The notes beneath the pieces were generated by a model. It saw nothing but the letters and a program-made list of their open reading frames with translations. It made no database searches and was not told where the DNA came from. Position numbers and translations under genes: made by a program. This document shows positions 1 to 64,000 of a stretch of DNA of 64,000 nucleotides, one piece after another; within the stretch, counting starts at the first letter, position 1, and each line of letters begins with the position of its first letter. Origin of the DNA: a phage. The stretch is from sequence record OZ335964.1. The stretch is one strand, 5' to 3'.

Positions 1-239
1 CACTCCGCAATCACACATTCCATAATATTAAATGCTAACACATCTTCATCAATGTTGTAAACACTTGCTGCCTTCACTTTAACTAATGTGTCTCTGCGAT
101 CTGGCAGCATGATCACATAATCCAGTGTCGCCGGATCATATGTCATAAAGGGATCAATGTAAATCCCTTTATTCAATGCCAGATATTCGCGAAGACCTTC
201 TATAACCCTGTGTCTAAGGTAGGTCATCGATAGAATCAT
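1..239 (-). CDS. hypothetical protein, N-terminal fragment (gene continues beyond window start)
   Basis: ATG at 239 overlapping upstream stop in ATGA fashion; open frame runs to position 1 (MILSMTYLRHRVIEG...). Confidence 0.35.
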   Translation of the reverse strand, partial: MILSMTYLRHRVIEGLREYLALNKGIYIDPFMTYDPATLDYVIMLPDRRDTLVKVKAASVYNIDEDVLAFNIMECVIAE

Positions 240-808
240 TTTAGTTTATGTTCCTCTAAAAATTCTTCAATTTCACCTTGCAGGTCTTCCGCTTGTTGTT
301 CCAGAATATCGCGAAATTCACCTACAGTCAAGCGATAATCACACTTCACCAGTCGATGTGGGAGAATATACCCTTTATACATCGTCTCTGACGCTTCCAG
401 GAATACCCCACTATGCATGACAGAGATCCAACCTGTTAGCGTCAATGGAGTATTCGGAAAATAATACTTGCTGGATTGTTTCCACTGGACGAAAGCACCA
501 TATACAATCGGATTATATTCACCAACCACACTCTTAATAATGGCTTCTACTTTGTCTTTTACAAATACGCCAATGTCCATAGTTACCATCAAATCCTGTG
601 GATGAATCACTTTAAGGTAACGACGATAACCGTCATCATACCACATCTTAACCACTGGCTGACCCCACATTTTAGCAATACGCGCTTTCAGATAGCCATA
701 GATCGGATTCTTGCAATGTGATTGTTTTAGTGTGTATGTGTGCACCAATTCAATAAAATGTTCCATTACCAGCGAATCAGAATCAGCCGCGACCATAGTC
801 GTATTCAT
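236..808 (-). CDS. hypothetical protein
   Basis: ORF track 236..832; likely start ATG at 808 preceded by GAGGAA RBS. Confidence 0.5.
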   Translation of the reverse strand: MNTTMVAADSDSLVMEHFIELVHTYTLKQSHCKNPIYGYLKARIAKMWGQPVVKMWYDDGYRRYLKVIHPQDLMVTMDIGVFVKDKVEAIIKSVVGEYNPIVYGAFVQWKQSSKYYFPNTPLTLTGWISVMHSGVFLEASETMYKGYILPHRLVKCDYRLTVGEFRDILEQQAEDLQGEIEEFLEEHKLK

Positions 809-1100
809 AATATGTTCCTCGTTCAATTTCATATTGTTTCAGGTCTTCTAAAAGCTCATCCATTGCTTGTTTCAGCGTATGACGTAGCGTAAAGTAATAG
901 CTTTCATCAAATTCTATTTCTGCGCGAGGGATAGAGCGAAACTTACACTTAACGGTAGTATCAGTGAGTCGCTTTTCGACCATCATCCGAACTTCTTCAT
1001 GCTCTTTGGAATACCATACATCAACGGAGATCCCCTTACGTCGAGCAAACATAGGCAAAGCTGCATTAAATTCTACTACTTTTTGTGCAAGTGTTTTCAT
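783..1100 (-). CDS. hypothetical protein
   Basis: ORF track 783..1127; internal ATG at 1100 with GGAG RBS, directly after stop of upstream gene. Confidence 0.5.
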   Translation of the reverse strand: MKTLAQKVVEFNAALPMFARRKGISVDVWYSKEHEEVRMMVEKRLTDTTVKCKFRSIPRAEIEFDESYYFTLRHTLKQAMDELLEDLKQYEIERGTYYEYDYGRG

Positions 1101-1101
1101 T

Positions 1102-1347
1102 TTACATACTCCACGATTCACGGGCAATCACATTCTGGGTAATATCAGCAATCTTACGGGATACGATGTTTGTTAGCCCCTCTTTGGTGATATTTTCACG
1201 ATCAAATGGGATTTCGTCATGAGTCCATAACCCAGAGTTAGACCGAAATGATAGCATATACTGACCATCTCGCACAACCTCAAATACATGGATCTTTGTG
1301 AACTTCGCTAAACCTTCGTTGATTTCTTTCAGTGCATTAGTAATCAT
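1102..1347 (-). CDS. hypothetical protein
   Basis: ORF track 1102..1359 begins with TTG; ATG at 1347 preceded by GGAGG. Confidence 0.45.
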   Translation of the reverse strand: MITNALKEINEGLAKFTKIHVFEVVRDGQYMLSFRSNSGLWTHDEIPFDRENITKEGLTNIVSRKIADITQNVIARESWSM

Positions 1348-1402
1348 AACAACCTCCAATCAATTTTTTAGAGAGTATAACGGGGATTTCTCCCCGCGTC
1401 AA

Positions 1403-2428
1403 CTAACTTTTTGCGCTATTTACTTCGGCTAAAAGTTCATCAGAAATACGCTTGACCGCCGCAAGTTCTTCTGGTTCTAGGTTTTGTTCTTCCAGATATT
1501 CATAGACCATCTGAATAGTGCTTTTAACTTCAATAACACCTGTTTCCTGTGATGCGCTACTCTCCAGCTTATGGACCACTTTTAGCTTGTGCACAACGGC
1601 CTCTAACGCGCTTTCTAACTTAGTTAACCCATTATCAGCGACCGTTGCGATAAGACGCACACTAAGCCCCTTAAAGCGTTCTACATCGATTTTATCATCT
1701 GACGGGTAAGTAATACGCACATGATAAGTTTTGTCATTCTGAATAAACTCTTTTTTGTGTGTATCGGTATCGAATACCCAAAAACCACGCGGATCGTTTT
1801 CGTCACCCGCCGTTAGTGTGTATGGTGTACCAATATATGTTACGTTACCGCCATCGCTGATAGTATGAAAGTGACCGGAAAACACTTCACGGTATTTCTT
1901 GAGGAAGTCCGCGCTATAACCTTCGGATTTTAGCCCTTTATAGAAATAGTAACCGGACAATTCCCAATGGCCTACACAATATTCGCTGAATGAGTTTTGA
2001 ATAAACTCTAAAATCTCTGATTTATTGTCATCACAAAACCACGGGAACAGATCAAATGATACACCATCAAAGGTAACTGTTTCCGGCTTATCAATGACCT
2101 TAATGCAATCATACTGGCTTAACACTTCACGCGGTGCGTTAGGCTGGATCTTATTGCGCTTAAACATATCATGATTCCCGACCGTGATATAACAAGTAAT
2201 ACCAGCCTCTTCCAGTAACGGGATGACCTTAGTACGGTTAAATTTCATGGTTTCATGAGTAATTGCTTTTCGGCAATCAAACCAATCCCCTGTTTGAATC
2301 CATGTCTTAATATTATGCTCTTTGGAGTATTCAACCGCTTTCTTGATGGTATCAAGAATATACTCATGCACCCACGGATCATCGCCACCGATACCAGTAT
2401 GCAGATCACCTAAAAGCAAAATTTTCAT
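1403..2428 (-). CDS. 47: recombination endonuclease subunit gp47 (Mre11/SbcD-like phosphoesterase)
   Basis: 341 aa; MKILLLGDLHTG...GDWFD...GNHD...GHFH phosphoesterase motifs; near-colinear with remembered T4 gp47; RBS GAGGAAGAG. Confidence 0.9.
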   Translation of the reverse strand: MKILLLGDLHTGIGGDDPWVHEYILDTIKKAVEYSKEHNIKTWIQTGDWFDCRKAITHETMKFNRTKVIPLLEEAGITCYITVGNHDMFKRNKIQPNAPREVLSQYDCIKVIDKPETVTFDGVSFDLFPWFCDDNKSEILEFIQNSFSEYCVGHWELSGYYFYKGLKSEGYSADFLKKYREVFSGHFHTISDGGNVTYIGTPYTLTAGDENDPRGFWVFDTDTHKKEFIQNDKTYHVRITYPSDDKIDVERFKGLSVRLIATVADNGLTKLESALEAVVHKLKVVHKLESSASQETGVIEVKSTIQMVYEYLEEQNLEPEELAAVKRISDELLAEVNSAKS

Positions 2429-2470
2429 AGTCTCTTCCTCTCTTCGTTTTCGATGCTCTCACTATATCAC

Positions 2471-2508
2471 AGAAAAATAAAAAGGGAAACCCCTTTCGGA
2501 GTCTCCCT
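2471..2508 (-). terminator. intrinsic terminator
   Basis: minus-strand hairpin GGGAGAC..GUUUCCC followed by U-run. Confidence 0.55.
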
Positions 2509-2518
2509 TATAAAGCCA

Positions 2519-2806
2519 TTACAGCATACTTAATACCGTTTGCCGTGTACTGACCCACATAGCAGAAAGCAGTTCTGGCGTGTGTGGCTGTTTGTAGATA
2601 TCACGTAACTTTCCGATAGCGTAGATATACGCATCACGGTTATCATCGATGATAGCTTGTTCAGCCCACCGCTTAAGGCGTGCAATCTCTCGCGAGTTCT
2701 TACGCAAGATCTTTTCCGCTTTCTTAGCGGCTTTCGCCTCTAGTTCTGCTTGAACTTTGTCTACTTCATTCACTACAATCTGGTCATGTTGTTCATCGTA
2801 AGTCAT
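2519..2806 (-). CDS. hypothetical protein
   Basis: 95 aa ORF, ATG + AGAAGGAAA RBS; intrinsic terminator downstream. Confidence 0.5.
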   Translation of the reverse strand: MTYDEQHDQIVVNEVDKVQAELEAKAAKKAEKILRKNSREIARLKRWAEQAIIDDNRDAYIYAIGKLRDIYKQPHTPELLSAMWVSTRQTVLSML

Positions 2807-2807
2807 A

Positions 2808-3041
2808 TTATTTTCCTTCTGGGATATAGTCGATGATTAAAGAAAATTCATCTTCTGATACATTATAGCTATGTGAGATTGTACCCGTAAAGACCTCAAG
2901 ATCCGGTGACTTGATATTACACGGATCGATAATCACCGGAACGCCGCAATCTCTCAAAAATAATTTGGCGAAATACGGCACAAGGTCAGTTTCAAACTCT
3001 GCTTCTTCCAGCAAACGGGAAATGTTAATTTTCAATCTCAT
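2808..3041 (-). CDS. hypothetical protein
   Basis: 77 aa ORF with ATG start, tightly packed between gp55 and next gene. Confidence 0.45.
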
Positions 3042-3558
3042 AAAATTGGTCCAGGCTAGGCAATTCCTCGGTCAATACATCTTCAACCTTTGGCGCTTTC
3101 GGTTTATTGACCGATTCCTCGTAGTTGTTGATTTTATCGTAAATGTCCTGTATGAATGCCTCATCCGCAATCTGGCACATATCAGCGTCGCGTTCGTCAT
3201 ATACATGATGCACAAAATATTTGTATTTTGCGGCTGTCGCTGTTCTTTCTTTTTTAATGCGCTGCACAAAAGCATTAAAGCACGCTTGCGTAATGTAAGC
3301 ATGAGGATTTTTATACTTTGTCTCGTCAAAATTAATCAAACCCTTGACCGCCGCTTCGATTCCGTCGTCGATCATTTCTTCGCGCCATGTTTGACTATAG
3401 CCAGAAAAGTTAAAACGCCGTGATAGATTTTTAGAGATTTGCATAATTGCTAGACCGATTTGGTCGCTCATTGGCACTTGCCGACCTTCTGCTGCAATTC
3501 GTTGTTTCCAACGGCAAATTTCTTCGTAAAGCTCTTTATTGTTTACATAATCAGACAC
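3025..3558 (-). CDS. 55: late-transcription sigma factor gp55
   Basis: 177 aa; YVNNKEL...FNFSGY...[29 protein letters not shown] matches remembered T4 gp55; GTG start with GAGGGT RBS. Confidence 0.9.
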
Positions 3559-3598
3559 TTCGCACCCTCGCTATTATTTAGGAAATAACCCTTTCGGG

Positions 3599-5068
3599 CT
3601 ATTCCCCATTACCATTATACTTTCTTTGCTTAGTTATCCACACTCTAACCATTTCTACTGATTCGCCGTCAGACGGATCAAGAGTTTTTCCTTTTTTCTT
3701 CATGCGGTACTTAAATCCGTTAAATCTTGCATTCTCTTGCTCGTTAAAGTCGAACATCTTTTTAAATGATTTTCGCCCTTTACGCTCACCACATTCTAGC
3801 GGAATCATTCGGTCTGTTATTACATTGGCATTAGGTAGAAACGTTTTTAGATAATCCACCAACGCCCAATCAGGAACATATAGATTAACATTCTCCTTGC
3901 TCTCGTTGTCTCTCAGGTTACAACGCAAACATAATTGAAATGCTGGTTCCAGATAATCAGACACATGACGCGCTTTCAAAAACTCGTTTGTCGGGAGATC
4001 ACAACTATTAGCAAGACCTTTTAAAATATCAATCTCCCATCGTTGAGGGTTAAAGCTGAACATCACAGCAACATTTTTATGATGAATGTAAGAGTTAAGA
4101 CCATAAGATCCGTAAGGTATCCGCTCACCAATACCATTTGTGCACGCTTCTCGGTCCCGATTCACGGTATAAATGAAGTCATCACCACATTCATTTTTAA
4201 CCATATCAACAAGACGTTCAAAGGTATTGTTTGTTTCTGACTGGTGACGCGACCATCGTTCAGAGTCCGTCATAAGGATGATGTTAACTCTATCTGTATT
4301 TTTATACTCTTTGAAATATAGTCTGGATTCTAGCGCACTCGGAACAAAATCGCAATTTGCATAGTATCGTAGATACTTCCCACTATATGTATCAAAGAGA
4401 TTTGCACATGCTATCGTAACCTTTTTAAAGTCTCCCCACGTACCGTGTTTGTTATCGTTCAAGAAAACAATTTTCGACCCATTCTTCCGGTGTCCTTCGT
4501 TATGTTTTACCATAACGTTGATTTTCTTCTCTAATAACGCCTCATAAAGCCCTCTAAGCGAAGAATCGATCATATCAGTACCATCCTTCGCACTTTCTAT
4601 CTTTTCTTTGATAGCGGACTTCTCAGAGTCTTTTAGAACTAAGTTCTGTAGGCATTCCGATTCGTCGGCGATTGGTTCGCAATGCTTCGTGATAAGTTCA
4701 AGATTAGACTTAAACGGATACTCATTAAATTCAACCAGTTGAGGAACTTCATCAATGTAAAGAGCATAATCACCAAACATTTTTGAACGTTCCATATTAG
4801 ATAACGCTGTATGTGTAATGAATATCACATCAGCACCGTCTTTAACTGATTGCATTATCGACGCTTGCACTGTCTTAAGGCTTCTTAGTCGTGTGCTATC
4901 AATCAAGACAGCACGACCGCCCATTCTTTTAAACTTATTGTAAGATTGTTCACTTAAAACACGAGATGGCGAAGCAATAACCGCTTTTTCTTTTGTCTCT
5001 AGGACGTGGGAAAGTATAGCATCAGTTTTCCCCGCCGCTGGCAATGCGATTAATGTTTCAATCTTCAT
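3599..5068 (-). CDS. P-loop NTPase of unknown function (Walker A ALPAAGKT, Walker B ALYIDE)
   Basis: 489 aa; Walker A/B motifs read directly; sits after gp55, next to the slot where T4 has a-gt; no family assignment possible without search. Confidence 0.6.
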   Translation of the reverse strand: MKIETLIALPAAGKTDAILSHVLETKEKAVIASPSRVLSEQSYNKFKRMGGRAVLIDSTRLRSLKTVQASIMQSVKDGADVIFITHTALSNMERSKMFGDYALYIDEVPQLVEFNEYPFKSNLELITKHCEPIADESECLQNLVLKDSEKSAIKEKIESAKDGTDMIDSSLRGLYEALLEKKINVMVKHNEGHRKNGSKIVFLNDNKHGTWGDFKKVTIACANLFDTYSGKYLRYYANCDFVPSALESRLYFKEYKNTDRVNIILMTDSERWSRHQSETNNTFERLVDMVKNECGDDFIYTVNRDREACTNGIGERIPYGSYGLNSYIHHKNVAVMFSFNPQRWEIDILKGLANSCDLPTNEFLKARHVSDYLEPAFQLCLRCNLRDNESKENVNLYVPDWALVDYLKTFLPNANVITDRMIPLECGERKGRKSFKKMFDFNEQENARFNGFKYRMKKKGKTLDPSDGESVEMVRVWITKQRKYNGNGE

Positions 5069-5355
5069 TAGAAACCCTTACGTCGTGCTTTCTGGCATTT
5101 CTTGATCATTTTATCAGAAATTTCGCGCTTAGGTGCAATCTCTTTCACACCGAAAGCACTAATGCCAAATTCAGAGAGAATATATTCAACCAACAATTCA
5201 CGCACACGCGCTTTACCGATATTCACGCCGTTATTTTTCAGATATGTCTGGCCTTCGACTTGCATCAGATCTAAATCTGCGTCGGTAATATTGATTTCTT
5301 CCATGCGCCCAAATCGAGAATAAACCATGTGTGCGATTGCATTGTGTACTAACAT
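5068..5355 (-). CDS. hypothetical protein
   Basis: ORF track 5068..5373 begins with TTG; ATG at 5355 preceded by GAGGAA. Confidence 0.45.
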   Translation of the reverse strand: MLVHNAIAHMVYSRFGRMEEINITDADLDLMQVEGQTYLKNNGVNIGKARVRELLVEYILSEFGISAFGVKEIAPKREISDKMIKKCQKARRKGF

Positions 5356-5376
5356 AATATATTCCTCACTCAAGAA

Positions 5377-5535
5377 TTACTTAATGATACTTACTTTACC
5401 AGATCCATGACAATGAGCGCAACACCCATCACCACGCAATCCTGTTCCGTTACAGTGTTTACACTTCTTCAACGGTAAAGCCATTATAGCAAATAAAGCA
5501 ATAATGAATACCGAAACTAAATTCTCAATAATCAT
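5377..5535 (-). CDS. small membrane-anchored protein with two DnaJ-type CxxCxGxG zinc-finger repeats
   Basis: 52 aa not in ORF track: MIIENLVSVFIIALFAIMAL (TM) then CKHCNGTG...CAHCHGSG; start overlaps stop of upstream glutaredoxin. Confidence 0.4.
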   Translation of the reverse strand: MIIENLVSVFIIALFAIMALPLKKCKHCNGTGLRGDGCCAHCHGSGKVSIIK

Positions 5536-5794
5536 AAATCGCCCTCAGTTCTTTATAGCCTCCAATGTGCTCGTTGTCAATGAATATCTGGGGGTATACA
5601 AACCGGAGGCTCTTTGAGTTCAGCCTCCCCGCCAGTTCTTCAATCATATCACGGTCGGGAATAATGTCAACCCCGACCTGCTTGAATACTGGTTTAAGTG
5701 TATACGGAATACCCAGATCATCCAGTAGCTTCATTGCACTAATACAACCATAACAATGATAAGCCTCTTTCGGTATACCGTATATCTCGATCAT
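5525..5794 (-). CDS. nrdH: glutaredoxin-like protein (NrdH-like)
   Basis: 89 aa; CYGC redox motif, YPQIFIDNEHIGGY glutaredoxin signature; position between gp55 and nrdG as in T4. Confidence 0.8.
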   Translation of the reverse strand: MIEIYGIPKEAYHCYGCISAMKLLDDLGIPYTLKPVFKQVGVDIIPDRDMIEELAGRLNSKSLRFVYPQIFIDNEHIGGYKELRAIYDY

Positions 5795-6267
5795 TTCTCA
5801 GCCTTTAATCTTTCTAGTTCTTCTTCCAGTTCCTTGATCCGTTGGTCACGTTCAAAGTCACGCTGTAACTTAGTGGCGAATACTCGTTTAAACTGATTGT
5901 AATCATCGATTTTAAACACTTCTTCTTCGCCATAGCGACGCACAGAAACTTCGTAGTTATTGAAGAATTGTTGCATCATTGCTTCGGATGATAGCTCTGC
6001 TGATACCACTTTAAAATATTGATCTTCTGTAGGCGAAAACCAATTACAAGCATAAAGATAAACCTTTTCATTGTCTGGACACTGGTAAGCCTTACCATCG
6101 ATTTCAATCACAGAAACATATTCAGGTATACTAGATGAATCAATAGCTAAGACTTTAAACGCACGGTCCCCGATAAACTCGGAGATCACACGATTCGCAT
6201 CACTGGTTGCAAATGCTTTACGCGCTTGTTCGTTTTTCCACTGATAGGTCATACCAACAACAAACAT
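5791..6267 (-). CDS. paralog-family protein (GxTYxWK beta domain + C-terminal coiled coil)
   Basis: ATG at 6267 with GAGGA RBS; MFVVGMTYQWKNE...VIEIDGKAY... then EELERLKAEK-type coiled coil. Confidence 0.55.
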   Translation of the reverse strand: MFVVGMTYQWKNEQARKAFATSDANRVISEFIGDRAFKVLAIDSSSIPEYVSVIEIDGKAYQCPDNEKVYLYACNWFSPTEDQYFKVVSAELSSEAMMQQFFNNYEVSVRRYGEEEVFKIDDYNQFKRVFATKLQRDFERDQRIKELEEELERLKAEK

Positions 6268-6268
6268 A

Positions 6269-7093
6269 TTACCATCCTCGCTCTTTACCAATCAAAAATT
6301 CAACTTCACGACGTTTAATGTCTTCTTGAAGGTCTTTAATCTTCTGGCGATCTTGCATGATTTCATCCATCTTGTCAAGTGCCGCAATGAAATCATCGAA
6401 ACGTTCAAAGGTTTTACCTTCATTTGCTTCGCCAAATTTAACCATTGTCAGTCCGTAACGACTACTAAACAGACGTTTCAACTGTCCAACGATCTTAGAA
6501 TCAGTGGTTATAACTTCCAATTCTTCTACTTCACGAAAGAATTTTCTATCAGAATCAATAAACCAGCTAGTTCCTTTATGGTCTCTATCTTCGGTTGCGC
6601 TCATTAGAGTATGGTCTTTACCATCAATTTCAATTACATCAATTTGCCCACATGGACTAACATTTTTAACAGTAAAAGGTCTATAATTTATTGCTCGTGC
6701 AATAACATAATTAAGGTTAGATACGTTTTCAGCATAATGGCAGAAGTCGGTCATAGCATTCGCATCTTTCCAAGTATAAGTTTTACCAACTTCCCATTTC
6801 TGGGGAACTTCTTCAACTTCACGAAAGAATTTTCGATCGAATGGACTAAAGAAATATGTTGCAGTCCAAATGTCTTTTCCTGTAGCAGTTTTCGCCGTAT
6901 GATAAACACCGTCTAGCTCTATTGCATTAATCCAACCGTTACCCTCGATCTCGATGATGGTAAATGGCTTGTCACCAATAGCTGCACTAATATCGCTGTT
7001 AAGTGGAGAAAGAACACCTTCTCCGTTAGTAATAAACTCAGTTTTAGCGTTTTCATCTTTCCAAGTGTAAGTTTTACCAATTTCCCATTTCAT
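6269..7093 (-). CDS. paralog-family protein with two tandem KWEVGKTYTWKD...DRKFFREVEE domains
   Basis: 274 aa; the ~90 aa domain occurs twice in this one protein. Confidence 0.6.
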   Translation of the reverse strand: MKWEIGKTYTWKDENAKTEFITNGEGVLSPLNSDISAAIGDKPFTIIEIEGNGWINAIELDGVYHTAKTATGKDIWTATYFFSPFDRKFFREVEEVPQKWEVGKTYTWKDANAMTDFCHYAENVSNLNYVIARAINYRPFTVKNVSPCGQIDVIEIDGKDHTLMSATEDRDHKGTSWFIDSDRKFFREVEELEVITTDSKIVGQLKRLFSSRYGLTMVKFGEANEGKTFERFDDFIAALDKMDEIMQDRQKIKDLQEDIKRREVEFLIGKERGW

Positions 7094-7105
7094 AATATAT
7101 TCCCC

Positions 7106-7570
7106 TTAACCGATTTTATCAAGTTCGTTTAATGCTTTCTCTGCTTCCTGTATAGCTTGCACCCTTTCCGGCATTTTGTCAAGAAAATCTTTCAACTCTT
7201 CAAAACTGGAGATATGACGCAAGGCGTTAGCACCGATAGCCGCATGTGATTTGCATTCAAAGCGAATTTTATAATTATCCATCGCCAACTTGAGAAGATC
7301 AATTAGTTTAGATTCTTCTGGAATACTAATTTCTTCAAATCTGCTACGGTCGTGATCCAGAAACCAACAAGATAGACCTACATCGGTTGAACTCATATAA
7401 GTTCCATCATGAAGATATACAGATCGCACGTATCCTTTTTTCGCATCAACCGACGCAACTTTAAACGGTAATCGCAGATATTTCAAATAATCAACATCAT
7501 ACCATTTAAAAAATTGGTTTGCATCTTTTACATCTTTCCACGCATAGGTCTTACCAACTTCCCATTTCAT
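7106..7570 (-). CDS. paralog-family protein (single KWEVGKTY domain)
   Basis: ORF track 7106..7585; homologous start MKWEVGK at 7570. Confidence 0.55.
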   Translation of the reverse strand: MKWEVGKTYAWKDVKDANQFFKWYDVDYLKYLRLPFKVASVDAKKGYVRSVYLHDGTYMSSTDVGLSCWFLDHDRSRFEEISIPEESKLIDLLKLAMDNYKIRFECKSHAAIGANALRHISSFEELKDFLDKMPERVQAIQEAEKALNELDKIG

Positions 7571-7574
7571 AATA

Positions 7575-8099
7575 TCATCTCTCATTTTTGATACGTGATT
7601 CTAATTGGATCATACGGTCTCGCGTTTGCTTGTATTCACGGATATTGCCGATCCGGCTAGGCATACCATCAAGCACGCTCTTAATCCCTTCTAGGGTAGT
7701 GATTTTAGCAATGCTATTATGTAACCCCATCTTATCGATCAACTGAATGTCGTAGGCTTCCATAAGCAGACCCAGACGTTCTAAAGTTAGGTCTTCTTTT
7801 TCTTCCGATTCTGGAATCTTAGGTTCAATAGTAACTTCGGTAAAGAAACGACGCTCACCAGCCCAAAACCACACACCGGAAAAGCCAATAGGGGATTCTT
7901 TTAACGTCATAGAGTCGTAACCACTGCCGATAATAGTAATTTCTCTAACATCACCATCATCGTCAATGTCTTCTACCCTAAACGGGCGACCAGCCAACAA
8001 GTCCACAATACGTCTGTTAATAGACGACGAAAATTTAGTCAGTTCGGCTTTCGACGCTTCGCATTCAATCTTGTAAGTTTTACCAACTTCCCATTCCAT
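7575..8099 (-). CDS. paralog-family protein (MEWEVGKTY domain)
   Basis: ORF track starts with GTG at 8108; ATG at 8099 with GAGGTGA RBS. Confidence 0.55.
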   Translation of the reverse strand: MEWEVGKTYKIECEASKAELTKFSSSINRRIVDLLAGRPFRVEDIDDDGDVREITIIGSGYDSMTLKESPIGFSGVWFWAGERRFFTEVTIEPKIPESEEKEDLTLERLGLLMEAYDIQLIDKMGLHNSIAKITTLEGIKSVLDGMPSRIGNIREYKQTRDRMIQLESRIKNER

Positions 8100-8109
8100 A
8101 ATAATCACC

Positions 8110-8613
8110 TCAAATAATTTTCACTGGAATACTATTAACAATCTTGTATTGTACTTGATTGTCAGACCCCCGCCACGGCTTCTTCGTTGGCATATCTTTA
8201 ATATAACGCCCATCGATGAACATGTCAACTGATTCTACAATTTTTCTTTGCTCATCATTCAATTGGTCAAGGGTATAACCGGACCATAGCCAAATATCTT
8301 TATTTGGCATCCATGATTTTACCTCATCGATGATCCGCTGTACACCCTTTAAATTGCGTTTATACAGTGGATCACCACCTAAGAATGTTAGCCCCTGAAT
8401 AAAATCAGGTCTAAGCAGATCCAGAATCAATCCCATTGTATCATCGGTGAATGGTTCCCCGTTCTTAGGATTGAGTAGGCTAGCATTAAAGCAACCATCA
8501 CATGCGTGTGAACATCCGGTAACGTAAAGGGAGACTCTCACTCCCTCACCGTTAACCATATCACAATCTTTAATATCGGCATAGCGTAGTTTGCCGTATG
8601 TATCAGAACTCAT
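8110..8613 (-). CDS. nrdG: anaerobic ribonucleotide reductase activating protein NrdG (radical SAM)
   Basis: CSHACDGC radical-SAM cysteine motif; size and position as T4 NrdG. Confidence 0.85.
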   Translation of the reverse strand: MSSDTYGKLRYADIKDCDMVNGEGVRVSLYVTGCSHACDGCFNASLLNPKNGEPFTDDTMGLILDLLRPDFIQGLTFLGGDPLYKRNLKGVQRIIDEVKSWMPNKDIWLWSGYTLDQLNDEQRKIVESVDMFIDGRYIKDMPTKKPWRGSDNQVQYKIVNSIPVKII

Positions 8614-8755
8614 ATTCAATTACCCCGAACTCGTTTACAATCTGCGCTTTATAGTAACCACCGCGAGATGCCAATAGATAAGCTGGGCTTAGGTATTCGC
8701 ATTCACGGATTTCTACTTGTGCGTTTTCAGTTTCCCAAATCAGTAAAGTCCACAT
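8603..8755 (-). CDS. small hypothetical protein (promoter-stem-loop cassette ORF)
   Basis: ORF track 8603..8830 overlaps the promoter; ATG at 8755 with AGGAGAATCAAAT leader. Confidence 0.35.
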   Translation of the reverse strand: MWTLLIWETENAQVEIRECEYLSPAYLLASRGGYYKAQIVNEFGVIEYEF

Positions 8756-8797
8756 ATTTGATTCTCCTGTAAAGTTGTATCTCGTCTTGATGAATAT

Positions 8798-8826
8798 AGT
8801 ATAGGGGATCTCGCGATCCCCGTCAA
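8798..8826 (-). promoter_or_regulatory. sigma70-like early promoter with spacer stem-loop (TTGACG-N17-TATACT)
   Basis: minus strand; spacer is palindrome GGGGATC..GATCCCC; A-rich upstream tract. Confidence 0.5.
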
Positions 8827-8830
8827 GCAT

Positions 8831-9358
8831 TTATTTTAAATTTTTTCGAATGTATTCAGACCATTCTCTGCCAGTAAGTTCGGTCCCATTCTGGAAACTG
8901 AAATACTCATACGGCATCGAGTCAAGATAAAACAGGATCATACATCGCGCCATATAATACCAATCACGATTAAAGTAAACTACGTTATCACCAGTACCAT
9001 CAACCCCTTTATCATAACCATCGCGGGTACGGGCGACCCATTGAATAGTATCATTTTTCTCACGGATCGTAACAGGTTCCCAATATCCAGCACATCCAGC
9101 ATGACCACACGAACAAGTAAGGAAATATTGACCTTTTGCTTTGTTGTCATCCCATTCACGATGGATTGGTTCGATCTCGTGAAACAGTGCTAAGCAATCA
9201 TGATTATGCAACACTGGCTTACCATCAATCAATGCATGGAATGTATACAAACGACCAGTAGACAAATAGCTATCCTCACGCTCAACCAGTTCAATAGCAA
9301 TCTTTTTAGCTCGTTCTTTGTGTCGTTGTGCTTTACGCTTACGGTTTAATGATTTCAT
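8831..9358 (-). CDS. hypothetical protein
   Basis: ORF track 8831..9379 begins with TTG; ATG at 9358 with GAGGTGA RBS. Confidence 0.5.
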   Translation of the reverse strand: MKSLNRKRKAQRHKERAKKIAIELVEREDSYLSTGRLYTFHALIDGKPVLHNHDCLALFHEIEPIHREWDDNKAKGQYFLTCSCGHAGCAGYWEPVTIREKNDTIQWVARTRDGYDKGVDGTGDNVVYFNRDWYYMARCMILFYLDSMPYEYFSFQNGTELTGREWSEYIRKNLK

Positions 9359-9375
9359 ATTCACCTCACACATTA

Positions 9376-9918
9376 TCAAAGGTCGCGATATAGTACATTA
9401 TGAAAATGAGAACTTGCATTACCAATATTGTAGATAATAAATTCTTCATCCGGCGCTTGCGCTACAAATTGAGTATGAGCAACCGCCACAACCTTAAAAA
9501 TACGATCCGTGATCTTGTGTTTAATTTCGGCTCCTACTTCCATAGGAACATATTCATGTGTTTCTGTTTCAGTCGCAAAACAGCCATCTTCTTCATAAGC
9601 ACGAACAAATCGATCGCAATCAGTACGCTTAACAAATTCAAGAGTATACAATTCTCGTGAATTGTCGGTATAGACCAATACAGAATTATTATGATAGCGA
9701 ATCACATACAGGTTATTATCATCGTCAATTACGCAAAAGCTACGGATTCCTTCGCCTATACTCCAGCAGATATTAACCACCGTTCCTCTAATAAAAAAAC
9801 TTTCCTTTAAATTAAAACTAGTCAATGTGCTAGCGTGCATTTTAACAACAACACCATCGCCAATTTCCAGTTTACGAAGTTTAACTTCTTTGCTCAGTAC
9901 ACAAAACATCATCATCAT
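9376..9918 (-). CDS. hypothetical protein
   Basis: 180 aa; ATG run (MMMM) with GAGAGGA RBS; promoter-stem-loop element upstream. Confidence 0.5.
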   Translation of the reverse strand: MMMMFCVLSKEVKLRKLEIGDGVVVKMHASTLTSFNLKESFFIRGTVVNICWSIGEGIRSFCVIDDDNNLYVIRYHNNSVLVYTDNSRELYTLEFVKRTDCDRFVRAYEEDGCFATETETHEYVPMEVGAEIKHKITDRIFKVVAVAHTQFVAQAPDEEFIIYNIGNASSHFHNVLYRDL

Positions 9919-9937
9919 GTTGTCCTCTCGTTGTTTT

Positions 9938-9965
9938 CGATGTGAGCATTATACATTAGCTAATC
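9938..9965 (-). promoter_or_regulatory. sigma70-like early promoter (TTGACA-N16-TATAAT)
   Basis: minus strand, directly after nrdD terminator, upstream of gene 9376..9918. Confidence 0.55.
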
Positions 9966-9971
9966 ATGTTG

Positions 9972-10003
9972 TCAACACCCCAAAACGAAAAAGCCGACCC
10001 TTT
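9972..10003 (-). terminator. intrinsic terminator after nrdD
   Basis: GC hairpin with GAAA loop and U-run on minus strand. Confidence 0.6.
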
Positions 10004-10018
10004 CGGATCGGCTAAAAA

Positions 10019-11881
10019 TTACATGTGCTTAACGCGGTTTACCATCTCGGAGTGTTTCCCGTGGTTAAATGGACGCAGATCAACAGATCCAAGATATCCA
10101 CTAACGCGCCGGATAACATTCATCTTTTCCAGATTGTCATTGCCGCAATCAGGACAAACAAAACCAGACTCGGTCGCTCTCATTTCCTTAGTAGATCCGC
10201 ATACATGACATACATCAGAAGGAGTATTAACACCGAAGTAATGCAATTTATCCATTGCATAGTCTACTACAGTTTCAAGACCTTTCAGGTTGTTTTTCAT
10301 GTCTGGGAACTCAACATAAGAGATCATGCCACCGGACGCCAGCCAGTGATAATCTTTCTCAAAGTCGATTTTCTCAAACGGTGTGACTTTCCGGTCTACG
10401 TCAAGATGGAATGAGTTGGTGTACCAGTCTTTATCGGTAGCACCCTTAACAATACCAAATTGCTCTCGATCCAGTCGATTAAATCGATAGCAAAGGCTCT
10501 CGGCTGGCGTACCGTAAAGACTAAACCCAAGTCCGGTTTCGTCCTTCCATTTTTCAGTATAATGACGCAAGATCTTAAGAATATGTTTACCGTATCGCTG
10601 CGCATCTTCCGAATCAAACGGATGAACACCAAACAGGACGCTCAATACCTCATGTAAACCAATATATCCAAGAGAGATACTAGCGCGACCATCTTTCAAC
10701 ACTTCCAAAATTTCATCGTTTTGATGAATACGGAAAAATGCACCTTCTGTATACAGCACAGGAGCAACATTGGCTTTAGCCCCTTTTAAAGCGTCTACGC
10801 GACTCATCAGCGCATCAAAGCAAATAGGCATACGATTAGCTAGCTCTTGTTCGAATAGCTCAATTCTGCGCATTACAGACGCTTTACCAGCACGACGCGC
10901 GGCAATAAGAGCAATACGCGGAAGATTCAGAGTCACAACACCTAAGTTATTACGTCCGTCTAATACTTCTTCGCCTTTCTCATTATGCCACACACCCAGG
11001 AAGCTACGACAACCCATCGGGCTAACCGGAACACTAGATCCAGTGATACTACGGTTATTCTTCGCAGAGATATAATCAGGGTAAAGACGCTTACTAGAAC
11101 ATTCCAATGCAAGTTGCTTAATGTCGTAGTTCGGATCTTCCGGTTTAAGGTTTAATCCTTCTTCTAAGAACATCACCAGCTTAGGAAACACCGGAGTGAT
11201 ACCATCTTTACCTAAACCTTTAGTTCGAACGTTCAGGATCGCTTTCTGAATCAGTTTTTCTTCCCAGCTAGTACCCATACCAAAGGTTAAAGTCACAAAA
11301 GGCGTTTGACCGTTGGTAGAGAACAAAGTGTTGATCTCATATTCCAACGCCTGATATCCGTCTAACGTTTCTTTTTCTGTCTTCTCTTGTGCATAGAGAG
11401 TATCAGCTTTGATTCCGTAGGTTTCGGCATCAGCAAGGTGTTTATGATATGTTTTCTCAACATACGGTGCTAACACCTGATCGATGTTTGCAATTGTGGT
11501 CCCGCCATATTGATGACTTGCCACCTGTGCGATAATTTGAGCGGTTACAGCACAAGCAACGCCGATTGATTTCGGACTTTCGATTTGTGCACTACCCAAT
11601 TTAAAACCATTCTCTAACATGTCTTTGAGATTAACAAGACAGCAGTTAGTAAACGGCATAGCGGGTGCATAATCCATATCATGATAATGAATATCACCGT
11701 CTACATGCGCTTTATAGATGTGCTCAGGTAACACGGTTTTAGCAATCTGTTTAGACACAGCACCAGCAATCAGATCTCGACGTGTCGGGAATGTTCGCGC
11801 GTCTTTGTTCGCGTTCTCTTTGCTTACTTCGTTTTCTTTACCCGTTGCGATCTCTGTAATGTCTTTGATTAGTTTTTCCAT
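10019..11881 (-). CDS. nrdD: anaerobic ribonucleoside-triphosphate reductase NrdD (glycyl radical enzyme)
   Basis: 620 aa; C-terminal RVSGYLG glycyl radical motif and CPDCG zinc site. Confidence 0.9.
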   Translation of the reverse strand: MEKLIKDITEIATGKENEVSKENANKDARTFPTRRDLIAGAVSKQIAKTVLPEHIYKAHVDGDIHYHDMDYAPAMPFTNCCLVNLKDMLENGFKLGSAQIESPKSIGVACAVTAQIIAQVASHQYGGTTIANIDQVLAPYVEKTYHKHLADAETYGIKADTLYAQEKTEKETLDGYQALEYEINTLFSTNGQTPFVTLTFGMGTSWEEKLIQKAILNVRTKGLGKDGITPVFPKLVMFLEEGLNLKPEDPNYDIKQLALECSSKRLYPDYISAKNNRSITGSSVPVSPMGCRSFLGVWHNEKGEEVLDGRNNLGVVTLNLPRIALIAARRAGKASVMRRIELFEQELANRMPICFDALMSRVDALKGAKANVAPVLYTEGAFFRIHQNDEILEVLKDGRASISLGYIGLHEVLSVLFGVHPFDSEDAQRYGKHILKILRHYTEKWKDETGLGFSLYGTPAESLCYRFNRLDREQFGIVKGATDKDWYTNSFHLDVDRKVTPFEKIDFEKDYHWLASGGMISYVEFPDMKNNLKGLETVVDYAMDKLHYFGVNTPSDVCHVCGSTKEMRATESGFVCPDCGNDNLEKMNVIRRVSGYLGSVDLRPFNHGKHSEMVNRVKHM

Positions 11882-11925
11882 TGTATCACCTATGAAAAAG
11901 CGGGATTTCTCCCGCTCGTTGATAG

Positions 11926-12420
11926 TTATTTTACCAGTTCTGCTAATTCTTTTTCCGCCGCTTCCAGTTCAGCTTTCAGTTGTTTGATCTCTTGTCGCTT
12001 CTTATTAGCGGCTTCCTGCTTACTATTTCGGATAACCTGATCTAGATACAACTCCCAATCCTGAATATTTTTGATAATGTAGCCGTCAACGTTCAGAGCT
12101 TTAATATTAAGAACTTCTTCCAGCTTACTTAAAGAACGTTGTGTTTCTGGGAAGAAATAGTCATATTCACCTCGGTCAAACCAGTAGCTTATGCCAGCTT
12201 TATCTAAACGACGATGCAATTCATAAAAATCTCTACCATCTTCGACGATGAGTTTGTCTACATCGCCATTACAGTTAACAGAGACTTTGAATCTAATATT
12301 ATCAACCCCACCAAAAACATCAATAAGGATAGTTCCGATCGTGTTATCCGCGCTTCCAGTATCCATAAAAGATTCTAGTTTTTCTTGATTAGTAACGTAC
12401 CAAACATCTTGTTTCCACAT
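11926..12420 (-). CDS. hypothetical protein with C-terminal coiled coil (distant paralog-family member)
   Basis: 164 aa; beta-rich N-terminal part, KQLKAELEAAEKELAELVK tail. Confidence 0.5.
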   Translation of the reverse strand: MWKQDVWYVTNQEKLESFMDTGSADNTIGTILIDVFGGVDNIRFKVSVNCNGDVDKLIVEDGRDFYELHRRLDKAGISYWFDRGEYDYFFPETQRSLSKLEEVLNIKALNVDGYIIKNIQDWELYLDQVIRNSKQEAANKKRQEIKQLKAELEAAEKELAELVK

Positions 12421-12450
12421 AATATAATCCTCTCGTTGTTAAGTGGGAGT

Positions 12451-12478
12451 ATTATAGCATACTCCCTTCGCATGTCAA
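12451..12478 (-). promoter_or_regulatory. sigma70-like early promoter with stem-loop (TTGACA-N16-TATAAT)
   Basis: minus strand; hairpin GGGAGTAT..ATACTCCC overlaps spacer and -10. Confidence 0.55.
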
Positions 12479-13653
12479 GCACTAACTTTTTTCTTTACTG
12501 CTTTCACCTTCTGGCGAATTGCTCGAATCTCTTCGATCTCTTTTTCAGTCTCTTTAACAATTTCTTTGCGATTCTGAATATCTGTATCGAGATTATCATC
12601 AAGTTTAGGCAGCATGTCAATCAAGAACTTTTTAAAGTCTTTCAGGTTTCTGATAACAGCACCTTCACCCATTACCGCCACCCCTACACCATCCGGCAGA
12701 TCGCCAAACAGTTTAACCAGTTCAGACAGATGATCATGATCTTCTAGTGCTTCTTCCGGTTCAGATGGCAGTTCAACAAAGTTATAACGTTCATCATTGC
12801 TGATGATGTGATACCAGCAAAGCCCGAATGATTTCGGTGTATATTCTACACCATCAATTTCAACCGAGTCAACACTTCCATAATCATCTACTTTAGTTAC
12901 CTTAAATCCTTGTCCCAGCTTTTGAACAATTTCAACAACATGACTTGATACAGTTTCAGCGGTAAACCAATATGGCAAATTATGCTGATTTGGCTTGTAG
13001 CGTTCACCTACTTTAAATCTCTGACCAGCCGCTTGCATAGCATGAAATTGTTGTTTCGTGATTTCCGCGAAGTATTCAAATTCGCTACCATCAAACAAGC
13101 AATTCCATTGATCACAAAAACGATCCGCCTTGACGGTTTCACCTTTCGCGGTGATCACGGTAGCTGATCCGTGCAATTCTTCTTCAACTAAAAAGCCATA
13201 TTCGACAAAATCGACAAGTTTCATGGCTTCTTTGTGCTCTGGATCATTCTCTCCCCAGAATCGCTTAAATTCTTGCAAACCTTCCGGGGTAAACGAATAA
13301 CATTTACCTTTTTCAAAGTAAGTCGGCATTGCATCCTCTTTCTTGTTCATAGCTTCGTATGCCTCTTTTGAGATACGTTTAAAGTATTTGCGCTCATTGT
13401 GCATAATCATAGTAGCCCAATAATAAACGATATCCTCAGCGGAATAAACTACATCTCCAGCTTCAATAGTAATAACATGACCGTGGTCATCTTTTTCTAA
13501 TACTTTAAAGCCCTTTTCTACGATTTCAGCAACCCGAATATGACCACGGCGCGAAGCATCGGTCAGAATAATTGAATAGCGAGAAAAGTCTAGAAACTCA
13601 TCTTTACCGCCTTCACGGAATGCATAGTAATGACCTTCAAAGAATTTAGCCAT
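12475..13653 (-). CDS. paralog-family protein, multi-domain (ERKYFKRI and DERYNF repeats)
   Basis: 392 aa; repeated FKV..VD..G.V..IE.DG..Y units. Confidence 0.6.
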   Translation of the reverse strand: MAKFFEGHYYAFREGGKDEFLDFSRYSIILTDASRRGHIRVAEIVEKGFKVLEKDDHGHVITIEAGDVVYSAEDIVYYWATMIMHNERKYFKRISKEAYEAMNKKEDAMPTYFEKGKCYSFTPEGLQEFKRFWGENDPEHKEAMKLVDFVEYGFLVEEELHGSATVITAKGETVKADRFCDQWNCLFDGSEFEYFAEITKQQFHAMQAAGQRFKVGERYKPNQHNLPYWFTAETVSSHVVEIVQKLGQGFKVTKVDDYGSVDSVEIDGVEYTPKSFGLCWYHIISNDERYNFVELPSEPEEALEDHDHLSELVKLFGDLPDGVGVAVMGEGAVIRNLKDFKKFLIDMLPKLDDNLDTDIQNRKEIVKETEKEIEEIRAIRQKVKAVKKKVSA

Positions 13654-13684
13654 AATATAATCCTCTCGTTGTTTAGACGGGAGT

Positions 13685-13713
13685 ATCTTACTACTCCCGT
13701 TTCATCATGTCAA
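13685..13713 (-). promoter_or_regulatory. sigma70-like early promoter with stem-loop (TTGACA-N17-TAAGAT)
   Basis: minus strand; hairpin ACGGGAGTA..TACTCCCGT. Confidence 0.45.
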
Positions 13714-14276
13714 GCGTTAAATGACTTTTGGATCTCTTTCAGTTCAGCTACTTTATCGGCGCTGAATTTAGCGTAGGTATCATGTCGAATAATTTCACTT
13801 TCAAGAAAGGTTTCCAGCCGAGATCTATTTTCAATAAGGAACTCTTTCAGGTCTTCCGCGTTCTTGATAAAGATTTTATTGTCGGTAATGTCATCTTCAA
13901 TCGCAAAGGAGATAGAGCGAACTTTACCAAACAAGTTAATCAGATCTTCCAGAGATTCTTCTTTCTTAACTGGTTTCATTTCTTCAAACTGCTTTTTAGT
14001 GATGCGTTTAAAGTATTTGCGCTCGTTTGCAGCAATCAGAACAGATGCACCTTCATACTCATGAGTTTCTACCAGATACACACGACCCATCGCATCAACA
14101 GTGAGAACTTTAAAGCCGTTACAAAGCACGTCATACAAGAACTTATTATGTTGCGGACATCGTTTGATAAATTCCTCTGCGGACTCAGCATTACGGAAAG
14201 TGTAATAACGACCTCGTTCAAAAACAGCATCAGTTGAAGACTTAGCCGGATACAATTTATACGTTTTCTGTACCAT
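13710..14276 (-). CDS. paralog-family protein (ANERKYFKRI domain)
   Basis: ORF track 13710..14294; ATG at 14276 with GAGGATTATATT leader. Confidence 0.55.
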   Translation of the reverse strand: MVQKTYKLYPAKSSTDAVFERGRYYTFRNAESAEEFIKRCPQHNKFLYDVLCNGFKVLTVDAMGRVYLVETHEYEGASVLIAANERKYFKRITKKQFEEMKPVKKEESLEDLINLFGKVRSISFAIEDDITDNKIFIKNAEDLKEFLIENRSRLETFLESEIIRHDTYAKFSADKVAELKEIQKSFNA

Positions 14277-14290
14277 AATATAATCCTCTA

Positions 14291-14563
14291 TCATTTCACT
14301 AATTGAACAGCACGAAACAGAATGCGGTCACACGGAAGAAGCATAAATTCCCAACGCGGATCAAAGTCTTTAGCGGTATATGTTTTCCCATCAACCGAGA
14401 TTTCACTTACATAACCAATAGGTGACACTTTAAGAATAGTAAATCCATTCTTGATGACTTCGTAGGTATCTTTCAATCCTTCGTAGTCATCCTCTAGGAA
14501 GTCTTTACGTGCTTGCTCAGATTTAAAAACATAGGCCACACCGGATTTAAACATCTTACGCAT
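14291..14563 (-). CDS. paralog-family protein (single domain)
   Basis: 90 aa; FTILKVSPIGYVSEISVDGKTY; AGAAGGAGAATCAACA RBS. Confidence 0.5.
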   Translation of the reverse strand: MRKMFKSGVAYVFKSEQARKDFLEDDYEGLKDTYEVIKNGFTILKVSPIGYVSEISVDGKTYTAKDFDPRWEFMLLPCDRILFRAVQLVK

Positions 14564-14594
14564 TGTTGATTCTCCTTCTTGATTAGATGGGAGT

Positions 14595-14623
14595 ATTTTA
14601 CTACTCCCATTTCATGCTGTCAA
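14595..14623 (-). promoter_or_regulatory. sigma70-like early promoter with stem-loop (TTGACA-N17-TAAAAT)
   Basis: minus strand; hairpin ATGGGAGTA..TACTCCCAT; overlaps gp49 stop. Confidence 0.45.
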
Positions 14624-14626
14624 CTA

Positions 14627-15100
14627 CTATCTTAATCTTTGTATAAATTGTTTCTTATACTTCTTCGTGATCTCTTCTCTTGTATCCGCGTCACAATAAT
14701 CGAAACCTTCTGCGTCCATAATAGCAACCATCTCCGCGCGTGTCAAGCGTGAAAATCGTTTTACTTTATCAACAGCATATTGAGGATGTAAATGATTGTT
14801 GGTGTAGTCTCCTTTGATGTAATTAACATAGTTTGTAGCCCAAACAACGAAATCAGCACCTAAAGCACCAACACCAAACCGTTTAAAGTCTCCGGTCAAC
14901 GATCCTTCTAGGCGGTTGCAACACGAATGAAGCAATCCCCTTACGCGGCCTTGCCCTTTCCCATCTAGATCGTGGTCGTGGTCAAGATGGTTTTTGCTCA
15001 TATCCTCAAAAAGTGGCAATTGACAAAGGGGGCAAATGCCCCCCTGTTTTTCGAATAGTTCTTGTTTGTACTCTTTAGCACTCTTAGCAGTCAGTAACAT
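14627..15100 (-). CDS. 49: endonuclease VII (Holliday junction resolvase) gp49
   Basis: MLLTAK...CPLCQ...HLDHDHDLDG...GRVRGLLHSCCN matches remembered T4 EndoVII; ATG at 15100 after GGAGGG. Confidence 0.9.
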   Translation of the reverse strand: MLLTAKSAKEYKQELFEKQGGICPLCQLPLFEDMSKNHLDHDHDLDGKGQGRVRGLLHSCCNRLEGSLTGDFKRFGVGALGADFVVWATNYVNYIKGDYTNNHLHPQYAVDKVKRFSRLTRAEMVAIMDAEGFDYCDADTREEITKKYKKQFIQRLR

Positions 15101-15124
15101 AAATTCACCCTCCAAAGAAGGTAT

Positions 15125-15406
15125 TTAACCATTAATCTTGTTTTTGACTACAAAGGATCGGAACTCATCAAAGCCACCAATATAATCACCATTATAGAAA
15201 ATCTGCGGCATGGTGGCAATAACTTCTACCCCTGCGCGATCCTGAATATCGGCAATGATAGAATCAATCTTTACAGGGCGACCGTTTTCGTCAACACCAT
15301 CATTAACCGGAATGTAGATGTAAGGGATCTTACGCGATTCACAAAGGCGCTTTGCATTCTGGCAATACTTACAGTTGTAACCTTCAAAACCAAAAATTTC
15401 TACCAT
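15125..15406 (-). CDS. nrdC: glutaredoxin/thioredoxin NrdC-like
   Basis: CKYC active site, MPQIFYNGDYIGGFDEF; ATG at 15406 with GAGGT RBS. Confidence 0.8.
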   Translation of the reverse strand: MVEIFGFEGYNCKYCQNAKRLCESRKIPYIYIPVNDGVDENGRPVKIDSIIADIQDRAGVEVIATMPQIFYNGDYIGGFDEFRSFVVKNKING

Positions 15407-15414
15407 ATTATACC

Positions 15415-16227
15415 TCAATCTACGTTAGTTACATAAACTTCTTGTGTATCAGAAGACTTGCCTCCTGAACGATCTAGGCAATAGGTCTTATTCAACAGGA
15501 CGCAGTTTAGATCATTCCTCTTGATAAAGTCAAGAAGATGATCATTTACCTTTCCCTTATGATGCGTGACATTACTGATACCAAACTGAAAACCACGCAC
15601 CATAATAGATTCCACCCACTGATAGAATTTAATCTCTTCCTCGTCACTCCAGAACTTATTATATTCCGCAGAAGTGATAAGGTACGGCGGGTCCAAATAA
15701 ACGAAATCGCCTGGCAAGATCTCGATCTCGTCATATCGTCCAGAAGTAAAATTGATTCGACCGTCTTTGTTTTCTTCTTTAAAATTCAGGACACGCTCTA
15801 CCGCGTTTTCGTTAAAAGTCCGGCGACCAAAATTAGCATTAAATTCGCCCTTCCGGTTATGTCGGTTAATGTTGCTAAAACTATGCTGAATCAACACAAA
15901 CAGCGATAGCGGATCTGGATTCTCGTTATACTTCTTACGGAATGTCATGTAAGCGTCTTTATCTTCGCGAGACAAACCATTCTCGGCAATAATCCGCTTG
16001 ATCGTAGAAACCGGATCAGGACACTCGTCAATGGCCTTGTAAGCGTCAATTAAACGATGGTCGTAGTCATTAGCCAGCACATCACCTTCGACGTACAGAG
16101 ACACGCTCAAGCCACCACAAAAGGCATCGACAAAGCGGTTATAGTGCTTAGGGAAATACTTACTAACACCAGGCAATAACTTTTCCTTATTGCCCGTATA
16201 GGGAATTAAACCTAATGCTTTCTTCAT
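15415..16227 (-). CDS. dam: DNA adenine methyltransferase Dam (GATC-type N6-adenine MTase)
   Basis: FVDAFCGGLSVSL SAM motif, DFVYLDPPYLITSAEYNKFWSDEEE matches remembered T4 Dam. Confidence 0.9.
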   Translation of the reverse strand: MKKALGLIPYTGNKEKLLPGVSKYFPKHYNRFVDAFCGGLSVSLYVEGDVLANDYDHRLIDAYKAIDECPDPVSTIKRIIAENGLSREDKDAYMTFRKKYNENPDPLSLFVLIQHSFSNINRHNRKGEFNANFGRRTFNENAVERVLNFKEENKDGRINFTSGRYDEIEILPGDFVYLDPPYLITSAEYNKFWSDEEEIKFYQWVESIMVRGFQFGISNVTHHKGKVNDHLLDFIKRNDLNCVLLNKTYCLDRSGGKSSDTQEVYVTNVD

Positions 16228-16658
16228 TATCCCTTCCTCAAATACGTTCGCTCAATCTCTACCAGTTCGAAAAATTCTTGCCAACCGCAAGGAAAATTGC
16301 AGTTTCCAAAATGATCCTCTTTGTAAAGTTCTTTACCGGATGGCAGCTTAATATCTGTTACGCTGTAGTATCCGCAACAATCGCAATCACCCTCTGTATA
16401 TTCTGTTTTAGTCGGAATATCCATCATTGCCAGATACAAAGGTACATCGTCTTGCTCAAAGTTCATGTAACCTTCATGGTCAAACGAAACAAAATTGTCA
16501 TCACCGCCGAAAGGGATATAATGGTCATAATCGGTTACAGGTTGACCGTGTAATTCCCATTCTACAATTTTAACATTACCGCTAAAATTGATACCCATAA
16601 TTTCAACAAGAAAATGAGTATCGTCAATGTAAATCTTACTAGGAGTTGGATAAACCAT
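16227..16658 (-). CDS. hypothetical protein
   Basis: 143 aa; GAGGATTATATA leader. Confidence 0.5.
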   Translation of the reverse strand: MVYPTPSKIYIDDTHFLVEIMGINFSGNVKIVEWELHGQPVTDYDHYIPFGGDDNFVSFDHEGYMNFEQDDVPLYLAMMDIPTKTEYTEGDCDCCGYYSVTDIKLPSGKELYKEDHFGNCNFPCGWQEFFELVEIERTYLRKG

Positions 16659-16668
16659 TATATAATCC

Positions 16669-16962
16669 TCATATCTCAGAGAATAGAATCTCTGTTAATC
16701 GCACTGACTGCTCTCTGAATGTTAGCGTATACTCGAAAGGAAAGTCAACACCTAATTTCAGAAGAGAATAGCCTACCGCCTCTTTATGCTTATCTGTTAG
16801 GGCAATCCTAACCAATTCCCGTTGAATCTCTTTAGGCGGTGAATGGATAGTAACACGGGTATCATGTAATGTCCAGTCACCATTTCGAATTAAGATTAAC
16901 GGTTTATCATCATTGAAGATCACCGACCCCTTTCCGGTCGGTGAGTGTTTTATACTAATCAT
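16669..16962 (-). CDS. hypothetical protein
   Basis: ORF track starts with TTG at 16965; ATG at 16962. Confidence 0.45.
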   Translation of the reverse strand: MISIKHSPTGKGSVIFNDDKPLILIRNGDWTLHDTRVTIHSPPKEIQRELVRIALTDKHKEAVGYSLLKLGVDFPFEYTLTFREQSVRLTEILFSEI

Positions 16963-17176
16963 CAAATTCTAAGAAATATTCTGGAACGATATAACCGTTA
17001 AAGTCATTGCACTTATAAAAATGTGGTGCATTTAATGCTGGATGAGCATTAGTAAAGAGTTTACCCTCTAGAAACAGAATGTAATTAATAGGTCTAATAC
17101 CGACAGAATCAGGATCTAATCCCTTTTCTCTCAGTTCAGCCAGCGTTAAAACTCGTCCAGATCGTAACTTAGCCAT
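16955..17176 (-). CDS. hypothetical protein
   Basis: 73 aa ATG-initiated ORF. Confidence 0.45.
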   Translation of the reverse strand: MAKLRSGRVLTLAELREKGLDPDSVGIRPINYILFLEGKLFTNAHPALNAPHFYKCNDFNGYIVPEYFLEFDD

Positions 17177-17462
17177 GATTTACCCCAAATTCATCAAGAT
17201 TGTGTCGCAGCATTTCAGAGTATTTTTCTACTTCCTTGATCTTAGTGTGGATATCCACGATCTCATCTTCACTATCAGATAGTTTAATGGCAATCGCGAG
17301 CGTGCTTTTACCAGCTTTCATAGTCTCTTTCCGTTCAACCAATAGATCCGCGTGTTTCAATAGCAATTCTTCACGTCGAACATAAGCGACGGTCAAAGCC
17401 TCATCAGCAATTTCTAAAGCATTTTCAGCGACACCAACAACCATTTTACGAGTAGACAGCAT
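17169..17462 (-). CDS. hypothetical protein (predicted helical)
   Basis: 97 aa ATG-initiated ORF. Confidence 0.45.
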   Translation of the reverse strand: MLSTRKMVVGVAENALEIADEALTVAYVRREELLLKHADLLVERKETMKAGKSTLAIAIKLSDSEDEIVDIHTKIKEVEKYSEMLRHNLDEFGVNHG

Positions 17463-17476
17463 AAATTCACCTCACA

Positions 17477-17785
17477 TTATTTCACGTTAACGCCGTCATC
17501 AATCCAGCCGACGCTATTTGGTTTAACAGTTTTACCATAGGATGCATACTTAATCAAGCATGGTTTAACATCGTTATCAAATCTTCCTAAACGTACTCCA
17601 AAATCAGGAATATCCATGTATGCGGCTTTATATCCCCATGTGCCATATTCAGAATCAATCTCAACCGGACGGCCTTTAAAAGCATACACTACACCGTGAC
17701 GGTCAACGATAACATAGCAATAGCCAGCCGGAAGATACACAGTTTCGCCGTAAACTTTAACTGGAGTAGCAGAAGAGATAAACAT
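17477..17785 (-). CDS. hypothetical protein
   Basis: 102 aa; GAGGATTATATT leader; promoter-stem-loop upstream. Confidence 0.5.
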   Translation of the reverse strand: MFISSATPVKVYGETVYLPAGYCYVIVDRHGVVYAFKGRPVEIDSEYGTWGYKAAYMDIPDFGVRLGRFDNDVKPCLIKYASYGKTVKPNSVGWIDDGVNVK

Positions 17786-17819
17786 AATATAATCCTCACA
17801 TCGTTCATTTGATGCGGTT

Positions 17820-17848
17820 ATTATAGGATAACCGCATTTTCATGTCAA
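17820..17848 (-). promoter_or_regulatory. sigma70-like early promoter with stem-loop (TTGACA-N17-TATAAT)
   Basis: minus strand; hairpin GCGGTTAT..ATAACCGC in spacer. Confidence 0.55.
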
Positions 17849-17854
17849 CAGTTT

Positions 17855-18163
17855 TTAAAAATCTTCTTCCGGTTTATATCGACCGTCATCGACTGGTTTT
17901 GGACTGAATCCTGTATGTGTGCGCGGTTTAACTTCCGGTTTGCCAGCAATCATCAAACCAAAACATTTCAATCCTTTATAGCACATAACAATATTAACCA
18001 CTGTCCACGTTATAGGCCATACGATTGCAGCAATACAAAATGCTCCTGTATCGACCTCTTTGGTGTCCTTGTCGAATCTGGCGTACAAGCAGAATACTAG
18101 ATACGAGATCATTGCACCTGTAGGCCAGATATAAAGCACATTAACAATATCTTGTGTTGTCAC
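17855..18163 (-). CDS. small membrane protein
   Basis: ORF track 17855..18229; GTG start at 18163 preceded by GGAGGATAAC right after upstream stop; hydrophobic helices. Confidence 0.5.
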   Translation of the reverse strand: MTTQDIVNVLYIWPTGAMISYLVFCLYARFDKDTKEVDTGAFCIAAIVWPITWTVVNIVMCYKGLKCFGLMIAGKPEVKPRTHTGFSPKPVDDGRYKPEEDF

Positions 18164-18173
18164 GTTATCCTCC

Positions 18174-18452
18174 TTACATGTCTTGCAGTGCATAAAAGCA
18201 TTTTTCTTCGTAGTCATAGAAAATGTCAAAGTATGCTTTTTCTACATACTCGCCATTGATCCAAGCGGCAGTAACAATCAGAGTGGTCCAGTTAGATCCG
18301 CTCTCAACGGTAAAGGTTTTAATACCCAGCTTCGCTGCTAAGTCGAACGCAAACCGGACGCAACCACGGCAGGAAGTGATATTGGAAGTTTTGATTTTAA
18401 AGCCACCGCGAGTTTTAGAAATTTCTACTTTAGCGAAAGACAGGTTGCTCAT
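18174..18452 (-). CDS. hypothetical protein
   Basis: 92 aa; AAGGAGAATCAAA leader; promoter-stem-loop upstream. Confidence 0.5.
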   Translation of the reverse strand: MSNLSFAKVEISKTRGGFKIKTSNITSCRGCVRFAFDLAAKLGIKTFTVESGSNWTTLIVTAAWINGEYVEKAYFDIFYDYEEKCFYALQDM

Positions 18453-18494
18453 TTTGATTCTCCTTAAGAAAGTGTGTTTCGTTTTGATGTGTGT

Positions 18495-18523
18495 AGTATA
18501 GGGGATCGGTGATCCCCTGTCAA
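18495..18523 (-). promoter_or_regulatory. sigma70-like early promoter with stem-loop (TTGACA-N17-TATACT)
   Basis: minus strand; spacer is palindrome GGGGATCACCGATCCCC; conserved leader ...AAAACGAAACACAC...AAGGAGAATCAAA. Confidence 0.55.
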
Positions 18524-18532
18524 CAACTTTTT

Positions 18533-18862
18533 TTATGAGTTTAGTGAATTAACTACTACATCAAAATGATGTACAGAGTACACCTTATTAAACACATACT
18601 CATCGTGTTTAGGAATAGCCCCTAATCGCTCTATTTCGCTCGCTAACACGATAAACCGTTTATCCGGTGCATTTACCTTATATGCTTCAACAACGCACGG
18701 GAAACGCGTTTCAGAGAGTTCTGGATAGTTTTCTGAATCCATCAGGACAATGAATACCCTGTTACATTGATTGTAGAATCCTGTTTTTGATTTCATCAAG
18801 TTTTCTTCTCTGTACAATTCGTGCAATCTTCCTTTCATGATTTCGTTGGTTCTTGTCTTCAC
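18533..18862 (-). CDS. hypothetical protein (start uncertain; candidates 18838, 18796, 18742)
   Basis: ORF track coordinates; overlaps upstream gene, no unambiguous RBS. Confidence 0.35.
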   Translation of the reverse strand: MKTRTNEIMKGRLHELYREENLMKSKTGFYNQCNRVFIVLMDSENYPELSETRFPCVVEAYKVNAPDKRFIVLASEIERLGAIPKHDEYVFNKVYSVHHFDVVVNSLNS

Positions 18863-19100
18863 AGTTTACCCACTCAACAAGATCTTTACCTAACTCGAAA
18901 GCCCATTCTCGGTCTTGCTTTACGTTTTGTAGGTATGGACTTTCTGACACTCTACGAAGTGATGTTGTCGTAACAAGAATGATCCCAAGAATGGTCGGAT
19001 GTTCCTTTCCATATACAATAGGACGCGAGTCACTATCAATACCTTGTAAGAAGGTGTATCCTGAATCACTTAGAATCATATACTTTTTCATTTCACACAT
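18762..19100 (-). CDS. hypothetical protein
   Basis: ORF track starts with GTG at 19103; ATG at 19100. Confidence 0.45.
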   Translation of the reverse strand: MCEMKKYMILSDSGYTFLQGIDSDSRPIVYGKEHPTILGIILVTTTSLRRVSESPYLQNVKQDREWAFELGKDLVEWVNCEDKNQRNHERKIARIVQRRKLDEIKNRILQSM

Positions 19101-19357
19101 CACAGTTTCCTCAACCAGTTATTAAAGCGAGCAAACCATGATGCTTTTCGTGCTTCTTTTACTTTATGTGCACGAAAACCACTGAAACACCATTCATAAT
19201 CATCACCGAAACATGATTCAACAGGAACACCCGCATTTCGTAGTTCTCTGGTCTTTATCATAAATCCTTGACATAAGGGGCGACCTTCAACAATGATAGG
19301 AAGTTTAACTTTTTCCATGAAAGTATACCCAGCACGGTCAATAATTTCAATTTTCAT
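19100..19357 (-). CDS. hypothetical protein
   Basis: 85 aa ATG-initiated ORF. Confidence 0.5.
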   Translation of the reverse strand: MKIEIIDRAGYTFMEKVKLPIIVEGRPLCQGFMIKTRELRNAGVPVESCFGDDYEWCFSGFRAHKVKEARKASWFARFNNWLRKL

Positions 19358-19602
19358 TTTACATTGTCTCCATAGATCTTTCCATCAATATCAATTTCAC
19401 CAGCACGAACATCTAGGATAAGATGCGGTAGGTGTATGCAGTTTTCCCACCCTACGCGCTTCATTTCTTCTACGGTAACGTAAGCCCATCCGTTCGCTGT
19501 AATAAAGTCTACTTCAACCTTGAGAGGAAAGCAAGACTTTTTTATGTCTTCAAATCCGACAATGTGTTTTGTCGTTGAATATGGAATATATCCGGTGATC
19601 AT
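19354..19602 (-). CDS. hypothetical protein
   Basis: 82 aa; GGAGATCACAAA leader. Confidence 0.5.
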   Translation of the reverse strand: MITGYIPYSTTKHIVGFEDIKKSCFPLKVEVDFITANGWAYVTVEEMKRVGWENCIHLPHLILDVRAGEIDIDGKIYGDNVK

Positions 19603-20033
19603 TTTGTGATCTCCTTATACTCAACACACCATAAGCGGGTAGCCCATGATAAACGCTCATAACGCTGGCAGAAATCGGACCATAGATATTGTGTACCGTC
19701 TTGCATAGTTGAAATATGCGTTTTCTCTCCTACTTTCACGAATGAAGTATTCGATTTTGTGATCTCGACCGGAGTATATCCGAAAGCTGGTTCCAAGTCA
19801 ACATCTGAACTAAATGCTAATTTAACAGAATTTGTTTTTCTGACCGCTGTCCGGTTTCCTTCTGGGTACAGCACAGCAGGTTTAGCGCCTAAGCGGATAA
19901 ACTCAGTGTTTTTAATAAACAGAATATCATGATAACCGTCATATTCCGACACTTCCATAGTAACAGGAAAATCGACATGTTCTAAACCCGGTAGATCTCG
20001 CATATCATGAAATGTAGCCATCAACTTTTTCAT
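19599..20033 (-). CDS. hypothetical protein
   Basis: ORF track 19599..20060; ATG at 20033 with GAGGAA RBS, no overlap with upstream gene. Confidence 0.5.
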   Translation of the reverse strand: MKKLMATFHDMRDLPGLEHVDFPVTMEVSEYDGYHDILFIKNTEFIRLGAKPAVLYPEGNRTAVRKTNSVKLAFSSDVDLEPAFGYTPVEITKSNTSFVKVGEKTHISTMQDGTQYLWSDFCQRYERLSWATRLWCVEYKEITK

Positions 20034-20043
20034 TCTATATTCC

Positions 20044-20241
20044 TCACTCTTCTGTTTCATTTCTTTTATATGGTACTATAACAGGATTAATACAGCAAGC
20101 ACCAATTACGTTATGAGCACCACAATTTAAACATTTATAGTCATGGAACTTATTAAGGAATCGACCAAACTCATAACCGACTAGCGCCGCATGTACTTGA
20201 GTCTCGATCTCATCCATATCAGCCAATGTTTTAGCCTTCAT
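20044..20241 (-). CDS. small Cys-containing hypothetical protein
   Basis: ORF track 20044..20280; ATG at 20241 with GAGGATTATACT leader; CLNCGAHNVIGACC. Confidence 0.45.
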   Translation of the reverse strand: MKAKTLADMDEIETQVHAALVGYEFGRFLNKFHDYKCLNCGAHNVIGACCINPVIVPYKRNETEE

Positions 20242-20251
20242 AGTATAATCC

Positions 20252-20542
20252 TCAAACGGTAGTTTTGCGAAGATGGTCATTACATGCTTTTAATGCATCA
20301 GTCGCGGTGTCATAGCGAGTATTATCATAGCACCAGTAACCATCGGTCAACTGATAAATCAATCCATCCCTTTTAGCTTCGATGAAAGATAACTCTTTGA
20401 AAGTTTCTACTTTCTTTGCTGATACTCCACGGTCACGGCGCTTATAGAGTTTAGCTAAAATGCGTTCAGCTTGTTCCTCTTTATCACCAGACAGATCCCA
20501 AATAATGTTGCGGATATGTTTGATTAATTGTTCAGTGGTCAT
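20252..20542 (-). CDS. hypothetical protein
   Basis: 96 aa; AAGGAGAATCAAAG leader; promoter-stem-loop upstream. Confidence 0.5.
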   Translation of the reverse strand: MTTEQLIKHIRNIIWDLSGDKEEQAERILAKLYKRRDRGVSAKKVETFKELSFIEAKRDGLIYQLTDGYWCYDNTRYDTATDALKACNDHLRKTTV

Positions 20543-20571
20543 CTTTGATTCTCCTTAGTTGGTATGTGTGC

Positions 20572-20599
20572 ATTATAGCACTATGACTTTCATTGTCAA
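20572..20599 (-). promoter_or_regulatory. sigma70-like early promoter (TTGACA-N16-TATAAT)
   Basis: minus strand; preceded by intrinsic terminator and A-tract. Confidence 0.55.
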
Positions 20600-20602
20600 C
20601 AA

Positions 20603-20638
20603 CTAAAAACAAAAAAGGCTACCCCTAAGGATAGCCCA
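20603..20638 (-). terminator. intrinsic terminator after gp38-like gene
   Basis: GGCUAUCC..GGGUAGCC hairpin + U6 on minus strand. Confidence 0.65.
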
Positions 20639-20643
20639 TAAAA

Positions 20644-21444
20644 TTACACGCGAGCACCGTAGATCGTGCCTACTTTATCCCAGCGAGGGGCATTGCCAGT
20701 AACAGCCTTACCAGCTGCACCAGCACCACTGGCATTATAGTTTGATGTACGAACGGCAGCACCACCAGCCGCACCAACGTTACCACCAGCACCACTCATG
20801 TTATTACCATCAACGGTTACTTTACCACCTGCGGCGGTTAACGATGCATTACCACCATTACCACGACCACCACGACCACCTGTACCGAAAGGACGACCAC
20901 CACCGCCGCCTGCAACGCCAGCTAATGTGAAGTTATAGTCTATGGACCATCCGCCGCCGCCACCGCCACCGCCAGCAATTGCACCATTATTCGTAATACG
21001 TAAGCGTGTACCGATGCCATTATTGATCGCTGTACCCCCGGCGGTCGCACGAACTAAAGCATCTCCAGATCCACCACTAGACCCAGATCCGTTACCGCCA
21101 CGACCATATACAGTGACGCCGGAATTAATGATAAGAGTTACATATTCATTAGTTAATGAGCTAGGGAAATCCAGACACGGAACACCAGCAGAATTAGAAA
21201 CAAGATCCCCGGTAATAGTAACTACTACCGGAGTAGACCCCTGTGATTTTAGATAGTTAATCAGAGTATCTTTATTGTAGTTGTGGTTTGCACCAATGCT
21301 ATAATGAATCTCTTTAGAGCGTCCGACCATCGCCGACATATACGCCGGACGACCTAAGCGAACAGCTTGCATTGCGGCGCTCATCCACCGTTGACCAGTC
21401 TCAGCAACAGCCGATGATCCTACCCAACCTGCTTTAATTGCCAT
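20644..21444 (-). CDS. 38: gp38-like receptor-recognising adhesin with glycine-rich motifs (T2-type)
   Basis: 266 aa; N-terminus MAIKAGWVGSSAVAETGQRWMS resembles remembered T2-type gp38; C-terminal half has poly-Gly tracts (GGGGGGGG, GGGGGRPFGTGGRGG); GAGGAAACC RBS. Confidence 0.65.
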   Translation of the reverse strand: MAIKAGWVGSSAVAETGQRWMSAAMQAVRLGRPAYMSAMVGRSKEIHYSIGANHNYNKDTLINYLKSQGSTPVVVTITGDLVSNSAGVPCLDFPSSLTNEYVTLIINSGVTVYGRGGNGSGSSGGSGDALVRATAGGTAINNGIGTRLRITNNGAIAGGGGGGGGWSIDYNFTLAGVAGGGGGRPFGTGGRGGRGNGGNASLTAAGGKVTVDGNNMSGAGGNVGAAGGAAVRTSNYNASGAGAAGKAVTGNAPRWDKVGTIYGARV

Positions 21445-21457
21445 AAGGTTTCCTCAC

Positions 21458-21480
21458 AAGAAAAGCCCCATTTAAGGGGC
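21458..21480 (-). terminator. intrinsic terminator
   Basis: GCCCCUUAAAUGGGGC hairpin + U-run on minus strand, 14 nt before gp38-like RBS. Confidence 0.6.
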
Positions 21481-21498
21481 ATTGATTGATAATATTAC

Positions 21499-21720
21499 TT
21501 AGATGATCTCTGCTTCACCATTCAGGAAGAAAGACCATGTTTTGTTAGGATAGCGAAGCGCCCATGATTCAGCAGTTTTAACACCAGCTTCGAACAATTG
21601 ACGGCTGGTCACTTTAGCCATACCATCTTCGATGGCAACGTTTTCAATAATCATCGGGTACTTAGCTCCACGCATGAAACCGAAGCCAGCGGAAGATTTG
21701 ATAATTTTAACAGTTGCCAT
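21499..21720 (-). CDS. hypothetical protein
   Basis: 73 aa; promoter-stem-loop upstream, terminator downstream. Confidence 0.5.
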   Translation of the reverse strand: MATVKIIKSSAGFGFMRGAKYPMIIENVAIEDGMAKVTSRQLFEAGVKTAESWALRYPNKTWSFFLNGEAEII

Positions 21721-21761
21721 TTTTGATTCTCCTAGAAAGTGTATCTCGTTTCGATGGGTGT

Positions 21762-21790
21762 ATTATGCAATAACACCGGATCGCTGTCAA
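21762..21790 (-). promoter_or_regulatory. sigma70-like early promoter with stem-loop (TTGACA-N17-CATAAT)
   Basis: minus strand; conserved leader CATCGAAACGAGATACAC. Confidence 0.5.
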
Positions 21791-21808
21791 CACTTTCTAA
21801 GAAAAATT

Positions 21809-22093
21809 TTAAATTAATCGAATATAGCCCAGAATTTCAGCACTTTTAGCCAGTCCTAAAACTTCCCATTCAAGGTCGCCGTAGTCATAATTTGCAACCA
21901 TCAGTTCACCATTTTTCATGCAGCAATCATGAGAGAAAATTTGCCCCGCATAAACTACGATAGTGATAAACTTTCCTGATTCTGGCGGTGTGGAAGACAA
22001 AGCGACCATATGACCATTCAGCTTAGTCACCAGTGATGGAACAATAAAATTCGGGCTTACCTGAATACCGTTAAATTCGTTTGTGTCTTTCAT
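21809..22093 (-). CDS. hypothetical protein
   Basis: 94 aa ATG-initiated ORF. Confidence 0.5.
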   Translation of the reverse strand: MKDTNEFNGIQVSPNFIVPSLVTKLNGHMVALSSTPPESGKFITIVVYAGQIFSHDCCMKNGELMVANYDYGDLEWEVLGLAKSAEILGYIRLI

Positions 22094-22440
22094 GCCAGAC
22101 CTCGCAAAACACTAATAGCATAATCATGCTGGTTATTCATAATATCAATTGCATTGTGATAACGAGCTAAACCATCAAGAATAAATTCTTGTTTATCCTG
22201 TTTTAGCTTAGTATCACGCGCAGCCATAAGAGCATCAAGAACAGGTCCAAAGTGATTATCTAATTCATCTTCGGTTGCAATGTTTCCTATTGCCTCGTCG
22301 ATCCGTGATTCTAATTCTTGCTTTTCGTTGATCACTTGCTGGGTATATTCCAACACATCAAGAATATCGCGGGTAACGTCGCCATGATAAGGTATTCCCG
22401 CATGAAGGTGATCAATTAGTCGTTGAATGTCAATGTTCAT
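22090..22440 (-). CDS. hypothetical protein
   Basis: 116 aa; ATGA overlap with neighbour. Confidence 0.5.
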   Translation of the reverse strand: MNIDIQRLIDHLHAGIPYHGDVTRDILDVLEYTQQVINEKQELESRIDEAIGNIATEDELDNHFGPVLDALMAARDTKLKQDKQEFILDGLARYHNAIDIMNNQHDYAISVLRGLA

Positions 22441-22775
22441 TCGTAACCCTCCTCTGAAAGCACATCCCAGATCGTTGCGTCAAGGTGCATTAAATTCCAC
22501 ATAATAGAGTCATAACTACCGAAGCCAGAAGTAAAAATTACATCACACTGGCGATAGGTCTTATGAAAATCGGTGGCTGTCTCTGCATCAATCGGCATAT
22601 CGTCACCGGAAAGCACCAGACATTTAAGAATCATAACTCTGTTAGCCGTTGGCGCTTGCTTAGTCTTTTCAGCATATTTTTCGATGATCCGTTTTGCCTT
22701 TTCTTCTTTGATACGTCCAGAATAGACACGGTTTCGGTATTGATTCATAATAACTTCAATTACATCATTTTGCAT
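22437..22775 (-). CDS. hypothetical protein
   Basis: 112 aa; GGAGA RBS. Confidence 0.5.
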   Translation of the reverse strand: MQNDVIEVIMNQYRNRVYSGRIKEEKAKRIIEKYAEKTKQAPTANRVMILKCLVLSGDDMPIDAETATDFHKTYRQCDVIFTSGFGSYDSIMWNLMHLDATIWDVLSEEGYE

Positions 22776-22974
22776 TCTTCACGGTCTCCATAATTGTTTT
22801 GTAAGCCAGTTTAAGATGATCACCGAAAAACTTTGCAGTGTTACCCTTCGGATCGCGAAGCATGGTTTCTACGATCTCATCGGCAGTAACAATTTCACCT
22901 TTCTTTGCTGCGTGTTCTACCATATACTTCAAAGTTTCTTCGGAAGCAAGTGCTGCGGCTACTGGATTAATCAT
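22765..22974 (-). CDS. hypothetical protein
   Basis: 69 aa; GGAGAACCAAA leader; promoter-stem-loop upstream. Confidence 0.5.
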   Translation of the reverse strand: MINPVAAALASEETLKYMVEHAAKKGEIVTADEIVETMLRDPKGNTAKFFGDHLKLAYKTIMETVKNAK

Positions 22975-23003
22975 TTTGGTTCTCCTTTGTTGTCGATGTG
23001 TGC

Positions 23004-23032
23004 ATTATGCTATACCCTATTCTTGTTGTCAA
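23004..23032 (-). promoter_or_regulatory. sigma70-like early promoter (TTGACA-N17-CATAAT)
   Basis: minus strand; directly after terminator of the 712 aa gene. Confidence 0.5.
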
Positions 23033-23035
23033 CAC

Positions 23036-23069
23036 CTAAAAACGAAAAAAGCCACCCTTTCGGATGGCT
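23036..23069 (-). terminator. intrinsic terminator after 712 aa gene
   Basis: GCCAUCC-GAAA-GGGUGGC hairpin + U6 on minus strand. Confidence 0.65.
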
Positions 23070-23078
23070 TTTGATTAA

Positions 23079-25217
23079 TTAAGGATTTCGGCCAGGGTAA
23101 TGCTTAAATCGACCGTAACCAGTTTCAATGCTCATATCTCGTTGACGCACAATCGCCCAATAACCGTTGCAGGAATCTTGAAGATATAGATCCTTACCTT
23201 TTAGGAACTCATTAAAAATAGTGATCTGCCAATCATAATAGACCGCATCAGCAAGACTACCCATCCAACCGTGCGGATCTTCCATCAGTTCGACAAGTTC
23301 ATCAATTACCCAATATGGACAAGGGCTAAATTTACCCTTACTAAAATCGCTGAACATAGTAACGATCTTGACTTCCGGTCGAGGCTGATCGGGAATATCT
23401 GGACGTTTGTTAACTACGACTTGCACATATTTTGTGTAGCCTACAATTTCACCTTCATCTAAGTTAGTGTTATTGTTTTTGTCGGCAAATGCAACAAATT
23501 TGTAAACACCAGAATCATTTAATGTTGCATTAGCTTTACGATATACCGGAACACTGGAATCTGCAATAGGTAATTTAATACCACTTTTACTAAATTCATA
23601 GGTCGGCACATAGTTAGATGGCGGTTTAATCATGGTTGCTTCCAGCACCAACGGATCACCCTCAGTAATTTGCACCGGATGCGGACCGTCAAATTCCATA
23701 TTAGGAATTACTTCAACTTTATAGGTTGCACGTCCTGCAATATCATATCCGGTATGCGCACTATGAGGATCTCGGCTAGGACTATCGCGATATTCATGCG
23801 ACCAGATACCATTATGTTCTTTATCCGCCGCATCAGTGATCTTATATTCTTTCGTTTCAATCGGCAATTCTGTTACAAGAACATCGTTTTTCAAAATTGC
23901 TAACGAACGAGTTTGAGTCGGATCATTACTTGCTGGAGGTTCTGGATCAACAATTTTAATAACAATAGGTTCCCCAACCTCAATACCGCTATAATCATGC
24001 TCGACGTCATAGATATCTAACATACGGCGATCATAAAATAACGGGCGAGAAGTTGGAGTTCTCTGCGGATCATCATCACGCGCAGGAGCTACCAACAATT
24101 GCAGGGCTACACTATTATCATATTGCAATTTCTCAAGACTAATACGGTCATAACCAGGATCACCATATTTCTTGCTTTGTAATTGCGTACCACCTAACAT
24201 CCACGTAAAGTAGACATTATTTGTTAATAAACCATAATGTCGGTTCCATGAATTATCAACAGGGGAAACTGGCATATCAATACTAACAGAAGACCCAGAA
24301 GGATAACGAAATTCAATAGCAGAAAAATCTCGGCTAAAAAATTCGTTTTCCTTGACGTTAACGCGGAATCGATGGCGCTGACCTTCCAGATACGATTCAC
24401 TACTACCAGGACCATTTTCAACCTTATAGGAACGAATACAAGCGACATAATCACCTGCATCTGCTTCGGTAGCATGTTTCGTCACATATAAAGTTTTATT
24501 CTTTGATTCATAAACCAAAGTACCATCGCCACGTTCCAGACGATAACGAACTATGGTATGTTCAGCGTCATTTGGGGCATCGTCTTCTACAGTATAATAG
24601 GCAGGTGCATATTTTTGTACATTGAATACAGCTAAATTTTCTCGAATTGTTGCTGTAAACGGATATACAAATTTAACATCACCTGTTTCGTCGCTTAATT
24701 CCATTCGATAAAGACCGGAAAATTCAGGCCATGCGAATTTTGCAATTTTAAATTCACGATGGTCCAATCCCAAATCACCATCTACGGAATCAACTAGACC
24801 ATTATTATAATACAAGTCAACAGAGATATTAGCAGGAATATTACTACGAAAAACAATTTTCGCTTTAAGTTCATCACCAATATTAAATGATGTCGGAGGA
24901 TATACATGTTCAACATATGGATTATCAAATAACTTAAATGTAAAGTTTTCCGTGCCAATATCGATAGAATCACCACTAAATGATGTGTCGCCTAGCGCAT
25001 AACCTCGAACGTTTACAGACCATCCGGTAACATCGTCTTCTTTAACGGAATCCAATGTAAATGTCGGAGAGGCACTTGTTGCTATAATCTGGTCATTTTT
25101 CTTCCAGACATAACCTTTTTTCGGTTTTGTTGAATCAGGGCTTTCATCAACAATACAGCAGCTAAAATCGTGCGGCATCCAAATCATATTATTGACCGTG
25201 GTGTTTACTACTGCCAT
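23079..25217 (-). CDS. large protein with Ig-like domain signatures (possible virion decoration or adhesin)
   Basis: 712 aa; DxGxYxC-type Ig motifs (EADAGDYVACI, LNDSGVYKFVAF); strong AGGAGGATTC RBS; own terminator. Confidence 0.55.
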   Translation of the reverse strand: MAVVNTTVNNMIWMPHDFSCCIVDESPDSTKPKKGYVWKKNDQIIATSASPTFTLDSVKEDDVTGWSVNVRGYALGDTSFSGDSIDIGTENFTFKLFDNPYVEHVYPPTSFNIGDELKAKIVFRSNIPANISVDLYYNNGLVDSVDGDLGLDHREFKIAKFAWPEFSGLYRMELSDETGDVKFVYPFTATIRENLAVFNVQKYAPAYYTVEDDAPNDAEHTIVRYRLERGDGTLVYESKNKTLYVTKHATEADAGDYVACIRSYKVENGPGSSESYLEGQRHRFRVNVKENEFFSRDFSAIEFRYPSGSSVSIDMPVSPVDNSWNRHYGLLTNNVYFTWMLGGTQLQSKKYGDPGYDRISLEKLQYDNSVALQLLVAPARDDDPQRTPTSRPLFYDRRMLDIYDVEHDYSGIEVGEPIVIKIVDPEPPASNDPTQTRSLAILKNDVLVTELPIETKEYKITDAADKEHNGIWSHEYRDSPSRDPHSAHTGYDIAGRATYKVEVIPNMEFDGPHPVQITEGDPLVLEATMIKPPSNYVPTYEFSKSGIKLPIADSSVPVYRKANATLNDSGVYKFVAFADKNNNTNLDEGEIVGYTKYVQVVVNKRPDIPDQPRPEVKIVTMFSDFSKGKFSPCPYWVIDELVELMEDPHGWMGSLADAVYYDWQITIFNEFLKGKDLYLQDSCNGYWAIVRQRDMSIETGYGRFKHYPGRNP

Positions 25218-25238
25218 GAATCCTCCTTATAACTGACA

Positions 25239-25637
25239 TTAAGCCAGTCGAGTGAGTTTATAAATTGTTTTAAAGCATAAAACTTTAATATCGTCTAAAA
25301 CGCTCTGCAAAGAGCTATCAACATCATTATAAATCTCACTAGCCATTTGCGTTAATTCCTGCAAATAGGCAATTTCGTTAATCTCCTTACGGACGACCAA
25401 CGTTGGTTGATACCGACCAGTGATCCCAATATTGGTTTCTGTGAAATTATCAACCAATTCTTGCATTTCAAGATAGAACTCTTCTAGAGCCTTATGTTTT
25501 GAATAAGACCCAGGTCCAGTTACCCCAAAATGCGCAGAATGCATATAAGTAACGCTCATTAGGCATTCACCAATAAAGCGGTCTACTTTATTAGCTTTTC
25601 CTCCCTCGGAAGTCTGCCTAAATTCACTGAATTTCAT
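25239..25637 (-). CDS. ferritin/Dps-like protein (putative)
   Basis: 133 aa; HSAHFGVTGPGSYSKHKALEEFY resembles the Dps HxxHW.V.GP.F..LH..FEE.Y helix motif; GGAGAA RBS. Confidence 0.4.
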   Translation of the reverse strand: MKFSEFRQTSEGGKANKVDRFIGECLMSVTYMHSAHFGVTGPGSYSKHKALEEFYLEMQELVDNFTETNIGITGRYQPTLVVRKEINEIAYLQELTQMASEIYNDVDSSLQSVLDDIKVLCFKTIYKLTRLA

Positions 25638-25923
25638 TATATCGATTCTCCATTTTATTAAGCACAATAAATTGATTTGCGGCATACTCTCCCATCATGA
25701 AACAATGTTTAGCATCCATACATTTACTACGTGCGTATGTTTTCATTATGTGGTCATGAAATTTTTGACTTGTCTCCACCGATGGTTGTATTTTGTTTAT
25801 ATACACGATCATAGCACCGTCGAAGTAATCAGTAAAGTCACCAACAGGACACTGATCGGCACTTACGCTACCAACTGCCATAACGCATATACCCGCAACG
25901 AGTGTTTTACGAATAAATGACAT
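25624..25923 (-). CDS. secreted small protein, RI-like (candidate lysis-inhibition antiholin)
   Basis: 99 aa; N-terminal signal-anchor; size, Cys pair and position next to tk as T4 rI; MKTYARSKC...C resembles T4 RI MRTTYKNDPC...C. Confidence 0.45.
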   Translation of the reverse strand: MSFIRKTLVAGICVMAVGSVSADQCPVGDFTDYFDGAMIVYINKIQPSVETSQKFHDHIMKTYARSKCMDAKHCFMMGEYAANQFIVLNKMENRYNEIQ

Positions 25924-25984
25924 AAGTCATTCCCCCAGATTAAAAATTTCAAGTATATTTATAATCTGGGGATATATTTACGCC

Positions 25985-26581
25985 TTAGTGGGTAGATCCA
26001 TCAATAAAATGTTTACGACAAACAGAAATATATTTATCTTCCGCACCAATTTCGATTTGAGCACCATCGCGAATAACATTACCATCTTTATCTACGCGAA
26101 GGACCATAGTTGCTTTCTTTCCACAATGACAAATACCCTTCATTTCGACCAGTTTATCAGCAAATGCCATCAATGCCGCAGATCCTTCAAATAGATTGCC
26201 CTGAAAGTCGGTGCGAAGGCCATAGCACAGTACAGGGATATTTGCATCATCAACAAGCGCACACAAGCCTAAAACATGCTCTTTAGTCATAAATTGGGCT
26301 TCATCTACAAATACAGCATCAGGACGCCATCGATCCGATCTACGCTTACCTAGTGATTCACGATAAACTAAGTCGAAAAGATCATCCGATTTAGTGAACG
26401 TAATAGCCGGAGCACTTAGACCAATTCGGGAAACAACTTCACTATCTGAATCACGATTATCAATCGCTGGTTTAAGAATTAATACTCGCATATCACGTTC
26501 GGTATAGTTATAAGCACTTTGTAACAGGGAAGTTGATTTGCCAGCGTTCATAGATGCATAGTAGAAATATAGTTGCGCCAT
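25985..26581 (-). CDS. tk: thymidine kinase
   Basis: 198 aa; MNAGKST P-loop, CHCGKKAT zinc site. Confidence 0.9.
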   Translation of the reverse strand: MAQLYFYYASMNAGKSTSLLQSAYNYTERDMRVLILKPAIDNRDSDSEVVSRIGLSAPAITFTKSDDLFDLVYRESLGKRRSDRWRPDAVFVDEAQFMTKEHVLGLCALVDDANIPVLCYGLRTDFQGNLFEGSAALMAFADKLVEMKGICHCGKKATMVLRVDKDGNVIRDGAQIEIGAEDKYISVCRKHFIDGSTH

Positions 26582-26874
26582 TAATTAATCTCCAAAAATC
26601 CAGCAAGACCTAAACCAACATAAACCCAGATGCAAAGGAAAAAGAAGCAAACACCCATAGCAAAGATAAATCCGCGTAGTGTCTTTGGATAACCTACCCA
26701 ATATTCCCGACCATCTTCTAACCGGATCAGTTTATTGCCTTGAGAGTCCATGTCAATCACAACATGCTTATTTCGAGATTGCAATAGATATTGTTTTACA
26801 ATCTCTACACCCGCCATAATAACAATAACGAAATTAAAAGTCCACATAACAAGGTTAATGATAGTCTCAAGCAT
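26581..26874 (-). CDS. small membrane protein
   Basis: 97 aa with two hydrophobic helices. Confidence 0.5.
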   Translation of the reverse strand: MLETIINLVMWTFNFVIVIMAGVEIVKQYLLQSRNKHVVIDMDSQGNKLIRLEDGREYWVGYPKTLRGFIFAMGVCFFFLCIWVYVGLGLAGFLEIN

Positions 26875-27085
26875 TTTCTATCACCTCCACCCAATCAGGC
26901 GTTTCCTGAAATACTCCTTCGCCTTCGTGGTGGATGCATCCTTTATTGCTACAATACATCCACCAATCCCACATTCCCCACGGTAAACGCTGCATATCGT
27001 CGTTACAGCAAGTGAAGATGATAGGCCAACCACATCTAACACATCGGCAGTTTTCTTTCATGTGAGCGGTATTAGGCTTCTTCAT
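26867..27085 (-). CDS. Cys/Trp-rich small protein (putative zinc binding)
   Basis: ATG at 27085 with GGAG RBS; CRCVRCGW...CC...C. Confidence 0.45.
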   Translation of the reverse strand: MKKPNTAHMKENCRCVRCGWPIIFTCCNDDMQRLPWGMWDWWMYCSNKGCIHHEGEGVFQETPDWVEVIENA

Positions 27086-27276
27086 AGATGACTCCAATAT
27101 AATCGACATTTACATTTAGGGCAATGCGGTTCTTTAATATAATACCCGTCTGTCTTTGGAACACTAACAGGAGCGGTTTTTATATTGTATTCAGTGAAAC
27201 AACGAAAACAAGTTACGTTTTCTACAGACTGACGTTTCACCCAATCACCGGAATAGAGATCATTTTTATTTGTCAT
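27082..27276 (-). CDS. Cys-rich small protein (zinc-ribbon-like)
   Basis: ATG at 27276; CFRCF...HCPKCKC. Confidence 0.45.
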   Translation of the reverse strand: MTNKNDLYSGDWVKRQSVENVTCFRCFTEYNIKTAPVSVPKTDGYYIKEPHCPKCKCRLYWSHL

Positions 27277-27721
27277 ATTCAACCACCACAATGTTAATGT
27301 CTGGAGTAGCAATATTAATGATCTCTTCTACACATTCCCACTCAAGGCCACCGATACCGCAACCGATTTTAGGAATATAGAAAGGCTGTATAGCACCTTC
27401 AAAAACATCATTGATAGTCTCAAATCCTTTCAGGATAGCACCATATTCAGCATTTGGACCCGGTCGGAATTGGGTATAGAGATTCACCCCGCACCAGTTA
27501 TAACCATTAACTTGATGCGTCCAGACACTAAACCCACCCAGCTTTTCTACCTTACCGCGAGAAGTTTGCTTGTCAATTTCTAACGCTTGCGGGAACTCTT
27601 TCGCGATATCCGCAGCAATACCAGCGCCCATAGTATGAAAACAATTACAACCATGAATTAAATGACCGTTTCCTTGTTTAAACAGGGCGATGAGATCGCC
27701 CTTTACAGTATCAATAATCAT
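27266..27721 (-). CDS. macro-domain-like protein (putative ADP-ribose binding/processing)
   Basis: 151 aa; HGCNCFHTMGAGIAADI resembles the macro-domain N..N...G.G(V/I) loop. Confidence 0.55.
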   Translation of the reverse strand: MIIDTVKGDLIALFKQGNGHLIHGCNCFHTMGAGIAADIAKEFPQALEIDKQTSRGKVEKLGGFSVWTHQVNGYNWCGVNLYTQFRPGPNAEYGAILKGFETINDVFEGAIQPFYIPKIGCGIGGLEWECVEEIINIATPDINIVVVEYDK

Positions 27722-27736
27722 AATATAAACCTCTCA

Positions 27737-28096
27737 TTAGTCACGGGAAGACAACCCAGCCATAAAACGGCTTAAAAGCGTGTCACGATAAGCAAAGCAT
27801 AATTGCTTATCAGGGGCAGTATCACACAGGTTGCGTTTTGTTTTAGCAAAGCTGGCAATACTCAGATCCCACGCTCGATTTTTTCGTTTTTCATCTCGAC
27901 CTTGTTTGTATGCCTCGTCAAGTTCAAGTGCGATAAAATCGCTACACATGTTATCATCATCACAGAAGGTTTTAATGATCTTTTTGTTGATCTCAAATCC
28001 TTTGTATTCGACCTTTGGATAAGGGCGCTCATTACTAGCAAGCGCACCAGCCGAGAACATCATAGCAATCATAGCAATTATTGTCAACTTTTTCAT
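27737..28096 (-). CDS. secreted protein of unknown function
   Basis: 119 aa; signal peptide MKKLTIIAMIAMMFSAGALA. Confidence 0.5.
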   Translation of the reverse strand: MKKLTIIAMIAMMFSAGALASNERPYPKVEYKGFEINKKIIKTFCDDDNMCSDFIALELDEAYKQGRDEKRKNRAWDLSIASFAKTKRNLCDTAPDKQLCFAYRDTLLSRFMAGLSSRD

Positions 28097-28103
28097 ATAT
28101 TCC

Positions 28104-28694
28104 TCAATAGCGTTTAGTTTTAAGAATGCCTTTACTCTTTAGATGGTTAGCCTTTTTTAGTACGTCATCAGCATAACCCAATCCGGCTTTATAGTTCCAT
28201 CCAGCATTGTAAGAAGCTAGCGCGAGTCGGATATTACCGTTTCGAACATCCAGCCAGTATGCTAACTCATCCATCGCGTAGAATGCAGAAACCTCGCGAT
28301 TCATGATAAATTTGATAGTCTGGCGATCACTCATTTTAACACCGCGCTTTGCATTTTTCGCTTTCACCGTTTTAAGGTAATTTTGAAATAATCCATAAGC
28401 ATGATGATTTTTCTTTGGTGCTAAGTTTGCACCCGCGCTTGATTCTTGCCATGCTATACCCGCCAGGATGTGGCCTAAACCCTTTCCGTCATAGCGAATA
28501 TTCGGATGGTCATTTTTCAACTTACCGCTTTTCTCGAATTGTTCGCCATATTGATAGGCGAAATGTAAATTATCTAGTTGGTGTGCTGTAAAGTTGTCTA
28601 TCGGCGCTTTTTTGATCGGTGCGCTAGTCGATGCGTGTGTAGCACCAACGGCTAGTGACAGACTCAATACTATCGCTTTTAGAACTTTTAACAT
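28104..28694 (-). CDS. secreted lytic transglycosylase (SLT domain)
   Basis: 196 aa; signal peptide; SLT motifs GIAWQESS, AYGLFQ, ALASYNAG. Confidence 0.75.
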   Translation of the reverse strand: MLKVLKAIVLSLSLAVGATHASTSAPIKKAPIDNFTAHQLDNLHFAYQYGEQFEKSGKLKNDHPNIRYDGKGLGHILAGIAWQESSAGANLAPKKNHHAYGLFQNYLKTVKAKNAKRGVKMSDRQTIKFIMNREVSAFYAMDELAYWLDVRNGNIRLALASYNAGWNYKAGLGYADDVLKKANHLKSKGILKTKRY

Positions 28695-28779
28695 TAATTT
28701 CTCCTGTTTGGCTTAACTTTCTGATTCCATAATATAGCCCTATCACCAGAAAGTCAAGCATTATTTTAACCAATCTCCA

Positions 28780-29202
28780 TTATTGGTCCACTTTCAAAAC
28801 AACAGCCGACATTTTACCCGCCAGTCGTTTTGGATTCTCTATAATCATTCGACAGCATAGACCGTGATATGGCTTGCCGTCTTCAATTAGGTCTACTGTC
28901 ATCCCGATCCACATGTTACCGTCAGTAATTTCTAATCGATTAGGTCGGTCTTCCATTTTCAGGAAGTCGAAGATCTCCGGCAAACGAGTTTCTACCTTAT
29001 TGAATAGTTCCATTGTCTTATGTTCATCGATATGACGATCGGTTAGACGGTCGATCATATGCGGACTAAAGCGAATGAAAATATACTCACCGTAACCATC
29101 ATTCAAGCACTTTTCTTTGATCTGCGCATTGGTTTTGCGCATTTCGGTTTCGAAGAATCTACGCAGCTTACTACGGCGAACGTGTACATTAATTGTTTCC
29201 AT
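28780..29202 (-). CDS. regB: site-specific endoribonuclease RegB
   Basis: METINVHVRRSKLRRFFETE...NRLEITDGNMW matches remembered T4 RegB; ATG at 29202 after AAGGAGAATAAA. Confidence 0.85.
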   Translation of the reverse strand: METINVHVRRSKLRRFFETEMRKTNAQIKEKCLNDGYGEYIFIRFSPHMIDRLTDRHIDEHKTMELFNKVETRLPEIFDFLKMEDRPNRLEITDGNMWIGMTVDLIEDGKPYHGLCCRMIIENPKRLAGKMSAVVLKVDQ

Positions 29203-29203
29203 T

Positions 29204-29542
29204 TTATTCTCCTTTCTTAAACAAATTGCGAAGCCAGTATACAAACGGGATTTCTTTAAACTTGAACTTGTCAATAGTTAATTCTTTAGTAGCAAGATGA
29301 ATACCATAAGCATCATGTGTCACGATATGCCATTTTCTATAGCCCAAATGTGAACAACCGTCTGAATCTAGGTTAATAAGAGTTTCTCGCTCACTAGGAT
29401 TATTTTTCCACAATTTTGTAACCGGGTCGCACATAATTCGACCTAGCGTACCATGAATAATCTCACAACGGTAAAGTTTTCCAGCAGTGAGATAGGCGCA
29501 CCCGTCATAGTCGGTATAAACAAACACTTCTTTAACACTCAT
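29204..29542 (-). CDS. small paralog (C.HL.G..W family), double-domain member
   Basis: ATG at 29542; DYDGCAYLTAGKLY and DSDGCSHLGYRKWHIV. Confidence 0.5.
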   Translation of the reverse strand: MSVKEVFVYTDYDGCAYLTAGKLYRCEIIHGTLGRIMCDPVTKLWKNNPSERETLINLDSDGCSHLGYRKWHIVTHDAYGIHLATKELTIDKFKFKEIPFVYWLRNLFKKGE

Positions 29543-29573
29543 TTTAATACTCCTTTGTTGTTTCGATGGGGGT

Positions 29574-29602
29574 ATATTACTACCCCCGATCATGTGTGTC
29601 AA
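29574..29602 (-). promoter_or_regulatory. sigma70-like early promoter with stem-loop (TTGACA-N17-TAATAT)
   Basis: minus strand; hairpin GGGGGTA..TACCCCC. Confidence 0.45.
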
Positions 29603-29848
29603 CTACTTTTTCAAGAATTTTTTAATTGCGTTCCAAAGACCTTTATTCTCAGGTTGTTTTGGTTCTTCGATCAGCGTCCATGTTCGACCGTCTAAGTGTG
29701 CACAATTTTTAAGGCAAATAAAAATCTGGTGTCCCTTATCATCACGGATATAACCACTATTCGCAAATCTTTCATGTGGTGTATATTCATACAGTGTATT
29801 TGGTGTAATATACTTGCGGTTACTATAAGGTGTCATCACATACATCAT
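29603..29848 (-). CDS. small paralog (C.HL.G..W family)
   Basis: ATG at 29848 (ATGA overlap), GGGAG RBS; CAHLDGRTWTLI. Confidence 0.5.
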   Translation of the reverse strand: MMYVMTPYSNRKYITPNTLYEYTPHERFANSGYIRDDKGHQIFICLKNCAHLDGRTWTLIEEPKQPENKGLWNAIKKFLKK

Positions 29849-30039
29849 GGTACTAACTCCCAACGATCACCGCGAAGATGAGAACATCCACCATCAAGAA
29901 GGATCGTAATACGAAACCCCGCATCATCTTCAATATACCCGATAGTCGGTGGATGTTCGTCGTCTCGTGCCGGGGTAAAATCATACATCTTTCCGGGCGT
30001 AATATCTTGTCCTTTATTGCTATTGGTATAAACTTGCAT
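29845..30039 (-). CDS. small paralog (C.HL.G..W family)
   Basis: 64 aa; CSHLRGDRWELV. Confidence 0.5.
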   Translation of the reverse strand: MQVYTNSNKGQDITPGKMYDFTPARDDEHPPTIGYIEDDAGFRITILLDGGCSHLRGDRWELVP

Positions 30040-30060
30040 TTTCTTAATCTCCTATATTAA

Positions 30061-30759
30061 CTAACCACGGGTATAGTGTTCCAGAACAACGGTCAGATGA
30101 ATATATTCTAATAAATCTTTCCAAAAGTCAACATCTGGTTCTTCCGGCATACCGTTTTTCTTTGCCTCTTCACGCGCGAGTTTAACACGCTCGTAGAGAT
30201 CTTTCAATTCTTCCCGCACATTATCAAAGGTTCTTTCTCCTAACTTACACGCTAAAATAGAAGAACGTCGCGCGAGTGGGAATTGTAGATCACCTGTCTG
30301 ATAGATTTCAAGTAGCTGATAACCAACACGCAGAGCATGAGAAAGATCTTTCCAGTTACTGAAATACTTTTCAGATTTTGCTACCTGCTTTTTGAGATAA
30401 CCAGACAAACCCCACATCCCAACATGATAGAATTTATCGCGATGTGTTCGGATGTATTCCCATTCTCTGGAGGATTCAATCAACATGTTACTAGGCGCGT
30501 GCACCATGTCAATAGCGCCAATATCACCTTTACATGCCAGATTGATAAACCGTTTTAGACTGAACATATTAACGTCAATATCGTCTTTGGTGTTCTTGAT
30601 ACCTTGACCGCTAGTGCTTTGGTCATAGTGTTCTTTCATCGTTCCTAAGATAATTTCTTTCGCAGTCGGAACAAAGATACCACGATAATCTTTATCGGAA
30701 TTTTCAGTATCAAGACCGTATAAGTGAGATCCGAAGACCATTTTAACCATTGTATGCAT
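30061..30759 (-). CDS. Pol-beta-superfamily nucleotidyltransferase (putative)
   Basis: 232 aa; FGSHLYGLDTENSDKDYRGIF = GS...G...SD.D nucleotidyltransferase motif near N-terminus. Confidence 0.6.
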   Translation of the reverse strand: MHTMVKMVFGSHLYGLDTENSDKDYRGIFVPTAKEIILGTMKEHYDQSTSGQGIKNTKDDIDVNMFSLKRFINLACKGDIGAIDMVHAPSNMLIESSREWEYIRTHRDKFYHVGMWGLSGYLKKQVAKSEKYFSNWKDLSHALRVGYQLLEIYQTGDLQFPLARRSSILACKLGERTFDNVREELKDLYERVKLAREEAKKNGMPEEPDVDFWKDLLEYIHLTVVLEHYTRG

Positions 30760-30801
30760 AATTAAACCCTCAGTTGATTAAGAGATTGCATCATATCATC
30801 A

Positions 30802-30835
30802 TAAAACGAAAAAGCCAACCCTTTTCGGATTGGCT
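30802..30835 (-). terminator. intrinsic terminator after GrcA-like gene
   Basis: AGCCAAUCC..GGGUUGGCU hairpin + U-run on minus strand. Confidence 0.65.
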
Positions 30836-30845
30836 TGATGAAAAA

Positions 30846-31262
30846 TTAGAGAGATTCGGTAAAGGTGCGCGAAATAACATCACGTTGTTGGTCTGGAGTC
30901 AGACTATTGAATCTTACGGCATATCCGCTAACGCGAATGGTTAGTTGCGGATACTTATCAGGATTAGCAACCGCATCAAGAAGAAGATCGCGACTCATCA
31001 CATTGATATTCGCGTGCTGACCTCCTTCGACAACCGGAGCACCAGTATCTACAATAACAGGACGGAAGCTAGTTGTGTGCAGTGCCAGCGAATCGACGTC
31101 TTCTGCGGTGATCACATGGTCTTCTGCGAAAGTTTTACTAACAATTACTTTAGCGCCGATCAGTGCTTTCGGTTCGGATACCAGAATCATAGGCGCGAAA
31201 TGTCCACCAATAATAGTACCTTTATGCTCACCTTTCATGATTTGAATTGCTTTAAATTCCAT
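30846..31262 (-). CDS. grcA: autonomous glycyl radical cofactor GrcA/YfiD-like protein
   Basis: 138 aa; C-terminus [33 protein letters not shown] matches remembered E. coli GrcA/PflB glycyl radical domain. Confidence 0.85.
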
Positions 31263-31397
31263 AATTCACCTCTTATAGATCAGGACGTTCGTCATTAATT
31301 TTACCAACCAAAACACCATAGAGTTTATCAGGTTGGACTTTACGATTCTTATTGATTGTAGCACGAAATCGACGAGCTACGCTATCTTTATTTTTCA

Positions 31398-31883
31398 TCA
31401 GTTGATACCTAAGCCAATGAAAATAGGTTGGTCTTCTACATTACCCATTCCAACACTACGTCGATTTAATTCTAAAAACTGCAATACGCTGTCAGTAAAT
31501 CCGCGCATGGTAGTATCTAGGATAAAAATTGTTTTGTCAAGACTACGACCTCGCCAAGTGATCGGATTCAGGAAAGTTCGGATCGACGTGCAATCTACAT
31601 TTGAAATGTTGACATTTTCACCGCGACCGCGATCTCGGATCGTTTTGGCATGTTCCCGCGTCGTTGAAACGATAAAGACACTATAGCCCTTTCGCGTATA
31701 ATGGTCATATAACTTGATTGTAGCGTCTGTATGCCCTGTCTGACGGCCTAAATTGATTGAGACAATGGAATCTAGGTCATCAGCAAAATTGCGTCGCTTA
31801 CGACGTTCTATGATGTCATTTACGGCAGATACACACGCAGCATAAATCAAATCTTTACTTTCTAATTTTACATCAATATTCAT
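31398..31883 (-). CDS. hypothetical protein
   Basis: 161 aa ATG-initiated ORF. Confidence 0.5.
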   Translation of the reverse strand: MNIDVKLESKDLIYAACVSAVNDIIERRKRRNFADDLDSIVSINLGRQTGHTDATIKLYDHYTRKGYSVFIVSTTREHAKTIRDRGRGENVNISNVDCTSIRTFLNPITWRGRSLDKTIFILDTTMRGFTDSVLQFLELNRRSVGMGNVEDQPIFIGLGIN

Positions 31884-31945
31884 GGTAAAGTCTCCAGTGA
31901 ACGGGGAGAGATCCTTAGATTGTCTCCCCGTTGATGGTTAATATT

Positions 31946-32335
31946 TTATTTTGGATCTGGGTATTTGCTGTGTGGCAATTGTAGATGAGGACCATCTTTA
32001 AACGATACCCAATCCCCACCCCATTCAACAGGAACACCCAATTCTCGACCAGCTTGTTTAAATGCATCAGCGATCATGCGGTAATATTTCATGTTCCATG
32101 TATCCTTATCTTTCGGATACGCTACAACGTCAACCGCGAAACCGTGAAGATGACGAGATTTCATAGTCTTAGATTTACCTTCCGCAACATATTTCTTTTG
32201 CGTTTCTAGACTACGCACACCTTCCGTAATACCAAAATCGACCGGAGTCAGTTCTAATGCACGATGAACGACTTTTACCAGGTCTGGATGTACACCAACA
32301 AGCCGATCTTTGCTTCTTTGAGATAATTTAAACAT
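31946..32335 (-). CDS. peptidase M15 (LAS metallopeptidase, VanY-like) - probable endolysin
   Basis: 129 aa; SRHLHGFAVDV...DGPHLQL zinc ligands; occupies the position of T4 e. Confidence 0.7.
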   Translation of the reverse strand: MFKLSQRSKDRLVGVHPDLVKVVHRALELTPVDFGITEGVRSLETQKKYVAEGKSKTMKSRHLHGFAVDVVAYPKDKDTWNMKYYRMIADAFKQAGRELGVPVEWGGDWVSFKDGPHLQLPHSKYPDPK

Positions 32336-32363
32336 TATTCACCCCCTTTGTGAGTGATAATAT

Positions 32364-32555
32364 TTAGATTCCAGTGATCCTGCATAGAGTTCTTGTATTA
32401 GCACCAATCAGGATCGCATTAACGACAACCATTCCCCAATCAACCCACTGATTATTATAAATGCTAAACCCGTTTGCAAGACCAAATACAAGCATTCCGG
32501 TACACATACTCAGAGCAATAATCAACATCACGGTAAAACCAAATGCAAATCTCAT
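32364..32555 (-). CDS. small hydrophobic membrane protein
   Basis: 63 aa, hydrophobic throughout. Confidence 0.45.
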   Translation of the reverse strand: MRFAFGFTVMLIIALSMCTGMLVFGLANGFSIYNNQWVDWGMVVVNAILIGANTRTLCRITGI

Positions 32556-32556
32556 A

Positions 32557-32772
32557 TTATTTTCCTTTTCTCTGTTTACGTTTATAAAAGTAATACATTA
32601 CCTCATCGCGTCCGGTGATCCAACATGCTAGGGCGGTAAACAGGTTTACAATTCCCAACACACCTACGGATGCGGCGCTGTCAACAGACATAGGAACAGT
32701 AAAGGCCATAGCTAACATAGCAACGCCACAAATGACATTAAGCACCATTATAATAAGACCGAAGAAAACCAT
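32557..32772 (-). CDS. small hydrophobic membrane protein
   Basis: ATG at 32772 with GGGAGGA RBS. Confidence 0.45.
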   Translation of the reverse strand: MVFFGLIIMVLNVICGVAMLAMAFTVPMSVDSAASVGVLGIVNLFTALACWITGRDEVMYYFYKRKQRKGK

Positions 32773-32774
32773 TG

Positions 32775-32954
32775 TCAATCCTCCCAAATAAGAAAACCAA
32801 CAATCACGCCAGTGATAAGACATGATGCGCCGCTAATCAGACAACCCGCGCCAAGTGATTCCCACCAGATCAGAGAAGCGACAATAACGCAAATTCCCCA
32901 GACTACCGCAATCACAACATAGGCAATGGTCGCCAAAAACATATATTTGTTCAT
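32775..32954 (-). CDS. small hydrophobic membrane protein
   Basis: ATG at 32954 directly after upstream stop. Confidence 0.4.
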   Translation of the reverse strand: MNKYMFLATIAYVVIAVVWGICVIVASLIWWESLGAGCLISGASCLITGVIVGFLIWED

Positions 32955-33139
32955 AATAAATCCCATTCACCAAACAAATAAGAAAAAAGCCATATCAACA
33001 GAAACGAGGCAATTGATCCGGCAAGCAAAATGATATTAGAGAATCCACCGTTTATCCAGTTGACAAAACAGAATACGCCAGTATAGAAGCATAAACCCAT
33101 TACAAAGCATACTATAAGCAACCATAGATAAAACGCCAT
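32951..33139 (-). CDS. small hydrophobic membrane protein
   Basis: 62 aa; GGAGGG RBS. Confidence 0.45.
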   Translation of the reverse strand: MAFYLWLLIVCFVMGLCFYTGVFCFVNWINGGFSNIILLAGSIASFLLIWLFSYLFGEWDLL

Positions 33140-33200
33140 AGAAAGCCCTCCAGCGAGATAAATTAGTGCGGGTAGGGGAATGTACTACCCGCTTTGTTAA

Positions 33201-33359
33201 TCAACGCAGGGCTTGTTCTAGCGCGATCCCAAACCATCCACAAACAACGCCCATACAGACAGCTACAAGAAGATTCATTCTCTCTTTAGGGATCATTGCA
33301 ATCATAACAACAACCATACAGAAAGCCATTACCATTGAAGTTAACATTTGTTCAACCAT
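33201..33359 (-). CDS. small hydrophobic membrane protein (not in ORF track)
   Basis: 52 aa MVEQMLTSMVMAFCMVVVMIAMIPKE... with AAGGTG RBS. Confidence 0.4.
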   Translation of the reverse strand: MVEQMLTSMVMAFCMVVVMIAMIPKERMNLLVAVCMGVVCGWFGIALEQALR

Positions 33360-33361
33360 TA

Positions 33362-33694
33362 TCACACCTTTAAAGTCATAGACGCATAAACATTAACACC
33401 AGGCCAGTTAGGATCGCAATTATACTCAACATCCCACAAATAAAGCGGTTTAGATGTATCAGCCAAGTTTTTAAAATCTTCTACCCACATTTCAATGCTA
33501 TATGATGGATAAACTAGGCTGTCATATCCTCCGTAACGTTGGCCTACTGGTCGGTCAGTAAAAACTACCTCAAGATCCGGTAATTCTTTTTCAAGGATAA
33601 CCGCCAGCGCATAAATCAGACGGTCTTCCTTGTTACGCTGCCGAAGGACCGTTGTCAGTTGGCTTTTCTGGTTCACTAGCAAGCACCTCCACAT
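33362..33694 (-). CDS. hypothetical protein (start uncertain)
   Basis: ORF track 33362..33700 (GTG); overlaps upstream gene by about 60 nt. Confidence 0.35.
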   Translation of the reverse strand: MWRCLLVNQKSQLTTVLRQRNKEDRLIYALAVILEKELPDLEVVFTDRPVGQRYGGYDSLVYPSYSIEMWVEDFKNLADTSKPLYLWDVEYNCDPNWPGVNVYASMTLKV

Positions 33695-33953
33695 TTTCAC
33701 AGAATGAAATTTTCACAGACACAATTTTACCATAAGTGAAGAATGAATATACATTATCGAGATATTCAACGTCACCTACAATCACATCAAACTGCGGATC
33801 AGCAACCGCCGCAACATATTCTACCAGTTCATCAAGAGAATGCAACTTAATTTCATCAATTCGGCTGTATTTGGTTGCATCTTTGATTTTAAAACCACGT
33901 TCTTTCAGCTTATCAATTAGAATTTCACGCGGAGTTTCAAACAGTTTGCTCAT
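33633..33953 (-). CDS. hypothetical protein
   Basis: 106 aa; GAGGATTATACT leader. Confidence 0.5.
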   Translation of the reverse strand: MSKLFETPREILIDKLKERGFKIKDATKYSRIDEIKLHSLDELVEYVAAVADPQFDVIVGDVEYLDNVYSFFTYGKIVSVKISFCENVEVLASEPEKPTDNGPSAA

Positions 33954-33975
33954 AGTATAATCCTCACATAGTTAA

Positions 33976-34170
33976 TCAATGGTCAATAATCTTGCACATT
34001 ATAACAGAAAGAACAAAGACCGCAACCCACATATAGATCCCAGCAATCAATGCAATTTCAATATCACAATATCCAAGATATACAACAGGAATAAAAACAA
34101 ACATACAGACCAGCGCAAAGAAACTAGCAAAGGCGCTAGAAAATCCGATAGCAGTATTAGTAATATTCAT
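33976..34170 (-). CDS. small hydrophobic membrane protein
   Basis: 64 aa, two predicted TM helices. Confidence 0.45.
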   Translation of the reverse strand: MNITNTAIGFSSAFASFFALVCMFVFIPVVYLGYCDIEIALIAGIYMWVAVFVLSVIMCKIIDH

Positions 34171-34171
34171 A

Positions 34172-34354
34172 TTAACAATCCTCGCGGCTTAAGTCAACAG
34201 CAATTGCATACAGCATAATGAATATGCTAGCCGATCCGAGAATCAATACACCCTCACATTTTGAAACTCGCTCATCAAAATGTAACATTATCCAACCGAG
34301 GATGTTAAAGGCGCAGACCGCGCCTATGTTCGCTAACCAATTAATCTTTTTCAT
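34172..34354 (-). CDS. small hydrophobic membrane protein
   Basis: 60 aa. Confidence 0.45.
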   Translation of the reverse strand: MKKINWLANIGAVCAFNILGWIMLHFDERVSKCEGVLILGSASIFIMLYAIAVDLSREDC

Positions 34355-34362
34355 AATATACC

Positions 34363-34689
34363 TTAGAAAGAAACAGTTTTCAAGAAATCCAGATTTTTAG
34401 TACCGAAAACAGAAAAGTAGTGTTTTCCTTTTTCGGTTTTAGAGAAAGCGATTGTCTTCTCTACATGGTGACGGAAGCCAGACAGACGATCACCCAGGTC
34501 AAGGCGGCAAGCGTAAGTAGTGCCGTTTTCGAAAGTAACCTCGATTTGAGTTTTGTCATATTCGCTTTCATAGGCTTTTGCTGCCGCGTCCTGTGCTTTA
34601 CGCTCGAAGTCTTCGAAGTGGAATACTTCGTTTGCGTTAGCGAATACAGAAGATTCAGAGAAGATAACTTTAACAGATACTGGTTTCAT
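34363..34689 (-). CDS. hypothetical protein
   Basis: 108 aa; promoter-stem-loop upstream. Confidence 0.5.
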   Translation of the reverse strand: MKPVSVKVIFSESSVFANANEVFHFEDFERKAQDAAAKAYESEYDKTQIEVTFENGTTYACRLDLGDRLSGFRHHVEKTIAFSKTEKGKHYFSVFGTKNLDFLKTVSF

Positions 34690-34731
34690 TTTGATACTCC
34701 TTAGTAGTTCGTGTTTCGTTTCGATGGGTGT

Positions 34732-34760
34732 ATTATGCTATACACCCTCTCGCGTGTCAA
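34732..34760 (-). promoter_or_regulatory. sigma70-like early promoter with stem-loop (TTGACA-N17-CATAAT)
   Basis: minus strand; hairpin GGGTGTAT..ATACACCC; leader CATCGAAACGAAACACG. Confidence 0.5.
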
Positions 34761-34768
34761 CAACTTTT

Positions 34769-34957
34769 TTAGTCTTTTTTCATAATTTCTAGAGCAGTTT
34801 CTACAGCACCTTTCCAACCTTCCCACATAATGGACATAGTAAGGAAGTTAAAGCACCCGCAGGAATCAACCTTTTTAGAGATAAACCATTCTACAAACGC
34901 TTCGCTCATACCATGCTCTTTAGCGGATTCGCGTAATTGTTCAATTTGGTCTTCCAT
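34769..34957 (-). CDS. hypothetical protein
   Basis: 62 aa; GAGGTGATACT leader. Confidence 0.45.
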   Translation of the reverse strand: MEDQIEQLRESAKEHGMSEAFVEWFISKKVDSCGCFNFLTMSIMWEGWKGAVETALEIMKKD

Positions 34958-34979
34958 AGTATCACCTCAACACTTAACG

Positions 34980-35174
34980 TTATTCAAACTCAAACGGTCT
35001 ATTCAACCTATTGTAAAAGTACATATAACAAGCAAAATTATGCTTTGGCTGTACCGTATCAGATAGACACGCTTTTACAGCCTCGCGGTCCGATGGGTCT
35101 ACACCCTCAGCTTTAAGTAATGCTAAAATCTGGTTATAGCGTACTCTTAGTTGTACTAATGGTTTATCCCCCAT
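34980..35174 (-). CDS. hypothetical protein
   Basis: 64 aa; AAGGGGG RBS. Confidence 0.45.
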   Translation of the reverse strand: MGDKPLVQLRVRYNQILALLKAEGVDPSDREAVKACLSDTVQPKHNFACYMYFYNRLNRPFEFE

Positions 35175-35183
35175 ATTACCCCC

Positions 35184-35411
35184 TTATAGTTGATCAGCAA
35201 TGTATGCGGTGCATTTGCGGAGTTTAGCCATAGCACCACCTTTCATGTCGCTTGCGCCTACAATGTTCATGATCTCTAAGCGATCAGCCGGATTCAGTCT
35301 AGTAGCCCAGATCTGGTTAGCCAGTTCCATTTTACCCATCTGCGGTTCCATCTCAAACATTTCACGCTCAAAGTCGATAATTTCTTTTGCTGCGTCTTTA
35401 AAGTTAATCAT
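35184..35411 (-). CDS. hypothetical protein
   Basis: 75 aa; GGGAGGACCAAA leader; promoter-stem-loop upstream. Confidence 0.5.
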   Translation of the reverse strand: MINFKDAAKEIIDFEREMFEMEPQMGKMELANQIWATRLNPADRLEIMNIVGASDMKGGAMAKLRKCTAYIADQL

Positions 35412-35440
35412 TTTGGTCCTCCCGTTTCGTTGATGGTTGT

Positions 35441-35469
35441 ATTGTAGGGGAGTTATCCTCCCCTGTCAA
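35441..35469 (-). promoter_or_regulatory. sigma70-like early promoter with stem-loop (TTGACA-N17-TACAAT)
   Basis: minus strand; hairpin AGGGGAG..CTCCCCT in spacer. Confidence 0.5.
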
Positions 35470-35477
35470 CACTTTTA

Positions 35478-35663
35478 TCAGAAATATGCAATATAGTTTG
35501 CCAGTCCTACAGAGTCATCATTCGGCATTGCTTTTACCGCCAGTTCAAACCCTGCTTCAACTTTCTGTTTAGCGGATTCTTCGTTATAACCCCAGATGAC
35601 CAGAATAGCTACTACGTTTTCTTTGCTTACTGCTTTCAGTGCTTTAGTGATGCGACGTGCCAT
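35478..35663 (-). CDS. hypothetical protein
   Basis: 61 aa; GGAGAATCAAATT leader; promoter-stem-loop upstream. Confidence 0.45.
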   Translation of the reverse strand: MARRITKALKAVSKENVVAILVIWGYNEESAKQKVEAGFELAVKAMPNDDSVGLANYIAYF

Positions 35664-35709
35664 AATTTGATTCTCCGTTTAAGAAAGTGTGTTTCGTTTC
35701 GATGGGTGT

Positions 35710-35738
35710 ATTATGCTATAGGCGTGATCTGGTGTCAA
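35710..35738 (-). promoter_or_regulatory. sigma70-like early promoter (TTGACA-N17-CATAAT)
   Basis: minus strand; leader CATCGAAACGAAACACAC; directly after terminator 35765..35793. Confidence 0.5.
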
Positions 35739-35764
35739 CAACTTTTTTAAAAAATTTTAGGCAA

Positions 35765-35793
35765 TAAAAAAGCCACTCCGAAGAGTGGCTTAT
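35765..35793 (-). terminator. intrinsic terminator
   Basis: AGCCACUC-UUCG-GAGUGGCU hairpin + U6 on minus strand. Confidence 0.65.
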
Positions 35794-35935
35794 AGGGAAG
35801 GTAGCGAATCTTCCTTGTCTCCAACCTGCTAGCGGCCTAGCAAGTGAATGCTTTAGCGTACCGGATCACCCCATACGCTGCAATAAATGCGGCTAGGTGA
35901 CGTCCAAATCATTCTAACCGCGCTGTCTTTAGTTC
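35794..35935 (-). ncRNA. candidate small non-coding RNA or structured 3' UTR (between a late-promoter motif and an intrinsic terminator)
   Basis: about 140 nt with no ORF; TATAAATA on minus strand at 35948..35941; three stem-loops (GCGUA..UACGC, GCUAG..CUAGC, GGAAG..CUUCC) then terminator; T4 carries small RNAs (rnaC/rnaD) in the equivalent neighbourhood. Confidence 0.3.
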
Positions 35936-35939
35936 ACTA

Positions 35940-36158
35940 TTATTTATATCGCTTTCTCTCGCGACGTTTTTGATCTTCTTCCTTGATAGAGTTAAATGCA
36001 TCAAAAAGACACATGACACTGATAATGAACATAACCGTATTTTCTACGATATCCCACGGCTTCGCATCAGTACAGATCCCCCAAACGGTAAGAAATGCAA
36101 ATAGTGCAGAAGAGATCACAAGCATGATACTTGCTAAGATATAAAAAGTCATTTTCAT
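35940..36158 (-). CDS. small hydrophobic membrane protein
   Basis: 72 aa, TM helices, basic C-terminus. Confidence 0.45.
   Translation of the reverse strand: MKMTFYILASIMLVISSALFAFLTVWGICTDAKPWDIVENTVMFIISVMCLFDAFNSIKEEDQKRRERKRYK
35941..35948 (-). promoter_or_regulatory. T4-type late promoter motif TATAAATA on minus strand
   Basis: plus-strand TATTTATA; precedes the ORF-free 140 nt stretch ending at a terminator. Confidence 0.4.
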
Positions 36159-36337
36159 GGTTTTACCTCAATTCTTCGATATTCATCACACATCCACGCA
36201 GTAAGCAAGAATCCCAGCACATAAGCAACAAAATACGTTAATGCTTCTTCTGGTTCTGTGCTGTGTATCATCATTAAACCAGCTAGAACGGTCTTAACAA
36301 TTACATTTAAAATAATTAGCCACGCAAATAATTTCAT
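36155..36337 (-). CDS. small hydrophobic membrane protein
   Basis: ATG at 36337 in ATGA overlap with upstream gene. Confidence 0.45.
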   Translation of the reverse strand: MKLFAWLIILNVIVKTVLAGLMMIHSTEPEEALTYFVAYVLGFLLTAWMCDEYRRIEVKP

Positions 36338-36558
36338 CGTTTGCCCCATTTCGGTCGAGTCTTTTCAAACTTATACATTCCGTAACAATCTCGAATCATC
36401 CACGTAACAAGAGCACCAGTCAACACAGACAATACACAGAAGAAGTAAAACGGTCCGGTTGCATTATCAACATGAGCAAGCCAGGTAAAGAAAACACATG
36501 CTAAGAATGTGAAGAACATCATAAAACACAAGAAAGCAAAATATTTTATGCTACTCAT
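36334..36558 (-). CDS. small hydrophobic membrane protein
   Basis: ORF track starts with TTG; ATG at 36558 with GGTGG RBS. Confidence 0.45.
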   Translation of the reverse strand: MSSIKYFAFLCFMMFFTFLACVFFTWLAHVDNATGPFYFFCVLSVLTGALVTWMIRDCYGMYKFEKTRPKWGKR

Positions 36559-36661
36559 AGCGCCACCATACAACAGATCATAAGAAACCCCAACGCAATA
36601 AGAATTGCATCAAATTTAGTGAACTCAGGTCCACCTATCAACATCATTCGTTCCTGTTCAT

Positions 36662-36859
36662 TCATAGATCACAGAGCCATCTTAAAGCACCACATAAAGC
36701 GAGCAGAATACTAGGTATAAAAGAGACCAAAACAAGTTCGCAAAAATCATCTAAGGTAACACCGGAATAGCTACCTACTGTAACAACACCGATCATCAGA
36801 CACAGAAAGAAAACAAATGCAATCAGAAACAAAGTATTGCTAAACAGTTTAGTGATCAT
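36662..36859 (-). CDS. small hydrophobic membrane protein
   Basis: ATG at 36859 with GGGGTG RBS; longer track ORF would overlap upstream gene. Confidence 0.4.
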   Translation of the reverse strand: MITKLFSNTLFLIAFVFFLCLMIGVVTVGSYSGVTLDDFCELVLVSFIPSILLALCGALRWLCDL

Positions 36860-37052
36860 TAGACACCCCACGACGATCAATTTCAAAAACTTTTTTATCA
36901 TCAACGAAGCATGTCACAACTGCCTCGTTGACTTCCGCAAATTGTTGTGTTACCCACTTAAGGTCAGATCGAAACAATGTTTTGTTAATAACAAATGTTT
37001 TACCGCTCTTATCCTTACCCATAAATTTTGCTTTAACCATATCCAATTCCAT
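36849..37052 (-). CDS. hypothetical protein
   Basis: 67 aa soluble; AAGGTGATAAT leader. Confidence 0.45.
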   Translation of the reverse strand: MELDMVKAKFMGKDKSGKTFVINKTLFRSDLKWVTQQFAEVNEAVVTCFVDDKKVFEIDRRGVSNDH

Positions 37053-37061
37053 ATTATCACC

Positions 37062-37220
37062 TTATTTGCTAATCGCTAAACCCAATCCGAAGAGAGCACC
37101 CGATGCTACAGTATACCCGAAAGTTTCAAATGCAGTAAAGATATCTAAGCCACCAGCTAACAGAGTTGCAGTAAACAGAGTACCAGCTACGAACATAAAA
37201 GTTTTACCGATAAATTTCAT
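37062..37220 (-). CDS. small hydrophobic membrane protein (not in ORF track)
   Basis: 52 aa MKFIGKTFMFVAGTLFTATLLAGG...; GGAGAATCAAAATG leader; promoter-stem-loop upstream. Confidence 0.4.
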   Translation of the reverse strand: MKFIGKTFMFVAGTLFTATLLAGGLDIFTAFETFGYTVASGALFGLGLAISK

Positions 37221-37251
37221 TTTGATTCTCCTTTCGTTTGTTTGTGGGGGT

Positions 37252-37280
37252 ATCTTACTACCCCCGTTTCATGTTGTCAA
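37252..37280 (-). promoter_or_regulatory. sigma70-like early promoter with stem-loop (TTGACA-N17-TAAGAT)
   Basis: minus strand; hairpin GGGGGTA..TACCCCC. Confidence 0.45.
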
Positions 37281-37286
37281 CTGTTT

Positions 37287-37661
37287 TTAAGAAAATTTTA
37301 CTTCGTCTACAATGTCTTTCATGACATTGATTTCCATTCCGGTCAGAACACGTTGGAACATGTGCTGCACATACGCTTTCAGATATTCATTTGATGGCTT
37401 GCTATCAAAAGTCTTTTTAGTATAGTAGTCATCACCGAAAGCTACTGTAATTACATTTTCGTCGTCGTTCCAAGCGATATAAGCAAATTTGCCGTTATCC
37501 CAGAAGCGAGCACTAATTGCTACTTTTGTTGAATCGAATCCTACTTCGCTGTGAGATTCAAGAACTACTTGCGTGCCAGTTTCTTTATGAATGTAGTAGC
37601 GGGATACTAAGTCAAAGTTACGAGTGTAGTGACATTCGAATTTATCTTTAAACATCATCAT
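37287..37661 (-). CDS. hypothetical protein
   Basis: ORF track 37287..37730 overlaps promoter; ATG run at 37661 after GGAGAATCAAAA leader. Confidence 0.5.
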   Translation of the reverse strand: MMMFKDKFECHYTRNFDLVSRYYIHKETGTQVVLESHSEVGFDSTKVAISARFWDNGKFAYIAWNDDENVITVAFGDDYYTKKTFDSKPSNEYLKAYVQHMFQRVLTGMEINVMKDIVDEVKFS

Positions 37662-37698
37662 TTTTGATTCTCCTAGTGTGTTTCGTTTCGATATGTGC

Positions 37699-37728
37699 AT
37701 TATGATATAGTCGTTTATGGTTGTCAAC
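37699..37728 (-). promoter_or_regulatory. sigma70-like early promoter (TTGACA-N18-CATAAT)
   Basis: minus strand; directly after terminator of the Acb1-like gene. Confidence 0.45.
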
Positions 37729-37734
37729 ACCTAA

Positions 37735-37763
37735 AAACAAAAAACCCCGAAAAATTTTCGGGG
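37735..37763 (-). terminator. intrinsic terminator after Acb1-like gene
   Basis: CCCCGAAAAUUUUCGGGG hairpin + U-run on minus strand. Confidence 0.6.
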
Positions 37764-37770
37764 TATAAAA

Positions 37771-38235
37771 TTACAGTTTGGTCGTCCACTCCAGGTCTAG
37801 ATCTTCGACATACTCATGAGATCGGACAATCTCTAAATCGAACTCTAGGTCAGTGCCAAATTTACGCGCACCAACATCATAAGAAAGCGTGATATGCGGT
37901 ACATATTCAGGATAATCCCACGTCGCGCCTAAAGCAGTTCCGATATCGTGTCTGAATTGCATGTAGTCGCTTTCAAATGCCAGCACAAGTGCATTAGTAC
38001 CGGATTGAGTTTCAAACACTTTCAGATGACACAGAGAGCCTAAGAACTTTTCCCCTTCTTCTGGGATAAACGGAACATAGACACGAGAATATAAGATAGT
38101 GCTATGAAGTTTATCACGAGGAACGGCATTAGGCAGATCGTAGAACTCCTGCAATTTTTCAATGCGGTCTAGTGTATCCTCAGTGAATTTAACCGCCGCA
38201 TATGTACCTTTAACGGATTCTCGAAACGGGGTCAT
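37771..38235 (-). CDS. 57B: 2H-phosphoesterase-fold protein, Acb1 (gene 57B)-like cyclic-oligonucleotide phosphodiesterase
   Basis: two H-x-T/S motifs (KLHSTIL, VPHITLS); position immediately before 57A and gp1 as T4 57B; ATG at 38235 after GGAGG. Confidence 0.65.
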   Translation of the reverse strand: MTPFRESVKGTYAAVKFTEDTLDRIEKLQEFYDLPNAVPRDKLHSTILYSRVYVPFIPEEGEKFLGSLCHLKVFETQSGTNALVLAFESDYMQFRHDIGTALGATWDYPEYVPHITLSYDVGARKFGTDLEFDLEIVRSHEYVEDLDLEWTTKL

Positions 38236-38237
38236 AA

Positions 38238-38489
38238 TCAAGCCTCCGTGATCAGTTCTACTTCCTCTTCTGCGTCTTCGCCTTTAGGGAGAAGTGATTT
38301 CACTTCTTCGACAATAGCATCAAGGGAAACAGTGCCGTTTTCGTCTGGCTGAATACCCAGAATGCGTACCAGTTCCATCAATACACGCTCACGATCTTTC
38401 AGTTGGCCTTCTAAGAATGCGGCCTTTTCTTGAGTGTCAAACAGACGGACTTTCAGGACATTAATCATTTGTTCATGCTGATTGGACAT
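38238..38489 (-). CDS. 57A: tail fibre assembly chaperone gp57A-like
   Basis: 83 aa acidic coiled-coil protein directly before gp1, as T4 57A. Confidence 0.55.
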   Translation of the reverse strand: MSNQHEQMINVLKVRLFDTQEKAAFLEGQLKDRERVLMELVRILGIQPDENGTVSLDAIVEEVKSLLPKGEDAEEEVELITEA

Positions 38490-38522
38490 ATTCACATCTC
38501 CTACTTGTTGATAACTTTTTTA

Positions 38523-39179
38523 TTAAATGTTCGCGAGAATCGCGCTTTCAAATTCTTCTAATGTACCATTATTTATGATAATTGTTTCACCGTCAATAGG
38601 CACAATTCCTTTTTCGGTGGAGTGAGTAGATACAATACCAGTATCACGCTGAATATGCAACACCTTAGCACCCATAGAACGCATGAGAGCAATTTCAATA
38701 GGCTGGCGCACATCAACCACTACAAAATACCCTTCTTCATTTTTGCGCTTCATAAACTCATTCACGAAGAGATTACACCAATAAAGCGGATTGATCAAGT
38801 TAACCATTATATCAGTACCGAGAGTGGTTAACATGAGACGAATAGACCAGACGTTATTATGTTTTTCGCCGATCTCATTAACGACCTTGTAAATCTCAGC
38901 CAGACGATCACAAGTAAAGGAACTACCGCCATACTTCGAATCTAGCATAAGCAGACACTGAATAAACCACTTATGCGCGGTGTAGGTATCAATACCTAGA
39001 TCGGCTTCTCTGTCACGCCCTAACCCGTCAAAGTCAAGATAAGTCAGACCTAAGTCTGGTTGACATTCGCACAATATTTCTTTGATCGGTGCTGCCAGTT
39101 GATAACTATGTCCATCAATGATTAACGCGGCAGTGTCTTTTCCTACTCGCTTTTTACCACAAAGTGCAATCAATTTCAT
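38523..39179 (-). CDS. 1: deoxynucleoside monophosphate kinase gp1
   Basis: 218 aa; P-loop GKKRVGKDT; synteny 57A-1-3-2-4. Confidence 0.85.
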   Translation of the reverse strand: MKLIALCGKKRVGKDTAALIIDGHSYQLAAPIKEILCECQPDLGLTYLDFDGLGRDREADLGIDTYTAHKWFIQCLLMLDSKYGGSSFTCDRLAEIYKVVNEIGEKHNNVWSIRLMLTTLGTDIMVNLINPLYWCNLFVNEFMKRKNEEGYFVVVDVRQPIEIALMRSMGAKVLHIQRDTGIVSTHSTEKGIVPIDGETIIINNGTLEEFESAILANI

Positions 39180-39194
39180 TATATAAGCCTCTTA

Positions 39195-39785
39195 TTACTT
39201 TCTAAAAGCAGGGTGCATAGCTTTAATACCTTCCACCCGCTGACGATCCGCCGCCTGAATTGCAGGGCGAGGAACGATCAGTTGACCATCACGTTCAATG
39301 CTCATTGTTTTAAAGGGAAGAATTGCAGTACACACCAGAGATTCATGCATATCATCGGTGTATGTTAACTCAAGTTCCCCCAATTGTGAACACCAACAAC
39401 CATAAAAGTTAAAAGTGCACACAATGTTACGGCGTTCGTTGTCCATCATGTGAACTTGAACGGCTTCCGGCATTGAATCCTTCCACGCAGTGGAGTTACC
39501 GTTATTGTAGTCTACTATAGAAAGCATCCATGTGTAAAGGTTTAGATAGCTTTCTAGATGTTCATCGACAATAAACCGAACGACCAACGGGTCAAACTCC
39601 ACATGACTAGACGGATAATCAGCGACCGCCAAACCATATTGACCAGCAACTTGCTTAGTCGGTGGAATGGTTATAGCCGGAAGTGTAACACCTTGACAGT
39701 TTAAAGTAAAGCCTTTTGTTAGCTGTCCATCTGGAATATTGATCTGCCAGTTGCTAGGGTTAGCATAGTTAAAGAGATTAGACAT
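39195..39785 (-). CDS. 3: tail completion / sheath stabiliser gp3
   Basis: 196 aa; position between gp1 and gp2 as in T4. Confidence 0.7.
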   Translation of the reverse strand: MSNLFNYANPSNWQINIPDGQLTKGFTLNCQGVTLPAITIPPTKQVAGQYGLAVADYPSSHVEFDPLVVRFIVDEHLESYLNLYTWMLSIVDYNNGNSTAWKDSMPEAVQVHMMDNERRNIVCTFNFYGCWCSQLGELELTYTDDMHESLVCTAILPFKTMSIERDGQLIVPRPAIQAADRQRVEGIKAMHPAFRK

Positions 39786-39974
39786 TACTGATTCCTCAAA
39801 TGAAAATATTTATTAACAATTGTCGCTTCGCGACGTGCCGTAGGCACTGACTACTTTTTAACCGAAACAAATTTTTATTATTCTAAAGATCTTTCTTCGT
39901 TTTGGTTATGTTTTAACCAATAACTATATTTTTATACAGTAATAAATAAAACGGGTACTATACGAGGACTTCTT

Positions 39975-40229
39975 ATGACAGAAGACATTTTGTTAAAACT
40001 CTATGATCGTTTGGATAACGAATTAGCAACATTGCGGGGTGAAGTTCTCTATTTGTCTAAATGCAATACAGATCTGCTTAAGCAGATTGCAGAAAGGGAT
40101 GATCAAATAAAATCCCTTTCAGGTGCATTACGTGATCGCGACAAGGCATTAGAGATTTTACAGCGTGTTACCAATAAGGAAGAATTAAAAGACTTCTTAC
40201 ATGGTTATGCTCATGCTATCGATCTATAA
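39975..40229 (+). CDS. hypothetical coiled-coil protein
   Basis: 84 aa plus-strand ORF with ACGAGGAC RBS, convergent with the Zn-ribbon nuclease gene; shared terminator hairpin. Confidence 0.45.
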   Translation: MTEDILLKLYDRLDNELATLRGEVLYLSKCNTDLLKQIAERDDQIKSLSGALRDRDKALEILQRVTNKEELKDFLHGYAHAIDL

Positions 40230-40258
40230 TAAAAAAGCCCGTCAATGACGGGCTTAAT
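40229..40258. terminator. bidirectional terminator hairpin between convergent genes
   Basis: AGCCCGUCA..ACGGGCU hairpin; strong U-run on minus side, weaker on plus side. Confidence 0.55.
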
Positions 40259-40259
40259 G

Positions 40260-41402
40260 TTAACTATTGATCATATCAATGACGTTTTGTAGCTCTGATA
40301 TGGATAGCGTTTCTGTATATCCATCGGGCATATCTTCTTTACTAACATAGAAACCTTTATACTTTTTCTTTATTGCACATTCCATAGAAAGAGCATCATC
40401 ACCGTTATCGTATTTTTTATAAAATGTCAACTCATGACGAAATATAGATTTTGAAGATTGGTTTTGTATTCTTTTTATTAATCTGTTGTTGGTTATACCA
40501 AATTTTATAGCAACCGCAACATCTTCTTTGTATAAAGTTTGTACATAAATGTATGCAGGTTTATTCCTCTTAAATCCATGATTGCTACACATAGGGCAAC
40601 CGCTATTTTTTGATACGTAGTCTCCTAAGTTTGGCGTAAATTCATGTCCGCTACTACAACGCATTACCAATTTTGTTTTTAGCATTCCTCTATACTCACC
40701 GCCAACAAAATCAACAAATGTATCACCTTTATCAATCGCCTTATCTGTTATTTCCTTTACTACTTGCTCAGTTGACTTCTTGTTTTTACCTGAACATAGT
40801 TTACATCTAGATCCATTAACTAAAAACGAGTGACCAGATGCAGTATATTCATGTCCATTAGGACATTTAACTAAGATATTTCTTTCATAAAAATCTTTAT
40901 AATCAGACACATAGCCAATAACTTCGTGGTCTTTTTGGGCATTCCTCATCTCTGTTAGCAACTCTTCGCTATTCCAGCGTTTACCCTTAACGCAGAGACA
41001 ACCATGACCTTGATAAAGATATATAAATTTCTTAGTAAAGTTTTTGTTACAGTCAGGGCAGTGCATTAGTAATTCTGTCATTTGACCTGTATACCCTTTA
41101 GGAATATCGATCAATGTGTATTTTCCGCATATTGTCTTTAATGCATCATCTATTCTTTCTTTGGTCCAGCGTAAGCGACCAGTGCATTCATGACATTTTA
41201 CACCCAGTCTAAGAGTATCTAAACTAAATATAGTTGACGTATGTCCTTTATCACATTTTAACTTAAATCTAGTATCCTTTGCGTTGGTGTATTCTCCAAC
41301 TAGACCATACCATTCATAACCACATGGGATATGTTCTTTTACCTTCTCTAGATATACACCGAACGGTCTAGGAACTGAATTAGGTTTTCTTTCTTTAGTC
41401 AT
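40260..41402 (-). CDS. multi-zinc-ribbon protein with C-terminal GIY-YIG-like (T5orf172-type) nuclease domain; probable free-standing homing-endonuclease-like gene
   Basis: 380 aa; four about 45 aa Cys modules (CDKGH..CHEC, CPDC, CPNGH..CKLC, CSSGH..CPMC) then KPAYIYVQ...KFGITNNRLIKR; inserted between gp3 and gp2. Confidence 0.5.
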   Translation of the reverse strand: MTKERKPNSVPRPFGVYLEKVKEHIPCGYEWYGLVGEYTNAKDTRFKLKCDKGHTSTIFSLDTLRLGVKCHECTGRLRWTKERIDDALKTICGKYTLIDIPKGYTGQMTELLMHCPDCNKNFTKKFIYLYQGHGCLCVKGKRWNSEELLTEMRNAQKDHEVIGYVSDYKDFYERNILVKCPNGHEYTASGHSFLVNGSRCKLCSGKNKKSTEQVVKEITDKAIDKGDTFVDFVGGEYRGMLKTKLVMRCSSGHEFTPNLGDYVSKNSGCPMCSNHGFKRNKPAYIYVQTLYKEDVAVAIKFGITNNRLIKRIQNQSSKSIFRHELTFYKKYDNGDDALSMECAIKKKYKGFYVSKEDMPDGYTETLSISELQNVIDMINS

Positions 41403-41457
41403 ATTTTATATCCTGTAAATTAAAGCGCCGTCACCAGCGGCGCTATTTTTATAATCA

Positions 41458-42279
41458 TTAAAACAATTTCCACACCTTACGAGCATCATATTTCTTGTCT
41501 TTGCTCATAAACTGGTAGGTCGGAAGATACACGACCGTGCTCCAATCTTTTGGTGCGATCTCAATCAGTTTTGTTTGGATGTGTCCAGGCAAATATGCTT
41601 TGATCATGTGGTCTGCGCCTCTCATACCTTTAACATCACTCCATTTAATTTTTAAACGAGTTTTATTACTAAGAGTAGGTGTACTCGCGTATTGTCGCAA
41701 CAACGCTTCTAAGAACTGCTGGCGAGCTTTAGGTGGCGCATAGTGCAAGTTCAAACCTAGCATAATCTCGTTTCCCGCTTTAGATGTACCAAATCCTAGA
41801 CAGATAATCAAGGGGTATCGGTCAAAGAATGGCAAAGAATCCCGATATTTTGGGTTATACGCATAAGTATAGATCCGTCCCACTTGTGGTTTTACTACCT
41901 GATGACCTTTTACACCCGCCTTGATAGTCTTCATAAACCATTCTTGCGACTTCTCTTTAGGGCGACTCTTTGATACAGCACGCATAGACGCACGAAAATC
42001 ATTAATCATCATCATTGCGCGTTGCTGCTTATTGAGACCCTTTGCGCCTTTCCCTTTTAGTTTTTCAACTTCTATTGCTGTTTTAATTTCGCTGGCATAA
42101 CGAGACATACTTTTAGTGAAAGTTGCATAGGCTATTCCCTTAGAATCTGCAAATGCTTTAGCTGTCATGCCTTTGGCTTTTGCTTTCGCAAATTCTACAC
42201 CCAATTCGACCCACTGTTTAGACTTTCGTTTTTGGGGAGACGGCTTTTCGTCTTCTGTGATTATTTCAAATACGCTCAT
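41458..42279 (-). CDS. 2: DNA end protector protein gp2
   Basis: 273 aa; size and position match T4 gp2. Confidence 0.8.
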   Translation of the reverse strand: MSVFEIITEDEKPSPQKRKSKQWVELGVEFAKAKAKGMTAKAFADSKGIAYATFTKSMSRYASEIKTAIEVEKLKGKGAKGLNKQQRAMMMINDFRASMRAVSKSRPKEKSQEWFMKTIKAGVKGHQVVKPQVGRIYTYAYNPKYRDSLPFFDRYPLIICLGFGTSKAGNEIMLGLNLHYAPPKARQQFLEALLRQYASTPTLSNKTRLKIKWSDVKGMRGADHMIKAYLPGHIQTKLIEIAPKDWSTVVYLPTYQFMSKDKKYDARKVWKLF

Positions 42280-42290
42280 AATATTATCCT

Positions 42291-42764
42291 CTATTTGTTA
42301 AGCCCTTTAAAGCCAAATACTTTCTTTAATGCATGTTCGGTGATGATCTTAAACTCCATGTTATGCTTTTGGCATAATTTCACGGCAGCTAACCATTTTT
42401 CAGTATTTTTTGTGTACGTCCATACTTCATGCATATATCGTTGCTTTGTCTTTGCGGTCATTCTTTTTGGCTTTTCCGGTGGCCTTGTCTCTTTAGCTGG
42501 TTTAACTTCCCATAAATGCTCCTTGCCATCATCAAACTTAACGTAAAAATCCATAAAGTATCTGTGTCTTTTTCCGTCTGTTGATGACTCATAAGGAATT
42601 ACTACGGTCTCAGATCCCCATTTTGCAACTCTAGGATTGCGGTCTAGCCACTGCATGATCCATCTTTCCCAGCTTGAACGGTATGTGATCTTACGTATAT
42701 CCCCTTTATACTTTTCCTTATTCTCAGGAACATACTTACCCTTATAAGTGTTAGATCCTCCCAT
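42291..42764 (-). CDS. 4: head completion protein gp4
   Basis: 157 aa; divergent from gp53 as in T4. Confidence 0.8.
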   Translation of the reverse strand: MGGSNTYKGKYVPENKEKYKGDIRKITYRSSWERWIMQWLDRNPRVAKWGSETVVIPYESSTDGKRHRYFMDFYVKFDDGKEHLWEVKPAKETRPPEKPKRMTAKTKQRYMHEVWTYTKNTEKWLAAVKLCQKHNMEFKIITEHALKKVFGFKGLNK

Positions 42765-42779
42765 TTTAGCACCCTTTAT

Positions 42780-42787
42780 TATAAATA
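42780..42787 (+). promoter_or_regulatory. T4-type late promoter TATAAATA (upstream of gp53)
   Basis: exact TATAAATA 33 nt upstream of gp53 ATG. Confidence 0.6.
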
Positions 42788-42819
42788 CATAATACTATTT
42801 ATCAATTGAGGGTGCTAAA

Positions 42820-43374
42820 ATGCTCTTTTCTTTCTTCCCTGCCATTGAATACAACGGCAAGATGATTACTGACATTGTGCGCAATTACCGCGCATATTTC
42901 AACGCAATAATTTCTGATTATAACATACAAACATATTACATTCAAGGTAGTCCACGACCGGAACAAGTTGCATATGAAGTATACGGAAACCAACAACTTT
43001 ATTGGATCTTGCTGATGCTTAATGACGTATACGATCCGTTCCATGACTGGATCACCGATCAAGAGACAGCATATGAATCAGCCGAACAACGATATGCAAA
43101 CGTAGGAGGAAATCAAGTATTATACCACGTTGATATTGACGGAAACAAGTATTGGAATCTTACCGAATATCCGAAAGGATCAAGCAATTGGTATGATAAA
43201 GGGGATATTCATCACCGTTATTTGCAGTTTCATGGTGCATTATCGGCGGTAGACACACTGGAAGATGCGATCCTCCGCAATGAGGAACGACGCAAGATCA
43301 AGATCATAGATCCTACACAAATTAAACAATTTATTAACGCATTCATTCGAGAAATGGAAAAGGCTGATGTGTAA
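42820..43374 (+). CDS. 53: baseplate wedge protein gp53
   Basis: 184 aa; first gene of the plus-strand late module; TATAAATA upstream. Confidence 0.75.
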   Translation: MLFSFFPAIEYNGKMITDIVRNYRAYFNAIISDYNIQTYYIQGSPRPEQVAYEVYGNQQLYWILLMLNDVYDPFHDWITDQETAYESAEQRYANVGGNQVLYHVDIDGNKYWNLTEYPKGSSNWYDKGDIHHRYLQFHGALSAVDTLEDAILRNEERRKIKIIDPTQIKQFINAFIREMEKADV

Positions 43375-43385
43375 GGTGATTAATT

Positions 43386-45185
43386 ATGCTAATGTTTAAT
43401 AACTCCGTTAAATGGTTTACCGGAATTGTAGAAAACAGGGAAGACCCATTAATGCTGGGGCGCGTTCAGGTTAGGATTCATGGTATACATCCTTCGCTAT
43501 CCGCACACGGTGACATTCAAGGTCTTCCAACCGAAGATCTATTATGGATTACGCCAGTACAAGATATTACAAGTGCGGCGATCTCCGGTATAGGTCAAAG
43601 CCCTACTGGTATTGTTGAAGGTTCAATGGTATTTGGTTTGGCTTTAGATGAACGTTATTTAAACTGCGTTATTCTTGGTACTATTGCCGGACAATATACA
43701 GAGAAACCACTCACGACAGAAGGTTTTTGTGACCCTTCTGGTGCATATCCTCGTTATATTGGTAATGATGTTAATATTCTTGCTCGTGGCGGTATTAACC
43801 CAGAAACCGGACAAACAACAAAACCTGATAGTGTCTATATTCGAGATGAAAACACTGGAGTTGCCGTAAATCCAGACGACGAGCCATTAGACCAAATTCC
43901 GGTTGATGATAATCCTGATTTTACAATAGAAAAAATGCTGCGGGGCGATGAGGGATATCGCGAGAAATGGTATCTTGATTCAGAAGGATATCCGACAATA
44001 GGCATCGGGCATTTGATCATTTATAAGAAAACCAGTGATCTTGGTATTATCAATAATGAACTTTCTAAGCTGGTAGGGCGTGAAGTTACAAACGGAAGAC
44101 TTACAGCCGAAGAAGTTAGTAAAGTATTTGCTGACGATATAGAAAAGACTCGTCGTGATATGCGCAAACATCCACGAATTGCACCTGTCTATAATAAATG
44201 TAATGCCTCACGTCGTATGGCATTAGAAAATATGGCGTTTCAAATGGGTGTTGGTGGATTGGGTAAATTTAAGAATAGTCTTGCTGCGATGTTAGCGGAA
44301 GAATGGAAACAAGCCTATGATGGATTACGTCAATCTGTATGGGCTAATCAAACTCCAGGACGCTCCAGCCGTGTTTCTAAAATTATTTTAACTGGTAACT
44401 TAGAATCATATGGCGTAATTGCTCCAAAGAAAGAGGAATCAATTTCGGATGATCCGCGAGCACGTTTAAGAAATGCCCGTATTGCTGCCTATAAGACACA
44501 GAGAGCAGAAGAAGACCCAGAAGCACCGTTTACCCCACAAGACACACGAATCATGTTTAAAGAGCCTAAGAGTTCGTATTCTGCAAGGTATCCTTATAAC
44601 CATGTGTACGAGTCAGAGAGCGGTCATATTATCGAGATTGATGATACTCCTTCTCATGAGCGATATCATCGTAAACATCCTTCTGGTACATTTGAAGAAA
44701 CCAGACCGGACGGAACGAGGGTAGAAAAGATTGAAGGTGATGATTATCTAATCGTTAAACAAGGCCGTAAAGTAAACGTTAAGGGTAATTTGCAAGTTGT
44801 TGTTGAAGGTGACGCGCAAGTTTATTATATGGGTAATGTGATGCAAACCGTTGATGGTAACGTCACTGAATTTATTCGTGGCAATGTTAATCAGACCGTT
44901 GAAGGTACTGCTAACATGCATGTTGTCGGTGATGTTATCGCACAGCTTGACGCTAATTTGACGGCTAATGTCAAGGGTAATGCTGAATTAATGATCGAGG
45001 GTAACACTACAGAGACAATTAAAGGTAACTATGATTTAACCGTTGAGGGTAATTTTAATATGACCGTCAATGGCACTAAATCAGATCAGGTTAATGGTGA
45101 CTGGTCCCGTAATTGTGGTGCAAGCGTTAAAGATATTGCATCTGGTACAGTTAAAATTGATGGTAGCCGTATTGATCTTGGGTGA
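43386..45185 (+). CDS. 5: baseplate hub + tail lysozyme gp5 (cell-puncturing device)
   Basis: 599 aa; N-terminal OB-fold, central lysozyme domain (GYREKWYLDSEGYPTIGIGHL), C-terminal beta-helix V.G repeats. Confidence 0.9.
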   Translation: MLMFNNSVKWFTGIVENREDPLMLGRVQVRIHGIHPSLSAHGDIQGLPTEDLLWITPVQDITSAAISGIGQSPTGIVEGSMVFGLALDERYLNCVILGTIAGQYTEKPLTTEGFCDPSGAYPRYIGNDVNILARGGINPETGQTTKPDSVYIRDENTGVAVNPDDEPLDQIPVDDNPDFTIEKMLRGDEGYREKWYLDSEGYPTIGIGHLIIYKKTSDLGIINNELSKLVGREVTNGRLTAEEVSKVFADDIEKTRRDMRKHPRIAPVYNKCNASRRMALENMAFQMGVGGLGKFKNSLAAMLAEEWKQAYDGLRQSVWANQTPGRSSRVSKIILTGNLESYGVIAPKKEESISDDPRARLRNARIAAYKTQRAEEDPEAPFTPQDTRIMFKEPKSSYSARYPYNHVYESESGHIIEIDDTPSHERYHRKHPSGTFEETRPDGTRVEKIEGDDYLIVKQGRKVNVKGNLQVVVEGDAQVYYMGNVMQTVDGNVTEFIRGNVNQTVEGTANMHVVGDVIAQLDANLTANVKGNAELMIEGNTTETIKGNYDLTVEGNFNMTVNGTKSDQVNGDWSRNCGASVKDIASGTVKIDGSRIDLG

Positions 45186-45193
45186 GGTAACTA

Positions 45194-45760
45194 ATGGTTG
45201 AAATTCTTCCGATGAGTTCAAAATTGGAGGATATCAGCGAGCGAGAAATCTTTGAGGTGGTGTTCTCTTATAAAGCAACGCCACCGGATGCAAATACCAC
45301 ATACACGATTAAAGAGTTTAAGATCAGCGAGTATCGCCCTAATAAGGGCGTTACCGTTGAAGAAACTAAAATATCTGGTGAGTATCGGGATAGTTTTTCG
45401 CTTGGCGCGGATTCTCTTAAATATATAACGAAAGATCGAATTAAAAAATCTGCCGGAAGTTTTGATGATTTACCAGATCCAACTACCGCAGATCTATATT
45501 ATTTTAACGCTCCTACACGTCTACAGGAGGTGTATACTTATAAAGTAACCCTAACCTATATCCAATCTGTTTCAGAGTCTTCTGGTGGTTCCGGTGAAGG
45601 AAATAGTGGTGGTTCCAATAGCCGAGAGGGTGCTGGTGAAACTAATCCGCCTCCGGTAGTAACCGAGCACACAATAGAGAAAGTTTATACTCAAACCGTT
45701 TTTGGAAATTGGGATGTGTGGGCGCAGCAACTAAGAGATTATGTACATAGGGGTGTTTAA
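45194..45760 (+). CDS. hypothetical baseplate-region protein (gp5.1 position)
   Basis: 188 aa with Ser/Gly-rich segment; between gp5 and the PAAR gene. Confidence 0.5.
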
Positions 45761-46053
45761 TGGCTGGATTATCCTACGATAAAGCTAAAACTACAGGGCA
45801 CGGAAACTACCCACCTACGGTAATTAATGCAACTCAATCTAAGGTATTTGTTGAGGGTATCCCTGTATTAGTCGAAGGAGACCCAATTACACCACATACA
45901 AAAACAACGAAGCCTTATGATACACACGGGGGAACTACGGTCGCCAGTACCCCGAAAGTATTTGTTACCGGAAAGAAAGCAATTCAAATGGCAGATCGTA
46001 TTAGCTGTGGCGATACCGTCGCTGTGGCATCACCGAAGGTATTCATAAAATGA
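45760..46053 (+). CDS. 5.4: PAAR-repeat spike tip protein gp5.4
   Basis: 97 aa; size and position match T4 gp5.4; ATGA overlaps. Confidence 0.75.
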
Positions 46054-47954
46054 CAAAGCAAAAGATTACACAAATTCCTGATATTTTTAATGCTGCTACA
46101 TTCGATGAAATTAAAAGCGCATTAACAGACTGGATGAGAAACCAGGAAGAATTTAAAGATTTTGATTTTAATGGTGCTGGTATTAACGTATTGATGGACT
46201 TGCTCGCATATAATACCCTTTATATTCAGCAATTCGCCAACGCCGCGCTATATGAATCTTTTATCAGAACAGCAATTAAGCGTAGTTCCGTTGTTCAAGC
46301 CGCGCAAGATTTAGGATATTTGCCAGCGAGTAAAACTAGTGCATCAACTACTATTATGTTGCACGTATCACATCCGCGAAATCCGGCAAGTATTCGAATC
46401 CCACGAGGAACTAAATTTATTGCAAGTGTGGATCGCCAGACGTCTTATCCGTTTGTGACTACAGAAGACGTTGTGAGCGTTTTAGGTTCAAATGGTTTAT
46501 ATACGCCTATGCTTAAAGTCGCACAAGGTCGTATTGTTCGTACAGAAATGTTATTTGATCCGAAGAAACAAATTCTGATCCGTGATCCTGATATTGACCG
46601 CGCTCAGGTTAAATTGTGGGTGGATGGTGCTGAATGGAAAGACTGGACACGAGAAAGCATTGTTAATGCAACTGGTGCAAGCAATATTTTCTATATGCGT
46701 GAAACCGTAGACGGTCATACAGAAATTTTCTTTGGTGAAGGTGAATCAACTTTATCTGCTGCTGGCGGTGCACTGGAAGCAAATTATATTGGTGGACTTA
46801 AACCGTCAACTGGTGCTAATATTGTTATCGAATATATCAGCACTAAAGGCGCGGAAGCTAACGGATCTGTCAATTTCACATACGCGGATACCCTTGCATC
46901 CATCTCTATTGTTAAAATTATTGAGAATCCGACAAATGACCGTGATTATGTAGGTGCTGATGGTGGCGGTGATCCTGAATCAATCGAACGTATTCGTGAA
47001 CTTGCTCCGGTAATGCGTGAATCTCAGCGTCGTTGTGTAACTGCTTCCGACTACGAGGCTTTTGTGTCTAGCCGTTTTGGTAGTATTGTTCAGGCGGTAC
47101 AATGTTTCACCGACCGAGAAAAACCGGGTTATGCTTTTGTTGCTGTTAAGCCTAAATCTGGCTTGCGCTTGACAACTGTTCAAAAAGAAGATATGCGGGA
47201 TTATCTGGCAAAATATAATCTTGCTCCTATCACGCCGAGCATCATTGACCCTAACTATCTGTATATTAAACAGAATATTAAAGTTTCCTATTCAATCAAT
47301 GACTTGTCAGAATCAGAGCAGTGGTTGCGCGGTGCGGTTATTGATCAGATTGATGCATATTATACCGACGAAGTGGAAATTTTTAACCAGACCTTTAGTA
47401 AGTCTAAAATGCTTGCGCGTATTGACAAAGCTGATGTATCTGTGATAGGTTCTAGTGCAGAAATCGAGATGGTGCGAGAGATCGACAACTTCTATAAAGC
47501 ACCGATGGCTGGAATCAAGTTTTTAAACCAGTATAAGAGCGGAATCAAGTCTAGTTCATTCAACTTCGAAAAGGACGACAAGCAATATCCGATCCATTAT
47601 GTAAGTACAGAAATGAACAAAGAATCCGGTTTAGCTAAATTGCTGGTTGGACCTTTCCCTGTTGGTTCTACAATCGCTTTACCGCACTATTCCGGCACTG
47701 ATTTTGATAAAGAGGTTATCGACGGTGCGGACCTATACTTTGAGGTTGGAGAGGTTCAGCATTATGAAGACCTTATTTCATGGGATCTGGGTAAACTGAA
47801 TATCAATAGCGATCGCTTTACTGGTTCATATATTGAGTTGACAGCTAAACCGATTGCTGATAACATCTTTACTAAAGACGGTTCTTTGATCGTGTTTGAA
47901 AACGATCTCCGTCCTCAGTACACAACTATTAGTCTGGAGGCAATTGCTCAATGA
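46050..47954 (+). CDS. 6: baseplate wedge protein gp6
   Basis: 634 aa; synteny 5-6-7-8. Confidence 0.85.
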
Positions 47955-50900
47955 TTAAAGCGCCTAGTGTAACTAGCTTGACAATAGAAAAATTGTCTGC
48001 TAATCAGGCGTATATCACATGGGATGACGTAGGCGAAAACTTCTTTTATTTTGTGGAGTTAGCCGAAACCAGAACACGAGACGGGGAGATCATCCCCGTC
48101 GATGAGTTAAGCTGGGTAAACCTGGGATATACTGCCGACCAAAACTGGTTTGAGGATAAAAACCTTTTTCCAGAATATTATTACAAGTTTCGTGTAGCAG
48201 TAGCCGCAGAAGGATTTGAACAAAGTAAATGGGTTGAGACAGAAGAGTTTCAGACATTTAAAACAAACGCATATAATTTTTCTATGATGCGAGAGTTCAA
48301 CCTTGCAAACGAGTTTATAAAGGAAAAATTTACATACGATAATAGAGAGTATGTCAAGTTTAATACCGACCTTATTCAAGCATCATTGATGAAGGAAGAT
48401 TTTGTCTTTAGTCCTGAATATGCAAACATGACAAATATCTCAAACTACATTGTAGTTGATGAGAACTTTCATGAAATACAGGACCACATAGAAAAAGTTT
48501 GTACTGATATAAACCGCACAATGTTAGCGGAAATGAACGGTGTTTTGTACCTTTTCGAACGGTTCCAGCCGATCGTGAAAGTGTCAAATGATAAAGGTCA
48601 ATCATGGAAAGCATACAAGGCTTTTAATGATCGTGTAGGCAATCCGGTTTCCCGTACATGCGTTTATCAGTCTAAAACCACTACTTACGTTTTAGGATAT
48701 GACCGAATCTTTTACGGACGACAAGCTAGCGATACTCGATGGAGCGCGGACGATGTTCGATTTAGTGATGATACGATCACTTTTGCAAAGGTTGGTGACG
48801 AGAACGATTTAGGCTTTGATGTTGAGGTATTTGGCGTATTTTCCAGATTAACAGGTGATACCACAAAATACGCCGAAGCTATGGCGTGTAGCGATGACTA
48901 TTTGTGGGTTGGTGCTAAAGATGTTATTCGCCGGATTCGTCTTAAGAATACTCCGGTTGATACCGTTCAGGGTTCGCCTACGTTTGGCGAAAAAATATTC
49001 GATCCTGATGTTATCCGAGTAACAGGAAATGATAAAGCTGTCATTCAGAAAATGGATGTAATCGACGGTAAATTGCTTGTATTTGTTACTGGTGAAGTTA
49101 AACAGCGTTATCAAGATCCAACTAAACCGGAAAACGTTGTTCCGTCAGATGATGCGGGTGTATACTTAATCGGGAGTGATGGTCTGTCTTTTCAGAGAGT
49201 ATTTGGCAACACTCCGCAGGAAAGGGAATATATTCAGCATGGGTTCAGTAATATGTCAACCAATGGTGATGAGGTGTTCATAAGCCATTATAATCATCAC
49301 TTCGAAAGCATTTTACCTGATCCAGAAACTGCCGCGAAATATGAATTGGGCGAAGCTGTAAAATATTCTCAGGAGCCAACTTATCTAACTGATAAGAAAA
49401 TACATCAAACTACTTTCAGAGCAAGTTATGATGATTTGCGTATTTGGGAGCTAGGTCCACAAGCATATTATAACGAGGCTGATTATACATGGATGCGTCG
49501 AAACGGTGTCCGTGTGTGGATCACAAATGATAATCGCCCGTTGGTTGTTTATCCAGAGGTTATCTATACTCAAGAAGTTGATACGTCTGGCATTCTTGAC
49601 CAAAATAGGGTTAACCGAGAAGTTTATGATAAAGGGACCGTGACCTGTTATCTTAACAATGTTAAATTTGAAGGATTCAAACAATATGCATCCGGTGTAA
49701 TGTTCCATAAAAACACGGGAGAGATCATAGGATTCTATCAATTTAATTATCGTGTTCGTGATCAGGTTGGTGTATATTGGAAACCTACAAATGTAGCATT
49801 TGTTGCTGAATTGCAAAATCAAGTTAGAGAGGTTCCCTGGGTTCCGGTTCACTACGATCGAGAGCAAGATCCAGATTTGCGACCTTTACTGAATAAGATG
49901 ACACCGGATAGCTTTTTACTTGAGAACGAAAATTTCAGAAAATTCTCTGAATATTATCTGCAATTCTTAAGTGATGGTTCAGGAACATATTATAATAAAC
50001 TAAAAAATCTGATTAAAAACAAATATCCACGCGAGCAAGATGCATATGAGTATCTTTGGTCAGAGATGAACAAACGAAACATCTATGCAGATAAAAACAA
50101 GCGAGATGCGGTAGTAAGATTCTTTGAATCCCGCAAATCAGATTTTTATTCCACTAAGGGCGTGGAGGCTTCTTATAAGTTCTTGTTTAAGTTACTTTAT
50201 AATGAAGATGTGGAAATTGAGGTTGAATCACAAGCCGGACTAGAGTATGATATTGTTGTTAGTTCAACGAACATTGACGAGGATATCGTAGGTCGCACGA
50301 TTTATACTCCGACCGGACGGGCTAACGTGACGTATCTTGAAAGGGAATATGAAGGTGGTCGCCTACGCTGGCGAGTAACCATTCATAACCTGATCGGGCG
50401 GTTCGAAGAAGGTCAAGTGATCAAATCAGAGAAAACAGCGTTTGAAGGGATGATCCTTGTTGGTGTACGTGGTAAAGAGTTGTTGAGTAGTTCAATCGAC
50501 TATATCAACCGCTCACGAAGCCAATACACCATGAAGATTAAAAGTGCATTGCCAGTTTCGCGCTATGCAAATGATGTAATGCGATTTGTTCATCCTGTCG
50601 GCTTTGGGTTTATCGGTGTTACCCTGCTTACGATGTTCATTAACAGCGGGTTGAGCATGAAGCACACCGAGACTATAATTCAATCTCTGAAAAATTATAA
50701 GTTTGACAGCGGATTGCCTAGCGTGTATCCTGATCGGGTGGCAGACCTTGACGTTGACGGAAACATTAAGAAAGACCCGCTTACCGGAAAAGCATTATAT
50801 TTGACTTCACCTTTAATTGGTGATGAATTTCCGGTTCCTCCTGAATATGACCAGGAGAACAGCGAATTGTTCCACGGACTTAAAGCAAGCGAACGAAGAT

Positions 50901-51037
50901 TTGCAATGAGTCCACTGTTTGACCAGTCGGCGGTAACATTCTCTATGTTCCGTGAACTTGTAGATAAACGGTTGAAGGACAATGTAGGGAATCCACGAGA
51001 TCCGAAGAATCCGACACAGAGGAAAATTAATGGCTAA
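47951..51037 (+). CDS. 7: baseplate wedge initiator gp7
   Basis: 1028 aa (T4 gp7 about 1032 aa); synteny. Confidence 0.85.
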   Translation: MIKAPSVTSLTIEKLSANQAYITWDDVGENFFYFVELAETRTRDGEIIPVDELSWVNLGYTADQNWFEDKNLFPEYYYKFRVAVAAEGFEQSKWVETEEFQTFKTNAYNFSMMREFNLANEFIKEKFTYDNREYVKFNTDLIQASLMKEDFVFSPEYANMTNISNYIVVDENFHEIQDHIEKVCTDINRTMLAEMNGVLYLFERFQPIVKVSNDKGQSWKAYKAFNDRVGNPVSRTCVYQSKTTTYVLGYDRIFYGRQASDTRWSADDVRFSDDTITFAKVGDENDLGFDVEVFGVFSRLTGDTTKYAEAMACSDDYLWVGAKDVIRRIRLKNTPVDTVQGSPTFGEKIFDPDVIRVTGNDKAVIQKMDVIDGKLLVFVTGEVKQRYQDPTKPENVVPSDDAGVYLIGSDGLSFQRVFGNTPQEREYIQHGFSNMSTNGDEVFISHYNHHFESILPDPETAAKYELGEAVKYSQEPTYLTDKKIHQTTFRASYDDLRIWELGPQAYYNEADYTWMRRNGVRVWITNDNRPLVVYPEVIYTQEVDTSGILDQNRVNREVYDKGTVTCYLNNVKFEGFKQYASGVMFHKNTGEIIGFYQFNYRVRDQVGVYWKPTNVAFVAELQNQVREVPWVPVHYDREQDPDLRPLLNKMTPDSFLLENENFRKFSEYYLQFLSDGSGTYYNKLKNLIKNKYPREQDAYEYLWSEMNKRNIYADKNKRDAVVRFFESRKSDFYSTKGVEASYKFLFKLLYNEDVEIEVESQAGLEYDIVVSSTNIDEDIVGRTIYTPTGRANVTYLEREYEGGRLRWRVTIHNLIGRFEEGQVIKSEKTAFEGMILVGVRGKELLSSSIDYINRSRSQYTMKIKSALPVSRYANDVMRFVHPVGFGFIGVTLLTMFINSGLSMKHTETIIQSLKNYKFDSGLPSVYPDRVADLDVDGNIKKDPLTGKALYLTSPLIGDEFPVPPEYDQENSELFHGLKASERRFAMSPLFDQSAVTFSMFRELVDKRLKDNVGNPRDPKNPTQRKING

Positions 51038-52025
51038 TGAAAATAGTGTGATCTATCGCTCAATCATTACTAGCAAATTCAGGACAGAGAAACTTCTGAA
51101 TTTCTATAATTCTGTAGGCGATGGGGCAAATCAAATTACAATTTATGGAACGTTTGGACGTTCGGAGCCGTGGTCAGAAAACGAAAAAGAGGTGGGCTTT
51201 GCCCCACCTTATCCGACCGATTCAACGGCTGGCGTTGTTGATATGTGGACCCATATGATGGGGGCGGTTAAGATTAACAAATCACTTCTTGATGCGGTTA
51301 TCCCTCGTAAAGATTGGGGTGATACCGGACAGGATAACCCGCGCACATTCTTTATCAATGATATTGTTGTTGTTAACTCAGCACCATATAACCGAACTGA
51401 TGTTGGTAGCGGCTGGATGGTGTATCGCGTAACCGATGTTCCTGATCGCGGTTACTGCTCGATTTCAAGCATTGACGCTAAAGTAGAGTGTTTGAAGCTG
51501 GGCGGAAAGTGGACACCTACCCATGAATCAATTGCGCCACCTGTAGGAAAGGGCGATTCTATTGATATGGGTGATGGGTATCGTTGGGAATATCTGTACA
51601 CAATTCCACCTGATGCGGCGATCAACCGTTGCACCAATGAACATATTGTTGTACCGTTCCCCGATGAACTGCGACAAGATCCGGCGCGTTGGGGCTATGA
51701 CAATGTGATCACCTGGTATAATGACTATAATCTGCTTTATCGGCTGAAAGTAGTAACTTTGCGTTTTCAGGCTTATATGGACTCTGCGCAATTCCCAACT
51801 ACCGCGTTAGTGGGTAATACTGGTTTCCGTCAGTTAAGCATTATCCTTAACCCATTGGAAAAGAAAGCACGCCCTAGCGATCCAGACGTTAAAGCGGTTA
51901 AAGATAAGTACCGACCGCAAGACTTAGAGCCACACTCAGGCGAAATGATCTACATGGAAAACCGACAACCTATCGTTCGGTCATTAGATCAAACAGAACT
52001 TGTTTCTGTATTGTTTGAGTTCTAA
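51030..52025 (+). CDS. 8: baseplate wedge protein gp8
   Basis: 331 aa; synteny; terminator follows. Confidence 0.85.
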   Translation: MANENSVIYRSIITSKFRTEKLLNFYNSVGDGANQITIYGTFGRSEPWSENEKEVGFAPPYPTDSTAGVVDMWTHMMGAVKINKSLLDAVIPRKDWGDTGQDNPRTFFINDIVVVNSAPYNRTDVGSGWMVYRVTDVPDRGYCSISSIDAKVECLKLGGKWTPTHESIAPPVGKGDSIDMGDGYRWEYLYTIPPDAAINRCTNEHIVVPFPDELRQDPARWGYDNVITWYNDYNLLYRLKVVTLRFQAYMDSAQFPTTALVGNTGFRQLSIILNPLEKKARPSDPDVKAVKDKYRPQDLEPHSGEMIYMENRQPIVRSLDQTELVSVLFEF

Positions 52026-52040
52026 GTGTATGATTTAAAA

Positions 52041-52066
52041 GCCAATTCGAGAGAGTTGGCTTTTTC
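52041..52066 (+). terminator. intrinsic terminator after gp8
   Basis: GCCAA..UUGGC hairpin + UUUUU. Confidence 0.6.
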
Positions 52067-52077
52067 TATTTTGGGTG

Positions 52078-52106
52078 TTGACAGTCTTGTCTGGTAAAGG
52101 TATAAT
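52078..52106 (+). promoter_or_regulatory. consensus sigma70 promoter (TTGACA-N17-TATAAT) driving the methyltransferase moron
   Basis: exact consensus hexamers with 17 nt spacer, 30 nt upstream of ATG 52136, right after gp8 terminator. Confidence 0.7.
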
Positions 52107-52135
52107 GTTCACATCTAAACAACGGAGGATAAATT

Positions 52136-52393
52136 ATGGCACGTCGTAAATTTACAGATAATTGTGAAGCAATTCAGGTATCCCCTTGCGGTTGGGATGT
52201 GATCGCGAACGGTGAAAAGATCGGAGAGATCATCGATCATACTCATTCATCACTAGCCGATTACACCGATGAACTGTGGGAGGGTATCAACTTCATGAAT
52301 GACACTAAACGATTCAAGACTATCGACGAAGCTATCTATTTTGTGTATAATCCAACTTTCGGTATGTGGGGAACTAGAAAATGGCACGCGTAA
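52136..52393 (+). CDS. hypothetical protein (moron gene 1)
   Basis: 85 aa; GGAGG RBS; downstream of consensus sigma70 promoter. Confidence 0.5.
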   Translation: MARRKFTDNCEAIQVSPCGWDVIANGEKIGEIIDHTHSSLADYTDELWEGINFMNDTKRFKTIDEAIYFVYNPTFGMWGTRKWHA

Positions 52394-52713
52394 ATATTAA
52401 ATTGCATTACACAATGAATAAAGCTAAGTTCCCAATGCAAAAGCATTACTATGGTCTACGTGCACAAGATCCAAAACTCTATGGTACTCATTGGTTTTGT
52501 AAACATGATAACCAATGGCACACATACGAAGAAATGCACGAGATGATGAAACAGGGTATTGAATTTAGTTATTCTAATTATGACCATCGTATAACTTGCA
52601 TTCGAAAATTGAAACGATGGATTCGTAAGAATCCGCAATTTAAAAACTTTGTGTTCTTTATGTCTCATGTTTATTTGGGGCATAGCGTTACCGTAACAGC
52701 AAAGGTTAAATAA
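52381..52713 (+). CDS. hypothetical protein (moron gene 2)
   Basis: 110 aa; overlaps gene 1 stop; same ATGGCACG start context. Confidence 0.5.
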   Translation: MARVNIKLHYTMNKAKFPMQKHYYGLRAQDPKLYGTHWFCKHDNQWHTYEEMHEMMKQGIEFSYSNYDHRITCIRKLKRWIRKNPQFKNFVFFMSHVYLGHSVTVTAKVK

Positions 52714-53552
52714 TGGCACGACTTTCTAAACAAGAACAAAAATTACACGATCGAGCAATGGAGTTGATTAATTCAGATCGTCCATTGACATATGAAGAAA
52801 AAGAATTTTGCTATAATAACTATCATGGCGATGGGCTAGGTGGTTCCGGTGCATTCTTTACACCAGAAGGTCTTGCATGGGATTTTACCATCGATGCACA
52901 TTGCACAGGAAAAGTATTAGATCTTTGTGCTGGGATCGGTCGCTTATCTTTTTGTATGTTACATCGTTGTAAGCCAGAAAAGATCGTATGCGTCGAACTC
53001 AATCCAGAATTTGCGCGTATAGGTAAACGACTATTACCGGAAGCAGAATGGATCACCAGCGATGTATTCGAATTTGAGTCAAACGAAAAATTCGATGTGG
53101 TGATCAGCAATCCACCTTTCGGGAAAATCAATACAACCGACACAAAGGATGTATTTGAGTACACTGGCGGCGAATTTGAATTTAAGGTTATGACATTAGG
53201 CCAGAAGTTTGCCGATGTAGGTTATTTTATTGTTCCTACTGGTTCCGCTGGTTTTGCCTATTCTGGTAGACCTTATTATGACGGGACCATGAAGTCTAAT
53301 AAATATCTAAAATGGAGCAAACAAACTGGTTTGGTGACTTATGCCGGATGTGGGATCGATACATCAATCTATCGCGATGAATGGCATAGTACCAACGTTT
53401 TAACAGAAGTGGTTGAGGTTCGGTATTACGAGAAAGAAGCCGTAGAAGCGCCTAAATCACGTCCTAACGAACAAATAGAAGAAAGTAAGGAGATTACCTT
53501 ACCGAAACAGGAAAGCGAGTCTGGGACGCTCTCAGATTTGTTTGACATTTAA
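52713..53552 (+). CDS. gamma-class N6-adenine methyltransferase (putative DNA MTase)
   Basis: 279 aa; motif order FFTP, then VLDLCAGIGRL (SAM binding), then NPPFG (catalytic). Confidence 0.7.
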   Translation: MARLSKQEQKLHDRAMELINSDRPLTYEEKEFCYNNYHGDGLGGSGAFFTPEGLAWDFTIDAHCTGKVLDLCAGIGRLSFCMLHRCKPEKIVCVELNPEFARIGKRLLPEAEWITSDVFEFESNEKFDVVISNPPFGKINTTDTKDVFEYTGGEFEFKVMTLGQKFADVGYFIVPTGSAGFAYSGRPYYDGTMKSNKYLKWSKQTGLVTYAGCGIDTSIYRDEWHSTNVLTEVVEVRYYEKEAVEAPKSRPNEQIEESKEITLPKQESESGTLSDLFDI

Positions 53553-53556
53553 TTAT

Positions 53557-53583
53557 AAGCCGTCCTTGTGGGCGGCTTTTTTG
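53557..53583 (+). terminator. intrinsic terminator after methyltransferase moron
   Basis: GCCGUCC..GGCGGC hairpin + UUUUUU. Confidence 0.6.
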
Positions 53584-53592
53584 TATGTATTT

Positions 53593-53600
53593 TATAAATA
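53593..53600 (+). promoter_or_regulatory. T4-type late promoter TATAAATA (upstream of gp9)
   Basis: exact TATAAATA 28 nt upstream of gp9 ATG, after the moron terminator. Confidence 0.6.
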
Positions 53601-53627
53601 ATACATCATAACATGAGGAATTAAACA

Positions 53628-54482
53628 ATGGCACAAGTTCCAAAGAAAAGAATAGACACAGGTACTGTCGGCAATCCATCGACTGGCGATATCTTATATG
53701 ATGGCGGTAATAAAATTAACGATAACTTTGATTCAATATATGACGCATTTGCTGATCAGCGGTTTAAAGACGTAGACCACGGCGTGGGAAGAATGGTTAT
53801 TCATGCAACCGGATACTATCAGAAGCATCCACGTCAAAGCTACGCTGGTTCCGCTGTTGAGATTGGGAGTCTACACGATATCGATACAACTCAAGGCGCA
53901 CTTATTGCTATTCTACCTAAAGCAAAGGTTGGCGAGGGTGTTGTATTCATAAATAGTAACGGTAGCCTTTCAACGACGACACCGCTCAATATTCGAACTC
54001 AAGCAGGTGATTCTATTAGCGGTTATTCCGGTGATGCTACAATAACACAACCATTTTCAAAAGTCACTGTTTGGTGTACTGCCGTTGAAGGTAGTCGCGT
54101 AACATGGCGATTGGGTATCGAAAGTATGTTTACCGATACAACGACGCCATTAGATAAAACAGTTAACGTAACTGGAGTAGCAACAAACGTTGCTATTGCC
54201 GCAAAAACAGAATACGTTTCCATCAAATTATTAACTACCGCTAGCAATACATCCGGTTCAAAAATGCGTTCAAGTGAAACGCTACTGATGATTGATTCTA
54301 AAGCCGGAAAAGTTTATGCGACGGAATATGCAGTTTTGCAGAAGACAGAAGATGAACTATACACGGTTCGTTATTTCATCGGTTCCGGCGATAAAGTATA
54401 TGCAGAGTATAAGGCTACTGGCGAAAATATTCGTTTAGCAGTTAAAGCCGTAGACACTATTAAAATCGGGGTTGCTACATGA
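53628..54482 (+). CDS. 9: baseplate wedge / long-tail-fibre socket protein gp9
   Basis: PKKRIDTGTVGNPSTGDILYDGGNKINDNFDSIYDAF...HATGYYQK matches remembered T4 gp9 N-terminus. Confidence 0.9.
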   Translation: MAQVPKKRIDTGTVGNPSTGDILYDGGNKINDNFDSIYDAFADQRFKDVDHGVGRMVIHATGYYQKHPRQSYAGSAVEIGSLHDIDTTQGALIAILPKAKVGEGVVFINSNGSLSTTTPLNIRTQAGDSISGYSGDATITQPFSKVTVWCTAVEGSRVTWRLGIESMFTDTTTPLDKTVNVTGVATNVAIAAKTEYVSIKLLTTASNTSGSKMRSSETLLMIDSKAGKVYATEYAVLQKTEDELYTVRYFIGSGDKVYAEYKATGENIRLAVKAVDTIKIGVAT

Positions 54483-56281
54483 AACAATTAATTAATATCG
54501 GTAACGTTGTTGATGACGGTACAGGTGATTATCTAAGAAAAGGTGGTCAAAAGATTAATGACAACTTTTCTGAACTTTACACTAAGCTGGGGGATGGTGA
54601 TATCCCTCATGCATCCGGCGCGTGGAAAACTCACACACAACCAGTATTAAAACCAAATTTTGGTGATGCATGGGCGATTAATACAACGAACAACGCTGTT
54701 TCTGTTGAATTGCCTAAAGGAAGCGCGAGTGATTATAATAAAACAATTAAACTTCGTGATGTTTGGCGCTCATGGGCTGCACATAACGTAACGTTGAAGC
54801 CAGCACAAGGTGATACCATTAAGGGATCTCCAATCGACCGTGAGTTGTATAAAGATTTCATGGATGTTGAATTGGTTTATTGTGCGCCTGGACGTTGGGA
54901 ATATGTCGAAAATAAACGAGTAGATACTATCACCACTTCCGATTTAAGCACAGTCGCTAAGGAAGTTTATATTGCAACCGAAGGACAAACAGACTTCCCC
55001 AATGTGTTTGGTTCCAATACTTACAATATTCGAAATGTTGAAGTTTATTATCGCGGTAACTTGCTTTATTATGGCAAGGATTTAACCGATGATTCTAACT
55101 ATGGTTCAATCGGTGAAAACGGTGATATTGTTCCTCTGGACGGTAAAAGTATTAAATTGCGCTTCCCTTGTTCGGCGGGTGATACCATTCAAATCATCAC
55201 TTATATGGACGGTATCGCATCCTTCCGGTCAAGCTATATTACTCATACAATCCGCGTTTATGAAACAGGAATGACAACTTTGGAATCCATCCCCGGTGAA
55301 GTTTGGGTTGGTGAACTAGCTAATAAGAAAGAATTTACTAATGCTGAATTAGGCGTAAGTAAGCGAGATCTTATTAATCCAAATTCATTTGAATTGCTGA
55401 TCAACGGCACACAAATGATTAAAGCGGGTGATGCGGATTTACCTTCCTTTATTTGTGAAGGTGCTGACGGTGAAACAGAAGAAACCTGCGTACTTGCTGG
55501 CGGTCAATGGGTAGAATCTGGGGAAGATTATTCATTGATGTTCGACGAAAACAGCGTGGTGACTGGTATTAAATTATCTAAAGCACTAGATAACCGAGAT
55601 ACTATCACAATTCGCTGGTTTAATAATGATATCGGAACATTAATGGAATGGGACGGTGTAGGCGGTATTAAAGAAAAAGCAGATCAATTTTATCTTAATA
55701 ACGAAGATGAAGTTACTCTGACAAATCGAATTGAATATACTGACTTCCAGAATCCAAGTCAAGCAACTAAACGCCCGATGGAAGATTATACAGGTCGTGT
55801 GATGGATATCTATGCCATCTTTGACATTTTCCATCCTATAGGCACAATTTATGAAAATGCGCATAACCCAGCCAACCCAGCGACCTATATGGGAATTGGT
55901 ACATGGGTACGTTATGCGGAAGGTGAATTTCTGGCTGGTTGGTCATCTGACGCAAGTGACCAGAATTTTGCATTAAACAATAATGATCTTGATAGTCATG
56001 GTCAACCTACACATACCGCAGGTGGTAAAGGTGGTGATGTTGCATACCAGATCAAGAAAAACATGATTCCTGAATTACAGAGCAACGATCGAGTTCTTGT
56101 AAAAGATGATAACGGAAATATTATTATCGGTGGTTGTCAGGTAGACCCTGATGCAGTAGGTCCAGCATTTACCAAATACCGCGAGGATACTGTAAAAGTT
56201 AATCAGGGGAATACAGACCCATCAATGATGGGTATTCTTCCTCCATACAGAACTGTCTATCGTTGGCTAAGGGTAGGTTAA
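54479..56281 (+). CDS. 10: baseplate wedge / tail pin protein gp10
   Basis: MKQLINIGNVVDDGTGDYLRKGGQKINDNFSELYTKLGDGD matches remembered T4 gp10. Confidence 0.9.
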   Translation: MKQLINIGNVVDDGTGDYLRKGGQKINDNFSELYTKLGDGDIPHASGAWKTHTQPVLKPNFGDAWAINTTNNAVSVELPKGSASDYNKTIKLRDVWRSWAAHNVTLKPAQGDTIKGSPIDRELYKDFMDVELVYCAPGRWEYVENKRVDTITTSDLSTVAKEVYIATEGQTDFPNVFGSNTYNIRNVEVYYRGNLLYYGKDLTDDSNYGSIGENGDIVPLDGKSIKLRFPCSAGDTIQIITYMDGIASFRSSYITHTIRVYETGMTTLESIPGEVWVGELANKKEFTNAELGVSKRDLINPNSFELLINGTQMIKAGDADLPSFICEGADGETEETCVLAGGQWVESGEDYSLMFDENSVVTGIKLSKALDNRDTITIRWFNNDIGTLMEWDGVGGIKEKADQFYLNNEDEVTLTNRIEYTDFQNPSQATKRPMEDYTGRVMDIYAIFDIFHPIGTIYENAHNPANPATYMGIGTWVRYAEGEFLAGWSSDASDQNFALNNNDLDSHGQPTHTAGGKGGDVAYQIKKNMIPELQSNDRVLVKDDNGNIIIGGCQVDPDAVGPAFTKYREDTVKVNQGNTDPSMMGILPPYRTVYRWLRVG

Positions 56282-56282
56282 T

Positions 56283-56927
56283 ATGATTTCTAAAACACGT
56301 TCAAAAGCTAGTGCATTTTCCAGCGATGCGGCGTTTATTTCATACGATCCAGGATCGAAAGATCCTGTTATCGGTGGTTCTCGTCCTATTGGTGGTGTTA
56401 ATGTCGATCAATCAAGAAAAGGTTCCTATGTAAACAACGTTCAATCTGCAATTGATGACCTTTATTCGTTGTCAATGATCCGAATTGGTGACGTTTTAGT
56501 AACAACAAATTCAACTGCACCACAATCGGCAGGGCAAATTGAAACATTAACATTTGCAGGAAGTGTTAATAATCAACATAACCCAGAAGCAAAGAAAGTA
56601 TTAATTGATGTTTTGGGTTATCCATTTATTGTTGATGTTGGGTCTTCCGGCGTTTCTCTATGTGAGAAAGTAACGGAAAAATTTACCGAACTAATGAATA
56701 AAAACATTATGTTCAAAGAAGTAAAAAGAAAAGGAAGTAGCAACGACCAATTAGAAATTCATTATATCGATTCTCTTGAACATCCACCAACCGATATTAA
56801 CAAGTACGGAATTACAATCACAGGAAATGTTGATTCCCCTGCCCGTGTTGGTTATGGTTCATGGTCTCGCATGGGAACAGAAGAAAAATTTAATACAACT
56901 TTATACTATTTCAAACGTATTGCATAA
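56283..56927 (+). CDS. 11: baseplate wedge / short-tail-fibre connector gp11
   Basis: 214 aa; synteny 10-11-12. Confidence 0.85.
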   Translation: MISKTRSKASAFSSDAAFISYDPGSKDPVIGGSRPIGGVNVDQSRKGSYVNNVQSAIDDLYSLSMIRIGDVLVTTNSTAPQSAGQIETLTFAGSVNNQHNPEAKKVLIDVLGYPFIVDVGSSGVSLCEKVTEKFTELMNKNIMFKEVKRKGSSNDQLEIHYIDSLEHPPTDINKYGITITGNVDSPARVGYGSWSRMGTEEKFNTTLYYFKRIA

Positions 56928-56938
56928 GGTGATGTATA

Positions 56939-58339
56939 ATGGCAAACAATACTATTAACCATGTAAAAGACGATGCTCAATACGTCAAGTTTAACCCTGT
57001 AAATGATTGGCCTCAAAGCATTACCAACGTACAAGCGGCTTTAGCCGCTATTAACGGCTTTGCCGTAAATGGATTACCGGACGCTACGGAAGATACAGCC
57101 GGGATCGCTGCAATCGCAACTCAGGAAGAAGTAAACGACGGTACAGTAGACAATAAGATCGTGACTCCAAAAACACTGGCTGTTAAAATGTCACGTCCAG
57201 ATGCCACAAAAGAAGTAAAGGGTATCACCCGATTTGCCACGATGGAAGAATCGCTGCAAGAGAGCAACGAGAACATGGCAATCGGTCCAGACACACTAAA
57301 CCATTACTTCACCACTAAAAAGGCGTCAGAGAGCGTTCAGGGGACTATTAAGATATGTTCTCTTGAGGCAGCAAAGATTGGCAGTGATGACACAATGGCA
57401 GTAACACCGAAAAAGATGCACACTGCTATTGCACAGATTGTACCGGGATTAATTCCAGATCAAAACACAGCAACCGAAAGCGCACAAGGTTTAGTTCAGT
57501 TAGCAACCAATGCGCAAGTTTTACAAGGCCAGATTCGAGAAGGTTTTGCAATTAGCCCTTATGCATTTGCAAATGCTCGCGCCAATGAGAATCAGGCGGG
57601 TACTGTTAAGATCGCCAACCAGTCACAGATGAATGCTGGTTCAGATGATACTGTAGTTGTTTCTGCTAAGAAGTTTGCAAGCACTAAGGCAACAACGTCT
57701 CAATACGGTATTGTTAAACTACGAGACACCGTAGGAAGTGAGGCTAACGCTGCACTATCAGCAAATGCTAAGGTTCTTCCTAGCACTGGCGGTACGGTAA
57801 GCGGAAACGTCTATAAAGGTTCTAACTCAGACGGCAACCAGTTTGTTACTAAAAATGAATTAGCGAATCACGCAATGCCAATTGGTGGTATTATCCTTTC
57901 TGGATTCAATGCTGATCGCGGTGACTTTCTGATCTGTAATGGTCGTTCACTGAATAAAAATCAATATCCGCAATTATTTTCTGCGATTGGTTATACCTTT
58001 GGTGGTTCAGGTAACAATTTTAACCTTCCTGATATGCGTGGTTTAGTTGCTCGTGGTTGCGATCATGGAAGAAACTTTGATCCAGGCCGTCGATTTGGTT
58101 CTTATCAAGAAGACGCAATGCAGAGAATTACTGGTAAATTCCCTGTAGCTGACCGCTGGCGCGGTTGGTATGGTGGCGCATTTACTGCACAGCGCGGTCA
58201 ATGGAGCACGAACTATAAAAACGGTGGGGGTGATGATTGGGGTTCTACTGTTAACTTTGACTCAGGAAGATCCGTAAGAACGGCTAACGAGACTCGCGTC
58301 AAGAGTCTGGCATTAAACTACATCATAAGGGTGCGCTAA
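56939..58339 (+). CDS. 12: short tail fibre protein gp12
   Basis: MANNTINHV...YVKF...VQAALAAIN..VNGLPDA and C-terminal LPDMRGLVARG...LNYIIRV match remembered T4 gp12. Confidence 0.9.
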   Translation: MANNTINHVKDDAQYVKFNPVNDWPQSITNVQAALAAINGFAVNGLPDATEDTAGIAAIATQEEVNDGTVDNKIVTPKTLAVKMSRPDATKEVKGITRFATMEESLQESNENMAIGPDTLNHYFTTKKASESVQGTIKICSLEAAKIGSDDTMAVTPKKMHTAIAQIVPGLIPDQNTATESAQGLVQLATNAQVLQGQIREGFAISPYAFANARANENQAGTVKIANQSQMNAGSDDTVVVSAKKFASTKATTSQYGIVKLRDTVGSEANAALSANAKVLPSTGGTVSGNVYKGSNSDGNQFVTKNELANHAMPIGGIILSGFNADRGDFLICNGRSLNKNQYPQLFSAIGYTFGGSGNNFNLPDMRGLVARGCDHGRNFDPGRRFGSYQEDAMQRITGKFPVADRWRGWYGGAFTAQRGQWSTNYKNGGGDDWGSTVNFDSGRSVRTANETRVKSLALNYIIRVR

Positions 58340-60108
58340 TGATCGAACAATTAAACATTCGTAACATTCCTAACGTTGATGGTGTACCGGGCGAAGGCCA
58401 ACACTCAATCATGTGGATGAAAAATGGTGAATGTTTAAGCGCAGCAACTACCCAGACTGGTCATGACGGTACGCTTAACCGCGTACCTTATGCTATTCAG
58501 GAAAACGTTGTTCGCTTAGACGAAAACGCTAAAACAACTAAGACAAAAATTAATGAGATCGTAACTGCCGTTAATGACATTAAAACGACTTTAGGTGCAA
58601 TCGGTGACGGTAGCGTTATTGATATTGTAAACCAAACAATCGAACATGTCAATGCAGTCGAGGAAAACTTAGGAGAAACCGCAAGAACTCTCCAGACTGC
58701 CGTAACTGGTCTGGAAGGTGTTCAAATCAAGATCGGTGTTCGTCCAGCAGCAGATCCGAGCACACGAACGATCTATGATGATATTTCCTTCATTAAACAG
58801 GAGATGGGTGCATATCCGGGATTTAACATCAACGGACAGCCGGAAGCAGATAACTCCGGTTCTGGTATGAAATATCGTTTAATGCAGAATACAGCAGCAT
58901 TAAACAACCACGGTCAACGAATCTCCCAATTAGAAAGCGATTGGCAAGATTCTGATGTGGGCGATCTGACCGAGAAGGTAAACAAATTTCGTAGCGAACT
59001 AGGCGACACTTCCCTAGCCACACAGGATAATGTTTATCTTCGCTTGCGTACCAATACCCGCAATATTGCTAACTTATCAAATGAAGTCTTAGAAGTCAAG
59101 AAAGCAATTTTATTCGATGCGGTTCCTGATATCGGGACGAAAGTAACAAACCTTACTGCAAACTTTGACCGTTTAGACAGTGAAGTCAACGGCGTAGATT
59201 CTGGTATTCGTCCGCGACTGACGGCAATCGAAAATAAAATTGGCAATCCTCAAGCCGCAGGAAGTCTTGATTATCGTTTAACTAATCAGGAACGAGAATT
59301 TAATGACCTGAAAGTTACAGTTGGTGTTAGTGGCGCAGATGGCCTACGCGGTGAAGTTGCACGGTTGACTAACCAGATCGGGACCGACGTTGATCGTCAT
59401 ACTATCGCCGGACGAATCAAGATTATCGAAAACACACAAGGCCGTTTAGAAGCAAGTGTCCAGGACATTGAGCAAATGGTAGGCAATGCGCAATCCGGTA
59501 TTGTCGCTGGTGTGATGAAACTGTCAACTGATATGTATGGTGATCCACAAGGCGCTGATCAGTTTACTCAAGATGGTATTGTGAAAACTGTCAAGGCGAT
59601 CCAAAAATCTGATGCTGGTAAAGTCTCCGATGTTCCTGATGATGGGTATCATTATCTGCGTAAACACGGTGAATGGGTACAAGTGGCATATGCGGCGGGG
59701 GCATTCAAAAACACTACCGATATTACACTAGAACTTGATGCACAAGACACATACAAGGGTATTCCTTTGACGGACATGACCGCAGAAGTTCCGGTACGTC
59801 AGATGGTTAAAAGCGATTCGCTGGTTACTGTACAGGATAAAGGTTTATTCCGTTGTGTATTCCGCACATCGATTCACGCACAGCATAATGCTACCTTCGT
59901 GGTCGGTATTTTCAAAAACGGGCAAATTGTGCACGAGGTAAGAAATGGTCATTATGGCACTGATGAATTGACCAGCTATTCCACCAGTGCATTCCTAAAT
60001 ATTGAAAATGGCGATAATATAGATATTCGTATTAAGGGTGTATCTGCCGAGGCAGTAGCACAACCAGCACAAATTAAAGAGTTCCTCTTTGGGATTTCTC
60101 CGGTATAA
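58339..60108 (+). CDS. wac: fibritin (whisker, wac) with additional C-terminal domain after the foldon
   Basis: N-terminus VDGVPGEGQHSIMWMKNGE as T4 wac; foldon-like DGYHYLRKHGEWVQV followed by about 125 extra residues. Confidence 0.8.
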   Translation: MIEQLNIRNIPNVDGVPGEGQHSIMWMKNGECLSAATTQTGHDGTLNRVPYAIQENVVRLDENAKTTKTKINEIVTAVNDIKTTLGAIGDGSVIDIVNQTIEHVNAVEENLGETARTLQTAVTGLEGVQIKIGVRPAADPSTRTIYDDISFIKQEMGAYPGFNINGQPEADNSGSGMKYRLMQNTAALNNHGQRISQLESDWQDSDVGDLTEKVNKFRSELGDTSLATQDNVYLRLRTNTRNIANLSNEVLEVKKAILFDAVPDIGTKVTNLTANFDRLDSEVNGVDSGIRPRLTAIENKIGNPQAAGSLDYRLTNQEREFNDLKVTVGVSGADGLRGEVARLTNQIGTDVDRHTIAGRIKIIENTQGRLEASVQDIEQMVGNAQSGIVAGVMKLSTDMYGDPQGADQFTQDGIVKTVKAIQKSDAGKVSDVPDDGYHYLRKHGEWVQVAYAAGAFKNTTDITLELDAQDTYKGIPLTDMTAEVPVRQMVKSDSLVTVQDKGLFRCVFRTSIHAQHNATFVVGIFKNGQIVHEVRNGHYGTDELTSYSTSAFLNIENGDNIDIRIKGVSAEAVAQPAQIKEFLFGISPV

Positions 60109-60114
60109 GAAATT

Positions 60115-60139
60115 AAAGGGGCGTTAAGCCCCTTTTTCG
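60115..60139 (+). terminator. intrinsic terminator after fibritin
   Basis: GGGGC-GUUAA-GCCCC hairpin + UUUUU. Confidence 0.6.
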
Positions 60140-60154
60140 TTTATAGGTGATATT

Positions 60155-61087
60155 ATGTCAGGATATGTAACCAATAACCCTAGAGAATTAAAAGACGCTA
60201 TTCTACGTCGTTTAGGTGCACCAGTAATTAACATCGAGGTGACAGAAGACCAGATTTATGATTGTATTCAACGGGCATTAGAACTCTATGGAGAATATCA
60301 TTTTGATGGCGTGAATAAAGGTTATAAGGTATTTCATGTTAGCGCAGAACAAGCACAACACGGGGTATTTGATTTAAGCGATTCCGGCGTGTATGCGGTA
60401 ACTAAAATAATTCGAACAAACGTAGGAAGTGCTGCCACGATGGATGGTACTGCCGTTTATCCGTGGTTTACTGACTTTCTGTTAGGTTTAGCGGGTGTAA
60501 ACGGTGGATTGGGATCTGGTTGCAGTAAATTCTATGGTCCAAATGCAATGGGTGGTGATTTGGGTTATTTCGCCCAGCTTATGAGCTATCGTGCTACTAT
60601 GCAAAATATGCTTAATCCGCTTCCTGATTACTGGTATAATAGCGCAAACGGACAATTAAAAATTACGGGTAACTTCCGTGCTGGTGATATTATTGTCGCG
60701 GAGGTTTACGTGAAAAGCTATGTGGATGTTCCTGATATGATCGGGGCGGTTGCTGGTTATGCTCACGCTGGCGGGTGCGCTACTATCGGTGGAATCGATG
60801 CAATTTATGATAATCCTACCGCTGGATTAAATGGCATTGTTGCTGGTATGGGTTCTTCTCGTGAAAATAGTCAAGGCGCATATAATAACCGTTGGGTTAA
60901 AGATATGGCGGTTGCATTTACGCGTGAACTTTGGGGACAGATTCTGGCTAAACATCAAGGTCTGCAATTACCCGGTGGTATCACGGTCGATGGGGTTCGA
61001 ATCATCGAAGAAGCACGCGTCGAAATTGAAAGACTACGTGAAGAATTGGAATTGCTCGATCCGCCAGCAGGGATCATTATGGTATGA
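60155..61087 (+). CDS. 13: neck protein gp13
   Basis: 310 aa; synteny wac-13-14-15. Confidence 0.85.
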
Positions 61088-61123
61088 TTAATTGGGGGAA
61101 TATTCCCCCATTTGGAGTAACAC

Positions 61124-61864
61124 ATGTTCAATAATACTCTTTTTGCTCGCTTAGAATCCCAGAAAGACTACGAGAATACACGACAAACCGAGATTCTCAA
61201 TCCCTATGTAAACTTCAACGGTCATACTAATACCCAGACACTGGCTGATGTAATGGTTGCTGAATCTATCCAGATGCGCGGTGTAGAATTGTATTATATC
61301 CCTAGAGAATTTGTCAAACCGGATATGATCTTTGGTGAAGATGTTCAGAGCAAATTTACTAAAGCATGGAAGTTTGCTGCATATATCAATTCATTTGAGG
61401 GATATGAAGGTGCTGGTAATTTCTTCTCTAGTTTCGGGTATCAAGCTAATGATGAATTAACTTTTACGGTGAATCCGAATCTATTCAAACATCAAGTAGA
61501 CGGAAACGAGCCGAAAGCGGGGGATTTGATTTATATTCCTATGAGTAATGATTTATTTGAAATCAACTACTTAGAGCCGTATCAACCGTGGTTCCAGAAT
61601 GGCGCTAATGCTATGCGTAAAATCACAGCAGAGAAATTTGTGTATAGTGGCGAAGAACTTCGACCAGAATTACAGCGTAATGATGGAATTAATGTTGATG
61701 AGTTCGCGGATCTGGATCTTGCACCAATTACCAATCTTGATGGGCTGACAGATATTAACCTTGATCAATATAAAGAAGATAAGCAATTCAGAGACGAAGG
61801 TCGAGACTATATTCAACCGTTTGATCCGATTAATGGCACTGGTTCTCCTTTCGCCGATTTTTGA
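61124..61864 (+). CDS. 14: neck protein gp14
   Basis: 246 aa; synteny. Confidence 0.85.
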
Positions 61865-61904
61865 TAAATACTTGTATTGATATAATATAAGGATCTAATG
61901 ACTT

Positions 61905-62660
61905 ATGAAAAACTATTATCTATACGAAATAAAGAACAATATAAATGGTAAGATATATGTTGGCATTCGTGGGTATGATGGTGACATAAGTCAAGATCCT
62001 TATATGGGTAGTGGATTGACTCTTAAGAGGTCTATTAAAAAGAACGGGATAGAAAACTTCACAAAAACAATTCTCAAAACGTTTGACTCATGGAAAGAGG
62101 CAAGGAAAGCAGAAAGAGAAATAGTTACAGAGGAATTTGTAAAAAGAGAAGATACCTATAATGTTTCGGTTGGTGGACAAGGTGGAAATACTCACGCCGG
62201 GATGAGCGAAGAACGAAGAAAACTTGCAAGCGAAAGACACGCAGAAGCAAACCGAAATAGAGTATGGAAGCAAGAATCTAGAGATAAGGTTAGCGCAAGA
62301 TTCAAAGGTCATAAGCTATCACAGAAGCAGATAGACGCGCTAAAGAAGGCAAACACAGGAAGAAAGTTCACAGAAGAACACAAGTTCAAAATAGGTAAAA
62401 CGTGGCGAGGAAAGAAACGACCAGATATAGGAGAGAAGGTTGCGGCAAAATTAACAGGGAGAAAACTACCCCCAGAACATGTGGCAGCAATAACGCAAAA
62501 TACACCGAGAGGAAAACAACACTTTAGGGCAAAAAGATTCTTCATCGACGATATGGAATTTTATATTTTGAGTGATGCAGCTAAAATGTTTGGTATAAGT
62601 TATAAAACGGTTAAAGCTAGACTTCTCTCAGATAAGTTTCCTACATGGAGATATGAATAA
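61905..62660 (+). CDS. GIY-YIG homing endonuclease (Seg-like, free-standing)
   Basis: N-terminal YLYEIKNNINGKIYVGI GIY-YIG motif; Lys/Arg-rich DNA-binding C-terminus; inserted between gp14 and gp15; visibly AGA/AAA-rich codon usage. Confidence 0.8.
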   Translation: MKNYYLYEIKNNINGKIYVGIRGYDGDISQDPYMGSGLTLKRSIKKNGIENFTKTILKTFDSWKEARKAEREIVTEEFVKREDTYNVSVGGQGGNTHAGMSEERRKLASERHAEANRNRVWKQESRDKVSARFKGHKLSQKQIDALKKANTGRKFTEEHKFKIGKTWRGKKRPDIGEKVAAKLTGRKLPPEHVAAITQNTPRGKQHFRAKRFFIDDMEFYILSDAAKMFGISYKTVKARLLSDKFPTWRYE

Positions 62661-63494
62661 ATGTTTTCACATTTTTACAATTCGTCAATTAGACGGTATA
62701 TTGTATTGCTGGGTAATCTATTCTCCGGTGTACAGATTAAAAGGGTGCGTAGCGATGGTGATCGATTCATTAAAGTTCCTATTACCTACGCAAAGAAAGA
62801 AAAATTTATGATGAGTCTGGACAAGTATAATAATATTTCAAGTGAAGAAGATGTAGCAAAGGTAGAAACTATTCTACCGCGTATGTGTCTTTCTTTGATT
62901 GATATGACATACGCCCAGAACTTTAAAACCAATATTGCTAATAAAACAACTCCGAGATATACAGAAAACGGGATAAGAAGTATTACACAATATAATCCGG
63001 TTCCGTATAAATTTACGTTTGAATTGGGGATTTATACGCGTAACGAAGATGATATGTTTCAGATCGTCGAACAAATCCTCCCGTATTTTCAACCACATTT
63101 TAACTGCAAGATAAAAGAATTGCATGGTAATGATGTATGGATTGACCGAGATATTCAGGTTACTATTAGTTCAATCACTCCCGACGAACAGGTAGGCGAA
63201 GATAAGTTTTCTCGTCGCCGTCTGGAATGGACTATTATGTTTGAGTTCATTGGGTTTATCTATCCTCCAGCTACAGACGTTAGAGGTGAAATTAGAACGG
63301 TATATCTAGATTTTCATGCTAATTCTCGTGAATTGAATCCTAGCGGTAATTTTGAATCTGTGGATCATGAGGTGGTAAGTCGAAATGTAGATCAAAGCAA
63401 ATGGGATGGAAATAGTAAAGAATCATATTCTAGTGATATTCCTGTACCAGTTGCACCAACTCCACCGGGTCCACGTATTGTAAGAGAATTTTAA
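62661..63494 (+). CDS. 15: tail sheath stabiliser / completion protein gp15
   Basis: MFSHFYNSSIRRY...KVPITYA...DMFQIVEQILPYFQPHFN...FHAN matches remembered T4 gp15. Confidence 0.9.
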   Translation: MFSHFYNSSIRRYIVLLGNLFSGVQIKRVRSDGDRFIKVPITYAKKEKFMMSLDKYNNISSEEDVAKVETILPRMCLSLIDMTYAQNFKTNIANKTTPRYTENGIRSITQYNPVPYKFTFELGIYTRNEDDMFQIVEQILPYFQPHFNCKIKELHGNDVWIDRDIQVTISSITPDEQVGEDKFSRRRLEWTIMFEFIGFIYPPATDVRGEIRTVYLDFHANSRELNPSGNFESVDHEVVSRNVDQSKWDGNSKESYSSDIPVPVAPTPPGPRIVREF

Positions 63495-63516
63495 GAGGTA
63501 ATTATTATGTCAGATC

Positions 63517-64000
63517 TAGGCTTAGATATGAAGCAATTAATGAATTTCGAAAGTCTAGGTCTTCCGGGGTCATTCGACGCGGAAGAAGATCGAGTGAGTT
63601 ATGATCCGCTCGTCTTGACTCCGGTCGAAAGTCACCCAGAAGATCGTAATATTGACTTACAACGAGATTATAATGAGGCACGTCAGAATATTCATTTTCA
63701 GAATCAGATGATGATGGACGCAGCAAAGATTTATCTTGAACTTGCAAAAAATAGTGAGTCTCCGAGGTTCCTACAAGCGTTTAATGGCCTCATGCAGCAA
63801 ATGAGTAATAACAATAAAGAATTACTGAATATCCATAAGGATATGAAGAAAATCACCGAGCAAGCTGGAGAGAAAAAGAAAGATAATACCCCAGCCGCAC
63901 CAGTTAATATCCAGAATGCGACCGTCTTTATGGGTTCTCCTAGTGATTTAATGGATGAAATCGAAGACGAGGAAGCGCGAGTTATTGAAGGTGAGACAGT
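63517..64000 (+). CDS. 16: terminase small subunit gp16 (partial, continues past window end)
   Basis: Own translation: MSDLGLDMKQL...HFQNQMMMDAAKIYLELAKNSESPRF...NIQNATVFMGSPSDLMDEI matches remembered T4 gp16; absent from ORF track because no stop in window. Confidence 0.85.

Follow-up and report, generated by a model that had tools for sequence, protein, structure and literature searches.

A mosaic gp38-type adhesin gene in the early-strand hyperplastic region of a Krischvirus

Introduction

The stretch of phage DNA analysed here, 64,000 nucleotides long and referred to below as the window, carries on its early strand an open reading frame for a glycine-rich protein of 266 aa. A first-pass annotation took the protein for an orphan gp38 adhesin, perhaps a second or spare host-range determinant or a tail-fibre tip relocated by cassette exchange. 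The locus raises the question of what this gene is, how it comes to lie away from the tail fibre genes, and when its product would be made.

Determination of the receptor by gp38 at the fibre tip has been shown for S16 and T2-type phages (Trojet, 2011, and others). The displaced g38 of RB49-like phages has already been published (Trojet, 2011; npj Viruses, 2025; 2026 preprint), and the preprint places it ~55 kb downstream of gp37. The odd position is known for the genus, and the mosaic allele is the fresh detail reported here. RB49-like phages serve in therapy cocktails, and this gene offers the chief means of access to their host range; it is often still annotated as 'hypothetical' or 'assembly catalyst' because it does not adjoin g37. 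In T4-type phages a virion protein gene is not usually transcribed early. A point of wider interest is the supply of a structural protein from an early unit, without a late promoter, to late assembly.

Results and discussion

The locus and its neighbourhood

The window comes from a Krischvirus (RB49-like) and shows 96.8% identity to phage JK32. The site is in the early-strand hyperplastic region (HPR), between tk/rI and dam/gene 49, and is surrounded by ORFans. The features of the immediate locus are as follows.

20252..20542, minus strand: 96-aa open reading frame, homologue of RB49 ORF078c, downstream of the cassette (open reading frame list; PHROG 14129)
20572..20599, minus strand: sigma-70 promoter TTGACA-16-TATAAT with TG, for the next open reading frame (12/12 match; GEC-3S promoter annotation)
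20616..20637, minus strand: downstream intrinsic terminator, 9-bp stem, tetraloop, U-rich tail to ~20604 (fold)
20644..21444, minus strand: gene 38, very probably the long-tail-fibre receptor-recognising adhesin (open reading frame; Pfam GP38 and Gp38_N; 6F45_D; AF2/Foldseek)
21451..21455, minus strand: Shine-Dalgarno sequence GAGGA, ~6-7 nt before the g38 ATG (read from the sequence)
21465..21480, minus strand: upstream hairpin GCCCC-TTAAAT-GGGGC followed by UUUUCUUGUG, a weak terminator or attenuator between the 73-aa open reading frame and g38 (fold)
21499..21720, minus strand: 73-aa open reading frame, homologue of RB49 ORF080c, first gene of a two-gene unit with g38 (open reading frame list; PHROG 7345)

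The open reading frame starts with ATG, includes its stop codon within 20644..21444 and has the N-terminal sequence MAIKAGWVGSSAVAETGQRWMS; the span 20603-21480 given at first consists of this open reading frame and both flanking hairpins. A tblastn search over the window finds nothing like gp36 or gp37 and only this one gp38, which agrees with the early claim of an early-strand gene with no gp37-like neighbour. The usual synteny, with g38 directly downstream of g37 in a late tail-fibre operon, is absent from the window, and g37 lies beyond it; this synteny is typical of the adhesin family but does not define it. The baseplate module extends on the plus strand from gp5 at 43386 through gp12 and wac to ~60108. 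It starts ~22 kb from g38, and the distance of ~40 kb stated in the first-pass annotation is too large.

Identity of the open reading frame

The 266-aa protein matches Pfam GP38 (PF05268, E = 5.1e-70) over residues 45-266, covering profile positions 1-218 of 218, and Gp38_N (PF21721, E = 4.4e-18) over residues 1-40 of 40, both with scores far above the cut-off of 25 bits. PHROG 2056 is matched with E = 1.2e-93. The sequence of the S16 gp38 crystal structure (PDB 6F45 chain D) aligns end to end (E = 5.6e-49). These family matches are far beyond chance. An exact-sequence look-up of the protein gave no record; the nearest is P0001 at 98%.

The AF2 model (pLDDT 92.1, pTM 0.87) displays helices at residues 8-16, 21-27 and 36-39, followed by strands. 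In Foldseek the model aligns with 6F45_D at E = 4e-22 (TM 0.79/0.85) and with the PP01 gp38 receptor-binding domain 9V85_C at TM 0.92, normalised to the target; besides these two, the search against the PDB shows no fold at E < 1. The predicted structure thus has the three domains of the family, an N-terminal helical attachment domain, a beta-helix and a polyglycine-II sandwich.

Glycine runs (GGGGGGGG, GGGGG and others) are found in the C-terminal two thirds of the protein, with short variable stretches between them, a pattern that the first-pass annotation noted for the C-terminal half. Among 57 homologues the glycine columns G114-117, G136-137, G158-164, G180-183, G218-221 and others are invariant or nearly so, and variation from allele to allele is concentrated between these motifs. 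The family has three conserved tryptophans at the apices of the attachment helices that dock into gp37; two of them, W7 and W20, are present, and the third position (W35 in S16) is Y34 here. Tyrosine is also found at this position in RB49 and JK32, and tryptophan in Lutter and T2-type proteins. Since RB49 gp38 is functional, tyrosine at the third docking position is evidently tolerated with a Krischvirus gp37.

Proline-rich open reading frames on the plus strand (20742-21256) are read as by-products of the glycine codons and coding sequence. A 'terminator' at 21233..21207 inside g38 was likewise taken as a by-product of the coding sequence.

The S16 and PP01 gp38 proteins (6F45 chain D; 9V85) share the helical attachment domain, the beta-helix and the polyglycine-II sandwich with hypervariable (HVS) loops, but are only 44-47% identical to the protein described here, with S16 W35 replaced by tyrosine and with other loops. 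T4 gp38 shares the gene name and the legacy label 'assembly catalyst', but has a very different sequence and is a fibre-folding aid only, T4 binding its receptor by the gp37 tip (literature). One reading of the locus would make the protein such a T4-type chaperone, a 'distal long tail fiber assembly catalyst' needed only for the folding of gp37. It would then not be part of the virion, and early expression would suit it. Legacy product names in the GenBank records of RB49, JSE and GEC-3S suggest this reading, as do the early strand and the lack of a late promoter. However, in sequence and in predicted fold, polyglycine sandwich included, the protein matches the adhesins of S16 and PP01, the RB49 record itself carries the note 'similar to T2 and RB69 gp38 adhesin', RB49 gp37 carries an intramolecular chaperone domain at its own C-terminus (Peptidase_S74, residues 871-930), and the host-range mutations of RB49 map to the HVS region. 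The chaperone reading is hardly credible. The best explanation, held with high confidence, is that the open reading frame is gene 38 of a Krischvirus (an RB49-like T4-type phage) and encodes a T2/S16-type adhesin capping the long tail fibre. The adhesin identity proposed at the outset is upheld.

For the allele in the window, location at the tip and determination of the receptor are predicted by likeness to RB49, S16 and T2-type gp38. In RB49 there is one gp38 monomer per fibre, and gp37 carries a self-cleaving C-terminal chaperone domain (Golomidova, 2022). By the S16/RB49 literature, gp37 would trimerise and cut off its own C-terminal chaperone domain, which exposes the gp37 tip. The three-helix domain at the N-terminus of gp38 would then plug onto this tip, and a monomeric gp38 adhesin would cap each long tail fibre. 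Host range would be set by the loops that separate the glycine-rich motifs, located at the distal end of the polyglycine sandwich, through their binding to an outer-membrane protein or the O-antigen.

The same locus in RB49-like phages

In RB49 (AAL15128), Phi1, JSE, JK32 and GEC-3S, g38 likewise has the ORF078c and ORF080c homologues as its neighbours on either side and is ~55 kb away from g37. The Krischvirus genes share the strand and the layout of promoter, small open reading frame, hairpin, g38, terminator and promoter. By tblastn, every listed Krischvirus relative has one place for gp38 in its genome, and in RB49, JK32 and similar phages the interval between g37 and t contains no g38. 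The RB49 g38 is a functionally proven host-range determinant, with the gp38 host-range mutants E230K and Y231S (Golomidova, 2022).

These observations bear on the suggestion that the gene is a spare or second host-range determinant, an extra gp38 in the accessory region beside a canonical g38 at g37, so that the phage would have two adhesins. The HPR site has ORFans around it and elements like PeSL (promoter-early stem-loop) on its flanks, and such elements are known to move accessory genes about; some Krischviruses do have g38 next to g37. But where g38 is canonical the HPR site is empty, the genomes examined with g38 in the HPR are without g38 between g37 and t, and the two states look mutually exclusive. 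In addition, relatives carry a single gp38, and the RB49 host-range mutations are in the HPR gene (Golomidova, 2022). The spare-copy reading is already largely refuted and is very improbable, and the terms 'orphan', 'second' and 'spare' do not fit the gene. Judging from relatives ~97% identical, it is predicted to be the sole long-tail-fibre adhesin gene of the phage, at the position usual for the genus.

A mosaic allele

The protein is only 69-71% identical to RB49/Krischvirus gp38 overall, but the first 51 and the last 21 aa are 96-100% identical. The coding region is divided into three segments.

21292..21444, minus strand: codons 1-51, Krischvirus-type N-terminal gp37-attachment domain, three predicted helices (DNA block identity; AF2 helices)
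20710..21291, minus strand: codons 52-245, exchanged segment with the predicted beta-helix and polyglycine sandwich with hypervariable loops (protein and DNA block identities)
20644..20709, minus strand: codons 246-266 and stop, Krischvirus-type conserved C-terminus (DNA 100% identical to JK32, 60-75% to Lutter)

In 40-nt blocks the DNA of codons 1-51 is 93-100% identical to JK32/RB49 and 50-70% to Tequatrovirus Lutter. For codons 52-245 the DNA identity is 30-85% to JK32/RB49, 62-100% to Lutter, 72-100% to a Krischvirus contig (L008) and 72-97% to a siphovirus-like large contig (L007). In protein blocks of 30 columns, the exchanged segment shows an identity to Lutter of 0.67 for columns 61-90 and 0.93-1.00 for columns 91-240, and the identity to RB49 drops to 0.43-0.60 past column 120. 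The allele is also present in the Krischvirus locus of L008 (98% aa identity).

From these sequence comparisons the allele is recombinant: aa 1-51 and the last 21 aa are of Krischvirus type, and residues 52-245 are from another lineage, Lutter/G8-like from about residue 91. Residues 91-245, approximately, are 93-100% identical in protein to gp38 of Tequatrovirus vB_EcoM_Lutter, G8, FJ1 and Hafnia phage IsaacDaniel. In contrast, the g38 of this group lies in the canonical late g37-g38-t operon, and its N-terminal docking domain is only ~57-70% identical. The shared region varies between 72 and 100% in DNA identity per block, and therefore either the exchange is of some age or its real donor has yet to be sampled. 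The DNA of residues 52 to ~117 is only 62-85% identical to Lutter and is not Lutter-like, which points to an unsampled donor lineage.

The segment swap is predicted to bring in a foreign receptor specificity while keeping compatibility with the phage's own fibre, the gp37 of which is taken from relatives ~97% identical. The RB49 protein lacks an 8-residue insertion found here (SGDALVRA region) and has other HVS loops. Because of these differences and of the different lineage of residues 52-245, the receptor probably differs from the one used by RB49 (OmpA or O-antigen).

A Krischvirus would thus have two routes to Tequatrovirus receptor specificity. One, seen in the window, is a swap of residues 52-245 of its own displaced g38; the other is import of a whole block of g37 tip and g38, followed by loss of the displaced copy. 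The two routes define safe engineering junctions, with the first ~51 and the last ~21 residues retained.

Promoters, hairpins and time of expression

The downstream terminator (20637..20616) is strong, with the tail U6GU5 and z = -3.75, and 0/200 shuffles fold as well. The upstream hairpin (21480..21465), with a 5-bp all-GC stem, a 6-nt loop and the tail UUUUCUUGUG, is weak. Hairpins are present on both sides of the gene as first described, but only the downstream one is a strong terminator. The upstream hairpin is conserved in L008 and is annotated as a terminator in GEC-3S; an analogous hairpin is found 5′ of g38 in Lutter, G2494 and L007. Two further features concern transcription.

21762..21790, minus strand: sigma-70-type early promoter TTGACA-17-CATAAT, the nearest upstream of g38 (11/12 match; GEC-3S annotation)
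25956..25963, minus strand: nearest same-strand late-promoter motif TATAAATA, upstream of rI and 4.5 kb upstream of g38 (motif scan)

Upstream of g38 only sigma-70-type promoters are found, and the position of the nearest one is the same in L008. The absence of a nearby upstream TATAAATA was stated correctly in the first-pass annotation: on the minus strand from g38 to 25956 neither this motif nor ATAAATA occurs. The only late-promoter site with one mismatch within ~4 kb of g38 in that interval is TATGAATA at 22134, inside an open reading frame. A hidden late promoter for g38 was sought by exact, 7-mer and 1-mismatch scans and discarded, as these show nothing plausible within ~4 kb upstream. 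Literature searches gave nothing usable on Krischvirus transcriptomics/RNA-seq or virion proteomics.

Transcription of g38 most likely starts at the sigma-70-type promoter 21790..21762 with partial read-through of the weak hairpin, and gp38 would be made early, in small amounts, and wait for the late-made gp37. This early-expression model is a weak one. A lesser but real chance is given to g38 being a true late gene. Its transcripts would then come from the rI late promoter (25956) by read-through, or from a late promoter that departs from the consensus and escapes recognition, and the sigma-70 promoters in front of g38 would have no bearing on virion assembly. All other T4-type virion genes are late, and the motif at 25956..25963 has a counterpart in Pl:48756, a same-strand late promoter predicted ahead of RB49 rI (Nolan, 2006). 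The upstream hairpin has a stem of only 5 bp, and a similar g37/g38 hairpin in the late operons of other phages is evidently read through. However, the 4.5 kb between the rI promoter and g38 contain a strong terminator (23072..23047, stem of 11 bp) and, after it, another early promoter. The late-promoter motif is also strongly depleted genome-wide, so that real sites should stand out, and the scans up to one mismatch gave only the site inside an open reading frame.

Escape of g38 from the inactivation of early mRNA by RegB, suggested by a Shine-Dalgarno sequence lacking GGAG between two neighbours that have it, was rejected: GGAG is upstream of only 24/82 early-strand and 4/19 late-strand open reading frames, and its absence is uninformative. 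A hairpin pairing the g38 Shine-Dalgarno sequence and AUG is no better than shuffles (z = -1.56).

Empty sites and the PeSL element

Comparison with G2248 and FL20 defines a segment absent from 'empty-site' Krischviruses.

20604..21498, minus strand: hairpin, Shine-Dalgarno sequence, g38 and terminator, ~895 nt (versus G2248, FL20)

In these two phages TTGTTGACA-CGGGGAGAAATCCCCG-TATAAT comes immediately after the ORF080 stop, the empty allele reading TTGACA-CGGGGAGAAATCCCCG-TATAAT. The insertion junctions are the ORF080 stop codon and the -35 box. The sequence is contiguous across the site, i.e. empty, in 14/59 Krischvirus records; the other 45 are split there and are not empty.

In the window the terminator 20637..20616 is directly followed by the promoter 20599..20572, forming an element of PeSL type. 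PeSL joins a sigma-70 promoter of consensus type to a GC-rich stem-loop and is described in the hyperplastic region (Arbiol, 2010). The g38 unit has two properties of a PeSL cassette, a flanking promoter/stem-loop composite and an indel polymorphism among close relatives with junctions in the PeSL; a further property of such cassettes is excision as an encapsidated mini-circle. The siphovirus-like contig (JAASOS010000034.1, 176.7 kb) carries the same unit of g38 open reading frame and terminator, and the unit stops there at an identical nucleotide past the terminator. The terminator is 92% identical to that of the window, and a gp37-like fibre is present in this contig. As to relocation by cassette exchange, the indel at the PeSL and the exchange of the receptor part with a Tequatrovirus-type gp38 partly bear the idea out.

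A tentative proposal, possible and short of probable, is that the g38 open reading frame with its 3′ terminator forms a portable host-range cassette, recombining at promoter-stem-loop elements within Krischvirus and across phage morphotypes. In Krischvirus it would be expressed from early sigma-70 promoters, and gp38 would be an early-made virion adhesin stockpiled for late assembly.

The direction of the change can also be read the other way, with the canonical g37-g38 arrangement ancestral in Krischvirus and the HPR copy a later PeSL-mediated insertion that spread, not a native state lost in some lineages. Compared with the empty site, the HPR unit is cleanly inserted, its near-identical counterpart in an unrelated siphovirus-like genome indicates that the unit is mobile, and 'independent acquisition by HGT' is also weighed in the 2026 preprint. 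But the empty-site Krischviruses examined carry an imported T2-type g38 adjoining g37. The canonical copy of G2494 is of T2/T6 type, 45-49% identical to the RB49 type, and together with the g37 3′ end shows 88-94% DNA identity to Tequatroviruses, which indicates recent import. Moreover, the RB49-type N-terminal domain is found only at the HPR position and in the siphovirus-like contig, and most records (45/59) are not empty at the site. An ancestral canonical arrangement is rather unlikely.

A 107-aa open reading frame after g37 in KFS-EC was considered as a g38 remnant or intermediate and rejected, as it shows weak glycine-rich similarity only (E ~1e-3 to 1e-2) and no Pfam hit.

The g38 unit resembles the PeSL cassettes of RB49/phi1 (Arbiol, 2010), a paper in which g38 is not mentioned. 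In both, the gene is flanked by a sigma-70 promoter of consensus sequence next to a GC-rich stem-loop, a bare PeSL is the alternative allele, and presence/absence polymorphism occurs in the HPR as for ORFans. The cargo differs, being in this case an essential virion gene and not an ORFan.

Identity of the gene 38 product

Gene 38 (g38) and the features to which it is related are as follows.

43386 to ~60108, plus strand: baseplate genes gp5 to gp12 and wac
23079-25217, minus strand: 712 aa open reading frame between rI.-1 and small open reading frames, followed by a strong terminator and an early promoter
23072..23047, minus strand: strong terminator, between the late promoter site at 25956 and g38
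23032..23004, minus strand: sigma-70-type promoter (11/12)
21790..21762, minus strand: sigma-70-type promoter (11/12), ahead of a 73 aa open reading frame
20604..21498, minus strand: g38 unit (hairpin, SD, g38, terminator), ~895 nt, between the ORF080 stop codon and the TTGTTGACA box
21480..21465, minus strand: weak hairpin GCCCC-TTAAAT-GGGGC, then UUUUCUUGUG
20644..21444, minus strand: g38 open reading frame read from the sequence, ATG start, 266 aa, N-terminus MAIKAGWVGSSAVAETGQRWMS
20637..20616, minus strand: strong terminator, 9-bp stem with U-rich tail, z = −3.75 against shuffled sequences

The g38 product (gp38) displays the Pfam motifs GP38 (E-value = 5.1e-70) and Gp38_N (E-value = 4.4e-18), matches PHROG 2056, 'tail fiber protein; host specificity' (E-value = 1.2e-93), and aligns end to end with the S16 adhesin crystal-structure sequence (6F45 chain D, E-value = 5.6e-49). 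The AlphaFold2 model, for which 57 homologues were used, has high confidence (pLDDT 92, pTM 0.87), and its only fold matches in the PDB are S16 gp38 (TM 0.79/0.85) and the PP01 gp38 receptor-binding domain (TM 0.92, target-normalised). Thus the open reading frame is real and the first-pass annotation was correct in calling it a gp38 adhesin. It had also stated that no gp37-like gene is adjacent, and no gp36-like, gp37-like or second gp38 sequence is found anywhere in the window; its distance of about 40 kb to the baseplate module is in error, as the baseplate genes start ~22 kb from g38.

Proline-rich open reading frames antisense to g38 (20742-21256, plus strand; e.g. MDHPPPPPPPPAIAPL..., 104 aa) are rejected as genes and represent the mirror image of glycine codons (GGN/NCC). 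A 'terminator' at 21233..21207 within g38 is likewise rejected and is coding sequence.

Position of g38 in Krischvirus genomes

The region shows 96.8% identity to Shigella phage JK32, and RB49, Phi1, JSE, GEC-3S and similar phages show 93–96% identity; all, JK32 included, belong to the genus Krischvirus. An annotated gene 38 is found at exactly the same place in JK32 and RB49, in the interval from tk-rI to dam-gene 49 and between homologues of RB49 ORF078c and ORF080c. The GEC-3S record is annotated with the same layout of promoter, small open reading frame, terminator, g38, terminator and promoter. The RB49 tail-fibre operon has the order g34-g35-g36-g37-ORF251w-t, without g38.

By tblastn there is a single gp38 place per genome in every listed Krischvirus. 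Thus g38 is neither an orphan nor a second or spare determinant, as had been suggested, but is predicted to be the only adhesin of the phage's long tail fibre, located where the genus normally has it. RB49 host-range mutants carry E230K, or E230K and Y231S, in this gp38 as their sole changes (Golomidova et al., 2022). The same authors describe gp38 as a monomer on gp37, attached once the self-cleaving C-terminal chaperone of gp37 is removed; the Peptidase_S74 chaperone domain of RB49 gp37 is confirmed here.

A displaced g38 is already known for RB49-like phages. The displacement was published by Trojet et al. (2011), Krischviruses with gp38 away from the holin are reported in npj Viruses (2025), and a 2026 preprint places Krischvirus gp38 'approximately 55 kb downstream of gp37'. 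The additions reported here are incremental: a mosaic allele, the precise limits of the cassette, 14 empty sites among 59 records and a siphovirus-like carrier.

Presence and absence of g38 at the PeSL site

A site-spanning probe was run against 59 Krischvirus records, GenBank/RefSeq duplicates included. It is contiguous, denoting an empty site, in 14 records (G2248, G37-3, G5211, G2494, FL04, FL15, FL20, MIZ4, MIZ5, KMB43, kvi, LF73P4, Skers and UPWr_E1) and split in the other 45. The empty allele has TTGTTGACA-CGGGGAGAAATCCCCG-TATAAT immediately after the ORF080 stop codon (positions 1794-1854 in both comparison loci, L011 and L012); this sequence, also written TTGACA-CGGGGAGAAATCCCCG-TATAAT, carries a stem-loop within the spacer of the promoter. 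With a GC stem-loop in the spacer of a predicted sigma-70 promoter, the empty allele conforms to the PeSL (promoter-early stem-loop) definition of Arbiol et al. (2010). Compared with the empty allele, the window promoter spacer at the g38 site (flanks 20572-20637 and 21465-21498) no longer has the stem-loop.

Several empty-site phages carry ~850 extra bp, an annotated adhesin, between g37 and ORF251w-t; this insert is found in kvi, phiS, G2494, G5211, FL15, FL20, MIZ4/5, KMB43, LF73P4 and Skers. In the empty-site phages examined, a T2-type g38 of Tequatrovirus derivation adjoins g37. The G2494 insert is a T2/T6-type gp38 that shares only 45–49% identity with gp38s of the RB49 type and of the window type. 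Its DNA, taken together with ~900 bp at the 3′ end of g37, shows 88–94% identity to Tequatroviruses (e.g. WL-3, ESh28, PYps5T), which identifies it as a recent import. The recent import next to g37 suggests that the displaced position is native for the RB49-type g38 and that the empty site is a secondary loss; the reverse direction of loss and gain at the PeSL site is retained as a rival. ORF251w as a replacement for g38 is rejected, as both coexist in G2494.

KFS-EC (MH560358, 98605-98928; 1607-1930 in the excerpted locus L014) has the displaced g38 and an extra 107 aa glycine-containing open reading frame directly 3′ of g37. At this would-be g38 position the sequence is not recognisably gp38 (E ~1e-3 to 1e-2) and gives no Pfam match.

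Mosaic structure of the allele

The best protein matches to the window gp38 are Tequatrovirus gp38s, those of Lutter, FJ1, G8 and Hafnia phage IsaacDaniel (84–86% identity), whereas Krischvirus gp38s show 69–71% overall. Unlike the window g38, the g38 of these four phages sits in a canonical g37-g38-t operon. Block-wise comparison shows residues 1–51 to be of Krischvirus type (DNA 93–100% to JK32/RB49 vs 50–70% to Lutter), as are residues 246–266 with the 3′ flank (100% to JK32). Between residues ~91 and 245 the protein has 93–100% identity to Lutter and, past residue 120, ~43–60% to RB49; this region spans the end of the beta-helix and the polyglycine sandwich with all hypervariable loops. 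The DNA of residues 52 to ~117 is close to neither group (62–85%), which leaves the actual donor unsampled.

The 5′ junction lies immediately past three attachment helices (8–16, 21–27 and 36–39 in the AlphaFold2 model). The N-domain displays the Krischvirus signature W7, W20, Y34, whereas the Y34 position is occupied by a third Trp in S16, T2 and Lutter. Retention of this N-domain would be consistent with a requirement for docking on the gp37 of the phage itself.

Exact look-up found no record of an identical protein; a 98% variant, P0001, occupies this Krischvirus locus in L008, a contig of 65 kb. A mechanism in which specificity segments are exchanged between conserved motifs has been described (Tetart, 1998; Trojet, 2011), and partial gp38 swaps were reproduced by experiment in the 2026 preprint. 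The first-pass proposal of a tip relocated by cassette exchange is thus partly right: exchange stands both for the PeSL-bounded gene unit and for the receptor-binding segment.

Hairpins, promoters and expression

Both terminator-like hairpins said to bracket g38 are present on the minus strand, the upstream one weak and the downstream one strong. In all contexts examined (Lutter, G2494, the siphovirus-type locus L007 and the window), g38 is preceded by a hairpin that separates it from the upstream gene; the upstream hairpin therefore resembles a feature common to g38 genes, with transcription reading through it, rather than an insulator. L008, the closest carrier of this g38 allele, shares with the window a promoter, the hairpin, g38, its terminator and the perfect promoter, but has a different upstream open reading frame. 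This is a 111 aa DUF7238 sequence just 5′ of g38 (5458-5793), compared with the 73 aa ORF080c homologue in the window (21499-21720). The L008 junction falls within the 73 aa open reading frame, whose last ~130 nt persist as non-coding sequence, with promoter and hairpin kept.

The promoter-like sites ahead of g38 are of sigma-70 type only (21790..21762 and 23032..23004). Neither TATAAATA nor ATAAATA is found on the minus strand from g38 to 25956, in agreement with the first-pass annotation. This is meaningful because late motifs are strongly depleted across the window: TATAAATA occurs 4 times vs 6.9 expected (exact sites 25956(−), 35941(−), 42780(+) and 53593(+)), ATAAATA 12 times vs 26.5, and the one-mismatch motif 80 times vs 138, below all 100 shuffles. 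The depletion suggests selection against spurious late promoters.

Early transcription from the 21790 promoter with attenuated read-through of the upstream hairpin is the best inference for g38 expression. Transcription would start at 21790 and the attenuation would give a low amount of gp38, the need being ~6 copies per virion. Supply of g38 mRNA by late read-through is a less likely but serious rival. The nearest late site, 25956, upstream of rI and the counterpart of the predicted RB49 late promoter Pl:48756 (Nolan et al., 2006), is separated from g38 by the strong terminator at 23072..23047. The imported g38 of other Krischviruses sits in a late operon, and for this reason either timing seems viable. 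The g38 SD (GAGG) pairs with CCUU just before the AUG in the minimum-free-energy fold (21444-21460, minus strand), but this 8 bp hairpin, with several G-U pairs, is no better than shuffled controls (z = −1.56).

The g38 unit on a siphovirus-like contig

Outside the T4-like phages, two assemblies encode a 96% identical variant, P0002: the 'E. coli' contig JAASOS010000034.1 (176.7 kb) and a Logan contig of 53.8 kb. Both may come from one sample.

L006/L007 (JAASOS010000034.1 121385-142185; Logan SRR11307973_94), 10001-10801: g38
L006/L007, 5676-9296: fibre

The context is a siphovirus-type module with a lambda-like portal, a protease-capsid fusion, an 808 aa tape measure, a pb9-like protein and a 1258 aa gpJ-like protein, the closest relative of the last being in the 141-kb Escherichia phage DCP80 (39%). 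By megablast, the remainder of the locus matches nothing in the phage collection. The g38 DNA is 72–97% identical to the window per block over the whole open reading frame. Homology begins at the ATG, runs through the 3′ terminator (92%) and ends exactly at the end of the Krischvirus insertion. One gene upstream, beyond a 158 aa open reading frame, is a 1206 aa fibre with 72% identity to RB49 gp37 over residues 71–977 (DNA 76–78%). The gp37-like fibre, together with a gp38 that has a window-like terminator, indicates that a predicted Krischvirus-type gp37/gp38 pair crossed between morphotypes, in either direction.

Another indel of the hyperplastic region

The 712 aa open reading frame is another hyperplastic-region indel: RB49 lacks it, whereas JK32, G2248 and L008 (715 aa in the last) carry it. 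Its C-terminus shows a weak Ig-like, Hoc-like match (PHROG 1149, E-value = 4e-6; Pfam Ig_3 below cut-off).

Follow-up and report, generated by a model that had tools for sequence, protein, structure and literature searches.

What is encoded by the long minus-strand gene that lies at 23079..25217 in a 64,000-nucleotide stretch of phage DNA (OZ335964.1; the whole stretch is called the window here), and where would its product act? The window is a near-identical relative of Shigella phage JK32 (Krischvirus, RB49 group), and all six GenBank genomes with the gene (JK32_00086 in JK32) label it "hypothetical". We found in the literature no description of the gene, no virion proteomics for JK32, SSG23 or other krischviruses, and no virion proteomics or cryo-EM for any phage carrying it. 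An earlier sequence-only reading had pointed to Ig-like domains as in Hoc-like capsid decoration proteins. Our results support that reading, with presence in the virion as a prediction only. We conclude that the product is probably a capsid decoration fibre of the Hoc family, the third in this phage and a divergent one (probability around 0.7, from sequence comparisons and structural models).

The 712-aa frame (23079..25217 (-), homologous to JK32_00086) was confirmed, with an ATG start and both sequence motifs on which the earlier reading was built. It is the largest frame of the minus-strand (early/middle) half of the window, in line with its earlier description as the largest non-core gene of the early region, and the second largest overall. 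We identified 16 homologues, with identity down to 43%; carriers and metagenomic relatives have intact frames of 706-718 aa at 43-83% identity. The copies in the window and in JK32 differ by nine synonymous changes and one non-synonymous change, and dN/dS between carriers is 0.11-0.15 over the whole gene, a value that indicates purifying selection. Given the homologues, the low dN/dS and the mostly synonymous differences from JK32, the frame is, on comparative grounds, a real gene and not a chance ORF. A Shine-Dalgarno sequence (AAGGAGG, 25222..25228 (-)) lies 4 nt before the ATG, and an intrinsic terminator (11-bp stem then U-run, 23047..23072 (-); -16.6 kcal/mol, z=-5.1) directly follows the stop codon. 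Thus, the strong ribosome-binding site and the dedicated terminator attributed to this gene are both present. Both are conserved, and functional conservation of the terminator extends to L010 and L012. The protein is acidic (pI 4.90 overall and 4.74 for the C-terminal domain, within the range of about 4-5 for Hoc proteins). No signal peptide or membrane segment is evident in its N-terminal sequence.

An AF2 model of the protein (pLDDT 81) contains six Ig-like beta-sandwich domains. The predicted domains, all on the minus strand, are D1 (aa 1-98, 24924..25217), which is distal and the most variable (mean pairwise identity 57%), D2 (aa 99-192, 24642..24923), D3 (aa 193-292, 24342..24641), D4 (aa 293-403, 24009..24341), which is the longest and is predicted with lower confidence, D5 (aa 404-505, 23703..24008) and D6 (aa 506-604, 23406..23702). 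The motifs quoted earlier fall within this string: EADAGDYVACIRSY corresponds to residues 251-264 in D3 and LNDSGVYKFVAF to residues 565-576 in D6. Both represent the (D/E/N)-x-(G/S)-x-(Y/W) turn that precedes strand F, and this turn recurs in D2, D4 and D5. A Pfam check for Big_2 or I-set, proposed with the earlier reading, gave no match, and no Ig family exceeded its threshold over the whole protein (Ig_3, 17 bits against a cut-off of 30; Ig_2, 15.9 bits against 27; the sub-threshold Ig_3 match lies in D6). Matches to Y_Y_Y and DUF7151 were at chance level. Fold prediction was therefore needed to reveal the Ig domains. The best Foldseek matches of the full-length model were six-Ig ectodomains (E=2e-18). 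In these searches of PDB and BFVD, generic Ig arrays dominated and the C-terminal domain was uninformative, so it was modelled separately.

Following D6 is a Pro-rich linker (aa 605-619, 23361..23405 (-)) and then a putative, divergent Hoc-type capsid-binding domain, or anchor (aa 620-712, 23082..23360 (-)). The anchor is the most conserved part of the protein (mean pairwise identity 85%, dN/dS 0.04-0.09) and D1 the least (dN/dS 0.13-0.42). The C-terminal domain had been considered unique; profile-profile comparison, PHROG 1149 and the predicted fold instead identify it as a divergent Hoc capsid anchor. Alignment of the family anchor with six Hoc anchors using hhalign gave a probability of 97% (E=1.2e-10, 73 columns). 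The last 123 aa alone match PHROG 1149 (Hoc) at E=4e-5, over profile positions 1064-1142 of 1150, and the same profile segment is used by both canonical Hocs of JK32. Over whole proteins, PHROG 1149 matches the 712-aa protein at E=4e-6 and the canonical JK32_00169 at E=3e-78. In pairwise searches, phmmer against PDB aligned T4 Hoc 284-361 with residues 609-687 (E=0.033), and BLASTP placed the anchor in register with those of the two canonical JK32 Hocs at non-significant values (E 0.012-0.15); identity to the T4 Hoc anchor is about 21-26%. Pairwise values being non-significant, profile methods were required to detect the homology. A family profile search of 1.84 billion proteins recovered genuine Hocs (P0044, P0059). 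When the mixed anchor alignment was used as the profile, only proteins of up to about 190 aa were returned, with no other architectures on this anchor subtype.

The T4 Hoc anchor (8t1x_X) was the top and sole credible PDB match to the anchor-only model (TM 0.50/0.55), a fold match that is not fully independent as the alignment behind the model included canonical Hoc anchors. A model built from the family only has the same order of secondary-structure elements (pLDDT 37-67). Taking the profile and model evidence together, we identify the C-terminal ~100 residues as a diverged homologue of the domain by which T4 Hoc binds the capsid (its residues 281-376; Fokine et al. 2023, PMC10385173).

Roles of anchor residues, including highly or well conserved contacts between Hoc and gp23, are available from structural work on T4 Hoc (PMC10385173). 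The S-x-N-G-Y loop and the W-V-x-D-E helix start, which sit at the capsomer axis in T4 (PMC10385173), are both retained here. Kept from the contact core (T4 numbering) are W310, D313, E314, S356, N358, G359, Y360 and an aromatic residue at 309. At positions 309/310, where T4 has W309/W310, Y635 and W636 are invariant in the family; a Y at 309 is shared with the canonical JK32_00170 and with the Hoc of Klebsiella phage PSKm4DII. Four T4 contacts are replaced (Y293T, H295F, R300S and R357C), nearly invariantly among 15 family members: T620 (Y293) and F622 (H295) are invariant, S626 (R300) occurs in 14 of the 15, and position 357 is Cys in 14 and Lys in one. The R357-D313 salt bridge is thus absent, with D313 kept as D639. 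The loop E355-S-R-N-G359 plus Y360 reads D-S-C-N-G-Y in the family (D-S-K-N-G-Y in P0016), such that S, N, G and Y are invariant, E355 to D is conservative and R357 is lost. A strongly conserved extension of ~25 residues follows NGY (WAIVRQ..M.IETGYGRFKHY). In view of the four replaced contacts, the protein may differ from T4 Hoc in affinity, in orientation or even in where it docks.

The overall architecture resembles that of T4 Hoc (PDB 8T1X, 5VF3; PMC10385173), in which a string of Ig-like domains is followed by a C-terminal alpha/beta capsid-binding domain. The likeness extends to the W-V-x-D-E and S-x-N-G-Y elements, the acidic pI, dispensability, and a pattern in which the anchor is conserved and the Ig domains vary. 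The differences are the six Ig-like domains in place of three, the Ig domains that fall below Pfam thresholds, the four replaced contacts, the longer conserved tail past NGY, and the location of the gene after rI/rI.-1, whereas T4 hoc lies beside inh/g24.

JK32 has two canonical Hoc genes beside inh, JK32_00169 (408 aa) and JK32_00170 (846 aa), and both products retain the YVHPIPWR and ESRNG motifs. The 712-aa gene is therefore a third, displaced paralogue. JK32_00169 is the orthologue of RB49 Hoc, for which a crystal structure of the N-terminal domains has been reported. These proteins share phage lineage and family with the 712-aa protein and presumably occupy one gp23 lattice with it. However, JK32_00169 is canonical, lies at the hoc locus and has Pfam Ig_2/Ig_3/I-set matches above threshold, while the 712-aa protein is displaced and matches PHROG 1149 at only E=4e-6. 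Among krischviruses, JK32_00170 is intact or divergent in the six carriers of the 712-aa gene, and just a 3' remnant elsewhere. Long Ig strings and more than one Hoc-anchored protein per genome have precedents in JK32_00170, Enterobacter phage PG7 (a multi-Hoc phage) and Serratia phage Muldoon, which has a 1174-aa Hoc with 10 Ig domains plus a 314-aa Hoc (PMC10385173). The multi-Hoc phages mentioned in that study have two Hoc-like proteins only; JK32 differs in having three genes with such an anchor, of which the third lies far from the hoc locus and has a distinct anchor subtype.

The gene is kept in only six of 59 sequenced krischviruses and is pseudogenised and partly deleted in the other ~53. 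RB49, Phi1 and GEC-3S contain remnants with a dead start codon, each with different microhomology deletions. The deletions are internal, at 8-10 bp direct repeats within the coding sequence, and followed loss of the start codon. As non-carriers keep remnants of both gene ends, a dead start and junctions inside the coding sequence, the gene was ancestral and subsequently lost. Recent insertion via PeSL recombination was considered and ruled out by the remnants of both ends in non-carriers. PeSL cassettes, described in phi1/RB49, consist of a stem-loop terminator adjoining a strong sigma-70-like promoter (Arbiol, Comeau, Krisch et al. 2010, PMC2839356). Directly after the 712-aa gene, in a hyperplastic region of small ORFans, we identified a PeSL-like cassette, judged on its elements: the terminator, a near-consensus sigma-70 promoter for the next gene (TTGACA-17-CATAAT, 23004..23032 (-)), then AAGGAGA and the next ATG. 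This cassette is conserved in carriers and non-carriers, and the losses of the 712-aa gene are direct-repeat deletions rather than PeSL-PeSL exchanges.

The placement of the gene in an "early region" holds as a description of position: it is away from the hoc locus, among genes that are otherwise early. It may not hold as a statement of timing, given a conserved T4-type late box upstream in a putative rI/rI.-1/712-aa gene unit. T4 hoc is a late gene. The box, TATAAATA (25956..25963 (-)), matches the consensus, lies upstream of rI and is conserved in nine of nine relatives examined, including members at 43-62% identity. It would be the first possible late start for rI (antiholin, 25624..25923 (-), the first gene of the putative unit), rI.-1 (DUF5856, 25239..25637 (-), which adjoins the gene and stops 21 nt before its ATG) and the 712-aa gene. 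No terminator-like site was found between the box and the 712-aa gene. TATAAATA lies within a hairpin (25933..25971 (-)) whose 3' arm overlaps and masks the rI ribosome-binding site, a hairpin/late-promoter logic documented for T4 e and I-TevI (PMC3014915). A second candidate, TATAAACT near 25262, a short way upstream of the 712-aa gene, was not counted as a promoter: it departs from the late-box consensus, and the coding sequence of rI.-1 accounts for its conservation.

In the proposed explanation, the protein would be made in the cytoplasm, from at least partly late transcription that runs from TATAAATA through rI, rI.-1 and the gene to the terminator at 23072..23047. Once the capsid has expanded, the anchor would dock at the centre of the gp23* hexamer, with one fibre per hexamer by analogy with T4 Hoc. 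The six Ig-like domains may then project as a fibre of ~300 A (scaled from the 180 A of three-Ig T4 Hoc). Sites would be shared with, or contested by, the two canonical Hocs, possibly resulting in a capsid with several fibre lengths. The variable distal domains could adhere weakly to glycans, to mucus or to the surfaces of bacteria. The gene is probably dispensable, like T4 Hoc, as most krischviruses have lost it. We count the evolutionary pattern in favour of this explanation because it is Hoc-like: the anchor is most conserved, distal D1 is least conserved, and the pI is acidic. The gene order tk, rI, rI.-1, gene, kept down to 43% identity, and the gp23 docking segment that JK32 shares with RB49 are counted on the same side.

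The protein could also be a decoration fibre that docks away from the canonical Hoc site and is displayed without competing with the two canonical Hocs. Docking might involve another surface of the gp23 lattice, the gp24 vertices, or hexamers of a fixed subset or in a fixed orientation. The four replaced contacts, near-invariant here where the canonical JK32 Hocs keep YVHPIPWR and ESRNG, and the conserved extension after NGY are consistent with this, and the retention of three paralogues is easier to explain if they are not all rivals for a single site on each hexamer. Nevertheless, we consider it unlikely: the core motifs located at the capsomer axis in T4 are retained and no result indicates an alternative site. 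Nor does gp23 suggest one. Its docking segment (residues 257-383) shows no difference between JK32 and RB49, a phage with a single Hoc. In the hypervariable insertion region (137-256), which does not co-vary with presence of the gene, JK32 has a variant of its own, and the remaining carriers resemble this variant no more than non-carriers do. For the same reasons we rejected co-evolution of the divergent anchor with a special gp23.

Whether the protein belongs on the capsid at all was also considered. It might be an Ig-repeat protein of the tail, collar or fibres, or a free adhesin, with a re-purposed Hoc-like C-terminus. Ig-like domains decorate tail proteins too, PHROG 3995 ("tail protein") matches D6 weakly (E=4e-4), and a gp38 adhesin gene is located ~1.6 kb downstream. 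However, that match spans one generic Ig domain only, the sole matches of the anchor are to profiles of the Hoc family and to the structure of the T4 Hoc anchor, and the terminator/promoter cassette and five small ORFs separate gp38 from the gene, making this location distinctly improbable. Even less probable is a non-structural early or intracellular role, for example linked to lysis inhibition through the fixed position after rI and rI.-1, with the Ig string attaching to a factor of the host or the phage within infected cells. The order tk, rI, rI.-1, gene holds down to 43% identity, the gene shares its strand with the early genes, and transcripts from early promoters upstream could read through into it; the missing signal peptide or membrane segment and an architecture and anchor of capsid decoration type argue against such a role. 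Further, the 53 phages in which the gene was lost still have intact copies of rI and rI.-1, and these two genes thus do not depend on it. That the gene is a decaying, functionless relic in its carriers is scarcely credible despite its decay in ~53 of the 59 genomes, since the carriers and metagenomic relatives have intact frames, the selection values and the nine-to-one excess of synonymous differences from JK32 indicate constraint, and the ribosome-binding site and terminator are conserved.

A capsid fibre of the Hoc family is thus the likely role for a gene annotated as hypothetical, and some RB49-like phages would have three fibres with Hoc anchors, of which one is specified away from the hoc locus. 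The protein would be a fairly ordinary new addition to a known family, and Hoc biology as now understood is unchanged. Hoc serves as a display platform and has been implicated in adherence of phages to mucus, and for these reasons a divergent anchor variant with six Ig domains deserves attention. The six carriers and 53 decayed copies provide a natural loss-of-function series for the benefit of extra capsid fibres. There is an outside chance that the distinct anchor subtype (four contacts changed and a C-terminal extension gained) docks differently or elsewhere than canonical Hocs. If so, JK32-type capsids would bear independent, non-competing layers of Ig fibres, and RB49-type phages, whose losses of the two additional Hocs are correlated, would thereby have moved out of a niche (mucosal surfaces, for instance) that rewards fibres of multiple lengths.

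A more distant comparison is with T5 pb10, in which the capsid-binding domain is N-terminal and there is a single Ig domain. D6 aligns weakly with this protein (PDB 5lxk, E=0.39), and no homology to it was detected for the anchor of the 712-aa protein. The resemblance is one of type: pb10 decorates the capsid as a monomer, sits at the centre of hexamers and presents an Ig-like domain (PMC5292684).

The gene under study is a minus-strand ORF with an ATG start (23079..25217, 712 aa), and the signals that a sequence-only reading had described for it are present. A consensus Shine-Dalgarno sequence (AAGGAGG; 25228..25222, minus strand) lies 4 nt 5' of the ATG. An intrinsic terminator (23072..23047, minus strand; 11-bp stem, -16.6 kcal/mol, z=-5.1, then a U-run) begins 6 nt past the stop codon. 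The ORF, described by that reading as the largest non-core gene of the early region, is the largest within the minus-strand half of the window. Shigella phage JK32 (MK962753; Straboviridae, Krischvirus, RB49 group) is very closely related to the window, and there the counterpart, JK32_00086, is labelled "hypothetical protein". The two copies differ at 10 nucleotides, 9/10 synonymous. The window is collinear with the JK32 record only across ~21.3-29.5 kb, and departs from it at ~17000-21300 and 29500-31200. Thus, given these flanks and the substitutions inside the gene, the window is a close relative of JK32 but not identical to it.

An AlphaFold2 model (pLDDT 81), built on an alignment of the 15-sequence family, predicts six beta-sandwich domains, D1 to D6 (residues ~1-98, 99-192, 193-292, 293-403, 404-505 and 506-604), followed by a linker rich in Pro and then a C-terminal domain of alpha/beta type. 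Foldseek comparison with the PDB matched the model to six-Ig ectodomains (e.g., contactin Ig1-6, E=2e-18). Both motifs taken earlier as Ig-like (residues 251-264 and 565-576) represent the turn that precedes strand F in D3 and D6, with the pattern (D/E/N)-x-(G/S)-x-(Y/W), which is repeated in D2, D4 and D5. Pfam, proposed as the check for Ig domains, was uninformative, returning only sub-threshold Ig_3 and Ig_2 matches.

The C-terminal domain, called unique in the sequence-only reading, proved to be a divergent Hoc anchor. Residues 609-687 align with T4 Hoc 284-361 (phmmer against PDB sequences, E=0.033). The last 123 residues alone match positions 1064-1142 of 1150 in the Hoc family PHROG 1149 (E=4e-5), the C-terminal extreme that genuine Hocs also match. 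A profile built from the final 101 residues of the family aligns with six Hoc anchors over 73 columns (hhalign, 97% probability, E=1.2e-10). Among 1.84 billion proteins, the family profile retrieved the genuine Hocs P0044 and P0059, spanning the last Ig domain and the anchor. In a Foldseek search with a model of the anchor only, the T4 Hoc anchor (8t1x_X, TM 0.50/0.55) was the best match and the one credible one; all others had prob <=0.44. Because the alignment for this model contained canonical Hoc anchors, the fold match is corroboration rather than independent proof. A family-only model has its secondary-structure elements in the same order, at lower confidence.

The contacts of T4 Hoc with gp23* have been listed (Fokine et al., PMC10385173). 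W310, D313, E314, S356, N358, G359 and Y360 are all retained invariantly in the family. W309 is Tyr, as in some canonical Hocs, and E355 is Asp. Y293 is replaced by an invariant Thr, H295 by an invariant Phe, R300 by Ser (14/15 members) and R357 by Cys (14/15) or Lys (1/15), so that the R357-D313 salt bridge is absent. Unlike the family, both canonical JK32 Hocs retain YVHPIPWR and ESRNG. A tail of ~25 residues past NGY is strongly conserved across the family. Conservation within the protein is highest in the anchor (85% mean pairwise identity, dN/dS 0.04-0.09) and lowest in distal D1 (57%), which is the Hoc pattern. The protein is also acidic (pI 4.9), as are reported Hocs.

The order tk, rI (antiholin), rI.-1 (DUF5856), 712-aa gene is kept even in metagenomic relatives at 62% and 43% protein identity, in which the genes downstream vary. 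We identified only four TATAAATA late-promoter boxes in the window. One of them (25963..25956, minus strand) lies upstream of rI (25624..25923), on the strand of the 712-aa gene, and is kept in 9/9 relatives examined. It is enclosed in a hairpin (25933..25971, minus strand; -19.8 kcal/mol, z=-3.8). The ribosome-binding site of rI is overlapped by the 3' arm of this hairpin and thereby masked. The stem sequences differ in the distant relatives L010 and L012, and the hairpin is kept. The arrangement is like that of T4 e and I-TevI, for which only late transcripts starting inside the structure are translated (PMC3014915). By analogy, it implies that krischvirus rI may be translated only late. We did not identify a terminator-like site between the box and the 712-aa gene. 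Thus, a late transcript running through rI, rI.-1 and the 712-aa gene and ending at 23047 is plausible but unproven. The next gene has a near-consensus sigma-70 promoter (23032..23004, minus strand), located 3' of the terminator; together they have the composition of the PeSL cassettes of phi1/RB49 hyperplastic regions (PMC2839356).

Two other minus-strand ORFs were noted in the vicinity. A Gly-rich 266-aa ORF (20644..21444), annotated as gp38 tail-fibre adhesin in JK32 and Phi1, lies amid small early-type ORFs. A 151-aa ORF (27266..27721) is a Tk.4 homologue, whose positional counterpart in L012 has a weak Pfam Macro-domain match. This match suggests that the early genes may include one for ADP-ribose binding or hydrolysis.

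JK32 already has two annotated Hocs adjoining inh, JK32_00169 (408 aa, 90% identical to RB49 Hoc) and JK32_00170 (846 aa). Thus, the 712-aa gene, about 60 kb away, encodes its third Hoc-anchored protein. The gene is present in 6/59 Krischvirus records with flank matches (JK32, Brandy, SSG23, SFHK24, G2248 and UPWr_E1). RB49, GEC-3S and Phi1 retain its first ~90-130 nt and a 3' remnant, with the start ATG changed to ATA and the Shine-Dalgarno sequence damaged. The Phi1 deletion joins about residue 30 to 646 at the direct repeat GGAAGACCC(G); RB49 and GEC-3S carry two distinct deletions, one at a GGTCGATT repeat. Because the dead start is shared and the deletions differ, we infer an ancestral gene that was first inactivated and later eroded independently. 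Phi1 ORF084.1 and metagenomic P0019 are annotated remnants. P0019 (118 aa) is a chimera of an unrelated ~55-aa N-terminus and residues ~653-712 of the family anchor, and adds a third way in which this locus has been partly deleted or replaced. JK32_00170 (record 111202-113742; L004:16203-18743, in our JK32 segment, outside the window) occurs, in intact or divergent form, only in those six carriers. The other 53 krischviruses retain its last ~120 nt, annotated RB49p168.2. Two of the three Hoc genes have been lost together in the RB49 lineage.

We consider the 712-aa protein to be probably a Hoc-type decoration fibre (roughly 0.7). Its architecture, anchor homology, conservation pattern and regulatory signals are observed here; its presence on virions, where it docks, when it is made and what it binds are inferred as follows. 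The protein would be a cytoplasmic product, synthesized late at least in part. Its C-terminal domain would anchor it to expanded gp23* hexamers, at central sites shared with, or contested by, the two canonical Hocs. The six Ig-like domains would project and could adhere weakly to glycans, mucus or cell surfaces.

The main rival is that the replacements at Y293, H295, R300 and R357 send the anchor to another site or binding mode; seven T4 contact residues are invariant, and we regard this as rather improbable. Attachment to the tail is unlikely for a protein ending in a Hoc anchor. The conserved position behind rI could suggest a non-structural role linked to that gene, which is unlikely for a protein with six Ig-like domains and this anchor. 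Decayed copies exist, and a functionless relic is unlikely in the carriers, among which dN/dS for the gene is 0.11-0.15 (approximate, as dS is saturated).

By their published definition, the protein belongs with the Hoc-like proteins, and the existing PHROG picks it up weakly. Phages carrying two Hoc-like genes have been described, as have long Ig strings (PMC10385173). New here are the recognition of an unannotated family as Hoc-like, its distinct anchor subtype, the presence in one phage of three Hoc-anchored genes, of which one lies remote from the others and follows the putative rI late promoter, and a natural series of 6 carriers and 53 decayed copies.

The gp23 counterpart of the T4 Hoc docking region has no differences between JK32 and single-Hoc RB49 from residue 257 to 383. 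Equal motif spacing, rather than alignment, suggests that JK32 D344-P345 and R352 correspond to T4 D336/P337 and R344. Residues 130-260 of JK32 gp23 (L004:5026-5418, outside the window), the surface insertion domain, are hypervariable in krischviruses, where they are 70-82% identical to those of JK32, and the remainder of gp23 is nearly invariant. This variation does not track the presence of extra Hoc genes in krischviruses. Between g23 and g24, JK32 carries ~4.7 kb of extra genes (record 101397-106447; L004:6398-11448, outside the window) encoding 102, 572, 307, 614 ('tropomyosin-like') and 50 aa. At this position RB49 contains, besides the 50-aa ORF, only non-coding DNA (~0.5 kb). Given their place within the head-gene cluster, these uncharacterized proteins may be additional structural or decoration components.

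Follow-up and report, generated by a model that had tools for sequence, protein, structure and literature searches.

The window, a 64,000-nucleotide stretch of phage DNA (sequence record OZ335964.1), is that of a Krischvirus of the RB49/JSE-like type with Shigella phage JK32 as the nearest relative. An intact open reading frame of 151 codons, starting with ATG and ending with TAA, is encoded on the minus strand and is designated here tk.4 or adfM (Table 1). The DNA of the gene is 98-99% identical to the tk.4 genes of 58 Krischvirus phages from E. coli and Shigella hosts. The start codon is separated by 15 nt from the stop codon of the preceding gene vs, and the putative Shine-Dalgarno sequence lies inside this gap, 8 nt 5' of the ATG. 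At the opposite end of the gene, the TAA is part of an 11-nt overlap with the ATG of the following small open reading frame. The overlap and the short gap are typical of a tightly packed phage operon. A candidate promoter, located within the 5' end of vs, would direct transcription into tk.4, and sigma-70-like matches are enriched in the minus-strand block of early-type genes (31 versus 18.8 ± 4.6 in shuffled sequences). The promoter calls are consensus pattern matches, none of which was used as evidence of expression timing; the tk.4 product of the window is presumed to be expressed early.

The order tk … tk.4–vs–vs.1–regB on one strand is shared by the window and T4. The encoded protein aligned end to end with T4 Tk.4 over 153 columns with 44% identity (E 1e-44). 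The full-length identity and the collinear neighbours identify the gene as the positional ortholog of T4 tk.4. Between tk and tk.4 the window carries three small genes that are unrelated to tk.1-tk.3 of T4. The gene is annotated in phage JSE as 'tk.4, phosphatase, contains A1pp phosphatase motif', and a phosphatase label is likewise carried by T4 and by PHROG 335.

Table 1. Positions in the window of tk.4/adfM, its ligand-site segments, local signals and neighbouring genes.
Feature	Coordinates	Strand	Basis
tk.4/adfM coding sequence, 151 aa, single macrodomain	27266..27721, including stop	-	ORF, Pfam, AlphaFold2, Foldseek, identity to T4 Tk.4
Loop 1, residues 23-39, HGCNCFHTMGAGIAADI	27605..27655	-	conservation in 121 sequences; alignments
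N80-L-Y-T-Q84 strand (N-x-Y-T-Q)	27470..27484	-	Q84 conservation; TARG1, DarG, BT1257 and SCO6735 alignments
Q84 codon, CAA	27470-27472	-	direct sequence reading
Loop 2, residues 117-125 (PKIGCGIGG), glycine-rich, predicted to bind diphosphate	27347..27373	-	conservation; TARG1 alignment 'PRIGCGLDRLQW'
Putative Shine-Dalgarno sequence, GAGAGG	27730..27735	-	sequence reading
Candidate sigma-70-type (early) promoter, TTGACA-17-TATGAT with TG extension	28059..28087	-	consensus scan, 11/12
tk (thymidine kinase), downstream synteny anchor	25985..26581	-	54% identity to T4 Tk, E 1e-69; JSE annotation
vs (valyl-tRNA synthetase modifier), upstream anchor	27737..28096	-	blastp to T4 Vs, E 1e-7; T4/JSE annotation
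vs.1 (upstream, past vs)	28104..28694		52% identity to T4 Vs.1, E 4e-55
regB	beyond vs.1		41% identity to T4 RegB, E 3e-33

Macro fold and class of the protein

The protein scored 27.9 bits with the Pfam Macro family (PF01661; E 2.4e-6), above the gathering cut-off of 22 bits, over model positions 1-118 of 118, and matched PHROG 335 with an E value of 2.8e-61. The AlphaFold2 model, obtained with an alignment of 45 homologs, had a pLDDT of 96.4 and a pTM of 0.91. A Foldseek comparison of the model with the PDB returned 205 matches at E<=0.001, and the best 50 of the 205 were macrodomains or designed proteins. The top match was human TARG1 (E 5e-11, TM 0.77-0.83, 28-29% identity), the others being Poa1p, DarG from T. 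aquaticus and M. tuberculosis (TM 0.76-0.78), BT1257 and SCO6735, with TM scores of 0.70-0.83 overall. Among the matches listed, macrodomains of coronaviruses and alphaviruses ranked below the TARG1/DarG class with TM scores of 0.62-0.68. The sequence comparisons were in agreement with the structural ones. A profile made from 36 members of the Tk.4 family retrieved BT1257, TARG1, SCO6735 and DarG from the PDB at E values of 6.5e-16 (BT1257, the best) to 1e-12, and Poa1p at 4.8e-12, while the best match obtained with the single sequence was DarG (E 6.9e-8). All PDB sequence matches with E<1e-4 were to the ALC1/TARG1-like class (TARG1, DarG, SCO6735, Poa1p and BT1257).

These results confirm that the macrodomain match is well above chance level and, at the level of the predicted structure, that the protein adopts the three-layer alpha/beta/alpha macro fold. 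The class is the ALC1/TARG1-like one, as opposed to the MacroD, PARG or viral Mac1 types. A preliminary description of the DNA had called the product macro-domain-like from the letters of the sequence and had proposed structure prediction as a check; the claim is borne out by the Pfam score above the cut-off, the confident model and the Foldseek matches to TARG1 and DarG. The phosphate-binding loop quoted there, HGCNCFHTMGAGIAADI, forms the first of the two ligand loops of the fold and leads from the strand of residues 20-26 to the helix of residues 34-42.

Ligand loops and residue 84

Within loop 1, residues H23, G24, N26, C27, M31, G34 and A36 are invariant in the family. In the set of 121 family sequences with 40-99% identity, these residues and D50, N80, Y82, T83, Q84, P117, I119, G120 and G122 are invariant or nearly so; in loop 2 the last four are invariant and G125 is more than 90% conserved. 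Both ligand loops are conserved, and ADP-ribose is the predicted ligand. Loop 2 and the N80-x-Y-T-Q84 strand, which had not been mentioned in the preliminary description, are conserved as strongly as loop 1.

Residue 84 is Gln in 118 of the 121 Tk.4 family homologs. It aligned with Lys84 of TARG1 in the profile alignment, with a Gln of BT1257, with the Lys of the 'FPTK' motif in M. tuberculosis DarG, and with residue 105 of the 5E3B chain, which is Gln85 of SCO6735 once the 20-residue tag is subtracted. The SCO6735 residue was identified by superposition as the structural equivalent of TARG1 K84 and DarG K80, and its replacement in Q85A or Q85E abolished activity (PMC9411070). Pairwise alignment with PhiKZ gp104 by BLASTP or MAFFT displaces the catalytic strand by two residues; the equivalence of Q84 with K78 of the PhiKZ protein was therefore taken from the mutually consistent DarG, TARG1 and SCO6735 alignments together with the published structure-based alignment of TARG1, DarG and SCO6735 (PMC9411070). 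The column of the TARG1 catalytic Asp125 is occupied by G124 in the window protein. The segment H23-G-C-N26 aligned with 'HVCN' of SCO6735, and N26 aligned with the loop Asn of DarG and hence with N23 of PhiKZ AdfM, mutation of which reduced activity (PMC13309987).

According to these alignments, the window protein and T4 Tk.4 bear the Lys-less His/Asn/Gln signature of SCO6735, unlike that of DarG. One new point is that the Tk.4 family has an invariant Gln in the column that the catalytic Lys occupies in DarG, TARG1 and PhiKZ AdfM. TARG1-type chemistry was rejected in view of the missing K84/D125 dyad, which is replaced by Q84 and G124.

Relation to known macrodomains

The possibility that the protein is DarG proper was considered and rejected. 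DarG was the only match in PADLOC (E 5.7e-14, compared with 1.3e-9 for T4 Tk.4), covering positions 3-141 of 329, and antitoxin_DarG (NF048014) was the only match in NCBIfam, covering the macrodomain part at positions 2-141 of 338. The latter score was 47.8 bits, far below the 250-bit cut-off of the equivalog. The coverage of the NCBIfam and PADLOC models revealed no C-terminal DarT-binding domain in the 151-residue protein, the catalytic lysine of DarG (K80 in T. aquaticus) is missing, with Q84 in that column, and no darT gene is found beside tk.4, the neighbours being vs and a gene for a phage zinc-binding-domain protein. Rejection was based on these four findings. The window protein is an orphan macrodomain that resembles the enzymatic half of DarG and stands outside the DarG family. 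It has the loop-1 Asn in common with the DarG (DarG2) macrodomain (PDB 5M3I, 5M31/5M3E, 7OMU), and its substrate is predicted to be the same, thymidine-ADPr made by DarT2; it differs in having Gln in place of the catalytic Lys80 and in originating from a lytic phage.

T4 Tk.4, now AdfM (anti-DarT factor Macrodomain), is likewise a single macrodomain of ~150 residues in the slot between tk and vs. The HGCNCFHTMG loop, the NLYTQ motif and the P-x-IG-x-G loop are common to both proteins and both match DarG in PADLOC, although 56% of the residues are different. SCO6735 of Streptomyces coelicolor (PDB 5E3B), a thymidine-ADPr-DNA hydrolase, is of the same class and fold with the same His-x-x-Asn and Gln signature and, like the window protein, is not fused to a DarT-binding domain. 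The identity is ~23%, and SCO6735 is a longer protein with an extended mobile loop (the window protein is 30 residues shorter than the tagged 5E3B chain) encoded on a bacterial chromosome, whereas the window protein is phage-encoded. The lysines implicated in the contact of SCO6735 with DNA have no counterpart here, K34 being aligned with A33 and K89 lying in a 5-residue insertion that is missing. BT1257 of Bacteroides thetaiotaomicron (PDB 2FG1/2AFC) also has the His…Asn…Gln signature; it is a product of structural genomics to which no function has been assigned, and adds no functional information. Human TARG1/OARD1 (PDB 4J5R/4J5S) resembles the window protein in the His of loop 1 and in the motifs MGAGIA and PRIGCG, but differs in the catalytic dyad and in having Ser at the position of N26. 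TARG1 is also able to remove thymidine-ADPr (PMC9411070).

PhiKZ gp104, the AdfM of the chimalliviruses, is a further phage orphan macrodomain directed against DarTG2 that is of the same class and keeps the loop-1 Asn. It is only 26% identical to the window protein (E 1e-6) and belongs to the DarG clade, with a score of 90.7 bits to M. tuberculosis DarG, the FPTK motif with K78, and no His in loop 1. During infection PhiKZ AdfM enters the phage nucleus by import, a structure that phages of the window's type do not have. PhiKZ gp104 matches DarG structures alone, whereas the Tk.4 family is approximately equidistant from DarG, TARG1, BT1257 and SCO6735. These matches and the low identity suggest that the name AdfM spans two macrodomain lineages, one of the Tk.4 type and one of the PhiKZ type, a modest new point drawn from sequence comparison.

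Relatives of Tk.4 were detected by tblastn in 2,783 of 50,697 phage records. The phages include T-even-like phages, Vequintavirus, Felixounavirus and other groups, and their hosts include Escherichia, Klebsiella, Salmonella, Pseudomonas, Vibrio, Acinetobacter, Aeromonas and further genera. Beyond Krischvirus, the closest proteins are those of Vequintavirus with 68-69% identity, compared with 44-52% for the syntenic T-even orthologs. Since the Vequintavirus copies are closer than the T-even orthologs and lie in an unrelated gene neighbourhood, the results suggest lateral exchange between Krischvirus and Vequintavirus. A tentative view, somewhat less probable than its converse, is that the Tk.4-type AdfM is a separate Lys-less, SCO6735-like lineage recruited independently of the PhiKZ type, with substrates that may be broader than those of DarG and include protein- or RNA-linked ADP-ribose. 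If this view is correct, phages took up two mechanistically different macrodomains for one counter-defence.

Predicted role against DarTG2

Mutants of T4 lacking AdfA and AdfN were still resistant to DarTG2, and a further factor was predicted (PMC11825919). When a T4 transposon library was screened on a host with DarTG2, only tk.4 emerged as a significant hit; a clean tk.4 knock-out was sensitised to DarTG2, and the gene, which is dispensable in the absence of DarTG2, was renamed adfM (bioRxiv 10.1101/2025.11.20.689424). The evidence in this November 2025 preprint is genetic, without enzymology. In vitro, PhiKZ gp104 takes ADP-ribose off thymidine modified by DarT2, and it shields chimalliviruses from DarTG2 (PMC13309987). 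SCO6735 efficiently strips thymidine-ADPr made by DarT and rescues cells from DarT (PMC9411070). The preliminary description had proposed that a phage macrodomain could reverse host defences based on ADP-ribosylation, and this proposal is supported by the macro fold, the eraser relatives and the orthology with T4 tk.4. Plating on DarTG-containing hosts, also proposed there, has already been reported for the ortholog, T4 tk.4 being required on DarTG2 hosts (bioRxiv 10.1101/2025.11.20.689424).

The window protein, the Krischvirus ortholog of T4 Tk.4/AdfM, likely removes DarT2-made ADP-ribose from phage DNA in a Gln-assisted reaction, and the activity and role of the relatives would hold for the window protein itself. 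The identity to T4 Tk.4 of only 44% counts against the transfer of function, as do the missing catalytic Lys of DarG and TARG1, the missing Asp of TARG1 and the lack of conservation of the SCO6735 lysines K34 and K89. By sequence scores, the Tk.4 family appears no clearer in its nearness to DarG than to TARG1, BT1257 and Poa1p, and thus the substrate specificity is not readable from homology. A search of the literature found no report of RB49 or any other Krischvirus on DarTG hosts. The presence of relatives in so many phage records and host genera could indicate a role beyond DarTG2.

In the proposed mechanism, the free-standing single macrodomain would be produced from the block of early genes that has regB/vs on one side and tk on the other. 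In a host with DarTG2, DarT2 would ADP-ribosylate thymidines in the single-stranded replicating phage DNA and block replication. The macrodomain would bind the ADP-ribose between loop 1 (residues 23-36) and loop 2 (residues 117-125), both glycine-rich, and hydrolyse the bond between ribose and thymine, so that unmodified DNA is regained. The reaction probably follows the SCO6735 type of chemistry, which operates without a catalytic Lys or Asp; Q84, predicted to be essential, would together with H23 and N26 place the distal ribose for water-mediated cleavage, as proposed for SCO6735.

Two other enzymatic activities were weighed against removal of ADP-ribose from DNA. The protein could be a de-ADP-ribosylase of the TARG1 type acting on Glu/Asp-linked ADP-ribose of proteins of the phage or the host; it might, for instance, modulate the Alt/ModA/ModB transferases of the phage or counter host toxins that ADP-ribosylate proteins. 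TARG1 is the best structural match, and SCO6735, with the same His/Asn/Gln signature, also cleaves protein-linked ADPr (PMC9411070). The preliminary description had remarked that T4-type phages encode ADP-ribosyltransferases of their own; a link to Alt/Mod enzymes found no support in the analysis. These enzymes target arginine, and the linkage formed is undone by enzymes of the ARH/DraG type; the arginine-ADP-ribose linkage is not known to be reversed by macrodomains. Furthermore, both residues of the TARG1 dyad are replaced, and T4 tk.4, the single screen hit with DarTG2, is dispensable without it. Protein de-ADP-ribosylation as the main function is consequently considered distinctly unlikely, although a protein-linked activity could accompany the activity on DNA as a secondary one, by analogy with SCO6735. 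Even less probable, and very unlikely, is the historical annotation as an ADP-ribose-1''-phosphate phosphatase, or any other Poa1p-like function in processing free ADP-ribose metabolites. The annotation is found in JSE, T4 and PHROG 335 ('phosphatase; A1pp motif'), Poa1p is among the top matches (profile E 4.8e-12, Foldseek E 1.6e-9), and the 'H-x-C-N-C' loop is Poa1p-like, the Poa1p mutants H23A and S30A being known from titles of PDB entries. The fit to Poa1p is nonetheless poorer (TM 0.65-0.71, rmsd 4.7 Å) than that to TARG1 and DarG (TM 0.77-0.83, rmsd 2.6-2.9 Å), and the phenotype of the T4 ortholog is specific to DarTG2. The compound Appr-1''-p derives from tRNA splicing of the Tpt1 type; the Pnkp/Rnl1 repair of T4-type phages leaves no 2'-phosphate junction, so that we know of no source of substrate for an Appr-1''-p phosphatase. 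The database label, a homology transfer from A1pp/Poa1p, was judged unlikely on this ground and that of the weaker structural fit to Poa1p.

Neutralisation of DarT2 mainly by stoichiometric binding of the toxin instead of catalysis is highly improbable. The catalytically dead Q85A variant of SCO6735 still inhibits DarT in vitro (PMC9411070), and AdfB of phage ICP1 binds DarT directly (PMC11481870). The C-terminal domain by which DarG binds DarT is, however, missing in the window protein, and the strict conservation of H23, N26, Q84 and the two glycine loops in homologs of 40-99% identity indicates a ligand or catalytic site and not a toxin-specific surface. The least probable of the explanations, with barely any weight, is that the protein acts on other defence chemistry derived from ADP-ribose or NAD, such as guanine-ADPr made by DarT1, ADP-ribosylated RNA or signalling molecules derived from ADPR. 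Macrodomains are chemically versatile, and the family occurs in ~5.5% of phage records from many hosts. Against this, homology provided no signal toward such substrates, and in T4 it is AdfN, a NADAR protein, and not tk.4, that counters DarTG1 (PMC11825919; bioRxiv 10.1101/2025.11.20.689424).

The preferred reading, removal of ADP-ribose from DNA by a Krischvirus AdfM, adds no new principle, since phage macrodomains acting against DarTG2 are already known from T4 (tk.4/AdfM) and PhiKZ (AdfM). DarTG is a widespread toxin-antitoxin defence in which ADP-ribosylation of DNA stops phage replication, and knowing which phages bear an eraser helps in predicting host range, including that of Krischvirus in phage therapy and biocontrol. 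The mechanistic by-product is the assignment to the T4/Krischvirus type of a Gln-type site as in SCO6735, not the Lys site of DarG. Because of this difference, mutagenesis or inhibitor work on 'AdfM' should not presume that the mechanisms are alike in both phage families.

Gene content relative to phage JSE

Comparison with the annotated Krischvirus genome JSE revealed three sites at which JSE genes are missing from the window. The homing endonuclease that splits nrdD in JSE is lacking, and therefore nrdD is probably uninterrupted. Also without counterparts are the JSE homing endonuclease adjoining nrdC.11 and the hypothetical gene EpJSE_00105. The 712-aa ORF was found in only 6 phage records, with 99.5% identity to the copy of Shigella phage JK32 and 75-77% to those of the five other records, results indicating that the window is probably JK32-like. 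Family matches to the ORF are limited to weak ones in its C-terminal part, of the Ig-like and 'Hoc-like head decoration' types; the product is possibly a surface or decoration protein.

Collinearity with JSE places putative counterparts of dmd and 57B in the window, which therefore probably harbours, in addition to tk.4, several genes that act against host defences. The dmd product is an antitoxin-like inhibitor of RnlA/LsoA. The product of T4 57B is the anti-CBASS nuclease Acb1 (HIDEN-SEQ preprint).

Positions of features in the window and of related genes in other phages
Feature	Position	Strand	Remarks
Sites of missing JSE genes	~11002-11012; ~30772-30789; ~31961-31985		
712-aa ORF	23079..25217	-	~2.1 kb; only ~215 bp at same place in JSE
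Three small ORFs	26581..27276	-	between tk and tk.4
Candidate sigma-70 promoter	28059..28087	-	TTGACA-17-TATGAT, TG extension; 11/12 consensus match
Putative dmd and 57B	36849..37052; 37771..38241	-	collinearity with JSE
Vequintavirus Tk.4 relatives	HdK5 L006:3001-3459; P0006 (phage Bas59)		
PhiKZ gp104	L004:22518-23006		

Surroundings of tk.4

The three small ORFs that separate tk.4 from tk are unrelated to tk.1-tk.3 of T4. One encodes a 97-aa hydrophobic protein (phrog_16027), and the products of the other two are rich in Cys and match PF23895 (E 9e-34) and PF23903 (E 1e-23), Pfam families of the 'Phage zinc binding domain' kind. An 11-nt overlap between the last of the three and the stop of tk.4 suggests that the two genes are translationally coupled. 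The candidate sigma-70 promoter lies within the first codons of vs and points to tk.4. Promoter-like sites are enriched in this gene block (31 versus 18.8 ± 4.6 in shuffles) and are mostly on the minus strand.

Relationships of the macrodomain protein

The name AdfM has been given in the literature to two phage proteins, T4 Tk.4 and PhiKZ gp104, whose sequences are only 26% identical and whose catalytic position is occupied by Gln in the former and Lys in the latter. The shared name hides two lineages. Outside Krischvirus, the closest relatives of Tk.4 are Vequintavirus proteins with 68-69% identity, whereas the syntenic T-even orthologs are more distant (44-52%). Since the Vequintavirus copies are the closer ones yet reside in a different gene neighbourhood, the macrodomain gene appears to have been exchanged laterally among groups of phages.
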